Of a stretch of 64,000 bases of DNA, positions 1 to 64,000 are shown one piece after another. The stretch comes from Trichoplax adhaerens (lineage: Eukaryota > Animalia > Placozoa). Made by a program: the position numbers and the translations under genes. The first letter of the stretch is position 1. The number at the start of each line of letters is the position of its first letter. The stretch is taken from contig NW_002060948.1 of assembly GCF_000150275.1 (NCBI RefSeq), forward strand, positions 2,596,180 to 2,660,179, written 5' to 3'. The notes under the pieces were generated by a model. That model saw only the letters and a list, made by a program, of their open reading frames with translations, searched no databases and was not told the origin of the DNA.

Positions 1-78
1 TATTCGTATAGAGCCATATCACGAATAAAAAGTTATCTCATCTAAAATTGATGTATAAAAGATACATAAATTACTAAC

Positions 79-909
79 ACTATTAAAATATAAAGGATCC
101 GGCTGTATAACAGGCTGATCACGGTAATCACTTTGCCATACGCGACTCTGCAAGGAAAGGATAAAAGAATAGATTAATGAATTTCTTGGCTAAAAGCAGT
201 TTTTTTATTTAATATTACATCCAATAACAATGTCTAAATGTGAGCAACCCATTCTTTCTACTTCATCGATTTAAGCTACTACAGTGTATGATGACGTATT
301 TTTATCCATTTTAGGAGGAAATCTGCCTAACTTATGATCTGGTCGGTATTGTGCACCTGATTGAATGTTTGCATAACTTTTCTGTATCCTATTTTGTGTT
401 AATACTCGTCTTGATACTAACGATCGGTGTACCCGTTCTACGAACAATTTCAACTAGGTATTATTTGTAACACAGCCGTTAGGACTGTATACGAAAGGAT
501 GAACGCCATTGGTAGTGTAGTATTGCTTAGTACCATTTTACTTCTACTTATTCATACGGTGTAGTTATCATAAAGTTTGTGTAGCTATCTAGACTATCGA
601 TGATCGTCAGTATAGTTATTGCAGTATGGTCATGGATTTTATTCCATTTATGTTACAAGTCATCCATGAACAGTAATAGTGAACTTGAGGAAATGCTAGT
701 AAAAGATACAATTTAAAAAGATCAACCTCTAATTGTCGAATAACTGATGCATTGTAATCAATGGTTCTTCTTTGGACGGCTTTTCGCATTCTTTTACCAT
801 CAAAGACCAAAGCACTTTGAGCCATTGGCCTGGTATAAAAACGTTGTCGATATAATGTTGGTTGTTGAGCATTTTGACCTTGTACTGGGCCTTGGTTGCT
901 ATTGGCCAT
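79..909 (-). CDS. WDR33: pre-mRNA 3'-end processing protein WDR33 (first two coding exons; gene continues off the left edge)
   Basis: Exon 1 at 909-727 (MANSNQ...[28 protein letters not shown] donor) and exon 2 at 147-79 ([23 protein letters not shown]) splice in phase 0. The sequence matches the WDR33/Pfs2 N-terminus ([23 protein letters not shown]). Confidence 0.93.
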
Positions 910-1194
910 GCTGTTCCCCAACTACGATTTCCCTAATCAATTCTCAAGTGATGTCCTGTAGACTGATAGCTGCGTCTACCAACAACAGCACTGCTACAAT
1001 AGATAGTAGATTGCTTGACTTGAAAGCAATACCAATTAGTGATAAGAATCCCTTTAACAGCTGTAATTATAAATCAAAATCAATGGAGAAATTGCAGTCA
1101 ACGCTGGACGATTTATTAGTCTTGATGAGCTCCAAACGAACGCCACCATTGCACTGTCCGCTTGCAGTCTGCGTGGTCACTGCAATCCACTCCA

Positions 1195-1400
1195 GTCTAG
1201 TTCAGTAGGCTGCAGTACCGTGCTGAACTGATAGGATACAGTATGTGCAGTACTACATACCGCATACACTACCCCAACTCCTCTACACTCGTCTACAGTC
1301 CAGTAGTAGAGTGTACAGTCTACAGACTACAGTACAGACGTCTCTTCTGCCCACTTTATACTGTACTATACGACAGCAAACTGGTTGAGAATGTACAAAG
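1195..1400. promoter_or_regulatory. TACWG-rich island upstream of WDR33 (probable promoter region)
   Basis: Dense TACAG/TACTG/CTACA words in a locally GC-richer tract about 290-490 bp upstream of the WDR33 ATG. Function is inferred from position only. Confidence 0.5.
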
Positions 1401-2391
1401 GGATTGAAAAGTTGATCCTCAACAATTCCAAATCATGCCAATGGACGCCGTGGAAAGCTCGACTTTTTTGCAACCTTGTGCATGCTAAATTAGCCTAGTG
1501 TACACTGTAGTGGCTCTATAGAGGTTTCTTCTTCCCTCTATGAGTGGCTCAAACAAAACGGTACTTTAACTACTACAGTAAAAGTCATCGATCGCTAGAC
1601 AAGTCATGAGATTACAGTCGAGGATCCACGGGAAATACCACCTCATCCAAGTGGGATCCAAACCCAAAAAATAAGAATTCTATTGCTTTTCACGTGAGAA
1701 CTCCAGCAAGAAGGCATGTAGAAAGCCAACTGGAATAGTAGTAGTGGTAGTAGTAGTCAATCAAGGCGCTACTATAGTGTCGTGATATACTGTAGATAGT
1801 AATATTCACAGTATGCTGTTTCACAACTTGAAATATACTTGAAACTACTCCAACGATGTTGTAAATGAACGCGCATAGGGTTGCTAACCATCATGAATGA
1901 ATCCATTAATTCATTCTTAATCAACGTATCATGCATGAATCATGATAGACTGTAGCATTCGAACAAATACCGGTACAGGTGCTACCGGCGACTACTTAAC
2001 CCTATTTACAATGCTAATTATACTGGCAATTTGTCCACTACAAGTTGTCTCCAGCATGGACTACTCGAATCCTAGTAATTCATGCAGAAATCACTACAGT
2101 AATTCTCATTCCTTTGCAACGCTGATCTACTGTCTCGTGCAGTGTAGAATATATTGAAATTACTCTGTATGCAACACAGTATAGTATGTTGTGGACTTTT
2201 TGAAATTCATACAGTACCGTGTTGGCCATTTCTACGACTACTATACCACGCAAACTACTAATCAAACCTAATACTGCACTATATATCTGCATTCCACGCC
2301 ATTTTCGATCATCGTGTCGAGATTGAGGATTGAACTTTTACTGATTGTAGGCTATATAATCATCGCGCTTAAGTAGTACTTTAAAAGGAAA

Positions 2392-2643
2392 ATCCATTTC
2401 AATTTGGTTGCAATCCTTTCCAATTTGGTTGCAATCCCTTCCAATTTGGCTGCAATCCCTTCCAATTTGGCTGCAATCCCTTCCAATTTGGTTGTAATCC
2501 TTTCCAATTTGGTTGCAATCTTTTCCAATTTGGCTGCAATCCCTTCCAATTTGGTTGCAATCCCCTCCAATTTGGTTGCTATCCCTTCTAATTAGGTTAC
2601 AATCCCTTCCAATTTGGCTGCCATCCTTTTCGATTTGGTTGTA
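2392..2643. repeat. 21-bp minisatellite, 12 copies (consensus ATCCCTTCCAATTTGGTTGCA)
   Basis: Units counted directly at 2392, 2413, 2434 ... 2623. The array ends 32 bp before the LSG1 ATG. Confidence 0.97.
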
Positions 2644-2675
2644 AACTATTTTAACAATCGTATTAACGATTTGAA

Positions 2676-5600
2676 ATGGGTAAAAAGAATAGAAACAACT
2701 TGGGTAGGAGCATACAAAAGGATCGATTCGCCAAGAAGAACCAAATGATCGGTCCAGGAGACGAATGGGTGGGTAATAATCATTTTGGATGATGTTATTA
2801 ATTGCACTGGATGTATCGTTACGGTAACCAGCATTCCGAGATTTTGATCATCAGGCTAATGCTACCTATCCCCAATGGACATTAAATTAGCAGTATGTAG
2901 ATGTGACCCTGCTTGCATGCAGTTGTGAATTAGAGAATTAAATAGATGTAACATGAATCGATGATACAGCAGTCCTAAAATGATAAACTTAGTTAGATAG
3001 GCAGATACTGTCATTACCAATACGTACAGTATATGTTCATATACGCGTATATTCAGTACGTATATTTAATTCAATATGCTCAAGATTGCAATATCTACCC
3101 TTGATCCTGTCTTGAAAATGATGTAGATATAATAATATTCGTATACAGAAGGTCAATAGCTGAATATTTTTAGGCAGAGACTGTAATTAAGAATACGTAT
3201 ATATTAATAATTGAATATACGCGTATATACAGTACGTATATTTAATCCAATATGCTCAAGATTGCAATATTTACTCTTGATCTTGTCTTAAAAATGATTT
3301 AGATACAATAATATTCGTGTACAGTAGGTCAATAGCTAAATATTTTCCATCATATCATGCTTTTTTAGCTGCATTCTAGTCAAATCGACGATGATTCTGA
3401 TTGGGCAAGGCTAAATTTACATTCCGTAACGGAGCAAAGCTCTTTAGATGATTTCTTAGCCACGGCACAATTAGCCGGTACAGAATTTGCTGCAGGTAAG
3501 CTACCATGCAACACCGATAGCCTACAAGCTAGTAACTTCCATACGCGTACCAGTAAATTTAAATTTGCTTCAACCGTTCATTAATCATTGTCTATAGTAT
3601 TACCAATATAACATCTAATAATTCAATTTTTGAAATAATCTATAACGCCGGTCATTGATTCTACCCTTGATATCTGAAATGTCTATCTCAGGAGTGTAAT
3701 ACTAATCTAGTTTGGGTTATTTAATTGTGTAGAAAAATTAAATATTAAGGTCATAGACTCAGAATATGGCGAGACAACAGCTGGAGAAGATGAAAATCAA
3801 GCTAGAATTGCTGCCGAGGAAGAAAATAAAAAATTTCTGAGAATTCCTAGGAGGTCAAAACAAAATTCTTCATTACATTGAATTGATAGTACTGCGTCTG
3901 TATTGCAGACGATATATTGCCTACGAGTATACGATATACATATAGCAAGCGTGAGATTACGAAATAGTGAATGAAAATTATTTGCAATACAGTCTTGAAT
4001 TGCCTTCTTGACATACGTAGGCCCGCTTGGACCACTGATATGTCCGCGGACGAGTTACAATCAAAAGAACGAGATTACTTTTTAACGTGGCGGAAACAAT
4101 TATCTGAGTAAGTGAATATACAAAATCAACATGTAGCTATAGTATTGATTAATTGATATATTACACTACATTTACTTTTGCAGAGTGCAAGAAAATAATC
4201 AACTAATCATGACGCCATTTGAGAAAAATCTAGAATTGTGGAGACAACTATGGCGTGTCATCGAAAGAAGCCATATTATCGTACAAATTGTTGACGCAAG
4301 AAATCCTTTATTATTCCGTTGTGAAGATTTGGTATGTACGAGCGTATTACTACAATGTAGCATGCAGCATATACTGCAAATATATAATGTAAATGCAATA
4401 AGATGATACCGCTGTAATATATCATCAAGCAACTTGTATCTAACTATATTGTAACACTCATTAATCTATTACAGGAAGCATATGTTAAGGAAGTTGATAA
4501 TAGAAAAATTAATCTACTATTATTAAGCAAAGCTGATTTATTAACATCTGCACAACGGTAATTGACCTACTTGCTAGACGCCTAGGACTACCATGCACAA
4601 TTTCCATTTCTATTACTTAATTGTTGCCCTTATGCTTCATTATGACAACTGTAAATGATTCTTGATGTATAGATTATCTTGGGCAAAATATCTAAAAAGT
4701 ATTCAGGTCAACTTCGCTTTTTGGTCTGCTAACATGGAGCTAGAAGCCGATATCAAGGTTTACTACCTAGAATAGCGTATAGCGTGTATTCTTTTATTAA
4801 TCTATAGCGTTGCCAAATAAATACTATTTTAATTTTAATATCCTGTATAGAATGATGCCGATAGTACCAGTGATGATAATGAAGATGAAATTAATTCACG
4901 GGAAGAGGATAACTCTTCTTCGGCGAGTGATGAAGAAGCCGCAAATGAATCACGAAATCAAAATATTGCTTTAGAAAACGATATAAAGAATGAATCATGG
5001 ATCCCTTCAGAAGACGGTGAACCTAGTCAACATCAGGAATCTGAAGACATCAAAATACTAAATGGAGAAGAAATAATAACACTTTTTAAAACACTGCATG
5101 GCACTATAAATAACACAGAAGATGAAGATACTGAAGCTAAAGCAGTTACTATTGGATTAGTATGTTGAGTGTATTTCATTTATCGTCATAATACATCACC
5201 TGTTGATAAATCAAAAAAATTTGTTGACCTTGTTACGATAACACTATTAGGTTGGCTATCCTAATGTCGGTAAAAGCTCAACTATTAATGCATTATTTCA
5301 CAGCAAGAAAGTATCTGTATCTGCTACACCTGGTAAAACGAAACATTTTCAGGTACTTATTTGTTACCAATCATTTGTTATAGAGGAATACTAATCGTAT
5401 TTTGTAAAAATTCGTGTAAGCTTTTATCAAGTAGTTAAAAAAGTTGTTATATACTCTTTTAAAAATATTAGACGCTACATCTTGATAAGGATCTATGCTT
5501 ATGTGACTGTCCTGGGCTAGTTTTCCCATCCTTTGTCTCAACGAAGGCTGAAATGATAACTTGCGGTATACTTCCCATAGATCAAATGAGAGACTGGCTA

Positions 5601-6809
5601 TCACCTGTTGCATTAATATCCTTTTAATTCATCTTGCTAATAAACTGTGGCTTTATAAATCTAAGTAAGACATTTCAATCAGTACCATCTACAGTATTTA
5701 TTTTATCATAGTCTACCTTGACAACTGATTGTACGTATGCGAAAGGATACCGCGTATGATATTGGAATCGGTGTACGGAATCAGCTTACCAGCACCAGGT
5801 GAAGGAGAAAATGCGATGCGGCCTCCTACACCCCACGAGTTATTAACTGCTTATGGATGTATGATATCAAAAATGTCTTTATAATTAATTTTACGCTCTC
5901 ATTATTGATAATTTTTTGTAATATTATTTTCATGTTGATCAAAAGTTATTAGAGGTTTTATGACAGTTCACGGTGAAGCTGATGTAGCCAGATCTTCTCG
6001 CTATATTCTAAAAGATTTCGTTAACGTAAGTAGATACTATTTTGTTGTCGCTCCATAGCTAAATTCAGGGTCTATTAAAACAACTTTATTAGCCCTGGCT
6101 GAATCTATTTCCCAATTGTATGAGAGCTAAATTCTACAATTATTTGGCCAACTTTTACACCCATCACATCGTAAAGGCGTTATCTGAGCTCATGTAACTA
6201 CTGTATTATCACCTTAGGGTAAATTGCGATATTGTTGTCCTCCCCCCGAAGTTAATCCGGTACTATTTCAAGATCAGTTCAACGAGTACAAAATTAGAAA
6301 AATAAAATTTGAACAAAAATTAATGGAAAAAATGCACGGTAAAAAGGTTTGTATATTACTGCTTTATATCAACATTATCATGTTGCAAATAAGGGTATGC
6401 GTACCTTTTCACGTGCAATTTAAGAATAGTTAACAATAGCAGCCTCTTGACTTCTTTCTTATAGGATAATATCGATGAAGACTTTTTTGCTGAGGTATTG
6501 AATAAAATAAGATTCAAAATATGAAATTCATACCCTACGAACGATACGATTTTATATTTAATATGGCATATTCATGTATATAGCTTAAAACAACTTTTTT
6601 ATCCATTAATTGGGCTTCTTTTCGGCGAATTATAGAAATTAAGTAAAGTTCACCTGAAAGGAAGAGTAGTTCCAGCCTCCGGTATGAAATTATCAAATAT
6701 TGCTGATAGTGAAATTGAAGGTCAGATGAATAAAACTAGCAAGAAGCCTTGGAAACGCCATTTTAATAAACACAAGAAAGAGAAACTGCGACGTATTTAC
6801 GATAAATAA
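2676..6809 (+). CDS. LSG1: Large subunit GTPase 1 homolog (circularly permuted GTPase, 60S export), ~15 exons
   Basis: Exons read [13 protein letters not shown]...W | [42 protein letters not shown]; [40 protein letters not shown]; G1 [12 protein letters not shown]; TPGKTKHFQ; G3 [10 protein letters not shown]; C-terminus [22 protein letters not shown] with stop at 6807-6809. Confidence 0.96.
3039..3346. repeat. Direct duplication of ~132 bp (3039-3170 and 3215-3346; 176-bp period) in LSG1 intron 1
   Basis: Both copies read ATATACGCGTATAT...AATATGCTCAAGATTGCAATAT...AGGTCAATAGCT, with scattered substitutions. Confidence 0.9.
5616..5734 (+). other. U12-type (minor spliceosome) AT-AC intron in LSG1
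   Basis: 5' end ATATCCTTTT, branch-like TACCTTGAC at 5714-5722, 3' end ...GTAC. Removing it gives in-frame [12 protein letters not shown]|[16 protein letters not shown], colinear with LSG1. Confidence 0.92.
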
Positions 6810-8046
6810 GTAAATTTTCTGATTGAACTGTAAATTCTCAGATTAAAATGTAAAATGTCTTTCTATCACGAATAATAAATGTTATCATAAGTTTCACATA
6901 CGTGAAGTACGCAGTCCAATTTATGTCTAAACATTACCATAAGTCAGGTAAGATCCAAATGGTATCAACTATTATAGCCCAAATTAACTGAAGTAATAAA
7001 CCTCTTAAAATATGTGCATAACGCTATTCTGATCATATGCTTAATTTATATTACTATATCAATCTCAACAACTTGTACGCATCAATACATGCAATCTTCC
7101 GCCATGATTTCCATCAATTAGCTGATGATTGCGCCATAACGGCGAAAAGTCAAAGAATAAAATCTTAGATTGATAAAAAATCCTCCATTAAATGCAAGTA
7201 GGAGTATTTGCAGATTGTATCCATATACGAGTATACGTATTGCTGTACTATGTACTGTACAGTAGTACATACATTTTAGTTTAGGTTTTTATTCCATTTT
7301 CTTAAATTCAAAAATGTATACTCAGATTACTTTATTAAAAAGATCAAAATTTTTGAAGGCTTAATTGTTAGGAAGCAATGTTAACATGATCAATGCAAAA
7401 GACACCTTATCAAAATTTCGTATTAATATCAATCGCAGTGCTAACAAACAGTGTGCAAATAATTCGAAACTGACTAATACCTATACCGTCGCATTTCTTG
7501 GAAATGATACTCAAAAAGTTTTGTAAATAAAAATTAGGTTGCATTATATAATAATTTGACTAAATATGAAAAAGTTATGCAATACAGTATCACTAGATTA
7601 ATTTAATACTTGATATTTCATACGACAATATTATGATATGTATAAGGACCGTTACTATAGATTAATTGTATGTTAACGAATATTTCATCGCAACTTGGGT
7701 CTAGTCATTCAATTCTATAAAAAGATATGATGAAAATATGACCAATTCTATAAACAAGAGCTTAAAGCGCGAAAGAAAGAACGTAATTTTGCATATTTTC
7801 ACCTTAGTGAATATTGCCATGTATACATACATTTTCAAGCATATGCGTGTATGTATTTTATATATATTCTAAATTCACTTCAGCTTTTACATTAAAATAG
7901 TTTCATCATTCTCGAATCGAGTGTCGTACCAAGGTTAGATTTACAATGAGTTATTACAGCACATTTTGCATATCAAAATGATTGCCAAAACAAACTTTTA
8001 TCATACAAGTAACATCTTCAACGATAATCGGATCTCTGAAAGAAGG

Positions 8047-11000
8047 CTATGTTTGTCTAAAGCGTTTGCTATGAATATACTTTTGAATGCGTTGCTTCAA
8101 TTCTGGAACTAAGAAATGATCGAAAAGTTAAAAATAGGATACAAATAATAGCTATATTACAGTTAAACCGTACCAGGCTTTAACATTTCTACAGTCAGTG
8201 ACTGTCGATTAAATGGATCCGTTGACGAGTTCAGTAAATGTCTATAAATTATGGAGCGGTCCATAATAACCCCACTAGGAAGTTCAACAGGTTCGGTCAT
8301 TATGGTATCCATTAATGGATCTAATAACAGAAAACTAGCTTTATAGGGTGATAACGAGTCTGCACAACACAAGCTATGACTTACTATAACTTATCGTGAA
8401 GACAAACATCAAAAGCTTCAACATTACGAATATTACCTTTAAATTCATCGGGAGCATCATCTAAATCAAGTTCCATGACGGCATAGCTAGCATGCTCTTC
8501 TGCAACCCTCTCCGCAAAGCATTCAAACAATTCTATCGAGGTCTGTTAATGTTATGCGTATAATAAGCAATCAATCTTACGCAGAGTAGACTGTTTAGCT
8601 TTCCTAAAAATTTTTACTCACAGGAGGTTTTATGTTATTTTTTCTTAAGCAGCGACTGACGTCGTTAAATAATTCCCTACTATAGGATCTCTGGAAACAT
8701 AAATGATAATAATTATTGTTTACATAACGACAGTTTATAATACGTCGCCTTTAGTAAATGAGAAAACCTTAGATTTTACCTGATCTGAAGCAACTGATTT
8801 TATAAAGATATCGTCATCCAAATGCAAATAGATATCAGTCAACTGATCTAGCAGGGCTTTCGGCTGAAAGTTATACTTTTCAGGACTACGCACCTGCATT
8901 AAAAAAAATAACTCTAACTATCTATATTCAACATCGAACTAAGCTGTAATCATTCCATCCATGATTAAAAATCCAATAATTCAAGTTATTAGCAACAGAA
9001 CTAAAATACAGTAACTATACCTTCAAGTGACGACACTTAGGTCCACAAAGTTGCCGTAAATTAAAATTTAACATAACGGCTAGTCTGTCACGAATTTCCT
9101 AAAAAGTTAATTATAAGTTAGCATAACATACTAGCATTAATAATTTTAAACTTTTAACTAGCTATTTATGTCATAAAATTTACCTCTCGTATGAAAACTG
9201 CTTTGACTTGACCTGTTAGGTAATGAAATAACGATACTGTTTCGTTAGCAAGCATTAGATATGAGCGGCATTGACGCTCATTCATCGCTAAATTTTGCTG
9301 TCGCTGTTGCTGACTCTCCTACATAGAAAAAATAGTTCTATCTAACGTTGTTTCTTATATTACAGAATGTAACAATGCTAATATGCCTACTGTACCGATG
9401 ATAGCTTTCCCCACGCAACTGTATCTTCCATTTGTTCTTGTGCATTGTGTATACTTTTCAACGTGTCCAAGGATTCATCAAGTAGAAAGGTAGTATCATT
9501 AATTAGCATATTAATAAATTGGATAAAATAGCCCTGAGATCTGTAATAGTAAAATACAATGCAACCAATATTTAAGATTATGTATATTCGCGATAAAGTA
9601 ACATTCAATAATATATAACACCGATAAACATACATCCTATCTGAAAAAGAAGATTCTTGGTGTTTTATGTCCGACCACAGACATTTCAGAATTACAGAAA
9701 TATGATATCTAATACTAAATTTATCATAGAATTCATTGGAACCACCGGTAGATTCCACATCTATATAAGTAAAATAAATCGGATTCATCAGGAATCAGAT
9801 TATTTGCATAAGAATAGTAAAAGAAATACCACTTAATATCTTACCTATATAAAATTTCATTAAAGCCGAAGGTAAATAGGTAGAAAAAGGATTACTCCTG
9901 ATCTCATCAAATATTCTGCGGGTAGAACCCTGAACAGCTGGACTAGCAGCAAATATCACCTAACAATCAGAGCTATAATTAGTTAAAACTATCACTAAAT
10001 TCTACAAAGAAATGCTCATTTAATATTTTTAATCGAAGCGAACGCAATACCTCTACAAGCTTTGCGACCAAATAAGGATTAATAATATAATGAGAAGTAC
10101 AAATAAAAACCACTAGTAATTCAGCAATATCCGGAAGGCTAGGATCGGACGAAATCCCACATGGGCAGTGTCTAAGTAAAAGAAATAAATTAGAGACGCG
10201 AACGTTATTTGATTTTGTAACTTATCAAAAATAATGAAATGGTACAGAAAGATGACATAAAGTAGAATACATACTGCAAATAGAACAATAGAAAATCAAC
10301 AGTATCTTCAATAAAATATTCAGGTAATGCTCCAAAAACAATCGGGCAATTATTCGGTAAAGGAAGAATCACCCTATAGTAAAACAATAAATTTCGGTAA
10401 GCTAGATAGAATCGTTTTAAAAGGCTGCGTTAAAAATTACATACCCCTTTGTTTTATCAACTGCTACTAAGGACGTAAGCCATCGCGCAACCATACCACA
10501 CAGCTGCATACTCTTGCTTAACACGCTGTCATCATTCAAGGCTATAGTGCTACAAACCTTCATTTGCTTCAAGTGCTATTATACATTACAATGCTTCCGT
10601 TATTAAAATAAAATCAAAGCATGACAGTAATTATTATGGTAAATGTAGCATTAGTTATCTTTCAACCTTGATTTGATCCTTCCATTTTTTTATAGCCGCT
10701 TTATTCCTCGCGGCTATAGGTAAATTCTTCCATGTACTTTCTTGTGTCTGTAATTCATCAAGCATACGGCTCATATCACGAAGAATTCTCCCTCTGCGCA
10801 GGCACTTTCTACAGCATGGTAGCAATGAAATATGAAAAGCATGTATCGCCATGAAGAAACATTCTGTATTAAAGTTAGGTTCCCTCCTTAATGATTCTTC
10901 AGCTGTAACAAGAACGTAAATAAAAACGAAAATTATATTTTTTACAAATAGCTTTAACACAGGGTGGTAATCTTGAATTGTCAAGATATAATCATGTAGC

Positions 11001-14000
11001 TTACGTATAACGAGATGTTCTAACTGTTCTTTAGAACAGTTTAATCTAGTTGTTTCTGTAATATCGATACGACACCGTGAAGAATGTAGATAGTAAGGGT
11101 CCACCTGTTAAATTTGTTGTAAAAAGTTAATATAGCTACCCAAATAAATAACAATTAAGCATTCAAATGTAGCATTTGAATTTACAAACCTTTTCTAGCT
11201 TAATTTTTGCACACAAAGTTTGCAAAACACTTAAAAAATTTAACATAAATCCATCACTTGAAACAAGGCTATCCTCTACCTATAAAATGAACTAGCATCA
11301 GCATCTGCTAATATAGGTAGAAAGAGTAATTTAAATGCTTACTTGCATCTGCGCACGTTTCTTATTTCTGGTTAGTACAGTCGCAATATAGCTAAGGATA
11401 AATTCTTTGCAGTCATTTGTTATCAACATTGAGTGTACAACATTGAACATACTCGTCTACGCACCAAATACAAACAAAAAAATATACGGTGGACCAATAA
11501 ATATTTCTATAAATAATCTAACCATATGAAACTCTGTATTGATCATACCCTAACAAACTGAATTGCGCGTTGCAAATTTTTCTTAATCATTTTCAAATCG
11601 TACTGATTAGGAGTTTCCGCAAAGTACTTCTCGGCTAGTCTCGGCTAGAAAGAAATTATAAGTTTTTTCAATTGCGTCCTCCATTTTAGATAAAGAAAGT
11701 CAGTACTTACGCAATCATCAGCAAACAGCGACATGCCGAAAAACGGGCCTAAAACAGACAATCTCTCTAATTCACGCGCAGAACATTTAGTGATAGCAGC
11801 AGGCAGCCAAGTTGGAAGCGTTGTCAGTAAGCGACAAATAGGTCTTCGGTTCTCGAACTTTATATCACAAAGTTCAGTCATTACTTTGTATACAGCTTGA
11901 TATTCGTTGTAATCAGCTAGAGTAATACTTTTGACAGCCTGCATCAAACCCATTACAACCGGTACAAATATCTGTGGTATAATCATATATTACGTTAACG
12001 TTATTATCACTGATGTAATGAATCTTCGGTTAATTACCGGGAAATTGAACATACACCGTATTACCTACACACATACTGATAAGCTACTATAATTGATATT
12101 ACCTTCGATAAAGATTTCTCATCTTTGCTGGCTGCATATACCAAGTCGCATAAAAATCCATGGGGTAACTTACAATTAGGTATTAAAAATTTAAGTAGTG
12201 TCGACGACTCGACTATCGTTCTATAATGAAAAAATTCGTATATATGGTTGTTAGCAAAGTTTAATGTTGCTAAAGCTACTTACTACCGCCACATATCGCA
12301 AATATACAATTCGTGCTAATACAGCAAAGTAAAAGAGTAAATTACCTTGGTCTTGTGAATACACCTTCTAAAACAAGTCCAGCAAACGATGCGCATTGTT
12401 GACAGCTAGATAATAGTAGGTCTAACCAAATTTGAGGCGCGGGATACTAAATTAAGTAGCGATATTACAAAATGAGCAATTTCTCCTATAAAAAATATTT
12501 CAAGAGATATCTTTGCAATGATAAGTAATTACAGAAATGCGACAAACCTTTATATCACTGCGCTCCAACGACAGCCGTTCGTAACAAGAACACAAATACG
12601 ACATCATTTCGTATTCTACAGTATCAATGTCTTCAAGGTCTGGCTTATTACTATATAACAAATGTCGGTAACTTTATTATTTCATATGCACATTGATACA
12701 TAGTTTTTAACTACTGTATACAATAATTTCATGACGAAATACCTAGCGCCTGCAGCGCACCCAGCATTACGTTCTAGTGATGACAATCTTTCCACCAGAA
12801 TTCGACCAACAAGTTCACAGTAATCTTTTAAAACAGTGATACATAACGTATTATTTATTTACAAATAGAGTATCAGATAGATTACATATAATATAGTAAT
12901 ACTGTAAATCAATATTGCAACTAACCGAAGTTATTTTCAGCCTGACTATCAATGGATGGCATGTAGTAGTAATCTCCTTCCATGGCATCCTTTTAACAGT
13001 CAAAGATTTAGATAAACAAAACTAAAATCAGAAAATAGTCACAAAATATATGGGTAGTAAAATTCTTCCAAAGTACCTGATTTGCTGTAACCCGAAATAT
13101 TCTACATAATGCCGTCTTTATGTCAGCCTCACCAGCTGGCCGAAAATCGAACTATGTTAAATTTAATAACAGTGTGAAGATTAGAGGATAGGTACTTTGG
13201 TGTTTTAAAAGTATGTCACAAAATAATTATCTGCGAATTTGGGTGACGTTGCGTGTAGCTCTTATACAATGTTAAAATAAAGTCTTGAATACTACAATCC
13301 AAGGAAAAGTCTCACTGTATAGATGCTATCAGTATTATTGAAAGTATGATTACTTTTGAGTTGGTTTGGCTAGGCTTGGCTGGACATGCTTGATTTTGTT
13401 CTAAGCATTTACTTTTTTTTCCCGTAAATATTTCGACTGAAGGAGATTGACTAAGACATGGCGATGCTCTTTTACTACAGCAGGGTACCTGTTTGTCATC
13501 TCTATTAAACAAATTACAGAATTTATGAAATAATAATTAATAATTGCAATCAACAACACTAATACTCTTTGTAAAATCTATGTCATAGCATATTATAACA
13601 ATGGTATTATGGGAAAAGTGAACACTCAATTTATGATCTTACGAATTCTAACATGATAAAAGAAATTCTGCGCACGACTTACTCAAAAGAAGAGTTAAGC
13701 GATATCTTTGGAGAAGTATTATCAGAACGATGTTGCCTGATGGCGTCTGTAGCTTTAACACCGGGGCATTCGTCAATTTCCATATTCTCCACAGTATCTT
13801 GGCTAGAGCAGATTTCCATTGGCTGATCTTGCTGAGATCTTAAAAATGTTACGTTAATATCTGCATTTAGTATTTTTAGGGTAAAACAACGCATTAAAGC
13901 ACGATGATCATGCAAACATAGCTTACAGACAGTAATCACTATTGTAAACAAAAAAATTTTGATGGAGATCTGCAAGTACAGTATCTTCTGTACGCACGCT

Positions 14001-16084
14001 ATCTACATACGCGTATAACGTCATGCACGACAATCAATGAAGACAAAATTAAAACGTACGTATATTTGAATTTATGTACGCAGTATCAGTAATAAAAGAT
14101 CATGAACGGTTATCTGATATATACGTACACAACAGATGAGTTCGTAATCACTATGTCAAATCTAGTGTGAAGAATAGAATAATACCTGGTTTTGTTATCA
14201 TCTAAGCCATTGATATCCATGGGTGAAGGGCTATTAGCTGATTTATTAGAACTATTGTCAACGACAGATCCGCCAGATAGTCGTGCTAATCTTCGCCGAC
14301 GTATCTATAAAACAACTCTAGTTAAAATCTCTTTAAAAACGGAAAAGTACTTTATAATTAATAAGCGCATCTGTAAATGAAATTATTTTACCCTATGCAA
14401 TCAAAGTCGGTGTACTAGATTACTATACTAATCTGTTAAAATAATTACCTACTACAGGAGATTATCTCTCTGTTACATCTATTCAGTAATATAACAATAT
14501 TTTAAGATTTATGTAGTCAGCTTACTTGAAGTTAATTATATATAATTTATTATTAATAATATGCAGCATTATGAATAGCTCCGAGCAACTTTCGAGAAGC
14601 AACCTGTAACAGACTCGCGTCCTGATACTGAACTGGGTTCGACACTCAAATTCGAGAGACTACACCCACTAAAAATGGTACGTACTGTACCGATTCCCAG
14701 GTACCGTACCGTATTGTACTGTACAGTATATTCATTGAGCGTACGGACCGGATCCTCGGGCTAGCTTCAAGTGTCAAAAGTCGATGCTGCTTTTCCAGTG
14801 ATTCAGCACTATTTACAAGCTGGCGATGATCAGCAGCCGACATGAATATAATCGACATTAACGTCGATCTGTAGATGGCATACTCTACCCTAGCGTCAAA
14901 GTAGTTCAAGAATACGAGAATCTAGCCTGCTAGCTTAATAAAACTTAAATTAAAAAGACTGAATCATTAGATGAAGCGTGTTGAATAAGCAATATAATCG
15001 TTGGCAACATCTAGTAAAGAGAGTAAAAGTCAAGTTCAATGGCGATTCTTCTATAAACTATCCAATTTTGAAAAGATTCAATACGACAAATCGTCCTGCG
15101 TTTAAGATCAGCTCAGTCATTAAAATTACTTTACAATCACCATTTCAATATATTTGAAATGAAGGCGATGCTTCAATTAAATCATTCATTGATTAACTAA
15201 TGTAGCGTATATTTGGTTACGAGTTAACCAAAATAAAAGTGCGAAGATGGATGGTAATGACATCAAAGTGTTTGAAACCTCGATGTTTAATTATACTGTA
15301 CAGTATGTATAGAATGACAGTACAATGACGACGAGGGTGTACAGACAGTAGAGTACGGACGGGAAACCGCTACTGGTTTACATGATTCACAGCGTCGCAT
15401 ACGCGCATTGCAGTAGTGGAGTTGTCCACGGTACAGTAGAGTATGTATAGTAACCAATAGCGTACAGTCCAGTACAAGTGTACAGTATATACTGAATAGT
15501 ATAATAGAGCAGAGACTTTACTGTCAATGAAAAATTTTTTTCAATCTAGTCAGTGATAAGTAAGCAATGAAAATATTCCTCAAGTACTTCGCTGTTGCTG
15601 CTCAACTACACTGTACATCCATATTAGTGGGGTAAAAAAAGTTGTAGATCATTAAGCAATGCATAAAATAGATTGCGCACTACAAGCACTAAAAATGATA
15701 CAGCATTTTAATCAAGACATCGTTGTCTTTCTGCCCAATCTTAACAGTCATACTGTTGCTTGTACTGGACTGTAGAATAGCGAAGATTCAACACAGGCAC
15801 TCACTCGAGCGATTTTATCCGTGAAATAAAGGTTTTATAAATTAAAGTATACGCCAATCATGGTCAAAGATAACTAATGAGTTACTGTAAGCTTATACAA
15901 CCAAGAATGATCAATGAATAACAGAAGAGGAAGAATCATTGCCGAAATCCGATATTATAACGCAGAGTCATCATCGACAATCACAATCGAAGCAGACTAT
16001 TCAAAGTATCATCATTGGCATACTGTACAGTTTACCGCTGATAGGAGTCAATTTTACCTCTTCCGCTGTTAGTTGTTCACTCAT
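8047..16084 (-). CDS. UBE4B: Ubiquitin conjugation factor E4 B (Ufd2 core + U-box), multi-exon
   Basis: A 27-nt exon 1 at 16084-16058 (MSEQLTAEE) splices to 14304 (IRRRRLARL). Ufd2-core motifs include [19 protein letters not shown] and [18 protein letters not shown]-box: [47 protein letters not shown]. Stop at 8047-8049. Confidence 0.95.
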
Positions 16085-16299
16085 CCTTGCAGAATTCTGT
16101 TAGTCATATGGAAGGAGCAATCAAATCAATATTTTGTTCAGGTCAGGTCGACCTTTACTCCAAAATATACGTAGTAGTAATGACCAATTTTAATTCAAGA
16201 AATGAAATAAAAGCTTCGACTTTATTGTCATTCAACTTCAGTGCACCATATGAACTGGTATGAAATACCAGTCAAGATAGCAAATTGCTGGAAGTTATA

Positions 16300-16520
16300 T
16301 ACTACAGTACTGTAGGCATAGTGAGTCTGCTGTACAGTACTGTAGGTTGTACTATACGGTACTGTACTGTACGTTTTTCTTTTTTTCCAGTACAGTACTG
16401 TACTGTACAGTACAGTATTGTACCGTAATACTGTATTCAGTGTACTGTACTGTATACAGACGTCCAGACTTTTATGTCTGGACGACTTGATCGGATTCGG
16501 TACTACTGTCCGATGCGGAC
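16300..16520. promoter_or_regulatory. TACWG palindrome island upstream of UBE4B (probable promoter)
   Basis: Very dense TACAG/TACTG run, a 32-bp near-perfect palindrome at 16391-16422 and a 9-bp-stem hairpin at 16461-16484, about 220-430 bp upstream of the UBE4B ATG. Confidence 0.55.
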
Positions 16521-17522
16521 AACATTTTGTTGACTCATTCTGCCTTTGCGTTTTTTATTTTATTTTATTTTATTCTAAAATAACGTCCGCTCGAGCATAC
16601 TGTTTTAGTTAGTATATAATATACAAGTGTACCGTCAGATTATGCTTGTCTGATAGTTCATTAGCCTACAGCGTGTAGTACCTTCTTACAATGACCTCGT
16701 CAAGACAGACAATCAGGCCATTGAAAAAAAGCGTAAAAACACGAAATGGAGACAATACAAGGGTTTCACAAGACTTATAAATATTATACAATAAATTAAT
16801 AAAACTGCGTCTTGCTTAGAACTTGATTACTGAGGACTGAAATAGATAGAGAACGATGCAGATTCGACAGCTCAATCGGACCGCTGCTGTCTTCAACCTT
16901 ATCCAATTCTTGGGCACACTACAAAACTGAATGCGCTATTTTACTCGCTACTCATGATAGCAGTTTACTTGGGACACGTTAAGCTACGTTCAAAAAGATT
17001 CTTGTAAAATACGCGTACATTACAGCAATAATAAAATGGCAGTTCTACATAAAAACGAACACTAAGGCCGATGCATATTGTCTATGCCAATGCTGCGCCG
17101 TTCTACTACAATACTGTACAGTGTAGTGTATATCCATTCATCTTACGATTAGTGTTAGTATACTATACTGGATGCTGACGCCATAAGTACAGTTGATTAT
17201 TATTATTACTGTATATTAAATAGCCTTTAGTTGCATAAGGAGTGTGTAAAGCCACGGACTACTCCTCGAGGGCATATTGACGATGAGAAAGCACAGTACG
17301 CGCATTGGTCAGTTTAGTGGTACTACAGGTTAGTATCACATTGTTGGATGGAGATAAAAACTCGAGTTGAGTAATCCCTGATTCTAGGCTCTAGCAACAA
17401 GAACAGCGTCCAGTACACAATCTGTTGCATAGTCGAGTTTACAGGCAACATTTCGAAATGATATCAACTATTTTTAGAGTCAGTGTGATTTCGTTCAAGT
17501 GCATGGTTAGAATGTTGATGGA

Positions 17523-17805
17523 GTCGCTTGAAATTTTGCTGTACTGTACTGTACACTGTACACTGTACAGTAGTGCACACTTTGCTTTGCAATCGCTTGA
17601 AACTTTGCTATACTGTACTGTAGTGTACACTTTGCTTTGCAATCGCTTGAAACTTTGCTATACTGTACTGTAGTGCAAACTTTGCTATGCAATCGCTTGA
17701 AACTTTTGCTATACAGTACTGTAGTGCAAACTTTGCTATGCAATCGCTTGAAACTTTTGCTATACTGTAGTGTACACTTTGCTTTGCAATCGCTTGAAAC
17801 TACGC
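17523..17805. repeat. ~50-bp minisatellite, ~5.5 copies (AATCGCTTGAAACTTTGCTATACTGTACTGTAGTGTACACTTTGCTTTGC)
   Basis: Units start near 17523, 17591, 17641, 17691, 17742 and 17788. Length varies in the internal TACTG tract. Confidence 0.95.
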
Positions 17806-17869
17806 TATAATGTTGTATAGTACAGTATAGGTGCCATACAACGTATTTAGCTATTTCAGCGATTTCTGT

Positions 17870-18300
17870 ACAACAATAATGTACTGTACTGTAGGTTCAC
17901 ACGAGCAGTGAAAACCTAGCGACCGGCGACAAGTCTTGTCATTGCAGTCAAATCCTGTACTGTACAGTGTACAGTACACTAGTGTACAGTGTACAGTATA
18001 CGATTTTGTCTTCCAGTACTGTACAAGCTCTGACTGTACACTGTACTCTACAGTACAGTACAGGAGTATACAATACAATGTACACTGTGCAGTGTACTGT
18101 ACATTGTACAGTAGTAACCACGGCTGCGCAGAGTGTATGAAATAAAAGGAGATCGACGAAAGCTGGAGAGGGCTATACTGTACAGTTGGACAGTATGGCA
18201 TGCACCCAACAGTATATAGACAGTACAGCAGACCCCAGTGCAGAACTACACCGTAGCACTTCTTTTGTATCCAATACTGTACGTTGCTACATGTGCCCTT
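17870..18300. promoter_or_regulatory. TACWG-rich island, probable dystrobrevin promoter region
   Basis: Dense TACAG/TACTG/GTACAC words. A candidate non-coding first exon ends at donor AG|GTAAGG (18537), with an acceptor at 20823 just before the ATG at 20850. Confidence 0.45.
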
Positions 18301-20849
18301 GGAAGTCGCTCGTTGGACCCATTTGGACCTGTCTTAATTTCAATATTTACAAATATATCGCTCATCATTAGTTGCAGCTATACCTGAGATTTCTTCTTTT
18401 TCCACCCCTTTACCTGTATCCAAACCCTATTTTGTATACAGCTAAAGGATGAGATTGGTATTGACTATAAATTTAAGTATGTAGTCTATATACAATCATC
18501 CAAAATTAACTACAGAAAGAGAAATTAACGTGCTAGGTAAGGTTGAACTAGCTTAATAATTCAACAATCGTTTCGCCTTGTTTTTATTATTTAGTCTATT
18601 TCATCGATTGGCATCTGTTAATCAGTTGGAAAGAGGCTTTTTTATTTTATCTTCTGAGCTGTTTGATCCTCAGTTATTTGTTGCTTATTTTGTGTATCCA
18701 AGCTAGAACAATAAGCCAAAAGAATAATTTTAAAAAGAAGTAGAGTACTCTACGTGACAACGATCGTTTACGATCGACCTAAGCTCTCTAATTTCACTCA
18801 ATGGGATAGTCCAATTCATCATGATAAATTAATATACATGAAAAGATTGCCTAGATTGAAAATGGCCTCAAAATATCCCAGTTTATCATGAAGTATTTAG
18901 GTAATGTCAATGAATTGATCATTGCGGCTAAAAGAGAAAGCAATCAACGTAGGTGTAGAATAGTAGAAGAATATCCGCTGAAGTTTAATTCCTTTTTTTA
19001 CCGTTATGAAATTAGACGGTATGCATGTAGAAGAATATCAGTAACATCGTAATGTAGGAGAAGAGGATATACTACTAATAGATGAATCCATTTACTTTAT
19101 GCAGTCAGCTAACACTCAATATATTGAGAGCAGAACTAATCAAATGAAATTACCTACCGCTATATAATAAACAACGAGATACGTATAACAACATACGGGG
19201 CGTACAGTATTTGGACAACATCTTCAATAAAATAAAACTATTTTCTAGGTGCTACCGGCAAAAATGAATACTATTTTCTCTTGCAATATCATACTGGAAT
19301 AAATTATTTCAATCATCTGGATGAAAAGAAAGCAATTCTATTTAAATGATATCATGCATAACAAGAAATATTACATTATCTTCGCTTTCTACATTACAAC
19401 AGGGATACGATGACACTTTCTTTCCCTATCCTCCCAAAGTCATGACAAAATTAGATAACGGAAAGATAACTATTATGTTCTACTTTTCGTACTAATTTGT
19501 AATATTTAACGAGATACAAGTATCACATCCTTAAGGATAATAACGTGTTGGTGATAGGAACAATATCGATCCCTATTTGTCTGGCCTTAATATCATTATC
19601 TGATTACTGCCATTGATTAGTCAATAGCGAAATTGGCTGGTTTTACTGACATACATATTGTTTCATATCGCGATGCCTACGCGCGCTAGGCTAATGATAA
19701 TTAGAAACGTTACACTTTATCCAAAGCTTTCACGGTTTTTACTGTATAATATTGATTACTGTATCTATTTACAGATCATTATTCTCACTTTAATAATAAT
19801 TATAATCACGAACCGGTAAATATATCCATAGCCAAATGCCAATATGGATGTAGAAAATGTGATAGATTTAGATTAACCGCAACAAGGACTGACCAAATCA
19901 CAGGACATTTACAAAAACTAGCCAATAAAACAAGCCCTTTTACACCTACGAATAATATCTTTCCCGATATTGAATACTGTTCGTAGTAGCTAATCAATTT
20001 TTACCCTGTTGCTTGCTCTTATTTTGCAATGTTCACCTTAAAATAGATTAACAAATACAGCCTGAAATAGCGATTCAGTAGAGTCATACAGTAAAATACG
20101 GTATCGATTTTAATACTGTGGCATACTGCATTTTATATAGTTATTTGCTGTAAATTCCATGGATATGAAATTTTGTGCTAATAAGTGCATCGGTATTGGT
20201 AGATAAGACGTTTTGTTCCTCTCAATTTTTCCAACGGAAAGGAGTTACTACGAAAGGAATCAAATCTATATAGTGATGTCTTAACAGAATCATCACCAAA
20301 TAGATAAAATGACAGTATATTTCGTTATAATAAGTTTAAATTGATTATGGGTGGCATTGTTAGCTTTTTCATTAACATTCTTAACATCCTTCGTGCACTT
20401 GATGCAAACATCAATACTTCGACTATAGAGGATGCTTTATACTTTATGTATCATCATTCGCGCTTGAAAACATCTGATATCTATATGGAAAGTTATGCTA
20501 AATAAACTTTATATTCAATGGCCGTCCTTTACTCAAGTTACAACTGTATACCATTAGAAATTTCTTCAACTTAGAATTACAGTAACAAGTCGATGATAAT
20601 TTTACCGACAGTGTAGCAAATAATGCTAGCTAGTAGATATCATCAATAACTAGTTACCTTTAGCTTTCCCATGAGCAGCTTCATTTTTTTTTCTCATGAT
20701 TTTATAAATGGCAGTATATACTAACATGGATGGTATAATTTTACTTTTGCAACATTTGGCTTACATGAAATAGGTAGCGTATTCCTGTTACTAATGTACA
20801 ATTGAAAAATTTTTATTAATCAGATTTTAGATAAAGTAGGCCTGCAAAA

Positions 20850-23800
20850 ATGAATGCGCTACAGAAATTCTTTGATGATCTGAGTTAGTATTGTTTTTCG
20901 GATTAAGATTAACTATTTCACAATATAGCTAATTTTTTACTGTGCTATAAATTGATTAATAGTCACAAAATACGATAGTCCGTCAAGAAAGTTCCTCCAT
21001 TATGACATTAGATCACTAAGTGAATAATCTAATTTGCAATCTACTTATGTCAATTATAGAAAGTCGAGATTACGATACTATTCGATTTGCAACTTATCGA
21101 ACATGCTGTAAATTGCGCTACTTGAGGGAAAAGACAACATGTAAGTGAAATATCAACTATCAAGACAACTTTCACTAGCTATTATGATTTATTTAGATTG
21201 CTGTAGTATTTTATATATATACGCATATATGAATTCCATGCTAGTTCATATTATTATCAATTTTAATCGTGGTAAATTTTGCCTTGTCCAATATTTGTCA
21301 TGGCTACGTCATCAAAAATTAGTATACAGACATACTATAACAATACATTGTAATTTGATAATTACTGTGAAGATAATGAAAGATGATTTGGTTTATAAGA
21401 TCTAAGAAATTGGTTGGTGATTTCTTTGTAGTATCCAAAGTGGATATATTTTCTGTCATCGAACTTTTCAGAAGTAATGGATTAATAGGGGTTAACAATA
21501 ATCAGACACTGACACTCCAACAAATGAAAGTGGTTATCCGTAATCTGCTATGGACGCTAAATAAGCGATTGCCTTTGAGAAATTCCAACAATTTTCAAAA
21601 TACAGTCAAATTAATTTATGCATTCATGGCTGCTACCTATGCAAGGTATTCCTTCATATTTTAATGGAGTCTTTCACTCTTTTATTTGACATTATTTAGC
21701 TAATTCTATATTTCTTATAAAATTGGATAGGGATGACATTATTCGCATTTCATCCCTTAAAATAGCTTTGGCAATTCTTTGTAGTGGTAAATTAATGGAC
21801 AGACTTAGATGTAAGTTCGAGAGCTTGAAAGTACTGGCTCTAGCCTTGTAAAATAAAAATGAAAAATGAAATGAATCATTGAGACAAAGCGTTTATTGAT
21901 ACAAACACAGGTCTACGTAATTTCTAATTTGATGAATTTGTTTTTTAATTGTTTTTTAATATTTTTTGAATTATAGACATTTACACTTTAATCTCCGATA
22001 GTAATGGTGCCCTAATAAAAGATAAATTCGAAAGCTTTTTAATCGACGTATTAGCTGTATGTCACTTACGTAGTACAGATACATAATTTTATTATGCACA
22101 TATTATGACGTTGCTCATTATGGTTGCTATTTAGTTGCCCACGGCACTCGGTGAAGGCCTCACATTTTCTTATAAAGTAGGCATGTTGGAACAGTGTCTT
22201 AATGATGAGGTTAGGATAAATCTGCAGATTCTTATTATTACGACATTGTCAATTATATTAAAACAATTAACTATCTAAAATTAGCAATTACGCGATGGAG
22301 GAGATGTAAATGGTTTCATCGGCTGGATTACCGAACCTGACCCCTCTTCACGTTTGATCTGGTTATCAGTATTATACAAAATGAATCAAACTGAAAATGG
22401 TATTAATTGTCTATTGGTTTCAGCATCTAACTAAATTATTTTTTTCTAAGTAATGATTTTTCTTATTTTTTCAGTTCACCATATGATAAAATGTAAAACT
22501 TGCGAGAAACAAAATTTTACCGGACTTAGGTTGATTCCTATAAATTTTTATTCTATCGAATAATTCAAAAAAACGATAGTAATCGTCAATTAACGTTTTT
22601 TATTTTTTTCTCTTTTATCGTATCAACATAATTCAAATTACCCTTGGATACCATACTTGAAGATATAAATGTCTTCAGTGTTACAACTATCAACAATGCC
22701 AGGTAGTTATGATTGTGATATAATTCGTTTTTTACTTATCAACAGTGTCGTATCATTAACTTTTTTACAATGCATTAATCAACCATACGTACAACATTTA
22801 AAAGTAAATTTTTGCCTAAATTTTTCCAAGGATTGCTATTGGAGAGGCAGAATAAGTGCTCAACATGATCTTGACCATAATGTTAAAGAATTCGCCGTTT
22901 GGGTATAGAATATTTCTAATTATTTACTTGACAAACTGGATTGATTATATAGTTACCGTACCCATATTTTCACTCCATTACTATTTATTTATTCTCTGAA
23001 TTAGTTGAGTCGAGGTAAATCCTTTACCAGATCTATTCGTAGATCTTTCCGATGTTTTCCTACTAAAAGTAGCCCGAAATTAATAGAATCACCCAGCCAG
23101 CATAAGAATACACTTGATCTACATTGTATAGTGTAAGACACGACCTTTGTATTTGAATGTTCTGATAAATATAATTAATTAGCAAGTATAGTATTACAAT
23201 TCAATTAAATTCAATGAAATCACTAATATTTGTATTAATATTTAGGCCGACAGTCCCTGCACCTGAAGTTAATGAAACTTACGGAACGGATACATCGTAA
23301 GTAGTTCACTGCTTGGTACATGCAGAACTTTTTAATATCTGTGATTGTATCTTTTATTAGTTTTTATTTTTTATAGAAAGTAGTATCTCAGTACGTTTTA
23401 TATTCAAATTTTCTTAATAAATAGCGTTAATGAAGAACACGCTCTTATAGCAAGATATGCATCTAGGTAAGCAGGTTATGTTACGTAAATATTTTTCTGC
23501 TGATCTATTAGACCTCCATTATCGCTCTACTTAAAGAAAGGGCAATAATTATATAATTTATTTTATTGTACTTTTATCAAAATATGTAGACTTGCCAGGC
23601 ATGCAGAAAATGCGGTAAGAATTAAATGAATATAATTCTATTTTGATTAATCATTAACTTGTAAAATATTTAAAAAATTTTTGCTTCTATTAGCCTAGTA
23701 CACCTAACGAACTGACTCTAAATATGAAAGAGACTGTAGAGAAAGAAAGATTGATTGGCACTCTTGCAGAAAGAAATATGTTCGTATATAGTCATTAAAT

Positions 23801-25037
23801 TACTTCATGTAGAATTCAAGTTATTAACAGTTGTATTAATAAAATTAGGAAATTATTAACCGAGGTGAGAGAATGGGATGATCACAGCGATATAGTAAAT
23901 TCTCAGAATGCCTCATCTACTTCATTGGTATCGAAATCGACAGTTGAGGAACTCAACTTAAGTAAATCTGGCTTAGAAGAGAAAGTATCGACACTTCTAA
24001 GCCATCGATTTCAATTGCTACAAGAACTGGAAGAAACAATGAGTGAACTAAAGGTATTAATTAATTATTTCAGTACTCGCATTACAAACACCATGCTTTC
24101 GTTAACGAAATAAGGATGTGTTTACATGCTTCAGAACTTGCTATAGTGGAATATTTAAAACACTAATTGAATCCATACAATTGCTCAAATATAGAGTTTA
24201 GAGACTCCTGATGAAAATAATCGACTTTCAGCTGCTAGTGATGAAGCGAAACTTAGAGTGTCTCGACTTGCAGAAGCTCGTAAATCTATTGCTACAATAT
24301 TATCTCAGTCTGTTGATGTTCTAAATGAGGAGTCACTATACGAGAGAGATTTTTTTAACGAATTGTATATACCACATGCATTAGGTAACGTAAAAATTAT
24401 TGATAGAAACATCATAAATGTTTTAGTATTTTCCTCTCAATTTAATGCTAACGTTTTATCAATATAATGATAGAAAAGAGTAGAGAAAACATCTCTGCTG
24501 ACACCGACATTGTAGTAAAAGCTTCTACTGAAGCTGTCGCCAATGGTAATTGTAAAGAGGATGAATTGTCTCAAGGTCAGATTGATAAGATCGGTTCTGC
24601 CAATGCATTATATAGACAGTCAGAGATGAACAATTCGCTTAAAACAGATAACGATGAAGTTACAAAAACGATCAGTCATAGGTTCGTCTAACATAAATGA
24701 ATATGTGCCATTTAAGTTTATGCTGTAGTAAGTCGATGCTATATTTGTAAAAATGAAGCTACGGGCTATGCACTAGTATATGCTTATGAACTGCTTTCAC
24801 TTTTCACTCTTGAAATACTGCTTTCAAAAGAAAGTGTCGCGGTATCACCTTTAATTATTTGTTCATTCTTTTAACAGCGAAAACGTAAAAAATCCAGTAA
24901 ACGGCCCAACTATAGTTCCCACGCCCTACAGGAGTCACAACCCATTAGATGATAGCGATGATGATGAAGATACTATTAACGGAGTACTTACGGAGACTTA
25001 TGAGAGTGCGGGATTAACAACGGAAAACGGAAATTAG
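20850..25037 (+). CDS. Dystrobrevin (EF-hand region, ZZ zinc finger, coiled coil), multi-exon
   Basis: Exons read MNALQKFFDDLKSRDYDTIRFATYRTCCKLRY; VDIFSVIELFRSNGL; KIALAILCSGKLMDRLRYIY; ZZ finger CKTCEKQNFTGLRYKCLQCYNYQQCQDCYWRG; NEEHALIARYASRLA. Last exon 24879-25037. It is a co-ortholog of DTNA/DTNB, so no single symbol is given. Confidence 0.9.
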
Positions 25038-26636
25038 CTCATTGCCGATGTAGAATTTAAAACTAGTTAGATGAAGCAGTCGCTTTTGCTTACTACTTGA
25101 TAAAATTCTGATTATTAATTCAAGGGAATTATTAATAAAGGCTTACATAGATATATATGATGTATAATGCACATATACTGTCATTACTATATTTTATTAG
25201 AATAAACTAAAAGCTAATGCTATAATATACAGCTAATTCGGTTCTGTAATTTCTCGGTTTATTAGAATTTAATATATTTATATTTTATTCGAGCTGAAAT
25301 TGTCCCTACTAACTTACTTTATTTGATTTCTTTATGCTTGTAATCATAATATAGCATTTGCAGAATATTGGTCGGCATTACTATTATACATTCTTTATTG
25401 GAACGATTTATTTTTTAATTATATTGTATTGGTTAGTATACACGTATTATGTTTATGTACGTACGTGTACATGACTGTGAAGATTCCTAGACCCTTTGGT
25501 AATCATTTTGTATTCAAGGAGTATTTTGATATTAATTATTGAAACTTCTGCGGTTATTCTAAATTTTAAGATTTCTCTGATTTTATTGGCTTCCCTTAAA
25601 CCCAATGTATTAGAATTTCAAGGGCTGCTCCATACGGTTTCAAATGGCTGCTTTCAATGCAAATTATGTTGTTCCATCGTGCTTTAGTAGATATGTCTCT
25701 TTGTCTTTATAACTGATACTTACTATATCACTCATTGTCTTGTTTGCTGTTATTGTAATGCTAACATAACTATTTATTTTCTAACGGGAAATCAGTAATT
25801 GTCCCATAATTTCTAGCGCTGTGAAAGTACATAAGGTCAAATAAATGATAATATTTATATAGACTTTAATCTATGCGAAGGATACAATAATATTGTATTA
25901 TAAGCTATAATGTACGTATCAATTGCCGTTTGTAATACCAATGTCTGCACCATGCGCATGCATCTTATTAATAGCAAATACAATTAAATACTAACAACTG
26001 ATCCAATGCATCAGCAGCTATTAAGAGCTATTTAAGACCTTGAATTGAAAGAGTATCATACCTTATGGAAGCTATCGGTATTTTAGTGCATGATTGTTAA
26101 TTAACTCCGTAGGTCACGATATAGGATTAAACGTACCCCGAGGGAAAACTCTTGGATGAATTCTACTGTATTTTATTTGCATACAATAAGCCACGAGCTA
26201 TGAATAAATGGTCGAGAACAAGGCAATAGAAAGCAAGGATTATAGAAAATTTCACGGATTTGCAGATAAAATAATCTAACGATCAGATAGATATTGTAGT
26301 GAATTAAATGATGATATTTTACCCGTCTAGAATTATTCACAATTTTACCAAAGTTTTAATTTTATTAAGAGTAAGACAATACAGTATATACAGAAAAAAG
26401 ATGGCTACATTATTCCATGACATTGTTGATAGTGAAGTATAACGCCCGTCCCGCATATTACTACGTAAAGCTGAAGGGTAATTGTAATAAGATCTTGCAA
26501 CTTCTCAACGGTAGAATGAGAAGTTACAATGAATTGTAGTAGTTATTGCTTTTAAAGAGTATCTTTCCATACTTTCGTAGTTATAATTATATCCAGCTTA
26601 GCCAGATCGCCATAACGACTAATACTAGTGTTCATT

Positions 26637-27736
26637 TCATCTTACTTTTATAGACAGACCATGAATAAAGGGTATACCAACGCCAACTTTGCTCATATAA
26701 TCTAAATATTCTTGACCAAAAAATTGCAAAAGATAAGCTTCTTCATCTTGAATCCTTCCATTGAAGAAATTCCATGAGGCAAAAGCGTACCCAATACAGC
26801 AAATTGGGTTGCATAGGATAACCTATAAATGAATAATTCGGACTCTAATCAATCATAACATACAGTATACTGTACGTATGTGTCATATTTTGAAGTAATG
26901 GATATTACGTCAGTGATAGATAATACAGTAATATTAACAATTTCTGAAAGATAGGTTTTAAAAGAAAATGTTACAAATTACGGCATCAAACAATATCATG
27001 CGCAATAAGAAGATTCATGTAACGTTTTAGCCACTCATTAATAATAAGTCTACCTCACCTGAGTTCCTACACTCCACCAAAACCAACCAAAATAGGATGG
27101 GTGTCGGCATAACGAATAGACATCATGAGTTACTAGCTCGTGGGAAGATGCTTTCTTGGTAGCTACAACGTGACTGAAGTTTGATGCTGCAACAAACATA
27201 CTACGCTTACGTATAAATTCGCCGCAAACAGCCATGATAATTCCAATGCAACTTAGCCAATGTAATGACTTGAGTTGAGGGAAAAAATAAAGCTCGATAA
27301 AGTATTCAATCCAGCTAGAAACTGCTGCAATTCCATATTCCTTGCTATGATTCAGTAAAAAAGAATCCATACTTAATTTTTCAGCATTAAATAATGCTGT
27401 TGTAGCATATTCTGACCAATGGAAAAAGGATAATGACATTAAATAAAAGCCAAGATAACGTAAGTTCGTTCCATATACGACCAGGTACAAGCCAAAGCTG
27501 AAAACTAATCCTAAAAATGTAGCTGCTACCAATATCAATCCACCAGAACGAACACGATAAATAAGATTCGAGATCTTTAAAATACCAAGAGCAGCTATCA
27601 ACACAATGCCAATCAGAGTTGGTAGAGTACTAGCTATCACTATGTAAGGAAGTGGCAAGCCTAGCCCAATTAGAAAGCCCCATGTCGCAATACGTAATTC
27701 CCCCACAACCTCATATTGGCCATTTTTATTTGCCAT
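26637..27736 (-). CDS. ICMT: Protein-S-isoprenylcysteine O-methyltransferase, 2 exons (27736-27059, 26822-26637)
   Basis: Motifs FFHWSEY, DSFLLNHSKEY, NFSHVV, HELVTHDVYSLCRHPSYFGWFWWSVGTQ|VILCNPIC, RIQDEEAYLLQFFGQEYLDY and GIPFI. Confidence 0.96.
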
Positions 27737-28001
27737 CTTGATGAGGAACTACACAAATTATTCTTGAGGTTTTATTGCGTTTCTTCTACAGCTAGCCAAA
27801 TGTTTGCAATTATGATGAAACTGCTACTCTTACAAACTCCATCGAATGCACTATATGTATGCCGATGTACGATACACTGTATACTAATTAGGCCGTGTAC
27901 CCGCGACTATATTAATGCTTTCGCCGCGTTCAAATGAGCATGCGTCAAACTTTGCTTTTACCAAGGTAACCGTAGATTCTTTTCTCATAATCCAATTCAA
28001 A
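27737..28001. promoter_or_regulatory. Probable bidirectional promoter shared by ICMT and TMEM107
   Basis: Only 265 bp separate the two divergent ATGs (27736 and 28002). Confidence 0.7.
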
Positions 28002-29498
28002 ATGACACGGAATGCAATTGCAAGTTTAATCCCTGTTCGATTTCTAACGATAATTGCCCACCTAGCCTTAACTATATCCTTGTTTTGGACTAAGGTATGT
28101 CTACTGCGATGAAAAGGTTGACTAGGATTTTTAGAACGGTATCCAGTTATGCAAGATGCGTGTGTTATGGATAGATCATATTCGAATTTTGGAATGCCAT
28201 AACTTTGTCATTCTGCTATTATTTTAACGGTTAAATCTACATATCATAACAAGTACATTTATAATAATTCAAAAATTTTTCTTATTTATTGAAAGATTTT
28301 AGATTTAGTTCAGATAACAGAAAATACAAGAAATTTGTAATTCATAGTCGACTGTTATAATTAATTAAATGTATAGGTGTCGTCAATTAATCGGCGATAT
28401 TATCGAATTATCGTCTCTTACCAACTTAACTATCAATTACTATCGAAGGCACTTAAATTTTTTAAACCACTTTTACTCTATATGCGTTTTACTAAGTCAG
28501 CTAAAGCTATAGCTCTGTTTAAAATTTCAAGTATTAAATATCTCTGATATAATAGTATTAGTACAGCTTGATTATTTAATAAGTATAAAATTTAATAAAA
28601 GTAATACACAAGAATTAAATGCAACTGCGGGATTACGTGTTAATGAATAAACATATACACATTTCTCTAATAGGATGCAAATTTAAGATTGTGTTTGCCT
28701 ACCGGCTATACACAAGCTCAATATACTCAAAAGGATCTACAGTAAGCTATAGACTTTAATAAAATTAAAAGACGACGTTATTAATATTGAATTTTTCGAC
28801 TAGGCTAACCATAGGAGTGGCTGTAGCCTTGGGCTTAATTGCTATCGAATTGCTAAGCTTCGTCAGTGGGATATCAATATTCAACGTTTCCTGTAGTTTA
28901 TTCTGTATCCTATTAATCGTACATACTTAATAAATAGAGTATTGGGAGTAGAACTATCCAATAAACTATTAGTTCGCTACATTCTCGTATGTCTATATTT
29001 ATTCATAGAATTCTAACGTTAACTGATTATTATTTAACTTAACTTGCATTTAATACTTAAGCAATCGTTGCACACACTGGCGCCGCTTTCTCACTATCAT
29101 TTTACATAATAAATGCCTGGAATTGCGACACTTTTTGGTATATTCTTGCCTTCTGTTGGTGAGTATTCCTAATTGATAACCAACAATTGAAATATTTTCG
29201 AGCCAATCGCTTGCAGCGTTGTACCAAAAATTGTTCAATTTGTCTTAATTATATGTGATTACATCCTAAGTTTTTCGTTGTAAATAAGCAAGGTCGTCCG
29301 CTAAAGAAAATTTCTTCTATACTCTTATAAGTCTATAACACTTTAGATTAGTTAACCTGGTACAGTCTTATAAAATGATCCTCATAATAAATATTGAGCA
29401 GTATGATAATTGATATATCAATTGTGTCTTATAGTGCTTTGCCGGCGTTTGTAGAAATCTGCGTCATCTTTGCTGTATCTGTTCTGAAGGCAAGGTAG
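28002..29498 (+). CDS. TMEM107: Transmembrane protein 107 (ciliary transition zone, MKS module), 5 exons
   Basis: Exons 28002-28094, 28674-28741, 28804-28904, 29062-29158 and 29435-29498 give MTRNAIASLIPVRFLTIIAHLALTISLFWTKDANLRLCLP...IELLSFVSGISIFN...SIVAHTGAAFSLSFYIINAWNCDTFWYILAFCCALPAFVEI..., colinear with TMEM107. Confidence 0.93.
28905..29061 (+). other. Probable U12-type GT-AG intron in TMEM107
   Basis: 5' splice site GTATCCTA, branch-like ACTTAAC at ~29037-29043 about 19 nt before the AG, and no strong polypyrimidine tract. Confidence 0.8.
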
Positions 29499-30469
29499 CG
29501 ACAAGATGCCTACGTTATGATTGTACATAAAGAAAAGCAGCGTGGACAAATAATATCTTACAGTATTCATATTTTATAAACGGTTACTGTAATTTGTGTA
29601 TCACATAAGTCCTATTTATATCATTATCATTATACGAGCTCGTGTATATGCATATATGTGTAGATAATAAATCACTATACCTTGGAAGAATAGACGAATA
29701 ATAGTAAATTAAAAGGGAGTTTTCATACTTAATTTATAAATAACTCATAATTGAATGTAACTTCTCGTGGTGTAGCAATGACTACATTCCGATAATATAA
29801 TAAAAGTAAAGTACAAGAAATGACGATCAACAGGCTTCTGCATATTTGGTATAAATGGCACTTTTAAAGGTACTGGTATATCAATTTCAATCTGATTTGT
29901 GCTAGAATAGAAATAATTATTGAAAGAAAGACTGAAAATCTCCGTATAAATAGCACTGTCTGAAATTGAAACAGTCCTATTAACTGTAACTATTTTAGGA
30001 TATTAGGAGGCCATGAGTAAAATAGTTAATAAATTATACTATTCAATCATGGTAGTTTTTTACGAGTTACTGTACAGTGTAGAACTGTAACCAGCCTAGT
30101 AGGAGTCGCAATTTGGAATTTTATGTAGTAAAAATTTTGAGTACTCTTAATTGCTTCATCATTGAAGTTTAAAGACCTATGATTGCCGTAATAAAATTAC
30201 ATTGTAATGTTAGAATTGGTCCTCTTCAACTCATAGATACCATTGCTTCATAAATTTTATTGGTATTTCGGATAATTTAAATATATATATACACATTATA
30301 TTCCGATTTAATCTCTTTTAAACTTTCATCAGATTATCTTCCACTTTTCTGATGAAAAAGCAATGTGCGTCCCTTGATACTATAGTACGGTCAACGATGT
30401 AAGAGTATGCCCGTATTCTAGCGCTAGAGAGTAGTCATATTTACGATATATTATAAGTATGTTAGTATA

Positions 30470-31010
30470 TACGATTCTACGTTTTATTCCCACAACTCTT
30501 CCATTTCAATTATAATTATTCATGAATAAAATCACTGGGTCCAAGTTCCAATGGACCGACATTGGAACGTATAATGATAATAATTATAATTCAATAGTAA
30601 AATGTATATTACGGTCTACATTGCAAAACTCCATAGTACAGTATGTACGATTCTACGTTTTATTCCCACAACTCTTGTATTTCAATGATAATTATTCATG
30701 AATGAAATCACTGGGTCCTAGTTCCAATGGACCGACATTGGAACGTATAATGATAATAATTATAATATTCAATAGTAAAATGTACATTACGGTCAAAGTT
30801 TACATTGCAAAACTCTGTAGTACAGTATGTGCGATTCTACGTTTTATTCCCACAACTCTTGTATTTCAATGATAATTATTCATGAATGAAATTACTTGGT
30901 TCAAGTTCCAATGGACCGACATTGGAGCGTTTAACCATAATAATTAATAATTAATTATAATTCAATAGTAAAATGTGCGGTCAAAGTTCACTTTGCAAAA
31001 CTGTGTGGTG
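30470..31010. repeat. Three tandem ~180-bp units, each with a 9-bp-stem hairpin
   Basis: Units start at 30470, 30646 and 30830 (periods 176 and 184). The hairpin GTTCCAATG-GACCGA-CATTGGAAC lies at 30545, 30721 and 30905. Confidence 0.95.
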
Positions 31011-31589
31011 TATACTGTACTGTACACTGTACGGTACGGTACAGTATGTTGTTATTTGTTTCTATTGGCAATTAGCCTCGTTCTAATGAATGCCATTGAA
31101 GAGTAGAGCCATGATGGAGCAATCCGCAAATCTAAGGTTGGATACCAACAATGCAAATAAATTCCATGCATTTTCTTATCTGCCTTTTAAAGTACCGACG
31201 AGAGCATCTAGGTCGCATTAGGCCGCATGGTGTAGGCAATATGGCAGTAGAGTAACTAACTCTAATCATCATAATATGTATCGTTAAAGCGATGACTCGA
31301 TAGATTAATAAAGGTGCACTATACGAATACGTTCCACACTTGAAGGATGGGTTGATTGATTGCTTTCACTGGCTACAGGAAGCTTCCATGAAAGAATTCC
31401 AAAATAATCATGCTGTCAACAGTTGCTAACGGCTAAAAATAATGAATTATTGCGTCGATTACGCTCATTGCAGTCGATCTTAGCGGATTCAGTCATTTAG
31501 AGCCCATCTTTAGCCATTAACCTAACCTTGACTATAATTTTGCAACCAATGACGTCATCATTGGTGATCTGGTAAAAAAGGATTCCACT

Positions 31590-31860
31590 GTCAGTGTACT
31601 GTACTGTACAGTACAGCCACATGGCACAGCACTGTACTGTATTGTACTGTACTGTACAGTGTACAGTATGACAGTACACTATAGAGTATACTGTAGTACT
31701 GTACAGTATGATAGCGTAGCCTCAATCCCTCCCTACTCGAGTCTCTCTTCGATCTCTACAGTGTAGTACTCACCGTGCGCTGCCACTTGGTATTGTAGAA
31801 CTACAGTACCGTACTGTACTGAAAGGTCAAATGCGGTTTAAAAGTCCGGTACACTCGGTG
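31590..31860. promoter_or_regulatory. TACWG-rich island upstream of the ABCG gene (probable promoter)
   Basis: Dense TACAG/TACTG run including the perfect 18-bp palindrome CTGTACTGTACAGTACAG at 31599-31616. It is followed by candidate 5'-UTR exons (e.g. ~32055-32110, ending AG|GTACGT). Confidence 0.45.
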
Positions 31861-33450
31861 AATGAAGTTACTGTATTTCCAAAGAATTTTCCCCAAATTC
31901 TTTCGAGTCCTTTCCAATTTTAAAAAGGTTCTGTATATCATAAATTAGTGAGCAGGCAAGGAAGAAAAATACTAACGTAATCGCTTGGTTATTCTACGCT
32001 TTCCATTTTGGCTGTCAGTCATCCTTGTACCAGTTCAATTTTTAAATTTCCAGACGTAATCAGACACAACATCTGCGTTGAAGAAATACCGTGTAGTTTC
32101 CTTTAATAAGGTACGTGCGTCAATGACGAAATGATAGCGTTCATGATATTGTATTCACAGTTAATTAAAGTAAAAGGAATTCGTAAGACAAGGGTCTCTA
32201 CCTTATTTCCCTGTACTATATGCATGCTTTACTATGGGTAAAGTAATACAGATGTTTCACTTACTCAAACAGTGATAGGCTGGATAAGGTGGCTTAACAC
32301 GTACTGTACCTTTTCACTTTTTCAGTTAAAATAATAAAATCACTTTGGAACAAAATGTTATAAAATACTCCATCGATATCCTAATCGTTCGTTCTCACTT
32401 AATACAGTAGGCAATAATACACTATCAGCAGTAGCTAATGTCCATAACTGAGACAATTAATAGATGCACACACCTGCCAAATCGTTTTCATTTCATATTA
32501 CAAAGACAGTTAAGATCCCCAGCTGACTCAGCAGAATATCTTCCATTTTGAAGTGGCCGCGGAAGACTGGCGCTCTGACGTTAGCCTAACCGTACTGTAT
32601 GGACCATCATACGCGTATCGTACAATACCGAAATCGCAGCCATTAGGATGTCATTCATTTATAAATGGCTATAGTTAATTAACTCTCTAGTGGCTTTGTA
32701 TCAGGGACTAATAGATTTAGATTGTTTTCATATCGATTTTTATTTATCTGCTCTGTGGTCAAATGAAAAAGATAGAAACCTTTTTGGTTACAGAAATCAA
32801 TCTTAGTCTTGGTAACTGGACACAGGCATTTCACTATACAATTGTCGCATAACTTTGCAATTGCTGAAGTCAGACTAGTTATTAAAAATGTTTATTGTAC
32901 CCTTATCATGGATATACGAATATTGTACTGTAAATAAGAGAAATAACGTAGTCGGATATCTGTTCGTACTGTACTGTAGTTTAGGCAGTATTATCTGATC
33001 GTGCCTGTCCACTTTGATGTACTACATACCGAAATTTTCGTCTCTTGTCGGAGGACATTCTATTCACAAATTTACAATAGTTGTTTGCTTAGAACTTTAA
33101 CGTCAACATCAAGTTATTTTAAAGTCGAAATTGGCTATGCGGGAGCGTCTGCATCAGTGAGCTGCTCGAAGCCCTTTCTTCATGTCTCAGCGTACTCTGT
33201 ATCTAAGCCATACAAACGACTCCTTACATGCTTAGTAGTTAACCAACGTAGCCCTGTATTTTTGGGGGATGGCTTATTTTGTAGACCCCATCTGCGATAT
33301 CCCCTATAATAAGCTTTCACGAAGAGCTGTAATCCACTGTTCGCATAATCATTGATTATTACCATTATTTTTCTTATATATTATTGTAGCAGTTCGCCGT
33401 ACATAAGAAATATTGATCTCTAGAAACCATTCCCAGAGTACGAAAGCAAG

Positions 33451-36400
33451 ATGAGTTTCTCATTTGAAGATGTATCATATTCTTTACAAGGCAAGCCAAT
33501 CTTAAAGGACATCTCAGCTAATGTTAAAGTTGGTGAATTAGTTGCTCTGATGGGTCCCAGTGGTAAGTCGATAAGTTAATGCAACTGTAACGTTACGATG
33601 TGCTCGTACATAATCATTTGTAATTGATGTACTGTATTATGTCGCTAGTAAACGATACAGTACTGTGGAAAGATCCTGTAAATGGATGTGTAAAGTACAC
33701 GTCTTGCTTTAACATGGGAAAATATATGCGTTAATTGTTCAGTAGATGAGTAGAATATGAATGCTTATAGAACTTAGATATACTTGATAATTTTATAGTA
33801 AGATATGTAGGTATCTCATTTAAGTTATTTGTTTCATTAATTAGGGGCTGGTAAAACCACACTTTTGAAATTGCTCTCACATCGTGTCAAAGCGGATAAC
33901 GGCCGAATTGAAATTAATGATAGACGTTTAACTAGAAGACTTGCCCGACGAATTAGCTATGTTTTGCAGGAGGACGTCTTTTTTCAGAATAGTACCCTGA
34001 AAGAAACCTTAGAAGTACATAAGATATTGAGATTGCGCGTTATCATCTTAGAATATGTCTAAAAATTAGCGTTGACCGCTTTTGACTACTGTATGCATTT
34101 TAATTAATTACATCTTGCAGTAAACGAATTTACGCTTGCTTTGTATACTTAATTTATACCTTAACGCTATTGACATTTGTTTCATATGATGTTGATAAAA
34201 ATATCTTAGTTGTAGGCATATTATTAACCAAATAATTTCTGCGTTCATTACAGTTTTCGGCTAGGCTTAGACTCCCAGATACCATGAGCGTTGACGAAAA
34301 GTTACAGAAAGTAAAACATGTAGCGAAGACATTAAATCTAGACAAATGCTTAAATACAAGTTCGTATCTTCATTTACGATACATTTACCTGTAATCGCCT
34401 TGAGGATTGTAAAGCAACCGAGCAATTTTTTTTTAATTCTTTCATTTAAATTTTCATATTATACTTATCATTACAATCAACCATTCTGCTCTGTCTAGTC
34501 ATTGGAGGACCATTTCTTCATGGACTTTCTGGGGGTAACTGGGTAGATTAAGTTATAATAGCATATTGATTTACTGTTCATTTAGCAACTAAAAGCATAT
34601 TAATTGGCCTAGGCGAGAAGAAAAGAGCAAGCATAGCTTGTGAATTATTGACTGATCCTATACTTCTGTTACTGGACGTAAGTACATATACGTAAATAGG
34701 CTTTTCTGTCTTACCACTTGGTGAAGTTACGCTTTATTTGGTAATCATAATTTGCCGAATTGCACAGCTAGCTGGTACAATTACTGAATACTTTTACGTT
34801 TTATTAGGAACCAACATCTGGTTTAGACTCTACCAACGCTTTAAATTTAATGAACGTACTCAGAAATATAGTTTCTACAGAAAATCGAATGGCAATAGTT
34901 TCCATTCATCAGCCATCGAGTAAAATGTTTTACATGTTTGATAAATTAATCCTTCTTGGAGGTGGCAAACTCGCCTATTTTGGTCGCCCATCAGACGTTC
35001 TGGATTTTTTTAGCAGATGTGGTTTGCGTTGTATTGGTCATTATAATCCAGCCGATTATATCCGTAAGTACAGTGTGGAGTTTTACGTCAGAGTATTACT
35101 ATCAATTATTGTTTTGTTCAACTTGCCCACTGTATATTACTTAAATTTTTTCTCGTATGATTTAATCATTATGTATATTGGCTACCTAATGGTTAGTTGA
35201 AAAAGCTTGCGAAGGCGGAGACGGCTTTGACAATGTTGTGCAATGTTATAGTAAATATAGGAAGAGGTAATGTTATAAGGTAGTAAAGGTACTCGTTCAC
35301 TTCTGCTTACCTCTGTGAACAATTTACCACAACAAGTGTACATCTCTATGTTGTACGGATTTAGTACTTTTGGCTTACACGTCATAAACTGGCTAGTTTT
35401 AGTAATTGATTTTAATGTTCCCTAACAATAAAATATATATTGTTCTTATTGCTTGCACTTAGTACTGTAGGCGAGGTGCACCATAGCGAGAAAGTTGAAC
35501 ATACACAGATGTGGCAAAGGGTAAAAAAAGAAACTGTCCTGTCAAATAAACTCATAGATGGCCAACAAGAAAGCATTGAAGTAGTTATACGCGATCACGT
35601 AAACACGAAAAACCCCACTGTTGTGGATCGTGAAAATTACAACAACGTAAATATATATGTGTTATCCGTTGCTAAATGCAATATTGTAAACGTTTCCAAT
35701 TGATTGCCAAGTACTAAATTGGACGCTAACGAATTTAATATTAGCTAAGTGACGAGCGGTTCATAAGCGTTAAACAATATCTTAATTAAATTTTCTTCTC
35801 TGTGCCGCTAATACTTTCTGAGTGTAGATGTCGTTTACCGTATATTTCCACTACGTTAGGGATTTAATGGGATATCGAGTTCGAAGACAAATGGTACTAA
35901 TTCCGACAATAAATCCCATGACACTGAGATTGCCAACGGCATGACGGAGGCCGATGTTGAAGTGTGTATAGATGAAAGAATGAAGCGTTCATGGCCAACG
36001 TCATTCTTAACTCAATACACAACTATCTCTAGGAGAGCATTTATCCAAATTGTTAGGTTTATTCTTACAAAGCTAAAGGCTGTACAGGTATTACATTAAG
36101 CCATTTAATTACATCTTGCTTATTATTGCTAATATGATTGCGGACAAGTTGATAAAATATACCCATGACGATACTACAGATGCTTTTAATGGTGACTGTT
36201 GTTAGTGCAGTCTGGTTTCAAATACCTCGCAGAGAAGAATTCATGCAGTCTATATTTGGATATGTAAGTATGAGATGTTGCTCCTGCATAAAATCCTTAT
36301 GATACTATACTACGGGGGCTCAAAGTAATGAAACAAAACGTTTAATAACATAAAGTAATGTTTTGTCCTGAACTAGTACTTTTTCATCGTTACATTTTGG

Positions 36401-37372
36401 TCGTTCACTCCAATGTTTGACGCTTGTGTATCTTGTAAGTCTGTTATTATTTTTTAATATAAATATTATCTAAAATTTTATGCAAATTCATGCTTATTGA
36501 ATTTGAACATCCTACTTAATCATGAACTATATCAACTGTAGTTCCGTTGGAGAGAATTGTATTCGTAAAGGAAAGATCAGCTGGGATGTTTAGGATTTCG
36601 TCATATTTCGCTGCTAAAGTGACGAGTGAAATTCCAATTTACTTTATATGGCCCACGCTATTTTTTACGGTATCCTATTGGTGCTCCGGTGTTGGCGGAT
36701 TTACAACCTATATCATAACACTGATGATCCTCCTTGTTAACGTAATAACAGTGCAGGTAAAACTATTGGTGATATTTGCGAAAGTTTTACATACCATGTG
36801 CATTGTCCACTTACTCGTATTATTTGCTTGTATTCTGCAGGCAATAGGAATGTTCATAGGAGTTACTGTAAAAGACTTTCATAGATCTGTTGTAGTTGCT
36901 AGCGTTATGATGTTATCGTTCATGTTATTGGGTGGATTTTATAATCAGAGGATCCCAGTTTGGCTAACATGGTTTCGATACGTGTCTCCTGTCACGTACA
37001 GTTACTCTGCTATGTTGACTGTTAACTTTCATAATGAACCTCCTTTACGGTTAGTAGAAATATTAGTCTTTCTTAGCGGTAGATCATTATTTATAGCCCT
37101 TGTTACTGGTTTAGCGGATTAAATCATTGATGTTAAATTCCTTTAGGTGTGGTGTAGAATCATCGGTATTTCGTATCTGCCAAGGATTAAACACTACGGA
37201 ACTTTTATCTACTAACGGTACACAGAATCAGTTAATTACCGCAGACATGGCTTTAAATCAATTGCAAATTCTTCTCCCTGTTGGAGAAAATCTCGCAGTA
37301 CTCTTTGGTTTAGGATTATTCTTTAGAATTTTAGTTTACTATTCACTACGATATATGAATACACCGCAGTAA
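33451..37372 (+). CDS. ABC transporter subfamily G half-transporter (NBD-TMD, White/ABCG-like), multi-exon
   Basis: Walker A LMGPSG|AGKTT, Q-loop SYVLQED, signature LSGGEKKR, Walker B LLLLDEPTSGLD, H-loop SIHQPSS, YNPADY, then TMD motifs ERIVFVKERSAGMFRISSYF and LLGGFY...IPVWLTWFRYVS. The start codon is tentative. Confidence 0.93.
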
Positions 37373-38541
37373 ACAAAGCATGTACATGTTGGTAGAATTA
37401 TCTCACTAATCCAGTTAATACGGTATCAAATTCTTTCCAGCTGTTCCTTGTTGAATATTAACATATTCCTTAGTATATATGGGAAGGTATCATGCGATGC
37501 AATAGAAATGCTTTCGATATTGCTGCTTAATGCTTTACCTAGTAAGTCGCCTATGCGATGCTGTAATAAAAATTTTGTAAATGTCTATACTACTTTTATC
37601 GTTACTCCTATTCTCATTATGAAAACGTAAATAAAAATTCCACTCTGAAATTTAGACTGACAAACTGGTTATGCTCATCAATCTGTACTTTGAAACGGTA
37701 ACTTTATTAAAGTAGATGCTGTAAAATGCTGTACAATTATATCATAGACTACCAGAAAGCAATCCATGACGGCACCAACAGTCTCGCAGTCTAATAAGCA
37801 GTGTTGGTTAAATACTGTTAGTATATAAATTCATATGATTTAATTCTTGTAGCTAAAGGTGTCATTATAATTACTAGTAATTATAACTGTGCCTTCATCC
37901 AAGCTTAAGTAGTGATCCTCTCCATATGATGTGATATAAGTTAATAGGCTATCAAGATGGCATAATAGTTAAAGTTCTATGGACACGTTGATATGATTTA
38001 AGCTTGGACTTAAGGCAAGACAGGCTACAACGAAAAATGTCATGAAATTGATTGCAAGCTTCGGCATGATTTGACCAAAATTTTACAATTATCTTTCCCT
38101 AATTTCATATCAACAATTATACTGTAATAGGTTACTTCTACAAGGGACTTCTATGCGTATATACTATAGGTAACAATTCCTATAGCTATTTACGGCAGGT
38201 AGCGTTAAATATTATTCAAATATTAAATACAAGTATATCCTTCTATGTTCAATTGAATCGCATCTTTACGAATAGAAATCCAGTCGCCTATAAATCCTGT
38301 TCAATTTTAAGTAAAAGTTACTTCAATAAAGAAATATTTACATCTTAAATTATTGGTATGTACTGTACGCGCTGTATATTCGATATATTAAATATTGTAC
38401 ATAGACAGATCTGTTTAAGACACGAAACAAGGCAAAATGATTAAGAAACCAATAATGTGAATCAACGTGTAGCAATTTTTTCATTCATTAGCATTTTTCA
38501 TTAAAAGCGCTAGTTAGCGTGAATGCATTTAAGAATATGAT

Positions 38542-41500
38542 TTACAATAATGTTTGTTTTTCTCTGTCGTTTAGTAATCCCGGTATTTTTCCGTTCGCCC
38601 AATCCGACTTTAATTTTTTAACTTTGGCAAGTATTTTTAACGCAGGACCGAGCTTTAAATTTAAGATAGAAATTAAATGTTCTTCGCGTAAAAGCAGTAA
38701 TGCTTCTCCATCAACTTGCTCATTAAGGAATAACTGTCCATATCTCTCACAACCATCAATAGTACATACAAAATACGCAACTTGCTGACTATTCCAAGAG
38801 TAAGGACTAGAACTAAGCCAAGTGGTATCTAACTGATCTGTATTGATGGATTCGTTTGATATCGAGCTGTGCATAACATTGACTGGAAATTTTCTGGCAC
38901 GAGTATCTTCATCATTTACCGCATCAAATATGGTCATATCGGATCTCTATAGATGCAGATTCATTAAAAAATACTATTCAATAAAGTAGGCTACTTCGAT
39001 ATCTACAGTAAATAAGGTAAAAATCTCAGTTTCAAATTACACCACATTGTAAAATAAAACGATTATTCTAGTGTATTACAATTGAAAACATGCACGCAAA
39101 CGATTATAAATTACACTGACGATATATTACCTTTGTACAAAGTTCGCGTGAAGTCTTCAATAATTTACCATTACTAGTATTACGGCGATATTTGTAAGAC
39201 ATTTGATTCACTGTCGAAGCTTTCGAGTGAATAGGATACTTCTTTGAAACATTCTTTACATTTTCTGTATTCGCTGTTAAATCATTACCTTCTGCAAAAA
39301 TTGTACAAGTAAACAGATGCATTGTTATTATTATCACTACCATGATATAATAGAAATCACACAAATGAATTTATGCTACATGTTTACTTCCATACTCTTC
39401 TTAGCTATATACTGCACATATTAAGTATTATTTAACTGTAGGATTTATTTGCAGGAATCATGTCCCAATGGTGATTGTTCGAGTGACAATTTTAACTACT
39501 GTATGATTACCTTATTATCCTTTACTAATGAAATCTACGTTTGCACTACCAGAGGAGTTTAATAGTTCCCGACACTATGATGTGAACTTCAAGCATAATT
39601 CAATTTTATATCCATTGCAATGTAAATTATCTAGCCGTACTGGATCTTATAGGTAATACAATGTACATGTTGTCCGTACAAATTACTTATTTATAATTTT
39701 AAAGTGCCACAGACCAGGCTAAAATAAGGCTAAATTGCTTAAGATATCAGAACTAGTAACTGCAAAAATCATTGCTGTAATATTAACTGTAGTAGGTTAA
39801 CATCATCATGTTAGTGCAGTATACAGTATATAACATATACAGTATTCCATGCGCACTGTAAGCGGTAAAAGTGACAGATAAGGGAGTACGTAGCACTATA
39901 AGATGGAAAGTTATAAAGTTTGAGATATGTATTGTGGCCAAATGTTACTTCATACGCACCCGTTGAATATGTCGTCGTTGAAGGCTTCTACAAAAAGACA
40001 GAATAGAACAACACCGAATAAATAACATAAAATATGCTACGTTATAGAATACATGTACATCAATAGGGCTTACAATTAACAGTCACCGTTATATCAACTA
40101 TTTGATACTTGAATAAATACATTTTTAAAAATGTCCAAAATAAAAGGTATTCTGCATACGTACTTCTATAGATATGTGCCATGGTATGACAGATAAGCTG
40201 AGTGATAAGGTGAGCATGATGACGTATGCAGTAACGGCTTTTACTGACAATTAAAGTAAACTCATAACTGTAGTTTGCGAAGAATAAATCAGTATCGCAA
40301 GGTTAGGCGTATCAAGGCCAAATTAGCTAGAATATATCTATGCACTATTAGATTATGGAATGACAAGGTCACTGCTGTCGTATCAGGTTATACATTCCAT
40401 CACTAATTAAAAATAATACGCATGCAATGTAGTAAGTAAGTGTTGCTTTCCTTTCAATTATTAATACTATATGTGCAATCGAATGATAAGCATGTGTCTT
40501 CTCGAGTCTTCCTTCGAGCCCTCATCCCGTTTTTACTGTCCGATTCTGACCTAAGGTTATGCTACTCGTATATAAATCAATTTTACGTTAGTGACATCAT
40601 AAATGCTCAGCATCAGCTATGAGATTTTTTTCATGAATTATTGTACACTGATAGCACATCAGAATTTGTTCATGGTTGTTATAGCATTATGAGTCAAGAC
40701 TAAAAGGTGATGTAATTTCAGTTTTCAAAGAGGAAGACTCGTAAATTTGTAAGCTCCTGAGTGTATTTCAAATATTGTATTGCGTATTTCTTTACCATCG
40801 ATCGCACCAACTGTACATACAGTACACGCATAGCTACAAAGTAAGCAATACGTGGTCAACATTTTTCAGTAAGCAGAAATATTATTACTGATTAAAATTG
40901 AGAATCGTTCAGGTAGCTTTTTAGAAATTCAAAATTCCTTGATCATTATGTACCGAATATACCCGTACAGTACTCGCATACTATGGATGTACGTATTGTC
41001 GTCATAATACACGAATTGAGCATCAGTATCCTGCTATGTAAGGTTAAGCTGAAATAAAGTATAATTATAATGAAGCAATCCAGTACGAGGGTCGATTATC
41101 TCTTATACATAGAGCCATCAGTTCCTAGCTTGTGTTGTTGCAAAATAACTTATTCGGTCAAGTAGAAAACAACCAGTATACGTCCTTATAATACTGTTTG
41201 ATCATCATAATATTAGTAGTGTACACTGATGTACTCGAAAAGTAAGTTATGAGATGAAGATTGTTTCGCCTAAGCTGCATAGAAATATTGAATCTTATAA
41301 TTCATTCCTGACTGTAGTAATCGACTGACGTAGACAGCTGGATATATTTTGGTCAATCGATAGAAATTTGGAGTTCATGATCAAAATACAATGGCTGCCT
41401 ACGACAGTCGAGCGTAAAAAGATTTCAACGAAATTACAATCCTTCATCAAGTTAAGAGTACACCGAGTCAAGATTTCCCTTAACTGCATGCTAGATCACA

Positions 41501-41620
41501 AATCAATCGAATTCAACTTACAATAAAAGGCTGATCGCTTTCCTCAATAATAAAACCGTCAATAAGATGAGTGATGATTGAAGGAGTTTTACGAGTATCA
41601 TCAGTCTGGTCTAGACTCAT
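38542..41620 (-). CDS. Polyhomeotic-like protein (HD1 motif + C-terminal SAM domain), ~230 aa
   Basis: Exons 41620-41522 (MSLDQTDDTRKTPSIITHLIDGFIIEESDQPFI, a Ph HD1-like motif), 39987-39960, 39291-39131 and 38946-38542 join with consistent phases 0/1/0. The SAM domain PYSWNSQQVAYFV...QVDGEALLLLREEHLISILNLKLGPALKI is Ph-type. Confidence 0.82.
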
Positions 41621-41979
41621 TTCGTAGCATAGTGGCCGTAATAGATTGCAATAATTTCTTCCAATAGCAGAGTACAATTCGACGCAGCAAGCACCACTTC
41701 AAGTCGACACTAAAATTGCCAAGGAATGGCAACAATATCAATGAGTTGGGCGAGATGAAATTGAAGTACTAGTCCAATAAAGTAAGTAGACAGTGATAAT
41801 GGAGAAAAAAGAGTCCAATAATTTAATCCTAAAGCCGTTTTCTAAATCTCTTGAATGGATTCTACTTTTATTGTGATTTAGAATATTAAGTCCAGATCAT
41901 CCAATCCTGCTGCCTAGACTGCAGATTACAGCTATGTGATCGCATTGGATAGCTTAAAATAGTACCATGACGGTAAATT

Positions 41980-42270
41980 CTGTACAGTACCGTACAATAC
42001 AGCATGCTATACGCGAGTTTAGAATAGACTTCCGTCACTAATGCACTTTACTACGGTATAGTACTGTAGAGTGTAGAGTGTAGAGTGTACAGTGTACAGT
42101 ACTGTAATGGCTACGAATTTGAGGTTCTTCATGATCTGGTCCGGTCTGGTCCGGTCTGGTCTACGAGCGTGACCGGATATTTTTGGCAAAACAATCTTCT
42201 ACACAGTGTATCTTACGAATCCAAGTACAGTACTGTACAGTACTGTATGGACTGTAGTGTACTGTAGGTA
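41980..42270. promoter_or_regulatory. TACWG-rich island upstream of the Ph-like gene (probable promoter)
   Basis: Perfect 22-bp palindrome TACAGTACTGTACAGTACTGTA at 42226-42247, GTGTAGA repeats, and a (GGTCY)n run at ~42137-42162. Confidence 0.5.
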
Positions 42271-44544
42271 AGACAAATGTCGTAAGTTGAGACCTTGTTG
42301 GCATTACATCATATGAATGGTATGCGACATCTGTTTTGCACATTGCTAGTACTATGACTATATGTGCATCATAGACTACCCTTTCAAGTCGGAGTAGGCC
42401 TAGTATTGTCCTTGATAGTTAGGAGTCTAGGACCCATTCTACGCGACGTCCTTGATTGTATCATGGACTTATCCAAAAAAATTCTGTAAGTTGTCTCTTT
42501 CTTTAATTTTTGGAAAGCCTCCGAGTATGTGCCGTAGACTTGTTACAACAACAACGGAAGGGATCGAGATAGATATCACCAGATAGCTAAGCAAGGACTA
42601 CCTTTAATTAATAGCTAAAGGCAGTCCCTTATATAGTACTATATGCTCTATCGAACCTATCCTATCTACAATACACCAACAGTGATTTGCTTGGCTTTAT
42701 TGATCTTGTGTCAGTCATTCTTTCTAGTAACGAAAGGCTTGATGACGAAGTTGTAAATAAATGTACGTATGTAAGCAGTAATCCGATATCCTACATTTTA
42801 TTCAGTGTGATTCCGATGTAGCAACCTTTTTAGAATATACAGGTCATATTGATTTCATTGAACTAGATAAATGCTCAGCTATCGAACTGTAGCATAAATC
42901 ATTCTATTCCATGTTGAAATTAAATCGTTTTAACAGTAAAATAGATAATTTTTACTAATCAAATCAGATTAATTCTATAGAATCGGTATACGAAACAAAG
43001 TTTTCGGACTCGACTCCTGAGACTGAGAGCGAATCGAAAGGCTGCTGCATCCTCTAGTCACAGACTGTCACAAACCAAGTAAATATGCACCAGTATTCAT
43101 TCACGATAGAATACAGGCCATTCTAGGCAACACATACCGAATCTCTGTAGCGCACTAGCACCAAATCAGGGACTACTCAACGATTTTTCCCCTTGAAGAA
43201 TTCTTAACCATGGACTTTGAAGACTAATACGTCTTAGAAGTCCCTGATGGCCTGGCCTGGCCAAACATGACTGAGTCTACTAACGTCACTAGTAGCTGAG
43301 CTGTCATCGAAAGCCAAATTCGTTGTTGCATCGTTGGTCGTTCTTGGTTGATGAATGACGCCACTAGCAATCATACCACTGTAACATTGACACTGGGTTC
43401 AGTACCATTTTGTATACAACATCTTTCATTGAATGAATCGACACATTGTGCTACAGGATGACACTACTGACAAACGTACTGTACCACTGCTACATTCGTC
43501 TCCAGTATCTTTGTGATAAAGTGATCTTCAAAACAATAAATCAAGAACTACAGTTTCTTGCAAATTTCACTTTATTACAGAAGTTAGGTTCGTCTAACTA
43601 CCAAGGACTATCCGACTATCTGACAATCTACTTATTACAGCAAAATTCACGATTTATATGCGATTAGTTACAGAATGCTTTTACTGTAACAAATCTTATC
43701 TTGCCCATTAAGTCGCAAGATCAATTGATTGAATCGACACACTGGACAGTTCACTGTAGATTCACGCCTCAACGTTGAACACAATTGCCGGCAGACTATT
43801 CGAAATTCAATGCAGGAATATAATTGACTGTGAAATCAATTTTTTTCTTTGAATTGCTGCTCCTATTGAATTTACAATAATTTACCAGAAAGAGAATACT
43901 GCAAGAATAGATTTCAATATTGGAAATGCACGCTATCACAATAATCAAGAAATCATATTTAACCTTCCTTTCTCAGCGCTGGTTATATAACATGCAAGCG
44001 ACCACATGTAGAACCAATTCAGTAGTGGAAACATTGAAACTGGAGAAGAAAGTCCATTTCAATGTCAATGAAGTTTAACGTACCATAAAATGTGTTAGTA
44101 ACTAGTATTACTATTTATACCTTTATTTTACTAGTTCGACTTTGCAGTTAAATTAATTATCGTCAATACGTCAAGTAGAATTAGTTATCAATTCATTTTT
44201 TATGATCTCCTTCTCTCAACTTTGAATTTCACCTTCAGAAATAATTAGATGATAGTAGCAGAATTTCAAGTAAAGTTGCTGGGATTAAGTCGGTTGCTTC
44301 ATTGCACAGTAATATTCGAATGCCGGTTCTACAGTATCACAATAGTCAAATAGGAAACGAATAAAGATGCAACATGATGACCACTAGAGAGTAAAGACCC
44401 TGTACTAAAAAGATTCCAAGGCTTTTAATGAAACGAACGCGACAGACACAAATTTCTGCAGTGCTAATCGTAGTTAATCCATATATAAATTAAATTTTAT
44501 AATATATGCAAGAAACTTTTGTCTGCATGTCTGTCTTGTCTGTT

Positions 44545-44600
44545 TCTACTATACTGTACTATAGTACAGTACTCTACTGCACACTATACTGTATATATAG
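44545..44600. promoter_or_regulatory. Short TACWG-rich tract upstream of UGDH
   Basis: CTACTATACTGTACTATAGTACAGTACTCTACTGCACACTATACTGTA, about 300-350 bp before the ATG at 44901. Confidence 0.4.
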
Positions 44601-44900
44601 ATGACAATATACACTGAAGTGCACTCTTGCACTAGAAACTTATTTCATTACAATTACAATTAATTAACCGAACACATCGTGTTCTGACGACAAACCCTTA
44701 ATTTTTCCTTTTACTCTTCTCACTTCTTGCTTGGCTATTGTAAATAGAACCAATCTTTTACACGGAGGCAGCAGTAGCAGTGATTGCACATTACAACTTT
44801 GAGGGAGATAGAAGGAAATTGCCCGCTTGGTCTAATTGTCGTCTACCATCATTGGTTAAAAATAATAATAATAACTCTGTAAAACTATACCCTGTCAAGA

Positions 44901-47900
44901 ATGCAAAAAGACCAAACTAGTAACGCTCCTGGTAGTAATCATATCCAACCCTTCACACCACGTATTAACTGCATATGTTGTATTGGTGCTGGTTACGTTG
45001 GTGGACCAACCTGTGCTGTCATTGCTCTCAAATGCCCTGAAATTCAGGTCTTGATTGTCGATAAAAACCAAGACCGAATTAACGCTTGGAATGGCGAAAC
45101 TTTACCAATCTACGAGGTACTGTAAGTTATTAATTAAATTGAACAATGTATTCTACATTGCAATCAATGACCTCCAATTTTTCTTAACCTTTATACGCGT
45201 TATTATAATTGGGTAGATTGATACCAGAAATTATGTGATAACCAAAAGCATGCTCATTCACATGTATAATTTATACGCTTCAAATCCAACTAAATTTATT
45301 CCCCTCTATGAAATATCGCCTCTATATGCAATATCCGATACGTTTACCAGATACCAGAATCAACAAAAATTCTACAATGTACTGTACATTCATTAAAATT
45401 ATATAACCCGTCTCAGAGTCTACTAAACTAGAGGTCTGCTACAAGATATTGCATTGAAAGCTAAGAAATTACTATAAATCTTCAATAAATTACTACAGTG
45501 CTCGACATCTTGTTTAGGTATACAGTATTCGGTAAAGTTTATGTTACATGCATAGTAGTACAATACATTAAACGTGCATAACCTCGTAAAATAAGTTAGT
45601 ACTTTCCAATAGATTAATGCACCGTATTCTTATTGAAAGTATACTGTATACTGTAGTTCAGCAAAATGTGTATAAACTTGAAAACTTCTCCCACTTTTCA
45701 CAAATTAAACGCCGCTTTGTTGATAGAGTGTGGTACATGCTATTGGATTTGAATCATTGACATAAATACGCATTCAAAATGTTCAGTACCTTATATTTCA
45801 ATGTTTACATAACGCTGTGATTCAAATTGAAATGCTGCACTGTATAGTAAATCACCAAGAAGATTCTACAATACTGTATACTATACAGTGTAGTATAGTG
45901 CATACTTTTAAAAAATCGTTATCAGTATTCTCTTTCATAAATGTAGCGAATCGAGAATACTACATAATACCGTATAGAGACTGACAAAACATATTTATAC
46001 TTTGATCACTTATGGGCCTTATAAATTAAACTCTTCATCTTGACTTTGATAGATATCAATCGTAGATATTATTTTTGGTTCCTATTCGTTTGTATATTAC
46101 TGCGGTTCAATTAATGATACACATACAAATAGACTTTAAAGCTCATTATCCTGCTTTATTAATAAATGATAAGATAAAAAAATAGATATTGTGGTTAATA
46201 AATAAAATTCCTTTCTTAACACTACTTAAGATGTTGAATTAGATCGTTTTAATTGCAAATAACATCTTAGCGTATATACGTATGAAATTACTGCATGATT
46301 TTAAATTTCTACCAGTATTGAATAATAACACGAATTGCTAAAAATTTCAGACAACAAGTATTGTTAACTTAATAAATTAAACGAGTAGAAATGGGCTTAA
46401 GCGCTAAACATAGTTCTTTAACTGTATATTAAGCTCTTCCTGATATTTCTTACATGTTGTAGCCTGGCTTAGATGAAATAGTAAAACATTGCCGCGGCAG
46501 AAATTTGTTTTTTTCAACTGATATCGACGCAGGTATTCGGGATGCCCAGCTGATATTTATTTCGGTAAGAAGCAATTGCAGTTGTGCCAACTGTTAGATA
46601 TTGTTATTACTACTACTATATTACTGTTCTCAAAAGATGATGAGCTGAAGCATCATTTACCTACTCAATTTGTCATTTATCGTGCATACAGGAATATACG
46701 CAACATACGCTTATAAGCGATTTCAGTTTCTAGTGGCAATTAATCTGGTTTTATCATGGTGTTTATATCTTATTTTCATCATTCTGACTGCCAATACTAT
46801 CAATGGGAAGACTGCTCAATGACATATAAATTAATTTCATAATAGTGCATCGTTCATACTCTCATCTACGCTTGTTAGTTATTACACATTGTTATTTTTT
46901 TACTTTGGATTCCTATGTACTTATAGGAAGACTACGTAATAATAAAATATCATATTGTATCTATCTCATGAAATCCTACTAGTTAAACCATGAAAAACGA
47001 AAATTTCGATGTTTTCTTCGCTAATAAATTTTATGCTTGCCTACATAAAATTTAATTTAATCTAGGTTAATACCCCAACAAAAACATATGGTATAGGAAA
47101 GGTAAACGAAGCACACCTATCTTAGCTGATAATTAATACATCCTTCGTATTTCTCTAGCGGCCATACGTTACGAATAGCTACTAATACCATAACATGGCA
47201 AGATTGATTTTACTGTATAAGTTGCCATAGCTTTCACATGCTAATCATGCTAATCATCTCCATCGATATTCGTATACTGTATGTAGTAGATAGTAGATAT
47301 GTATGATGATGTTGATTCCTATCCACTTCTAGGGTCGCGCAACAGATTTGCAATTTGTGGAAGCTGCTGCTAGACATATAGGGCAGATTGCAACTGGTAA
47401 GAAAATTATTGTAGAGAAAAGCACTGTGCCAGTAAAAGCTGCAGAAAGGTATACCATGTAAAATTATGACGTACACTATCAATTTTTCGCTATAAAATCT
47501 CTGATATTACTGCCATTTATTTAACTGATCATTATTTATGATATCACCTTAGTATCGCGAAAATCCTGTACTCTAATATCGATGACAATGTTTCCTTCGA
47601 GGTAAGAGAAATAGTCTGATTTCTGTAAAATAATGCTATACAAGAACTTCAATATACTGTAAAAACTTTAAAACTGTTGGAACATTGTTCACTAAATGAT
47701 TCAATAGTATCAATACTTACACGGCAATATTATATCATAGGTTTTATCGAATCCAGAATTTTTAGCTGAAGGCACTGCTATTAATGATCTACTGCAACCA
47801 GATCGTGTGTTAATAGGTAGATAAACTATTTTGCAAAGATTTTATGCTTGTATAAACAAACATTACTGTATTAAGTTGTAACTATTTGAGAATTGAATAT

Positions 47901-49613
47901 AATGTAGGCGGTAGCCAAACTGATCCTGGCATTGAAGCTATAAACCAACTAGCTTGGGTATACGAACATTGGGTTCCGCCATCCAAAGTACTTAGGACAA
48001 ATGTTTGGTCTTCAGAATTATCGAAACTGGTAAATTTCTCGTAAAAGTTTGACAAGTAGCTTATACCTTACAGCATATCAATAAAACTGCATCATAATTT
48101 TCCTATAGGCTTCTAATGCGTTTTTGGCCCAAAAAGTATCGAGTATAAATGCCGTAAGTGCAATTTGCGAAGCAACAGGCGCAGACATTTCAGATGTAGC
48201 ACATTCTATTGGATTGGATAAACGGATTGGTTCGAAGTATCTTCAAGCTAGTATTGGTTAGTGGCACGAACGTTAATGATAAATTAGATTTTTATAGTAC
48301 TTCATTTTATTCAATTTTTAGAATATTGATCATTAGCTCTATTTAATTTAGGATTCGGTGGTAGCTGTTTTCAAAAGGACGTATTGAGTCTAACTTATAT
48401 TTGTGAAGCATTAAACTTAACAGAAGTTGCTGATTATTGGCATCAAGTAAGTTTGGCTCGAAATCGAATCTATAAATATATTAGAAAGTATATTTTAATG
48501 TTAAATGCACATATACAGAATATATATTATCTCTAGTTTTGCTGTAATATTGCTATTTATACGCAATAATTATGTGCAACGCTGTTACTGATTAAAATAA
48601 TCATCTAGGATTAGCTGTTGTTAGCCCTTTATATATGGAAAAACTATGTTCCATTACCGTAAAGAATTTATTAGTATATACTCAATACTCGTAGGTTGTT
48701 GTCATGAATAACTATCAAAAGAAAAGATTTGCTCGGAAAATTATCCAATGTCTTTTTCATACTGTATCTAATAAAAGAATCGCAATATTTGGATTTACTT
48801 TTAAGAAAGATACTGCGGACACTAGGTATACAACTTTAGTAGCTAGAGCAAGGATGACAGTCATCATTGTAGCTATCGCAACCTTGAATTGCTTCTAAAA
48901 TAATTGTATGTTGTAGAGAGTCATCAAGCATTTATGTAGGAAAATATTTAATGGATGAAGAAGCACGCCTGGTTGTTTATGATCCAAAAGCTGATAAAGG
49001 CCAAATAATTAGGTTTGTCTTCTATGTAGCGTATAGTATATAATCTATAATTGATATTATTAAGTAAATAAACCTAATACATCATTTGGAATGATTTTTT
49101 AGCGATCTCCGGGAGGTTTCTTCTCAAGATCCGCAACGTGGTATGACTATAACAATTAAATTTCTTACCCATTGCTAGAAAATATCGTTTGAAGGGTAAC
49201 TTCTGATATGATAAACTCACCGAAACTATTTACGTACCAATTATTTTGTAGTAGATAGACTTGTTTCCGTTATAAACGACCCATACGATGCTGCTAAAGA
49301 CGCCCATGCCATCGTTATCTGCACTGAATGGGACGAATTCAAGGTATTGGATAAATATTTTTTGAATACCGAAATAAATGTAGTATGTTAAATAAAATTA
49401 AAATATAACTACCTAGCTTATAATATCATGATCCTTATCTATAATACCTAGGCATTAGATTACGAAAAGATTTATAATTCAATGTACAAGCCAGCGTATA
49501 TTTTCGATGGTAGAATTATCTTGGATCATGCAGCTTTACTTCGTATTGGCTTTCATGTAGAAGTAGTTGGAAAAGTTATGAAGAAACCAGTTAATGACCT
49601 TACACCATTTTAA
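44901..49613 (+). CDS. UGDH: UDP-glucose 6-dehydrogenase, multi-exon
   Basis: Motifs [58 protein letters not shown], catalytic [21 protein letters not shown] and IFDGR. Stop at 49611-49613. Confidence 0.97.
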
Positions 49614-51678
49614 TTTTTATATCGAGAGTAAAGTAAACTAATTATATTAACGGACGCGACACTCTCACTGTTAAACAGAGTATACAGATCATATCGAAAG
49701 CAAATTTATAAACTTAAATTTTTTAATTTTTCCCTACAAACTGACAGTCCTATCTATACTTATGAGGTATGAAAGAATCTTATTTTTAAATGCACGTTGT
49801 GTATAAATCAATAATAGAAAATATGATATTTCAGCAATACTCATAATATTCATAAATTGTATTTTCGAAACCATATTCATTGGAGGGTTACACGACGAAT
49901 GCTTAATAGCACTTTGTCTTCGATGTTAATTCCATGTACAGGATTTATTTTAACATAACAATATGCGCGTTTATATATGCGTATGAACATGTGTGTTAGG
50001 ACTTAGGATATGCTGTAATAAACCCTAACATTATTTATATTTTATGAGGGGAACTATAAAGCAGCTGGCTATTTAGTATAAGTTTAAAACCGTACTACAT
50101 CATTGTAGAATAACGATTAATGAAAGTGGAATACTCCCTTGTTACCTCTGCTACCTACAACGTAGATGCAGTTTTACGATTGATAATACGTGATTATTTC
50201 GATAAGACTACTAAAGCAGTATATTAATATTGAGCTTTACTAATACATCGATGAGCAATGCCATATACTCATGTACTGTATATATATACGTATAGTATGC
50301 TAGACGTTTCAAAACTGCACTTGTATTCATGGCGGCAGCAAAGGTTTTTGGTGCATCCGCTATTAAGTTTAAACTAGTACTTGTATCGCCGTCACTTTAA
50401 TTTTGTATAATTTAATATCGAATATTGTAATTAATGCGGACTGCATCACAATGACTCTTGGATTTAGTATATTAATGTAAGGAAACTCTGTAAGAACACT
50501 ATTACGTTATGACCAGGTGTGCATCCCTCTTAAATGACATCCGCATGAAATTTTACCGTATACAATCCCGGTGTCAGACCCGGTACTGTTTGAAAATAAA
50601 ATAATACGGAGCAGAATACATCATTCCATTGTTAAAATTAATCCTATCTTTCATTTTGCGTTCTATCAATTTCTGGATCAACAACATAAGCTATCGCTTT
50701 GTCTTAATACGGTAAGAATACTCTATCATGAAAAGGAAGGAAAATGAATCGTTCCATTGCTAAATCTTATTAGGGTATAGCAGAACGTTTGACTGATTCT
50801 GTAACCAATTATACTGCAATAAAATGGGGCCGATGTTGGAGAGTTTGCTATGTCGTATTATTCCCTAATGAGCTGCACTCATACTTTTAAAACCGCCTTG
50901 ATTTGACTACTGCGACAGACAAATGAATGCAAATATGAATTTACAGCTCGTTTAATTTAGATATATCATTATGGAGTACTAGTTCAAAAGAATGAGACCT
51001 ACAGTATGCCTGACACTTTACATAATTTGCTAATTCTTAGTAAATAGCCCTATAAAAGAAGCCTGAAGCAGGCAAGTGAACTGGCTGTAAAAAATTCATA
51101 GACTCGTGCGGATATTCATAAATAAAATTGTTTATACATGGCTGGTTTTCATTAAATCTGTTTTATATAGTGTCATGCAAACCAAAATTATTCTTAGGCA
51201 ATATATTGTAGTACAGTATTGCTCTCTAGGAGATGGATAATCGCATAGCTGGAAAGGTTGTGCATAGAATGCAACTGGGATCACTATAAAATTAAAGAGT
51301 ATTTTTTTACGCAGTTTTGCAGCTTAGCTGCGAATCTTTGGTGTTGCATATTTTGATCGGGTAAGAAGATTGAAGATTAAAATTCGATCAGTAGTTCAAG
51401 ACTAAAGAGCTATTCTCTTATATAATAAAATCAGATGCAAAGAAAACGTCCGCGGATAGCAATAAGTTTCTGTGACACCTTACTGGGAGTCCAATATTAC
51501 GGAAGATAAGAACTAACAATTATAGAAAGATCTCGCTTTATATATATTTACTGTTATGCAACTAATAGTAAACATCTTCTATCACTTTACAACTGACAGT
51601 AAGTAGCTATAACTTTCAATATACTAACGTCAACACCCCCTATTTAAGTTAGTTAATCTTGGTAGCGTTACATATTGA

Positions 51679-52832
51679 TGATTAAGTAGATAGGAAAAGC
51701 ACAGGTTTTGCCTGAACGTATTAGTCATAAACTCTAATAATAGTTTATCATTAAACGGGTACTATTGGAAATATTTCATCCATGATTAAGCAGACAGGAA
51801 AAGTAGAGATTCAGCCTGAATACGCTAGCTAATAAATTTCAACAGTAATTTGTAGTACAACCACCGTATTAAAAACTTTCCCATTAACGCTACAGGCAAA
51901 GCGAGAAGCAGGGATTTTGTCGGAACATGTTGGTATTAAACTCTAATTGCAGTTCACTATAGTTACGCGTAACTATTAAAGATGTTTAATTACTTATTAC
52001 AATAAGTTATTGAACATCTCCTATAATTATAAGTAAGCGGATAAAAAAGTAACGACTCAGACTTCATACTGTACGTTAGTTAATCAATTCCAATAGTAAT
52101 TTATGATAGTGACGTGTAACTACAATGTTAGAGACATTTGTTTAATAATCAAATTAATCGTATAGGAAAACTTAATGATTCAATCTGAATATACTAACTA
52201 ATGAAAGTCAACCAGTCGTTGATGACTATATGCGAATAAGTAGCAATAAGAGATATCCCATTAATGTCTGGGTGAAAAAGAAAAATGAAGATTTAATCTG
52301 AATATACTGGATTAGCGGTCAGCTCCGACAATATTTCAAGCTTGCACGCATAAATATTCCAGATATTCCATTTATGATTTGAGCGGGGCAAGTTGAGAGA
52401 TCTATTTTAAGCCTGCACGCGTAAATATTCCAGATATTCCATTTATGATTTAAGCAGGGCAAGTTGAGAGATCTATACGCTTATAGTATGCTCTAGTATG
52501 CTGTAATTAATTCAGGTACTCTTTGTACCAGCCACTGATCTACGATACTAATGAATAGCAGACATGTACAAATTCGTATTCTGTATAATATACAGTGTAT
52601 ATTGCTCGGTGACCAAAATAAACAGTCACGCCCGTAACCTTCTTTTCTTTATAAGGCAATCGAAAAGTTCATAGTACTGTAGAACTAGCAATAAGAGGTA
52701 GACACGTATATCTTCTTCATGCCTGTGTAAACAAGAAAAGTCAAGATTTAGTCTGAATCTATCAGCTCCAACAATATTTCAAGTTTATCTATTCGTCATA
52801 TTACAGATAATCCATTGATGATTTAAGCAGGA
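51679..52832. repeat. Degenerate tandem array (~100-140-bp units), including a recent 71-bp duplication at 52338-52476
   Basis: A core resembling GATTAAGYAGAYAGGAAAAG...GATTYARYCTGAA recurs near 51680, 51784, 51890, 52030, 52153, 52275 and 52730. Confidence 0.7.
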
Positions 52833-53583
52833 CGCAATGAATTGCATTTCCGCATTTATTAATTATCAGTAGTAAAAAAAGGAATAGCAGTTTTAGTAGA
52901 TGAATCCAGGTATGCTCATCCTAATCCTGTACACTTGTACAGTAATAAGGCATCATAGAAACAATTAAAGTAGCGATTAGTTTCTTTTGCACAGGATTAT
53001 ACCGTACTTTTAATTCACAAACTTACAACAAGTTTCTCCTCGCAGTACAGAATATCTGTTCCAATTTTTAGCAGCGGAAAGCAAGGTGTGCAAAATGAGT
53101 TGTCACCATCTTTACTGATATTCGATTAGCATTGACAGCATGAAACCATAGAAACAAGATCATTCATTTTGCACATGATCGCTTTCTAGAGTACAGTACT
53201 GGAGAACGCTGACAATAAGGACTATGTGGCTTATCAAACGCTACCTTGAATCTATATTGAAGCGATACAGTGGATAGGCATAGTCCGATCGAAAGCTAGA
53301 TTGCAAATTAGTGATCCTGTTAATTATCTAACTGCAGTCATATTCCCAGTCGAGGACTCATCACCCAAATGAGAAATTAGCATCTGGTAGCAGTTAATTA
53401 ATTAAAACTACTAGCAAAATCTTTACAACTAGGCAATCCTTTGGCTACAAAGCTTTCGATACTTGCTTGGTTTCAATTAATTGGATTAGCTCACTTTTAA
53501 GCGCGTATTTTCTACCAATTGACGTTATTAATCCGTCAACTAAATCTCCTGCGATAAAGTGTTGGGCAGATATTCACATCACC

Positions 53584-56500
53584 ATGTTTTCAATCCATTT
53601 AATCGTTGGAATATGCCAATTTATTTTAGGCATTGCCAATGTTGCCTTACTTATTACTGACTGGATTCATCTCTATTATCATGTGGGCAATTCACTCTTG
53701 CTAGGCAATGGCGTTACTGCAGTATCTGTAAGTTAATATATGGCCCAATGATCGATTTGATGCTGTTTTTAATGTTAGACTGTTCTTCACCGAGTAGCAC
53801 TGGATTGTTAATTTCTATTTTCACTTCAACACTTACCCTCCACAATTAAAATATAAAGACTCTAGATGAAATATCATTCCTCAAATTTTTTGCATAATCC
53901 ACTCCTTTACATGCTGCCCTATAGGTCAACGAAAGGTTGCAAAACCTGGCAAAGAATGATTTATATAGAGCTTTATATTTTGATCACTAAGAATTAATTA
54001 TGTCAGCTGAAAAGTAAAAATCGACCGTGGTCTACTACTGTAGACGGCCGGTACAGCCGGTCGAAAAGAAGCCCTGATAGTAGTTGAAGACTTATCATTT
54101 CATCTACAAATCATAAAATCTTATGGCTTTGTCTACCGATCTTGATTCTATTGCCTCTAGAATTAATGACAATGACGGGCAAGATATACTTTTAGGCTAT
54201 TTTGATTCGCCATTCTATAACGTTTTAGCATCCTGTGTAAAGGAGGACGCTTTACCACTCAAAATGGCAAGCAGTTGGACGTAATTGATTGCAGTTAAAG
54301 CGCAGTTACATTGATCTAACATTGTCTGTGTCAATTCTTCCCATCGATCATGACCATACATTGCTGCATATACTCCGTAACTGCCCAATGTCGAGTATTC
54401 TCGAAACATAATTTTTAAAGGATGATAGTTTACTCTATTCACATCAATAAGGAAGATAAATAGATTTAAAGTAGACCCAATGACAGTATACGGAAGTACA
54501 CGACTCATATGCGAACTCGTAAAATACAAGATATTGCAAGCGTACTGTCATCATCGAGACTCATCTTGATATTAAAAAGTTCTTATCGTAGTCTATTCAT
54601 CACCAATTAAGATTAACAGCAGTGGCGAATGTTTTAACGTTTTTATCCTATTCTAATTTTCCAGCATACAAAACGTATTTCAGTGCTATATTTGATGAAA
54701 ATGGACTACTGTAGATTAAAATTCCTCTTGCTGTACAATCCACATATTATATACAACTACCTCGCAATTATAGCCTATTCGTATGCATCTGCACCGATTG
54801 TAGCTAGAAAATGTTGCAGTTTATTAATCTACGTGATATCTCAATTAGTAATAATACTGTAGAACGGTCGATTAGATTACCTTCATACCCTATCGTTTAT
54901 CTTCCACCTTCCATGATATAGATGAATAGGTTAAAAACATACAACAATTTGTATCGCTGTCGTAGACATATGAATATTGACTGAAGATGGAAATGGAAAA
55001 GTCAATGTCACCGTCGATTAGTCGAGTGGATACCGCAACTTACATCGCTATGTCGATATTGTAGATAGAAAGTAGCACACTCATGCCGTAACTGAATCTT
55101 TCAGTAATTTTCTAACTTACAGTACTACCGCAAGTGAAATGATCGGATACGTTAGAAAGCGGATAGCATGAATTATCTTTGAATCGCAGATATCGACGAG
55201 ATCGATTATAGCTAGGAAGTAAAAATATCGCTGATCGACATAATATCTCAACTAGCATCAGTGCAGTCATAAACAGACACACGCGTATATCTTATTTTAT
55301 CATTTTTAGTATTCTACAAAATGATATTCTACACATTCTTCCTCTACTGATAGACTAGACAGATAGATAGATTTGACCCAAAATTCCAGCTTAATTGATT
55401 CGTAATTGTAAAAGACCCATTTACAGGCAGAAATGAAAAAGCACATATCGTAGTCTGTTGATCTAGATGATATCACTTTCACAACGAGCATCAAGAATGC
55501 CTTATGCTGTATTCTACTCTACTCTTCTAATCGTATTCTACAGTATTTTTATCACTGTAAATAAAGCAGACGAATTCGTTAAAAGAACAAACAGTGTTAG
55601 TCTTATCGTAATCATGGACATTGACTATTTCATAGAGAGAAAACTAAAAATGGTAAAACCCATGTCATAATCTGTTGATCTCGATCATATTATCACTAGT
55701 ATCAGAAGGATGGTAAATTGACTTTTTGTTTAATCTTCAGATAATGTTACATTACTAATTATAATAATAATGGATAGGATAAATCAAACTTGTATAACTA
55801 ATATACGTAGTGTAAAATTGTTACTGTTTCATTGATGGATGGTATCATGTTAGTGCTCAATAGAATGTATTAAATGAAGGATCAAAGCTAATATCCATTA
55901 GCGTGGCTTAAACTGAAAATTAAGTTGATATTAATATTCTCCTTTCTTTCTTTATTTATTTTCAGTTATTCTCTTCTTCCATCATCGCATTATGTTATTA
56001 CCGCACTAGCAACACCAAAATGGTAAGTAGATATCTAAATCTTAGATGGAGTAATTAATTAATTAACTTACCTGTTTAGTTTATTACTAAAAATTCGTAA
56101 TATGCAGCTCCCAAATGCGTAATAAATTATCTTGTGTAGCCAATTTGTTTGAATTATGTCTTTCCAGTCATGGCTACCATTACATATTCGGTTTAAAAAC
56201 AATAATTGCATTAAAACATTGTTCTATGCCATTTTATACCTCTAGTCTCGTCATCTATTGATATTTTGGTGTAATTGTTTTCGTTATTTATGTTAGTGAA
56301 TTTCACTTAATCACCATCCATGTTGAATCCTATCTCACCGTTAAATGTTAACAAGCTGTGTACTAAATCATGGTCAAACCTGACCAAATACTTTCTGCAT
56401 CGGCAGTGTTTCCGATAGCGATGCTAACTCCGAGCAAAACTTCCCTCGTAATTTTGGTCATGATTTACTTATTTAACTAAGAAATTTCTACAACAGTTTG

Positions 56501-59500
56501 CTCAGTATCTAAATTAAGACTGCTGCTGCACTTATACCGCATATCCTTCGAGTGTTTGTCGCTAGATAAAGGCTCAAAGCAACAATTGTAATTAAAATCA
56601 TTTCAGACCAGTAGCATTCATCGTTTAAACATTATCAGCATGAAATTCTCAAGTCGACAGCATGAAATATTTGAACAAAGGAAATTGCCAATCTTTCTTT
56701 AATGATCAAAATCCTGTTCTAATGTTGAGTATTATGCATACCAATACTAACTATAAATTTGATGAAGTAATATTAATGATGCATATACTCTGGATAAATA
56801 TCTAAAGTAAAATTAAGCCATTTTCGTCTTGTTAAACCTGTTGCCTTCAACATTAACATTAATTGCGATCTATGTGTATTATAACTGAGTAGTCTTTAAA
56901 TTGAAAAAAGAAATACCATCCTATCAGTCTTCGATACGAAGACGAGCATAACTATATCTTAATGAGTGGATATTGTCTAGGATACATCATATTGGATCGA
57001 ATGTACTATATTGATACAGATAATTATCTAATATTTACTATTTATATATCAGCATATTAATTTTATCTACAATATTACACTATTTAGCTACTAGGCGTGT
57101 TCACATTTTCCATGATGACTATTTGGTGCGCTCTTGTAGCTTTATTCCAGGTCTGCTACAGCTATATTCGAGTTAGCTACTTCTTTTTTGGAACTTCACG
57201 GGCTACAATCATCGCCTTTGCTTTTACTGTCCTTTTCCAAGTAATAAATATTTTCTCCAGTATTTTCATCGTGTTGAAGTATAAAAAATTCTTATACCAT
57301 CATAATGACGAACAAAGGCGTGAATCAATCGTAACTCACCCATTGGCTAGTAAGGCAAACAGTATCAGCTGTTTACTAGGAGGAACTTGCTCATTGCTTA
57401 TTGGAGTATTTACAATCATATTTTTTTATGGAATTTATGGTTCACCAAACTGCTACCTCGGCATTTGTGTAAGAAATATGATTAAATTTATTACGAAATG
57501 TTATTAATTTGATACTATCTACAGATATTAGAATTTTATATTAGACAGCAATTTGTATGCTCACAATTTATTCATGCTTTATCTATAACTTAAAAGACAC
57601 TTACGGTTGGAGCGCTAGGAATGTTTGCTCAAAGATGCCATAATCTACCTGCTCTGGTGAGTTTTTATTCAGCTACTTTATAGAAGTAGTAGTATTATTT
57701 GCTACTTTCATACCTGCATTACAGTATGTAATATTAGCTATCAGGATCAATTTAAGGTACGGTACTGGTATATGGAGTGTCATTGAATTTAGTTTTAATC
57801 ACTTTTTTATACTTTCTTAAATACAGGATCTTATTATCATGTTTATTTGTCGTTTTGGCATCTTAATAGCAATAACCAATATGGGTTTTGCTACGTACTA
57901 CTTTCACTTCATCTTCACTTTCCATGGATTGGAATATCTCATTGTCGGCAACCTTGTCGCTTATCTTTTCACGATGGCTTTCTCAATCTTTAATTTAATT
58001 TGTACAACCCTAATGTGTTACTCAGCGAGCTCAGAGAACAGAACAGTCGGCCTATTAACGATAACATTGCGCTCACCAGCAGTAAGCACTATAGCAAAAG
58101 TTGGCTATTTCAGCGGAATAGGACAATTCATTTGCTCAGCAAGTATCTTCGCTTGTACAATTGCCGCTTGCGTTATTTGGCGTGGTGATACATTCGCCAG
58201 TTTAGCTTTGATAGCGGCAATTTTGGTAAGCTACTAATACAATAAGTTTCTGTTAGTGTTAATGATATTAACGATAAATTCAACCATTAGATACTGTAGT
58301 ATGCTAATAATACTAATAATACCTACTTGCTATGGATTTGCATATATCGTATCTAATCAGATGTAATCGTTTAGTATATTCGGTAGAAGTTTATTAATAT
58401 CGTTTATCTTACTGTATTCCATGAATCGCCATTTGCCAGTAATAGCCTATGCATTATGATAATATATAATAATATGCATGTGTAAAAGATATGGCTAACT
58501 ATATAATTATTATCCATACAATATCAGAAAATCTTGAATCGTTTTTAATATAGAAAATGCTACTAGCATTATGTTAAATTTTAAAATCAACTTTCTTTGA
58601 AAGTCATCTCCTATGTATAATCTTTCGTGATGTTCATATATTTGTACTAAATAGTTTATCGTAACGGTTAATTTATGCACTGTATAGAAATTTTCACTAG
58701 ATACATATAATTATGGCCGCCTTGTTAGTAGCTTTAAATGCACGGTTAATCGTTGTAACACGTTACTATAATATTTACTACGAAAATGACAATCATTCAC
58801 TCCATAGAATACAGTAAAAGTGTCGTTTTCATTGCAGCTAATATTACAGGTCAAATCTAATTTACGACGAAAACGACAATCATTCACTCCATAAAAATAT
58901 AGTGAAAATGTTATTTTCATTACAGCTGATATCACAGGCCAAATCCTGTAAATCATAGCTTTTTGGCGCACTAGCGCAAACATACATAGAAAATGATTGT
59001 ATTGATATAATCTAAAGAGTCTTCGTTCTAAGAGATATTTATCGTCAATGGAGATGGCTGTCTGTTTCAAGGCTTATTTAAGCAGTTTTAGCGAATATCT
59101 ATTCTTACTAAACCGCCTAATTTTCTTATTACTATCAGGTTTTACTTTCTGCACAACTTGGAAATCATCTAGCTCTGGATCAATCGGAGGACTTTGTAAG
59201 ACGAATTTTTAATATTCATACTGCAACAGATGAGCTCGGATTAACACTGTAGTAATTATATAGGAAATCCTGTGTATAGTAATATGTTTTCACTTTATCT
59301 TGCAGATATTCATCTATTTTATGTCGAATATAAGTGGAAGCGTTTGCTGCGTAAACGCATTTGGATTAGCAATTTATGAAATTGTCGCTTTACAATTATC
59401 CCACTACAATCACAACGTCTTCATATTATTTATATTCATCATCTTGATACTAGCAGTAGCTATTGCTCTACATTTGAACAGCTTTGTGATAACGGGACGC

Positions 59501-59718
59501 GAGTTGAAAATATTCAGCGGCCGTGTATCTAATGTAAGTCCATTATTCTATTAGACTGATTAGTACTAATGCTTCAACTATAAAATATCTAATTTTGTCA
59601 TCTCTGAATTATATATTAATAGTACCGTGGACAACTACTTAACAACAATGACAACGATAACGATTCCAATGAAAGTTCAGAATCTGGTTTGGCTCCTAAT
59701 ACGGCAGTTAACGCATGA
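53584..59718 (+). CDS. Uncharacterised ~473-aa, ~12-TM protein made of three CD20/MS4A-like tetraspan modules
   Basis: Eight exons separated by phase-0 GT-AG introns: 53584-53727, 55966-56022, 57088-57468, 57597-57656, 57827-58225, 59139-59195, 59306-59533 and 59623-59718. The spliced ORF is open and shows a three-fold repeated hydrophobic pattern. The start codon is tentative and the family call is by eye. Confidence 0.75.
58774..58946. repeat. 87-bp tandem duplication in an intron of the 12-TM gene
   Basis: TTTAC.ACGAAAA.GACAATCATTCACTCCATA...TTTTCATT.CAGCT.ATAT.ACAGG.CAAATC occurs at 58774 and 58861. Confidence 0.9.
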
Positions 59719-60962
59719 GGAAACAGTTTTCTTCATGGAATTGTCATCAAGTAATTGATTTGAAACAAATGAAACCCTTGTAATACAGTACATAAACATT
59801 TATCGTAGTCCAGTCTGTAATATTGCATACGAGTATACCAGTACAGCATTATTTTACCTTGTACCTTCTAAGTGTTTTACACGTTATTATTATAGTACTC
59901 GAGTCATAGCTCTTCAATATAGGAAGTTTCCATTATTTTATCGACTTTAGATCAATTTATAGTTTTAACCCTTTCCCATAGAACTCCGTGTTAACTTTAT
60001 ACACTTTCGTAGAACTATGTTATAATTAAAGTATCATTTTAGTTTATGTAATTCTGCGTAACTTAAATTACTGTAATATTACGTGTACGTCAACTTAGTA
60101 AGCCAGTTACTTCTAAAGAACCTAGTTATTTGATAACATTACCTCTTCTAATTAATACAAATTTTACTAGACAACCTGGCACGTAAAAATACCTGTACAC
60201 GTATCACAAAAGTACAGTGCAATAATTGTACCCATCTAATTAGATAAGTATTGTATCGTAATTTACTTATTTGTTATATATCATACAATAAATTATTTAC
60301 CTTGTTAAGAAGTTTTTACCACTTGGCTGTGTTTCTTTTGTTCTGGCATTATGTGTATCACTAGGTCATCTTTCAGTCAATTATATTCTTAACTATATAC
60401 GCCTTATTGTACAATTAAGGAAGATAAAGCTTGCTAATCTAGATGTATTCTTACACTACGTATCAATGAGAGCATGAAGATGAAAGCTATATATAGCATA
60501 AACGCGCGATTAGTATACAAGTATATAAAAGCAACTCAGCTTTCTAATCACTATTCCTATCGCTAGTGTATGTACTGTACGTACTACTTTCGGAAATAAC
60601 TTCGATAATAAAATAGATCGACTATAAAAGTGCAAACGAGAAATTACCACCAACTCTAATATTTATCATCAAATTTATTTAGTTTAATTTGATGCCCAAT
60701 ACAAAATTATTTAGAAATACTTTTCCAGCTCGTATTAGCTCTGCTGTAAAGACAGCTGTAATAATAATATTAATTCATACTACTGGTACTGTCTGTATAC
60801 TAGAGAATCAACGTAAGCATAATATTTATTGTGATCATGCAAATGAGTTTACATCGTAAATAAAAGGCCAACATAATACACAAAATTTCTAAGAGTACAT
60901 ATTTTTTAAACTACAGCCAAAAATCGAATATCAGATTTTTGCAGATAAAAATATCTTTCCGC

Positions 60963-63900
60963 CTATTTACTTGTACCAAATAGCTCCTCATCGTCAAATT
61001 CATCCAAGTTAACATCCTATAAAAAACAATCATCCAAACACGTCAGCTATCGCATTAGATGTACGCATTAGATGTACGCATTAGATTTGTATAGTACTTT
61101 ACTATCTACTTACTGCTCCATCAATGTCATCGTCAATATCATTCAAGTCAATGTTGAAATCCTAATATATCAATATTATTAATTAATCATAGCATATTTA
61201 TGATTTACTGCAGAAACGTAACAATGTAATTGTATTAATAACCTCGGCATTATCCAACTCTTTATCTTCACCAGATTCTTCCATAGCGACTGATGGTTCA
61301 ATCCCATCTTCATCTGTATCGGTAGTGCCATTTCTACATGCATCTATTACTTCAGCAAGATTTACTTCTAGATTGCTCTGAAATAGGTAAAGATTTATAG
61401 CATTAATTCTTTCAGGTACAATAAATATTGTTTACTATTCAAATAAATGTAATATAACAGATCGATTACCTTGACTTTTGGATACTCCGATGCTGGAGAT
61501 AGTAAGCCGAGTTGCGGTTTTAAGATGCTTTCAATCTCAATACCTTGTGATAAGTCTGGAAATAAATTTTCATATTTCTCTGGGTCAGCGAGAGAATTCG
61601 CTGCTTTTTCATTCATTTTTCCTAAATCTTCTTGCCATAATTTTACAACTCTGTAAAATTGAAGGAGTACGGTAGAGTATTTATTAGTTTAAGTAGTAGC
61701 ACTAGAAATAACTTAATTACCATTACCGTGATACTTGGCTAGGTAGGTAAGCACGAGCGAAGAATGCAGCTTCCGGTAATCGGCCAGTAGAACATAATAA
61801 TTCCAGGCAAGCGTCCAACCTTTAGACATAACAATAACACATAAATTGCAGTAGATAGCAAGTAATAACAATACGGTATCAGAAGTATTTCTATTTCGTA
61901 GTGGAACAAATCGTGAAGAATGATACTCTTTTCATACCTGCCGAGCAGGAAACAAGAGACAAATGCTATATTTGTCTTATCATTCTTTTTAGACGTGCTA
62001 GCCAATCTTGATATCATATCAGCGTTTCCAGATGATGTAGCTAACAATAACAATCCGCCAAAATCACCGGACTCTTCAAGGCATTTCTCAGCCAAATCAA
62101 AAGCACCATTTTTCATACATTGTTCTGCTAAGCGTTTAAATTTCTGAGGTGACTAAAAGGCAAGTTAAAATCATAGTTTTATTAACGTATGATAGAGTCG
62201 TAAGAATATATAAGGTTATATTGGCAATACCTCAGCGTCTTTAGCAAACTGAAACGCTAAATTCCAGTTATCAGTACTAATGGCAAGGTCAAATCGGTGA
62301 TCAGGATCCGTAGATACTTGTAATGCTGTCTTTAAAAAGCCTTGTTTTTCAAGAAAGCGCGCAACTCTTGTCTTCTGATCCTCAGGTATAGTTGGTAATA
62401 CCCTATCCGCAGTGTCAAAATCTTTTCGCATAATCGCTGTCTGATATTCCATAACGGATAACGGCAACGAGTAACTAACAATATTTAAATCTTTATCACC
62501 AAGGTATAACCGATTATCTTTCGGTATATAGCCAAGTAGATACATAACCCTTTAAAAATACAGTTGACATAGATTAAACTTTTTTGAAGAAAAGCATACC
62601 TAATAGAAACCAGATTAACTCACCCATCCAAATGAGCAACAGTAACTATTTCTCCTCCAACGAAGTAATTTAATCTATTAACTGTAAAAGAAATTGTATT
62701 CACTTCTAACAACTGGTTATTAAACAATAAAGTACATTAAAAATAAATCAGATTTCTTTACTAACCTGAATTTGTGAAAATAAAGCTGTCGCCTACCCAT
62801 ATACCGGTTTTTACCACTTCTTGTACCTCAGTTAGAACCTAAACGAATAACCACAATTACTAAGATAATAATGAATATTGATTAAAGATGTCAATTGCCA
62901 TACGTCGAAGGCAGCTTCGATGCCATCTTCAGTGACGCTTTCATCATTCTCGGGTGTCTGAACTACAATTTCTTGATTGTATTTTAAAACAAAGAATGAC
63001 TCCTCGGTAGCAATACAACATAATTCACCACTATCTGACCAGGAGATCTAATTTAAAACAATTTACACACATTAAAATTTAACAAGTAACACATCCTAAA
63101 AGTAATGATACAACTATCGTCCACAACGAATATTTACTCTACATAGTTACAGATAATGTATGTTATACAGTACCGTTTTCGGTACAATTTCTATTCTTCG
63201 AACTAATCTAAGTGAATCCCACTCAAAAAATGTCAAGCTCGTTGACGACTTTACTCCTAGTAAGTAACCTCCGTAAATGCCTACAATAAAATAAGTACAT
63301 AAGTTAGGGAATTCAAATCTTTAAGCGCAAACGTAAAAGAAACTCTTCCTTTAACCTTCAGCTCCATAATCTGGCTTGAACGTTTGCTTTTCTTTAAAAT
63401 TCTTAAAAATTTTAACCTTTGACGTGCCTTCGCGAATAGCATATCTACATATACATATGCAACAAGGTTAGAAACTACTTTTGCTTTTACTATTCTGATA
63501 GTAGAGTATTTTGAATCATACTGAGATGAATCGGCAGCCCAGACAAATTCATTTGCACTTCCGTAACTTTTACTTCTTAAAGCCATAGCAGTGTATATAA
63601 TATATTCTCCATCGCCGCATATAACTACAAATCTATAAACGATACTCATAGTAAGTAATGCTATAATTAATACAGTATTAAAAAGTCAATAGGTCGAACC
63701 TGCCATTAGGGTTATGCGCGATCGTTTGTGGATACAATTCACAGCTGCCCATGTCCTTAACAGAAATAGGTAATCTCTCACCATCCTTTACGTTGATATC
63801 TGTCAAAGGAGTGCAACTTGGTCAAATAAAAAAAGTCATTTTAAACACATTAAAGCTGTAATGGGAGATGATTACCGCCAAGATTCTTAACATTTGCTTG

Positions 63901-63975
63901 TTGCAATTCGTTATGTTTTGCCCAAACAATTTTTCCATTACTATCCATACTTAAAGCAGGATCTTCACGTCCAAG
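60963..63975 (-). CDS. COPB2: Coatomer subunit beta' (3' part; the 5' part lies beyond the right edge)
   Basis: Motifs [88 protein letters not shown] and [13 protein letters not shown]. The acidic tail ends [13 protein letters not shown] with stop at 60963-60965. Confidence 0.96.
61051..61086. repeat. 13-bp unit (CGCATTAGATGTA) x ~2.8 in the last COPB2 intron
   Basis: Read directly: cgcattagatgta cgcattagatgta cgcattagat. Confidence 0.85.
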
Positions 63976-64000
63976 CTAAGGTATAGGACATTAAAATTTA

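Follow-up and report, generated by a model that had tools for sequence, protein, structure and literature searches.

The forward strand of the window, a 64,000-nucleotide stretch of the Trichoplax adhaerens genome, contains between positions 53584 and 59718 what is probably a functional eight-exon gene for a 12-transmembrane (12-TM) protein whose three parts derive from a single CD20-like (MS4A/sarcospan-type) tetraspan unit, triplicated internally. Sequence comparisons indicate that the gene is real, conserved and placozoan, and that three four-helix units arranged head to tail make up its 473-aa product. That the triplicated unit was CD20-like is likely, and this step of the argument draws on a shared exon plan and on similarity anchored at introns.

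Gene structure and predicted topology

The first-pass annotation had joined eight phase-0 exons into an open reading frame of ~473 aa. Our reading of the sequence, with the coordinates checked by script, gives eight plus-strand exons, all in phase 0, that encode 473 aa, and every peptide quoted in that annotation is present in the translated exons. All eight exon lengths are divisible by 3, the introns are all GT..AG with pyrimidine-rich acceptors, the splice sites are canonical throughout, and long exons take turns with short ones of 57, 60 and 57 nt. E1 (53584-53727; 48 aa) begins at the first ATG of the frame and encodes TM1 of module 1 (IVGICQFILGIANVALLI), an outer loop and the first half of TM2; a small residue lies 3 residues before its 3' boundary, which is followed by gtaagt. 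E2 (55966-56022; 57 nt, phase 0-0) provides the second half of TM2 and the start of the inner loop (LFSSSIIALCYYRTSNTKM). E3 (57088-57468; 381 nt, 127 aa) runs from TM3 and TM4 of module 1 through a K/R-rich linker that includes RRES to TM1 and half of TM2 of module 2, so that the junction between the first two modules lies inside an open exon. The second half of TM2 of module 2 is again a separate exon, E4 (57597-57656; 60 nt, phase 0-0; TLTVGALGMFAQRCHNLPAL), and E5 (57827-58225; 399 nt, 133 aa) repeats the layout of E3, with TM3 and TM4 of module 2, a linker, and TM1 (FSGIGQFICSASIFACTI) and half of TM2 of module 3. E6 (59139-59195; 57 nt, phase 0-0) completes TM2 of module 3 (VLLSAQLGNHLALDQSEDF), E7 (59306-59533; 228 nt, 76 aa) encodes its TM3 and TM4 and the start of the C-terminal tail, and E8 (59623-59718; 31 aa and a TGA stop) encodes the rest of this tail, which is polar and acidic and has ..AVNA as its last residues. 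TRF identified no tandem arrays at the locus.

Hydropathy analysis yields three groups of four hydrophobic spans (3 x 4), 12 in all, which is the number of helices that had been expected. Both linkers (in E3 and E5) and the tail are rich in K/R and the TM1-TM2 loops are poor in these residues; hydropathy and the K/R distribution together predict four TM helices per unit with cytoplasmic ends. An AF2 model of E3 alone has helices at 2-32, 38-72, 85-113 and 118-126 (pLDDT 71), at the expected positions. A Foldseek search of the PDB with this E3-only model returned generic GPCR and Orai matches, all with E>=1 (best E 1.0). With its 12 predicted helices and transporter-like size, the protein could also be a conventional 12-TM transporter of solutes (MFS or similar) in which the exon pattern only mimics a repeat. 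We consider this highly improbable: the helices are grouped 4+4+4, with two long linkers, and not 6+6, no exon piece matches a transporter family in Pfam at E<=10, protein and metagenome searches found no relatives beyond placozoan-like DNA, and all four paralogous genes have the triplicated exon unit.

An orthologue and three paralogues

An independent metagenome contig, L006, is syntenic with the locus downstream of the gene and carries E3-E7 in colinear order with identical exon lengths. The tblastn E values for these five exons are, in order, 2e-46, 6e-9, 6e-59, 2e-10 and 2e-29, and amino-acid identities range from 52 to 100%. The orthologues of E3 (L006:517-897; 381 nt), E5 (L006:1168-1566; 399 nt) and E7 (L006:1831-2058; 228 nt) are 52%, 64% and 63% identical, and that of E4 (L006:1012-1071; 60 nt) is 74% identical with a dN/dS of 0.15. 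For E6 (L006:1658-1714) the protein is identical at 19/19 residues with 84% nucleotide identity (dN 0, pS 0.64). The orthologue of E8 (L006:2238-2348) ends in ..TVNA and a stop. The dN/dS values of 0.15-0.21 indicate purifying selection. The five introns from E3 to E8, by comparison, are unalignable, with lengths of 91-179 nt on L006 versus 89-913 nt here. L006 stops 516 nt upstream of E3, which leaves E1 and E2 without an orthologous counterpart there.

The same genome, searched as an assembly of 105.6 Mb, contains three paralogues, Ta2, Ta3 and Ta4, all with the eight-exon plan. Ta2 was recovered by tblastn (E 1.8e-9; short exons of 57/57/51 nt), and Ta3 and Ta4 by profile (E 2.7e-9 and 0.007; short exons of 57/57/57 nt in each). 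Ta4 is placed in the family by its weak profile match and its architecture only, and searches with its exons revealed no further paralogues. E2 has 57-nt counterparts in all three genes and E1 has equivalent first exons in the paralogues; these counterparts and the splice signals are the only support for E1 and E2. The exons that span the module junctions are open in all three paralogues. The proposal of a triplicated exon unit gains from the 57/60/57-nt exons themselves, which we confirmed, and from the repetition of the plan in three further genes.

These comparisons also bear on whether the model is mis-joined from three separate genes or describes a decaying pseudogene. E1 and E2 receive no support from the orthologue contig and are followed by long introns (2238 nt for intron 1, 1065 nt for intron 2), and both points would suit such a reading. 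We nonetheless regard it as very unlikely, since the junctions lie in the open exons E3 and E5, which have identical lengths in the orthologue and stay open in the three paralogues, since the dN/dS values are 0.15-0.21 and the orthologue keeps the C-terminus, and since every splice site is canonical. The claim that this is one fused protein and not three genes holds on the same grounds.

Relationship to CD20-like proteins

The first-pass annotation described the modules as CD20/MS4A-like and suggested the Pfam CD20 model as a check. The curated cut-off of PF04103 (CD20-like; MS4A/TMEM176/sarcospan type) is 27.9 bits. When the exon pieces of the four genes (Ta1, the gene described here, to Ta4) were searched separately against Pfam, CD20 was not matched even at E<=10, and a PF04103 scan of the genome did not pick the locus. 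A profile search of the PDB with 11 TM1 pieces likewise lacked CD20, the sole match being delta-toxin (E 1.4). TM1 carries a motif of the LGxxQIxxG type as VGICQFILGI in module 1 and SGIGQFICSA in module 3, with a degenerate form in module 2, and in Ta4 the Q is present in 3/3 modules; hhalign with all TM1 pieces gave a probability of 11%. Gapped comparisons between the gene's own modules, by Smith-Waterman and hhalign, were not significant.

The exon plan offers a different kind of evidence. Three CD20-like comparators in the same genome, L007, L008 and L009, have TM1 exons that match PF04103 positions 1-40 (E 2e-4 to 2e-3), and a profile built from these exons retrieves human CD20 and nothing else from the PDB; in the same comparators, exon C has no PF04103 match of its own. 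For L008 the exon plan was followed as far as the TM1 exon. Two of the CD20-like genes, L007 and L009/L016 (G000:C1409, 5.090 and 5.095 Mb), have a single module each, laid out as TM1 and half of TM2, a 57-nt phase-0 exon, and TM3 and TM4 together in one exon. A phase-0 intron in TM2 followed by a ~57-nt phase-0 exon is thus common to these two genes and to ours, and the comparison of intron positions that had been advised, run here against CD20-like genes of the same genome, returned the same phase-0 57-nt exon plan. In 12/12 modules the residue at -3 from the TM2 intron is small. BLASTP aligned exon 3 of Ta2 with exon C of L007 (14/28 identical, ungapped from residue 1 of each, E 9e-5) and E1 with the TM1 exon of L007 (exon A; E 0.001), and hhalign aligned A5 with A6 (E 7e-4, columns 3-30 on 3-30). 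Matched pieces score above mismatched (p 0.004) and reversed (p 0.0014) controls, and intron-anchored ungapped tests gave z values of 10.8 and 8.7 between modules and of 6.1 and 5.3 between modules and CD20-like genes, statistics that rest on related sequences and shuffles, with short TM segments able to converge on small-residue packing motifs. The description of the modules as CD20/MS4A-like is therefore upheld in part: the shared exon plan and the anchored similarity speak for it, and the unmatched Pfam CD20 model and the non-significant gapped module comparisons against it.

Searches further afield returned little. A full-library phmmer search with E3 across 1.84 billion representatives found one true relative, P0001, which is a fragment of an orthologue. 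The two other matches in that search, P0002 and P0003, were rejected as translated satellite repeats. A word-index protein search with E5, a method limited by query length, had no match, and a JGI metagenome scan with an E5 profile found no relatives. Taken together, the word-index, full-library phmmer and JGI metagenome scans detected no related sequence beyond placozoan-like DNA.

One could conclude from these searches that the family is a placozoan-only set of 12-TM proteins in which a four-helix unit was triplicated independently of any CD20/MS4A ancestry, the exon plan and small-residue motifs having arisen by convergence or chance. The lack of a CD20 match by sequence in Pfam and the PDB favors this account, as does the recovery of a single true relative, itself an orthologue, among 1.84 billion representatives; moreover, short TM similarity to MS4A arises in unrelated membrane proteins (Zuccolo 2010, PMC2826416). 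We judge it unlikely, though it deserves to be weighed, because it would leave to coincidence the agreement in three-part plan and 57-nt phase-0 exon with two CD20-like genes elsewhere in the genome, the ungapped 50% match from residue 1 of homologous exons, the advantage of matched pieces over mismatched and reversed controls, and the positive intron-anchored tests.

Discussion

We favor a model in which a CD20-like tetraspan unit was triplicated internally to give three tandem four-helix modules. Each module would have kept the ancestral plan (TM1 and half of TM2, a ~57-nt phase-0 exon for the rest of TM2, then TM3 and TM4), and the module junctions would have become continuous exons. Both termini and both linkers are predicted to be cytoplasmic, and the three bundles may pack side by side. 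A single chain would then dictate the make-up of an assembly for which single-module CD20/MS4A proteins depend on oligomerisation. With bundles side by side, the protein could act as a membrane scaffold or as a ligand-sensing or ion-handling unit, its biochemical activity being a guess. The first-pass annotation had envisaged a covalently linked pseudo-heterotrimer as a candidate chemoreceptor or channel; both the heterotrimer and these roles are putative. It is a bolder and decidedly doubtful proposition that these proteins form a placozoan family of single-chain, pseudo-trimeric CD20-like proteins. Were that so, the ancestral working unit of CD20/MS4A-type tetraspans would be a three-bundle assembly, and the placozoan proteins would serve as non-GPCR chemosensors, or would conduct ions, in an animal that has no neurons.

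The origin of MS4A has been placed in jawed vertebrates, with invertebrate look-alikes dismissed (PMC2826416). If vertebrate MS4A genes share the intron positions described here, the CD20-like unit would have its roots in one of the first animal lineages to branch off. A fixed three-unit fusion, retained by four paralogues, represents a natural experiment on tetraspan assembly, and the family could give structural studies of MS4A oligomers a starting point and help to find non-GPCR sensory proteins in placozoans. This value is tempered by the fact that tandem MS4A proteins have already been published for vertebrates.

Like CD20/MS4A proteins (PF04103), the 473-aa protein has four predicted helices per unit with apparently cytoplasmic ends, and it may also share with them a G..Q[FIL]..G-type TM1, seen in several modules, and small residues in TM2. 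It differs from them in having three units per chain that are too diverged for the Pfam model, in lacking a long second outer loop and, by eye, in having no tail motif such as an ITAM. In human CD20, skipping of exon 6 removes one TM helix and outer antigenic sites (PMC3628892); in the placozoan modules, by contrast, TM3 and TM4 share one exon. The tandem MS4A genes of chicken, opossum and platypus, with 2-6 units head to tail in one predicted polypeptide, were read as supporting oligomerisation (Zuccolo et al. 2010, PMC2826416), and the placozoan proteins resemble them in the head-to-tail fusion of units within one polypeptide. The vertebrate units, however, are clearly recognisable and recently duplicated, whereas the placozoan ones are very diverged, always three in number, and belong to a family of four members whose exon plan is fixed. 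L007 and L009/L016 have one module per gene, and PF04103 is matched by their TM1 exons (E about 2e-4) but not by those of the 473-aa gene. Their three-part plan is identical to that of the 473-aa gene, and in both the phase-0 intron of TM2 comes 3 residues past a conserved small residue, with a ~57-nt exon next in line. TM1, both halves of TM2 and TM3 are also similar in register.

Results

The window gene (53584-59718, plus strand; here Ta1) encodes one chain of three four-helix units, or modules, that is conserved and under selection. Its exon borders were taken from the sequence and then verified by script: E1 (53584-53727), E2 (55966-56022), E3 (57088-57468), E4 (57597-57656), E5 (57827-58225), E6 (59139-59195), E7 (59306-59533) and E8 (59623-59718), all on the plus strand. 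All eight exon lengths are divisible by three, for a total of 473 aa, and the introns are GT..AG throughout; their acceptors are rich in pyrimidines, and most donors read GTAAG. The eight-exon model of about 473 aa in the first-pass annotation, with its short exons of 57, 60 and 57 nt (E2, E4 and E6, each encoding the second half of a TM2) and the peptides quoted for it, is present in full, and both inter-module linkers lie inside E3 (modules 1/2) and E5 (modules 2/3), where that annotation had put the module junctions. We have little doubt that this is a real gene. Intron 5, its longest downstream intron, carries a 37-nt direct repeat (58773-58809 and 58860-58896; 92% identical, spacing 87 nt), which is overlain by a 119-aa ORF on the minus strand (58711-59070).

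Hydropathy gave twelve hydrophobic spans arranged 4+4+4, matching the twelve helices that had been expected. Lysines and arginines number 5 and about 3 in the two inter-module linkers, 3 in the C-terminal tail and 0-1 in the TM1-TM2 loops. Modelled alone, E3 formed four helices at the expected places (pLDDT 71, for a single exon), and a Foldseek search with this E3-alone model returned generic matches only (best E 1.0). A triplicated four-helix architecture is very likely. The module 1/2 linker (57310-57330, in E3) contains HHNDEQRRESI, which is conserved: HHNDQQNRDSI in the orthologue described below and ..GEQRREQ.. in the paralogue Ta2; by eye, its RRES fits a candidate basophilic-kinase site.

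A full-library search with E3 found a single true relative, P0001, a protein fragment 51% identical to the query. Two other matches, P0002 (1029 aa) and P0003 (535 aa), were rejected as translated satellite, in which tandem repeats of ~65 residues produce spurious multi-stretch matches. P0001 is located on a 4-kb ENA metagenome contig (L006) that carries colinear counterparts of E3, E4, E5, E6 and E7 (tblastn E 2e-46, 6e-9, 6e-59, 2e-10 and 2e-29) with canonical splice sites and lengths identical to those in the window (381, 60, 399, 57 and 228 nt). The comparison covers E3 onward, E1 and E2 falling beyond the contig edge. The five shared introns span 91-179 nt on L006 versus 89-913 nt in the window, and the C-terminal tail ends in ..TVNA versus ..AVNA. 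Per-exon dN/dS is 0.15-0.21, and E6 shows zero amino-acid changes at a pS of 0.64. Because the downstream DNA is conserved too, with window ~60582-61344 colinear with L006 3267-4019 (tblastx E down to 5e-29), we regard the two loci as syntenic.

Across the whole 64-kb window (G000:C1409:2596180-2660179), an Rfam search found no RNA genes. By eye, ORF fragments elsewhere in it resemble an isoprenylcysteine carboxyl methyltransferase (27050-27736, minus), an ABCG-type transporter (34850-37122, plus), a SAM-domain (polyhomeotic-like) protein (38542-38937, minus) and coatomer beta-prime (61739-63649, minus).

The search for paralogues that the first-pass annotation had proposed, run across the 105.63-Mb assembly (1414 contigs, ~33% G+C), yielded three more genes, each of eight exons, all phase 0: Ta2 (C1403:179713-182554; positions 3714-6555 of L005, G000:C1403:176000-185999), with short exons of 57/57/51 nt; Ta3 (C1411:4143720-4147139; 3720-7139 of L014, G000:C1411:4140001-4150000), with 57/57/57 nt; and Ta4 (C1403:108965-111970, minus strand; 2965-5970 of L035, G000:C1403:106001-115000), also with 57/57/57 nt. 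The junctions between modules lie inside open exons in all three, and the plan is the same throughout, so triplication of the exon unit characterises the family and is no accident of the window locus. Ta4 has the smallest divergence between modules. The TM1 glutamine occurs in 3/3 of its modules, and its module 1 and module 3 short exons clearly resemble each other (z 8). Some 60 kb beyond the downstream end of the window (C1409:2720001-2750000, L038-L040), two 63-nt phase-0 exons, MIISSSLGIATY.. and MIVAGAFGIATY.. (at 4582-4644 and at 10233-10295, counted along the joined L038-L040), resemble the family's short exons.

A genome scan with PF04103, the Pfam CD20-like family, found three TM1 exons outside the window locus, L007, L008 and L009, each of which, taken singly, aligns to HMM positions 1-40 (E 2e-4 to 2e-3). 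As a profile against the whole PDB, they have human CD20 as sole match, which stops at ..WGGIM, the exact exon end. The exon plan was resolved for two of these genes, both with a single module. In L007 (1453-2335), exon A ends in ..PIWSGIF, with gtaagt following, and leads to a 57-nt phase-0 exon, YLMAGIFAIVSRKTRNIHL, and then a single exon (C) holding TM3, loop and TM4. Its neighbour L009/L016 (L009 1441-1626; L016 G000:C1409:5096439-5096495 and from 5096621) follows the same plan, with the 57-nt exon YFIAGILSACSRKTKDIHL. This plan is that of every Ta1-Ta4 module. Extension of the third TM1 exon, L008 (C1408:3.62 Mb), yielded no gene model.

The description of the modules as CD20/MS4A-like in the first-pass annotation stands on this exon plan and on in-register similarity to the genome's CD20-like genes, but not on Pfam: with individual exon pieces of the spliced models as queries, PF04103 matched none from Ta1-Ta4 even at E<=10. 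Nor did a profile of eleven TM1 pieces find a CD20 chain in the PDB, and gapped comparison of the window gene's modules with each other was not significant. Ta2 exon 3 and L007 exon C align ungapped from residue 1 of both (14/28 identical, BLASTP E 9e-5), in hhalign the four-gene profile pairs its columns 3-30 with the same columns of its counterpart (E 7e-4), and the window gene's E1 is similar to L007 exon A (E 0.001); the similarity is in register with the introns. Pairs with z>=3 made up 14-21% of matched piece types (TM1/TM1, TM3-4/TM3-4) versus 0-2% of mismatched or reversed controls (Mann-Whitney p 0.004 and 0.0014, respectively). In ungapped, intron-anchored tests with shuffles within 8-10-residue segments, the first ten short-exon residues scored z 10.8 module against module and z 6.1 when compared with the 57-nt exons of the CD20-like genes, and the last eight residues upstream of the intron z 8.7 and z 5.3; residue -3 is G or A in 12/12 modules and G in 3/3 CD20-like exons. 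Because the sequences are related and membrane segments are short, we read these tests as good, not conclusive, evidence, and consider CD20-like ancestry probable.

Discussion

We envision a protein whose termini and linkers would lie on the cytoplasmic side and whose three bundles would pack together, so that a single chain could predetermine which units make up the kind of complex that CD20/MS4A proteins build from separate subunits. Oligomerisation is a theme of the MS4A family (PMC2826416), and in rodent necklace olfactory neurons MS4A proteins are non-GPCR chemoreceptors (PMC7776563). A sensing or ion-handling role for the window protein is plausible; any specific function assigned to it is unlikely to be correct. 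Our literature search found no link between CD20-like genes and placozoans, and an earlier study concluded that MS4A is absent from invertebrates (PMC2826416). The same study describes tandem MS4A polypeptides of 2-6 units in chicken, opossum and platypus.
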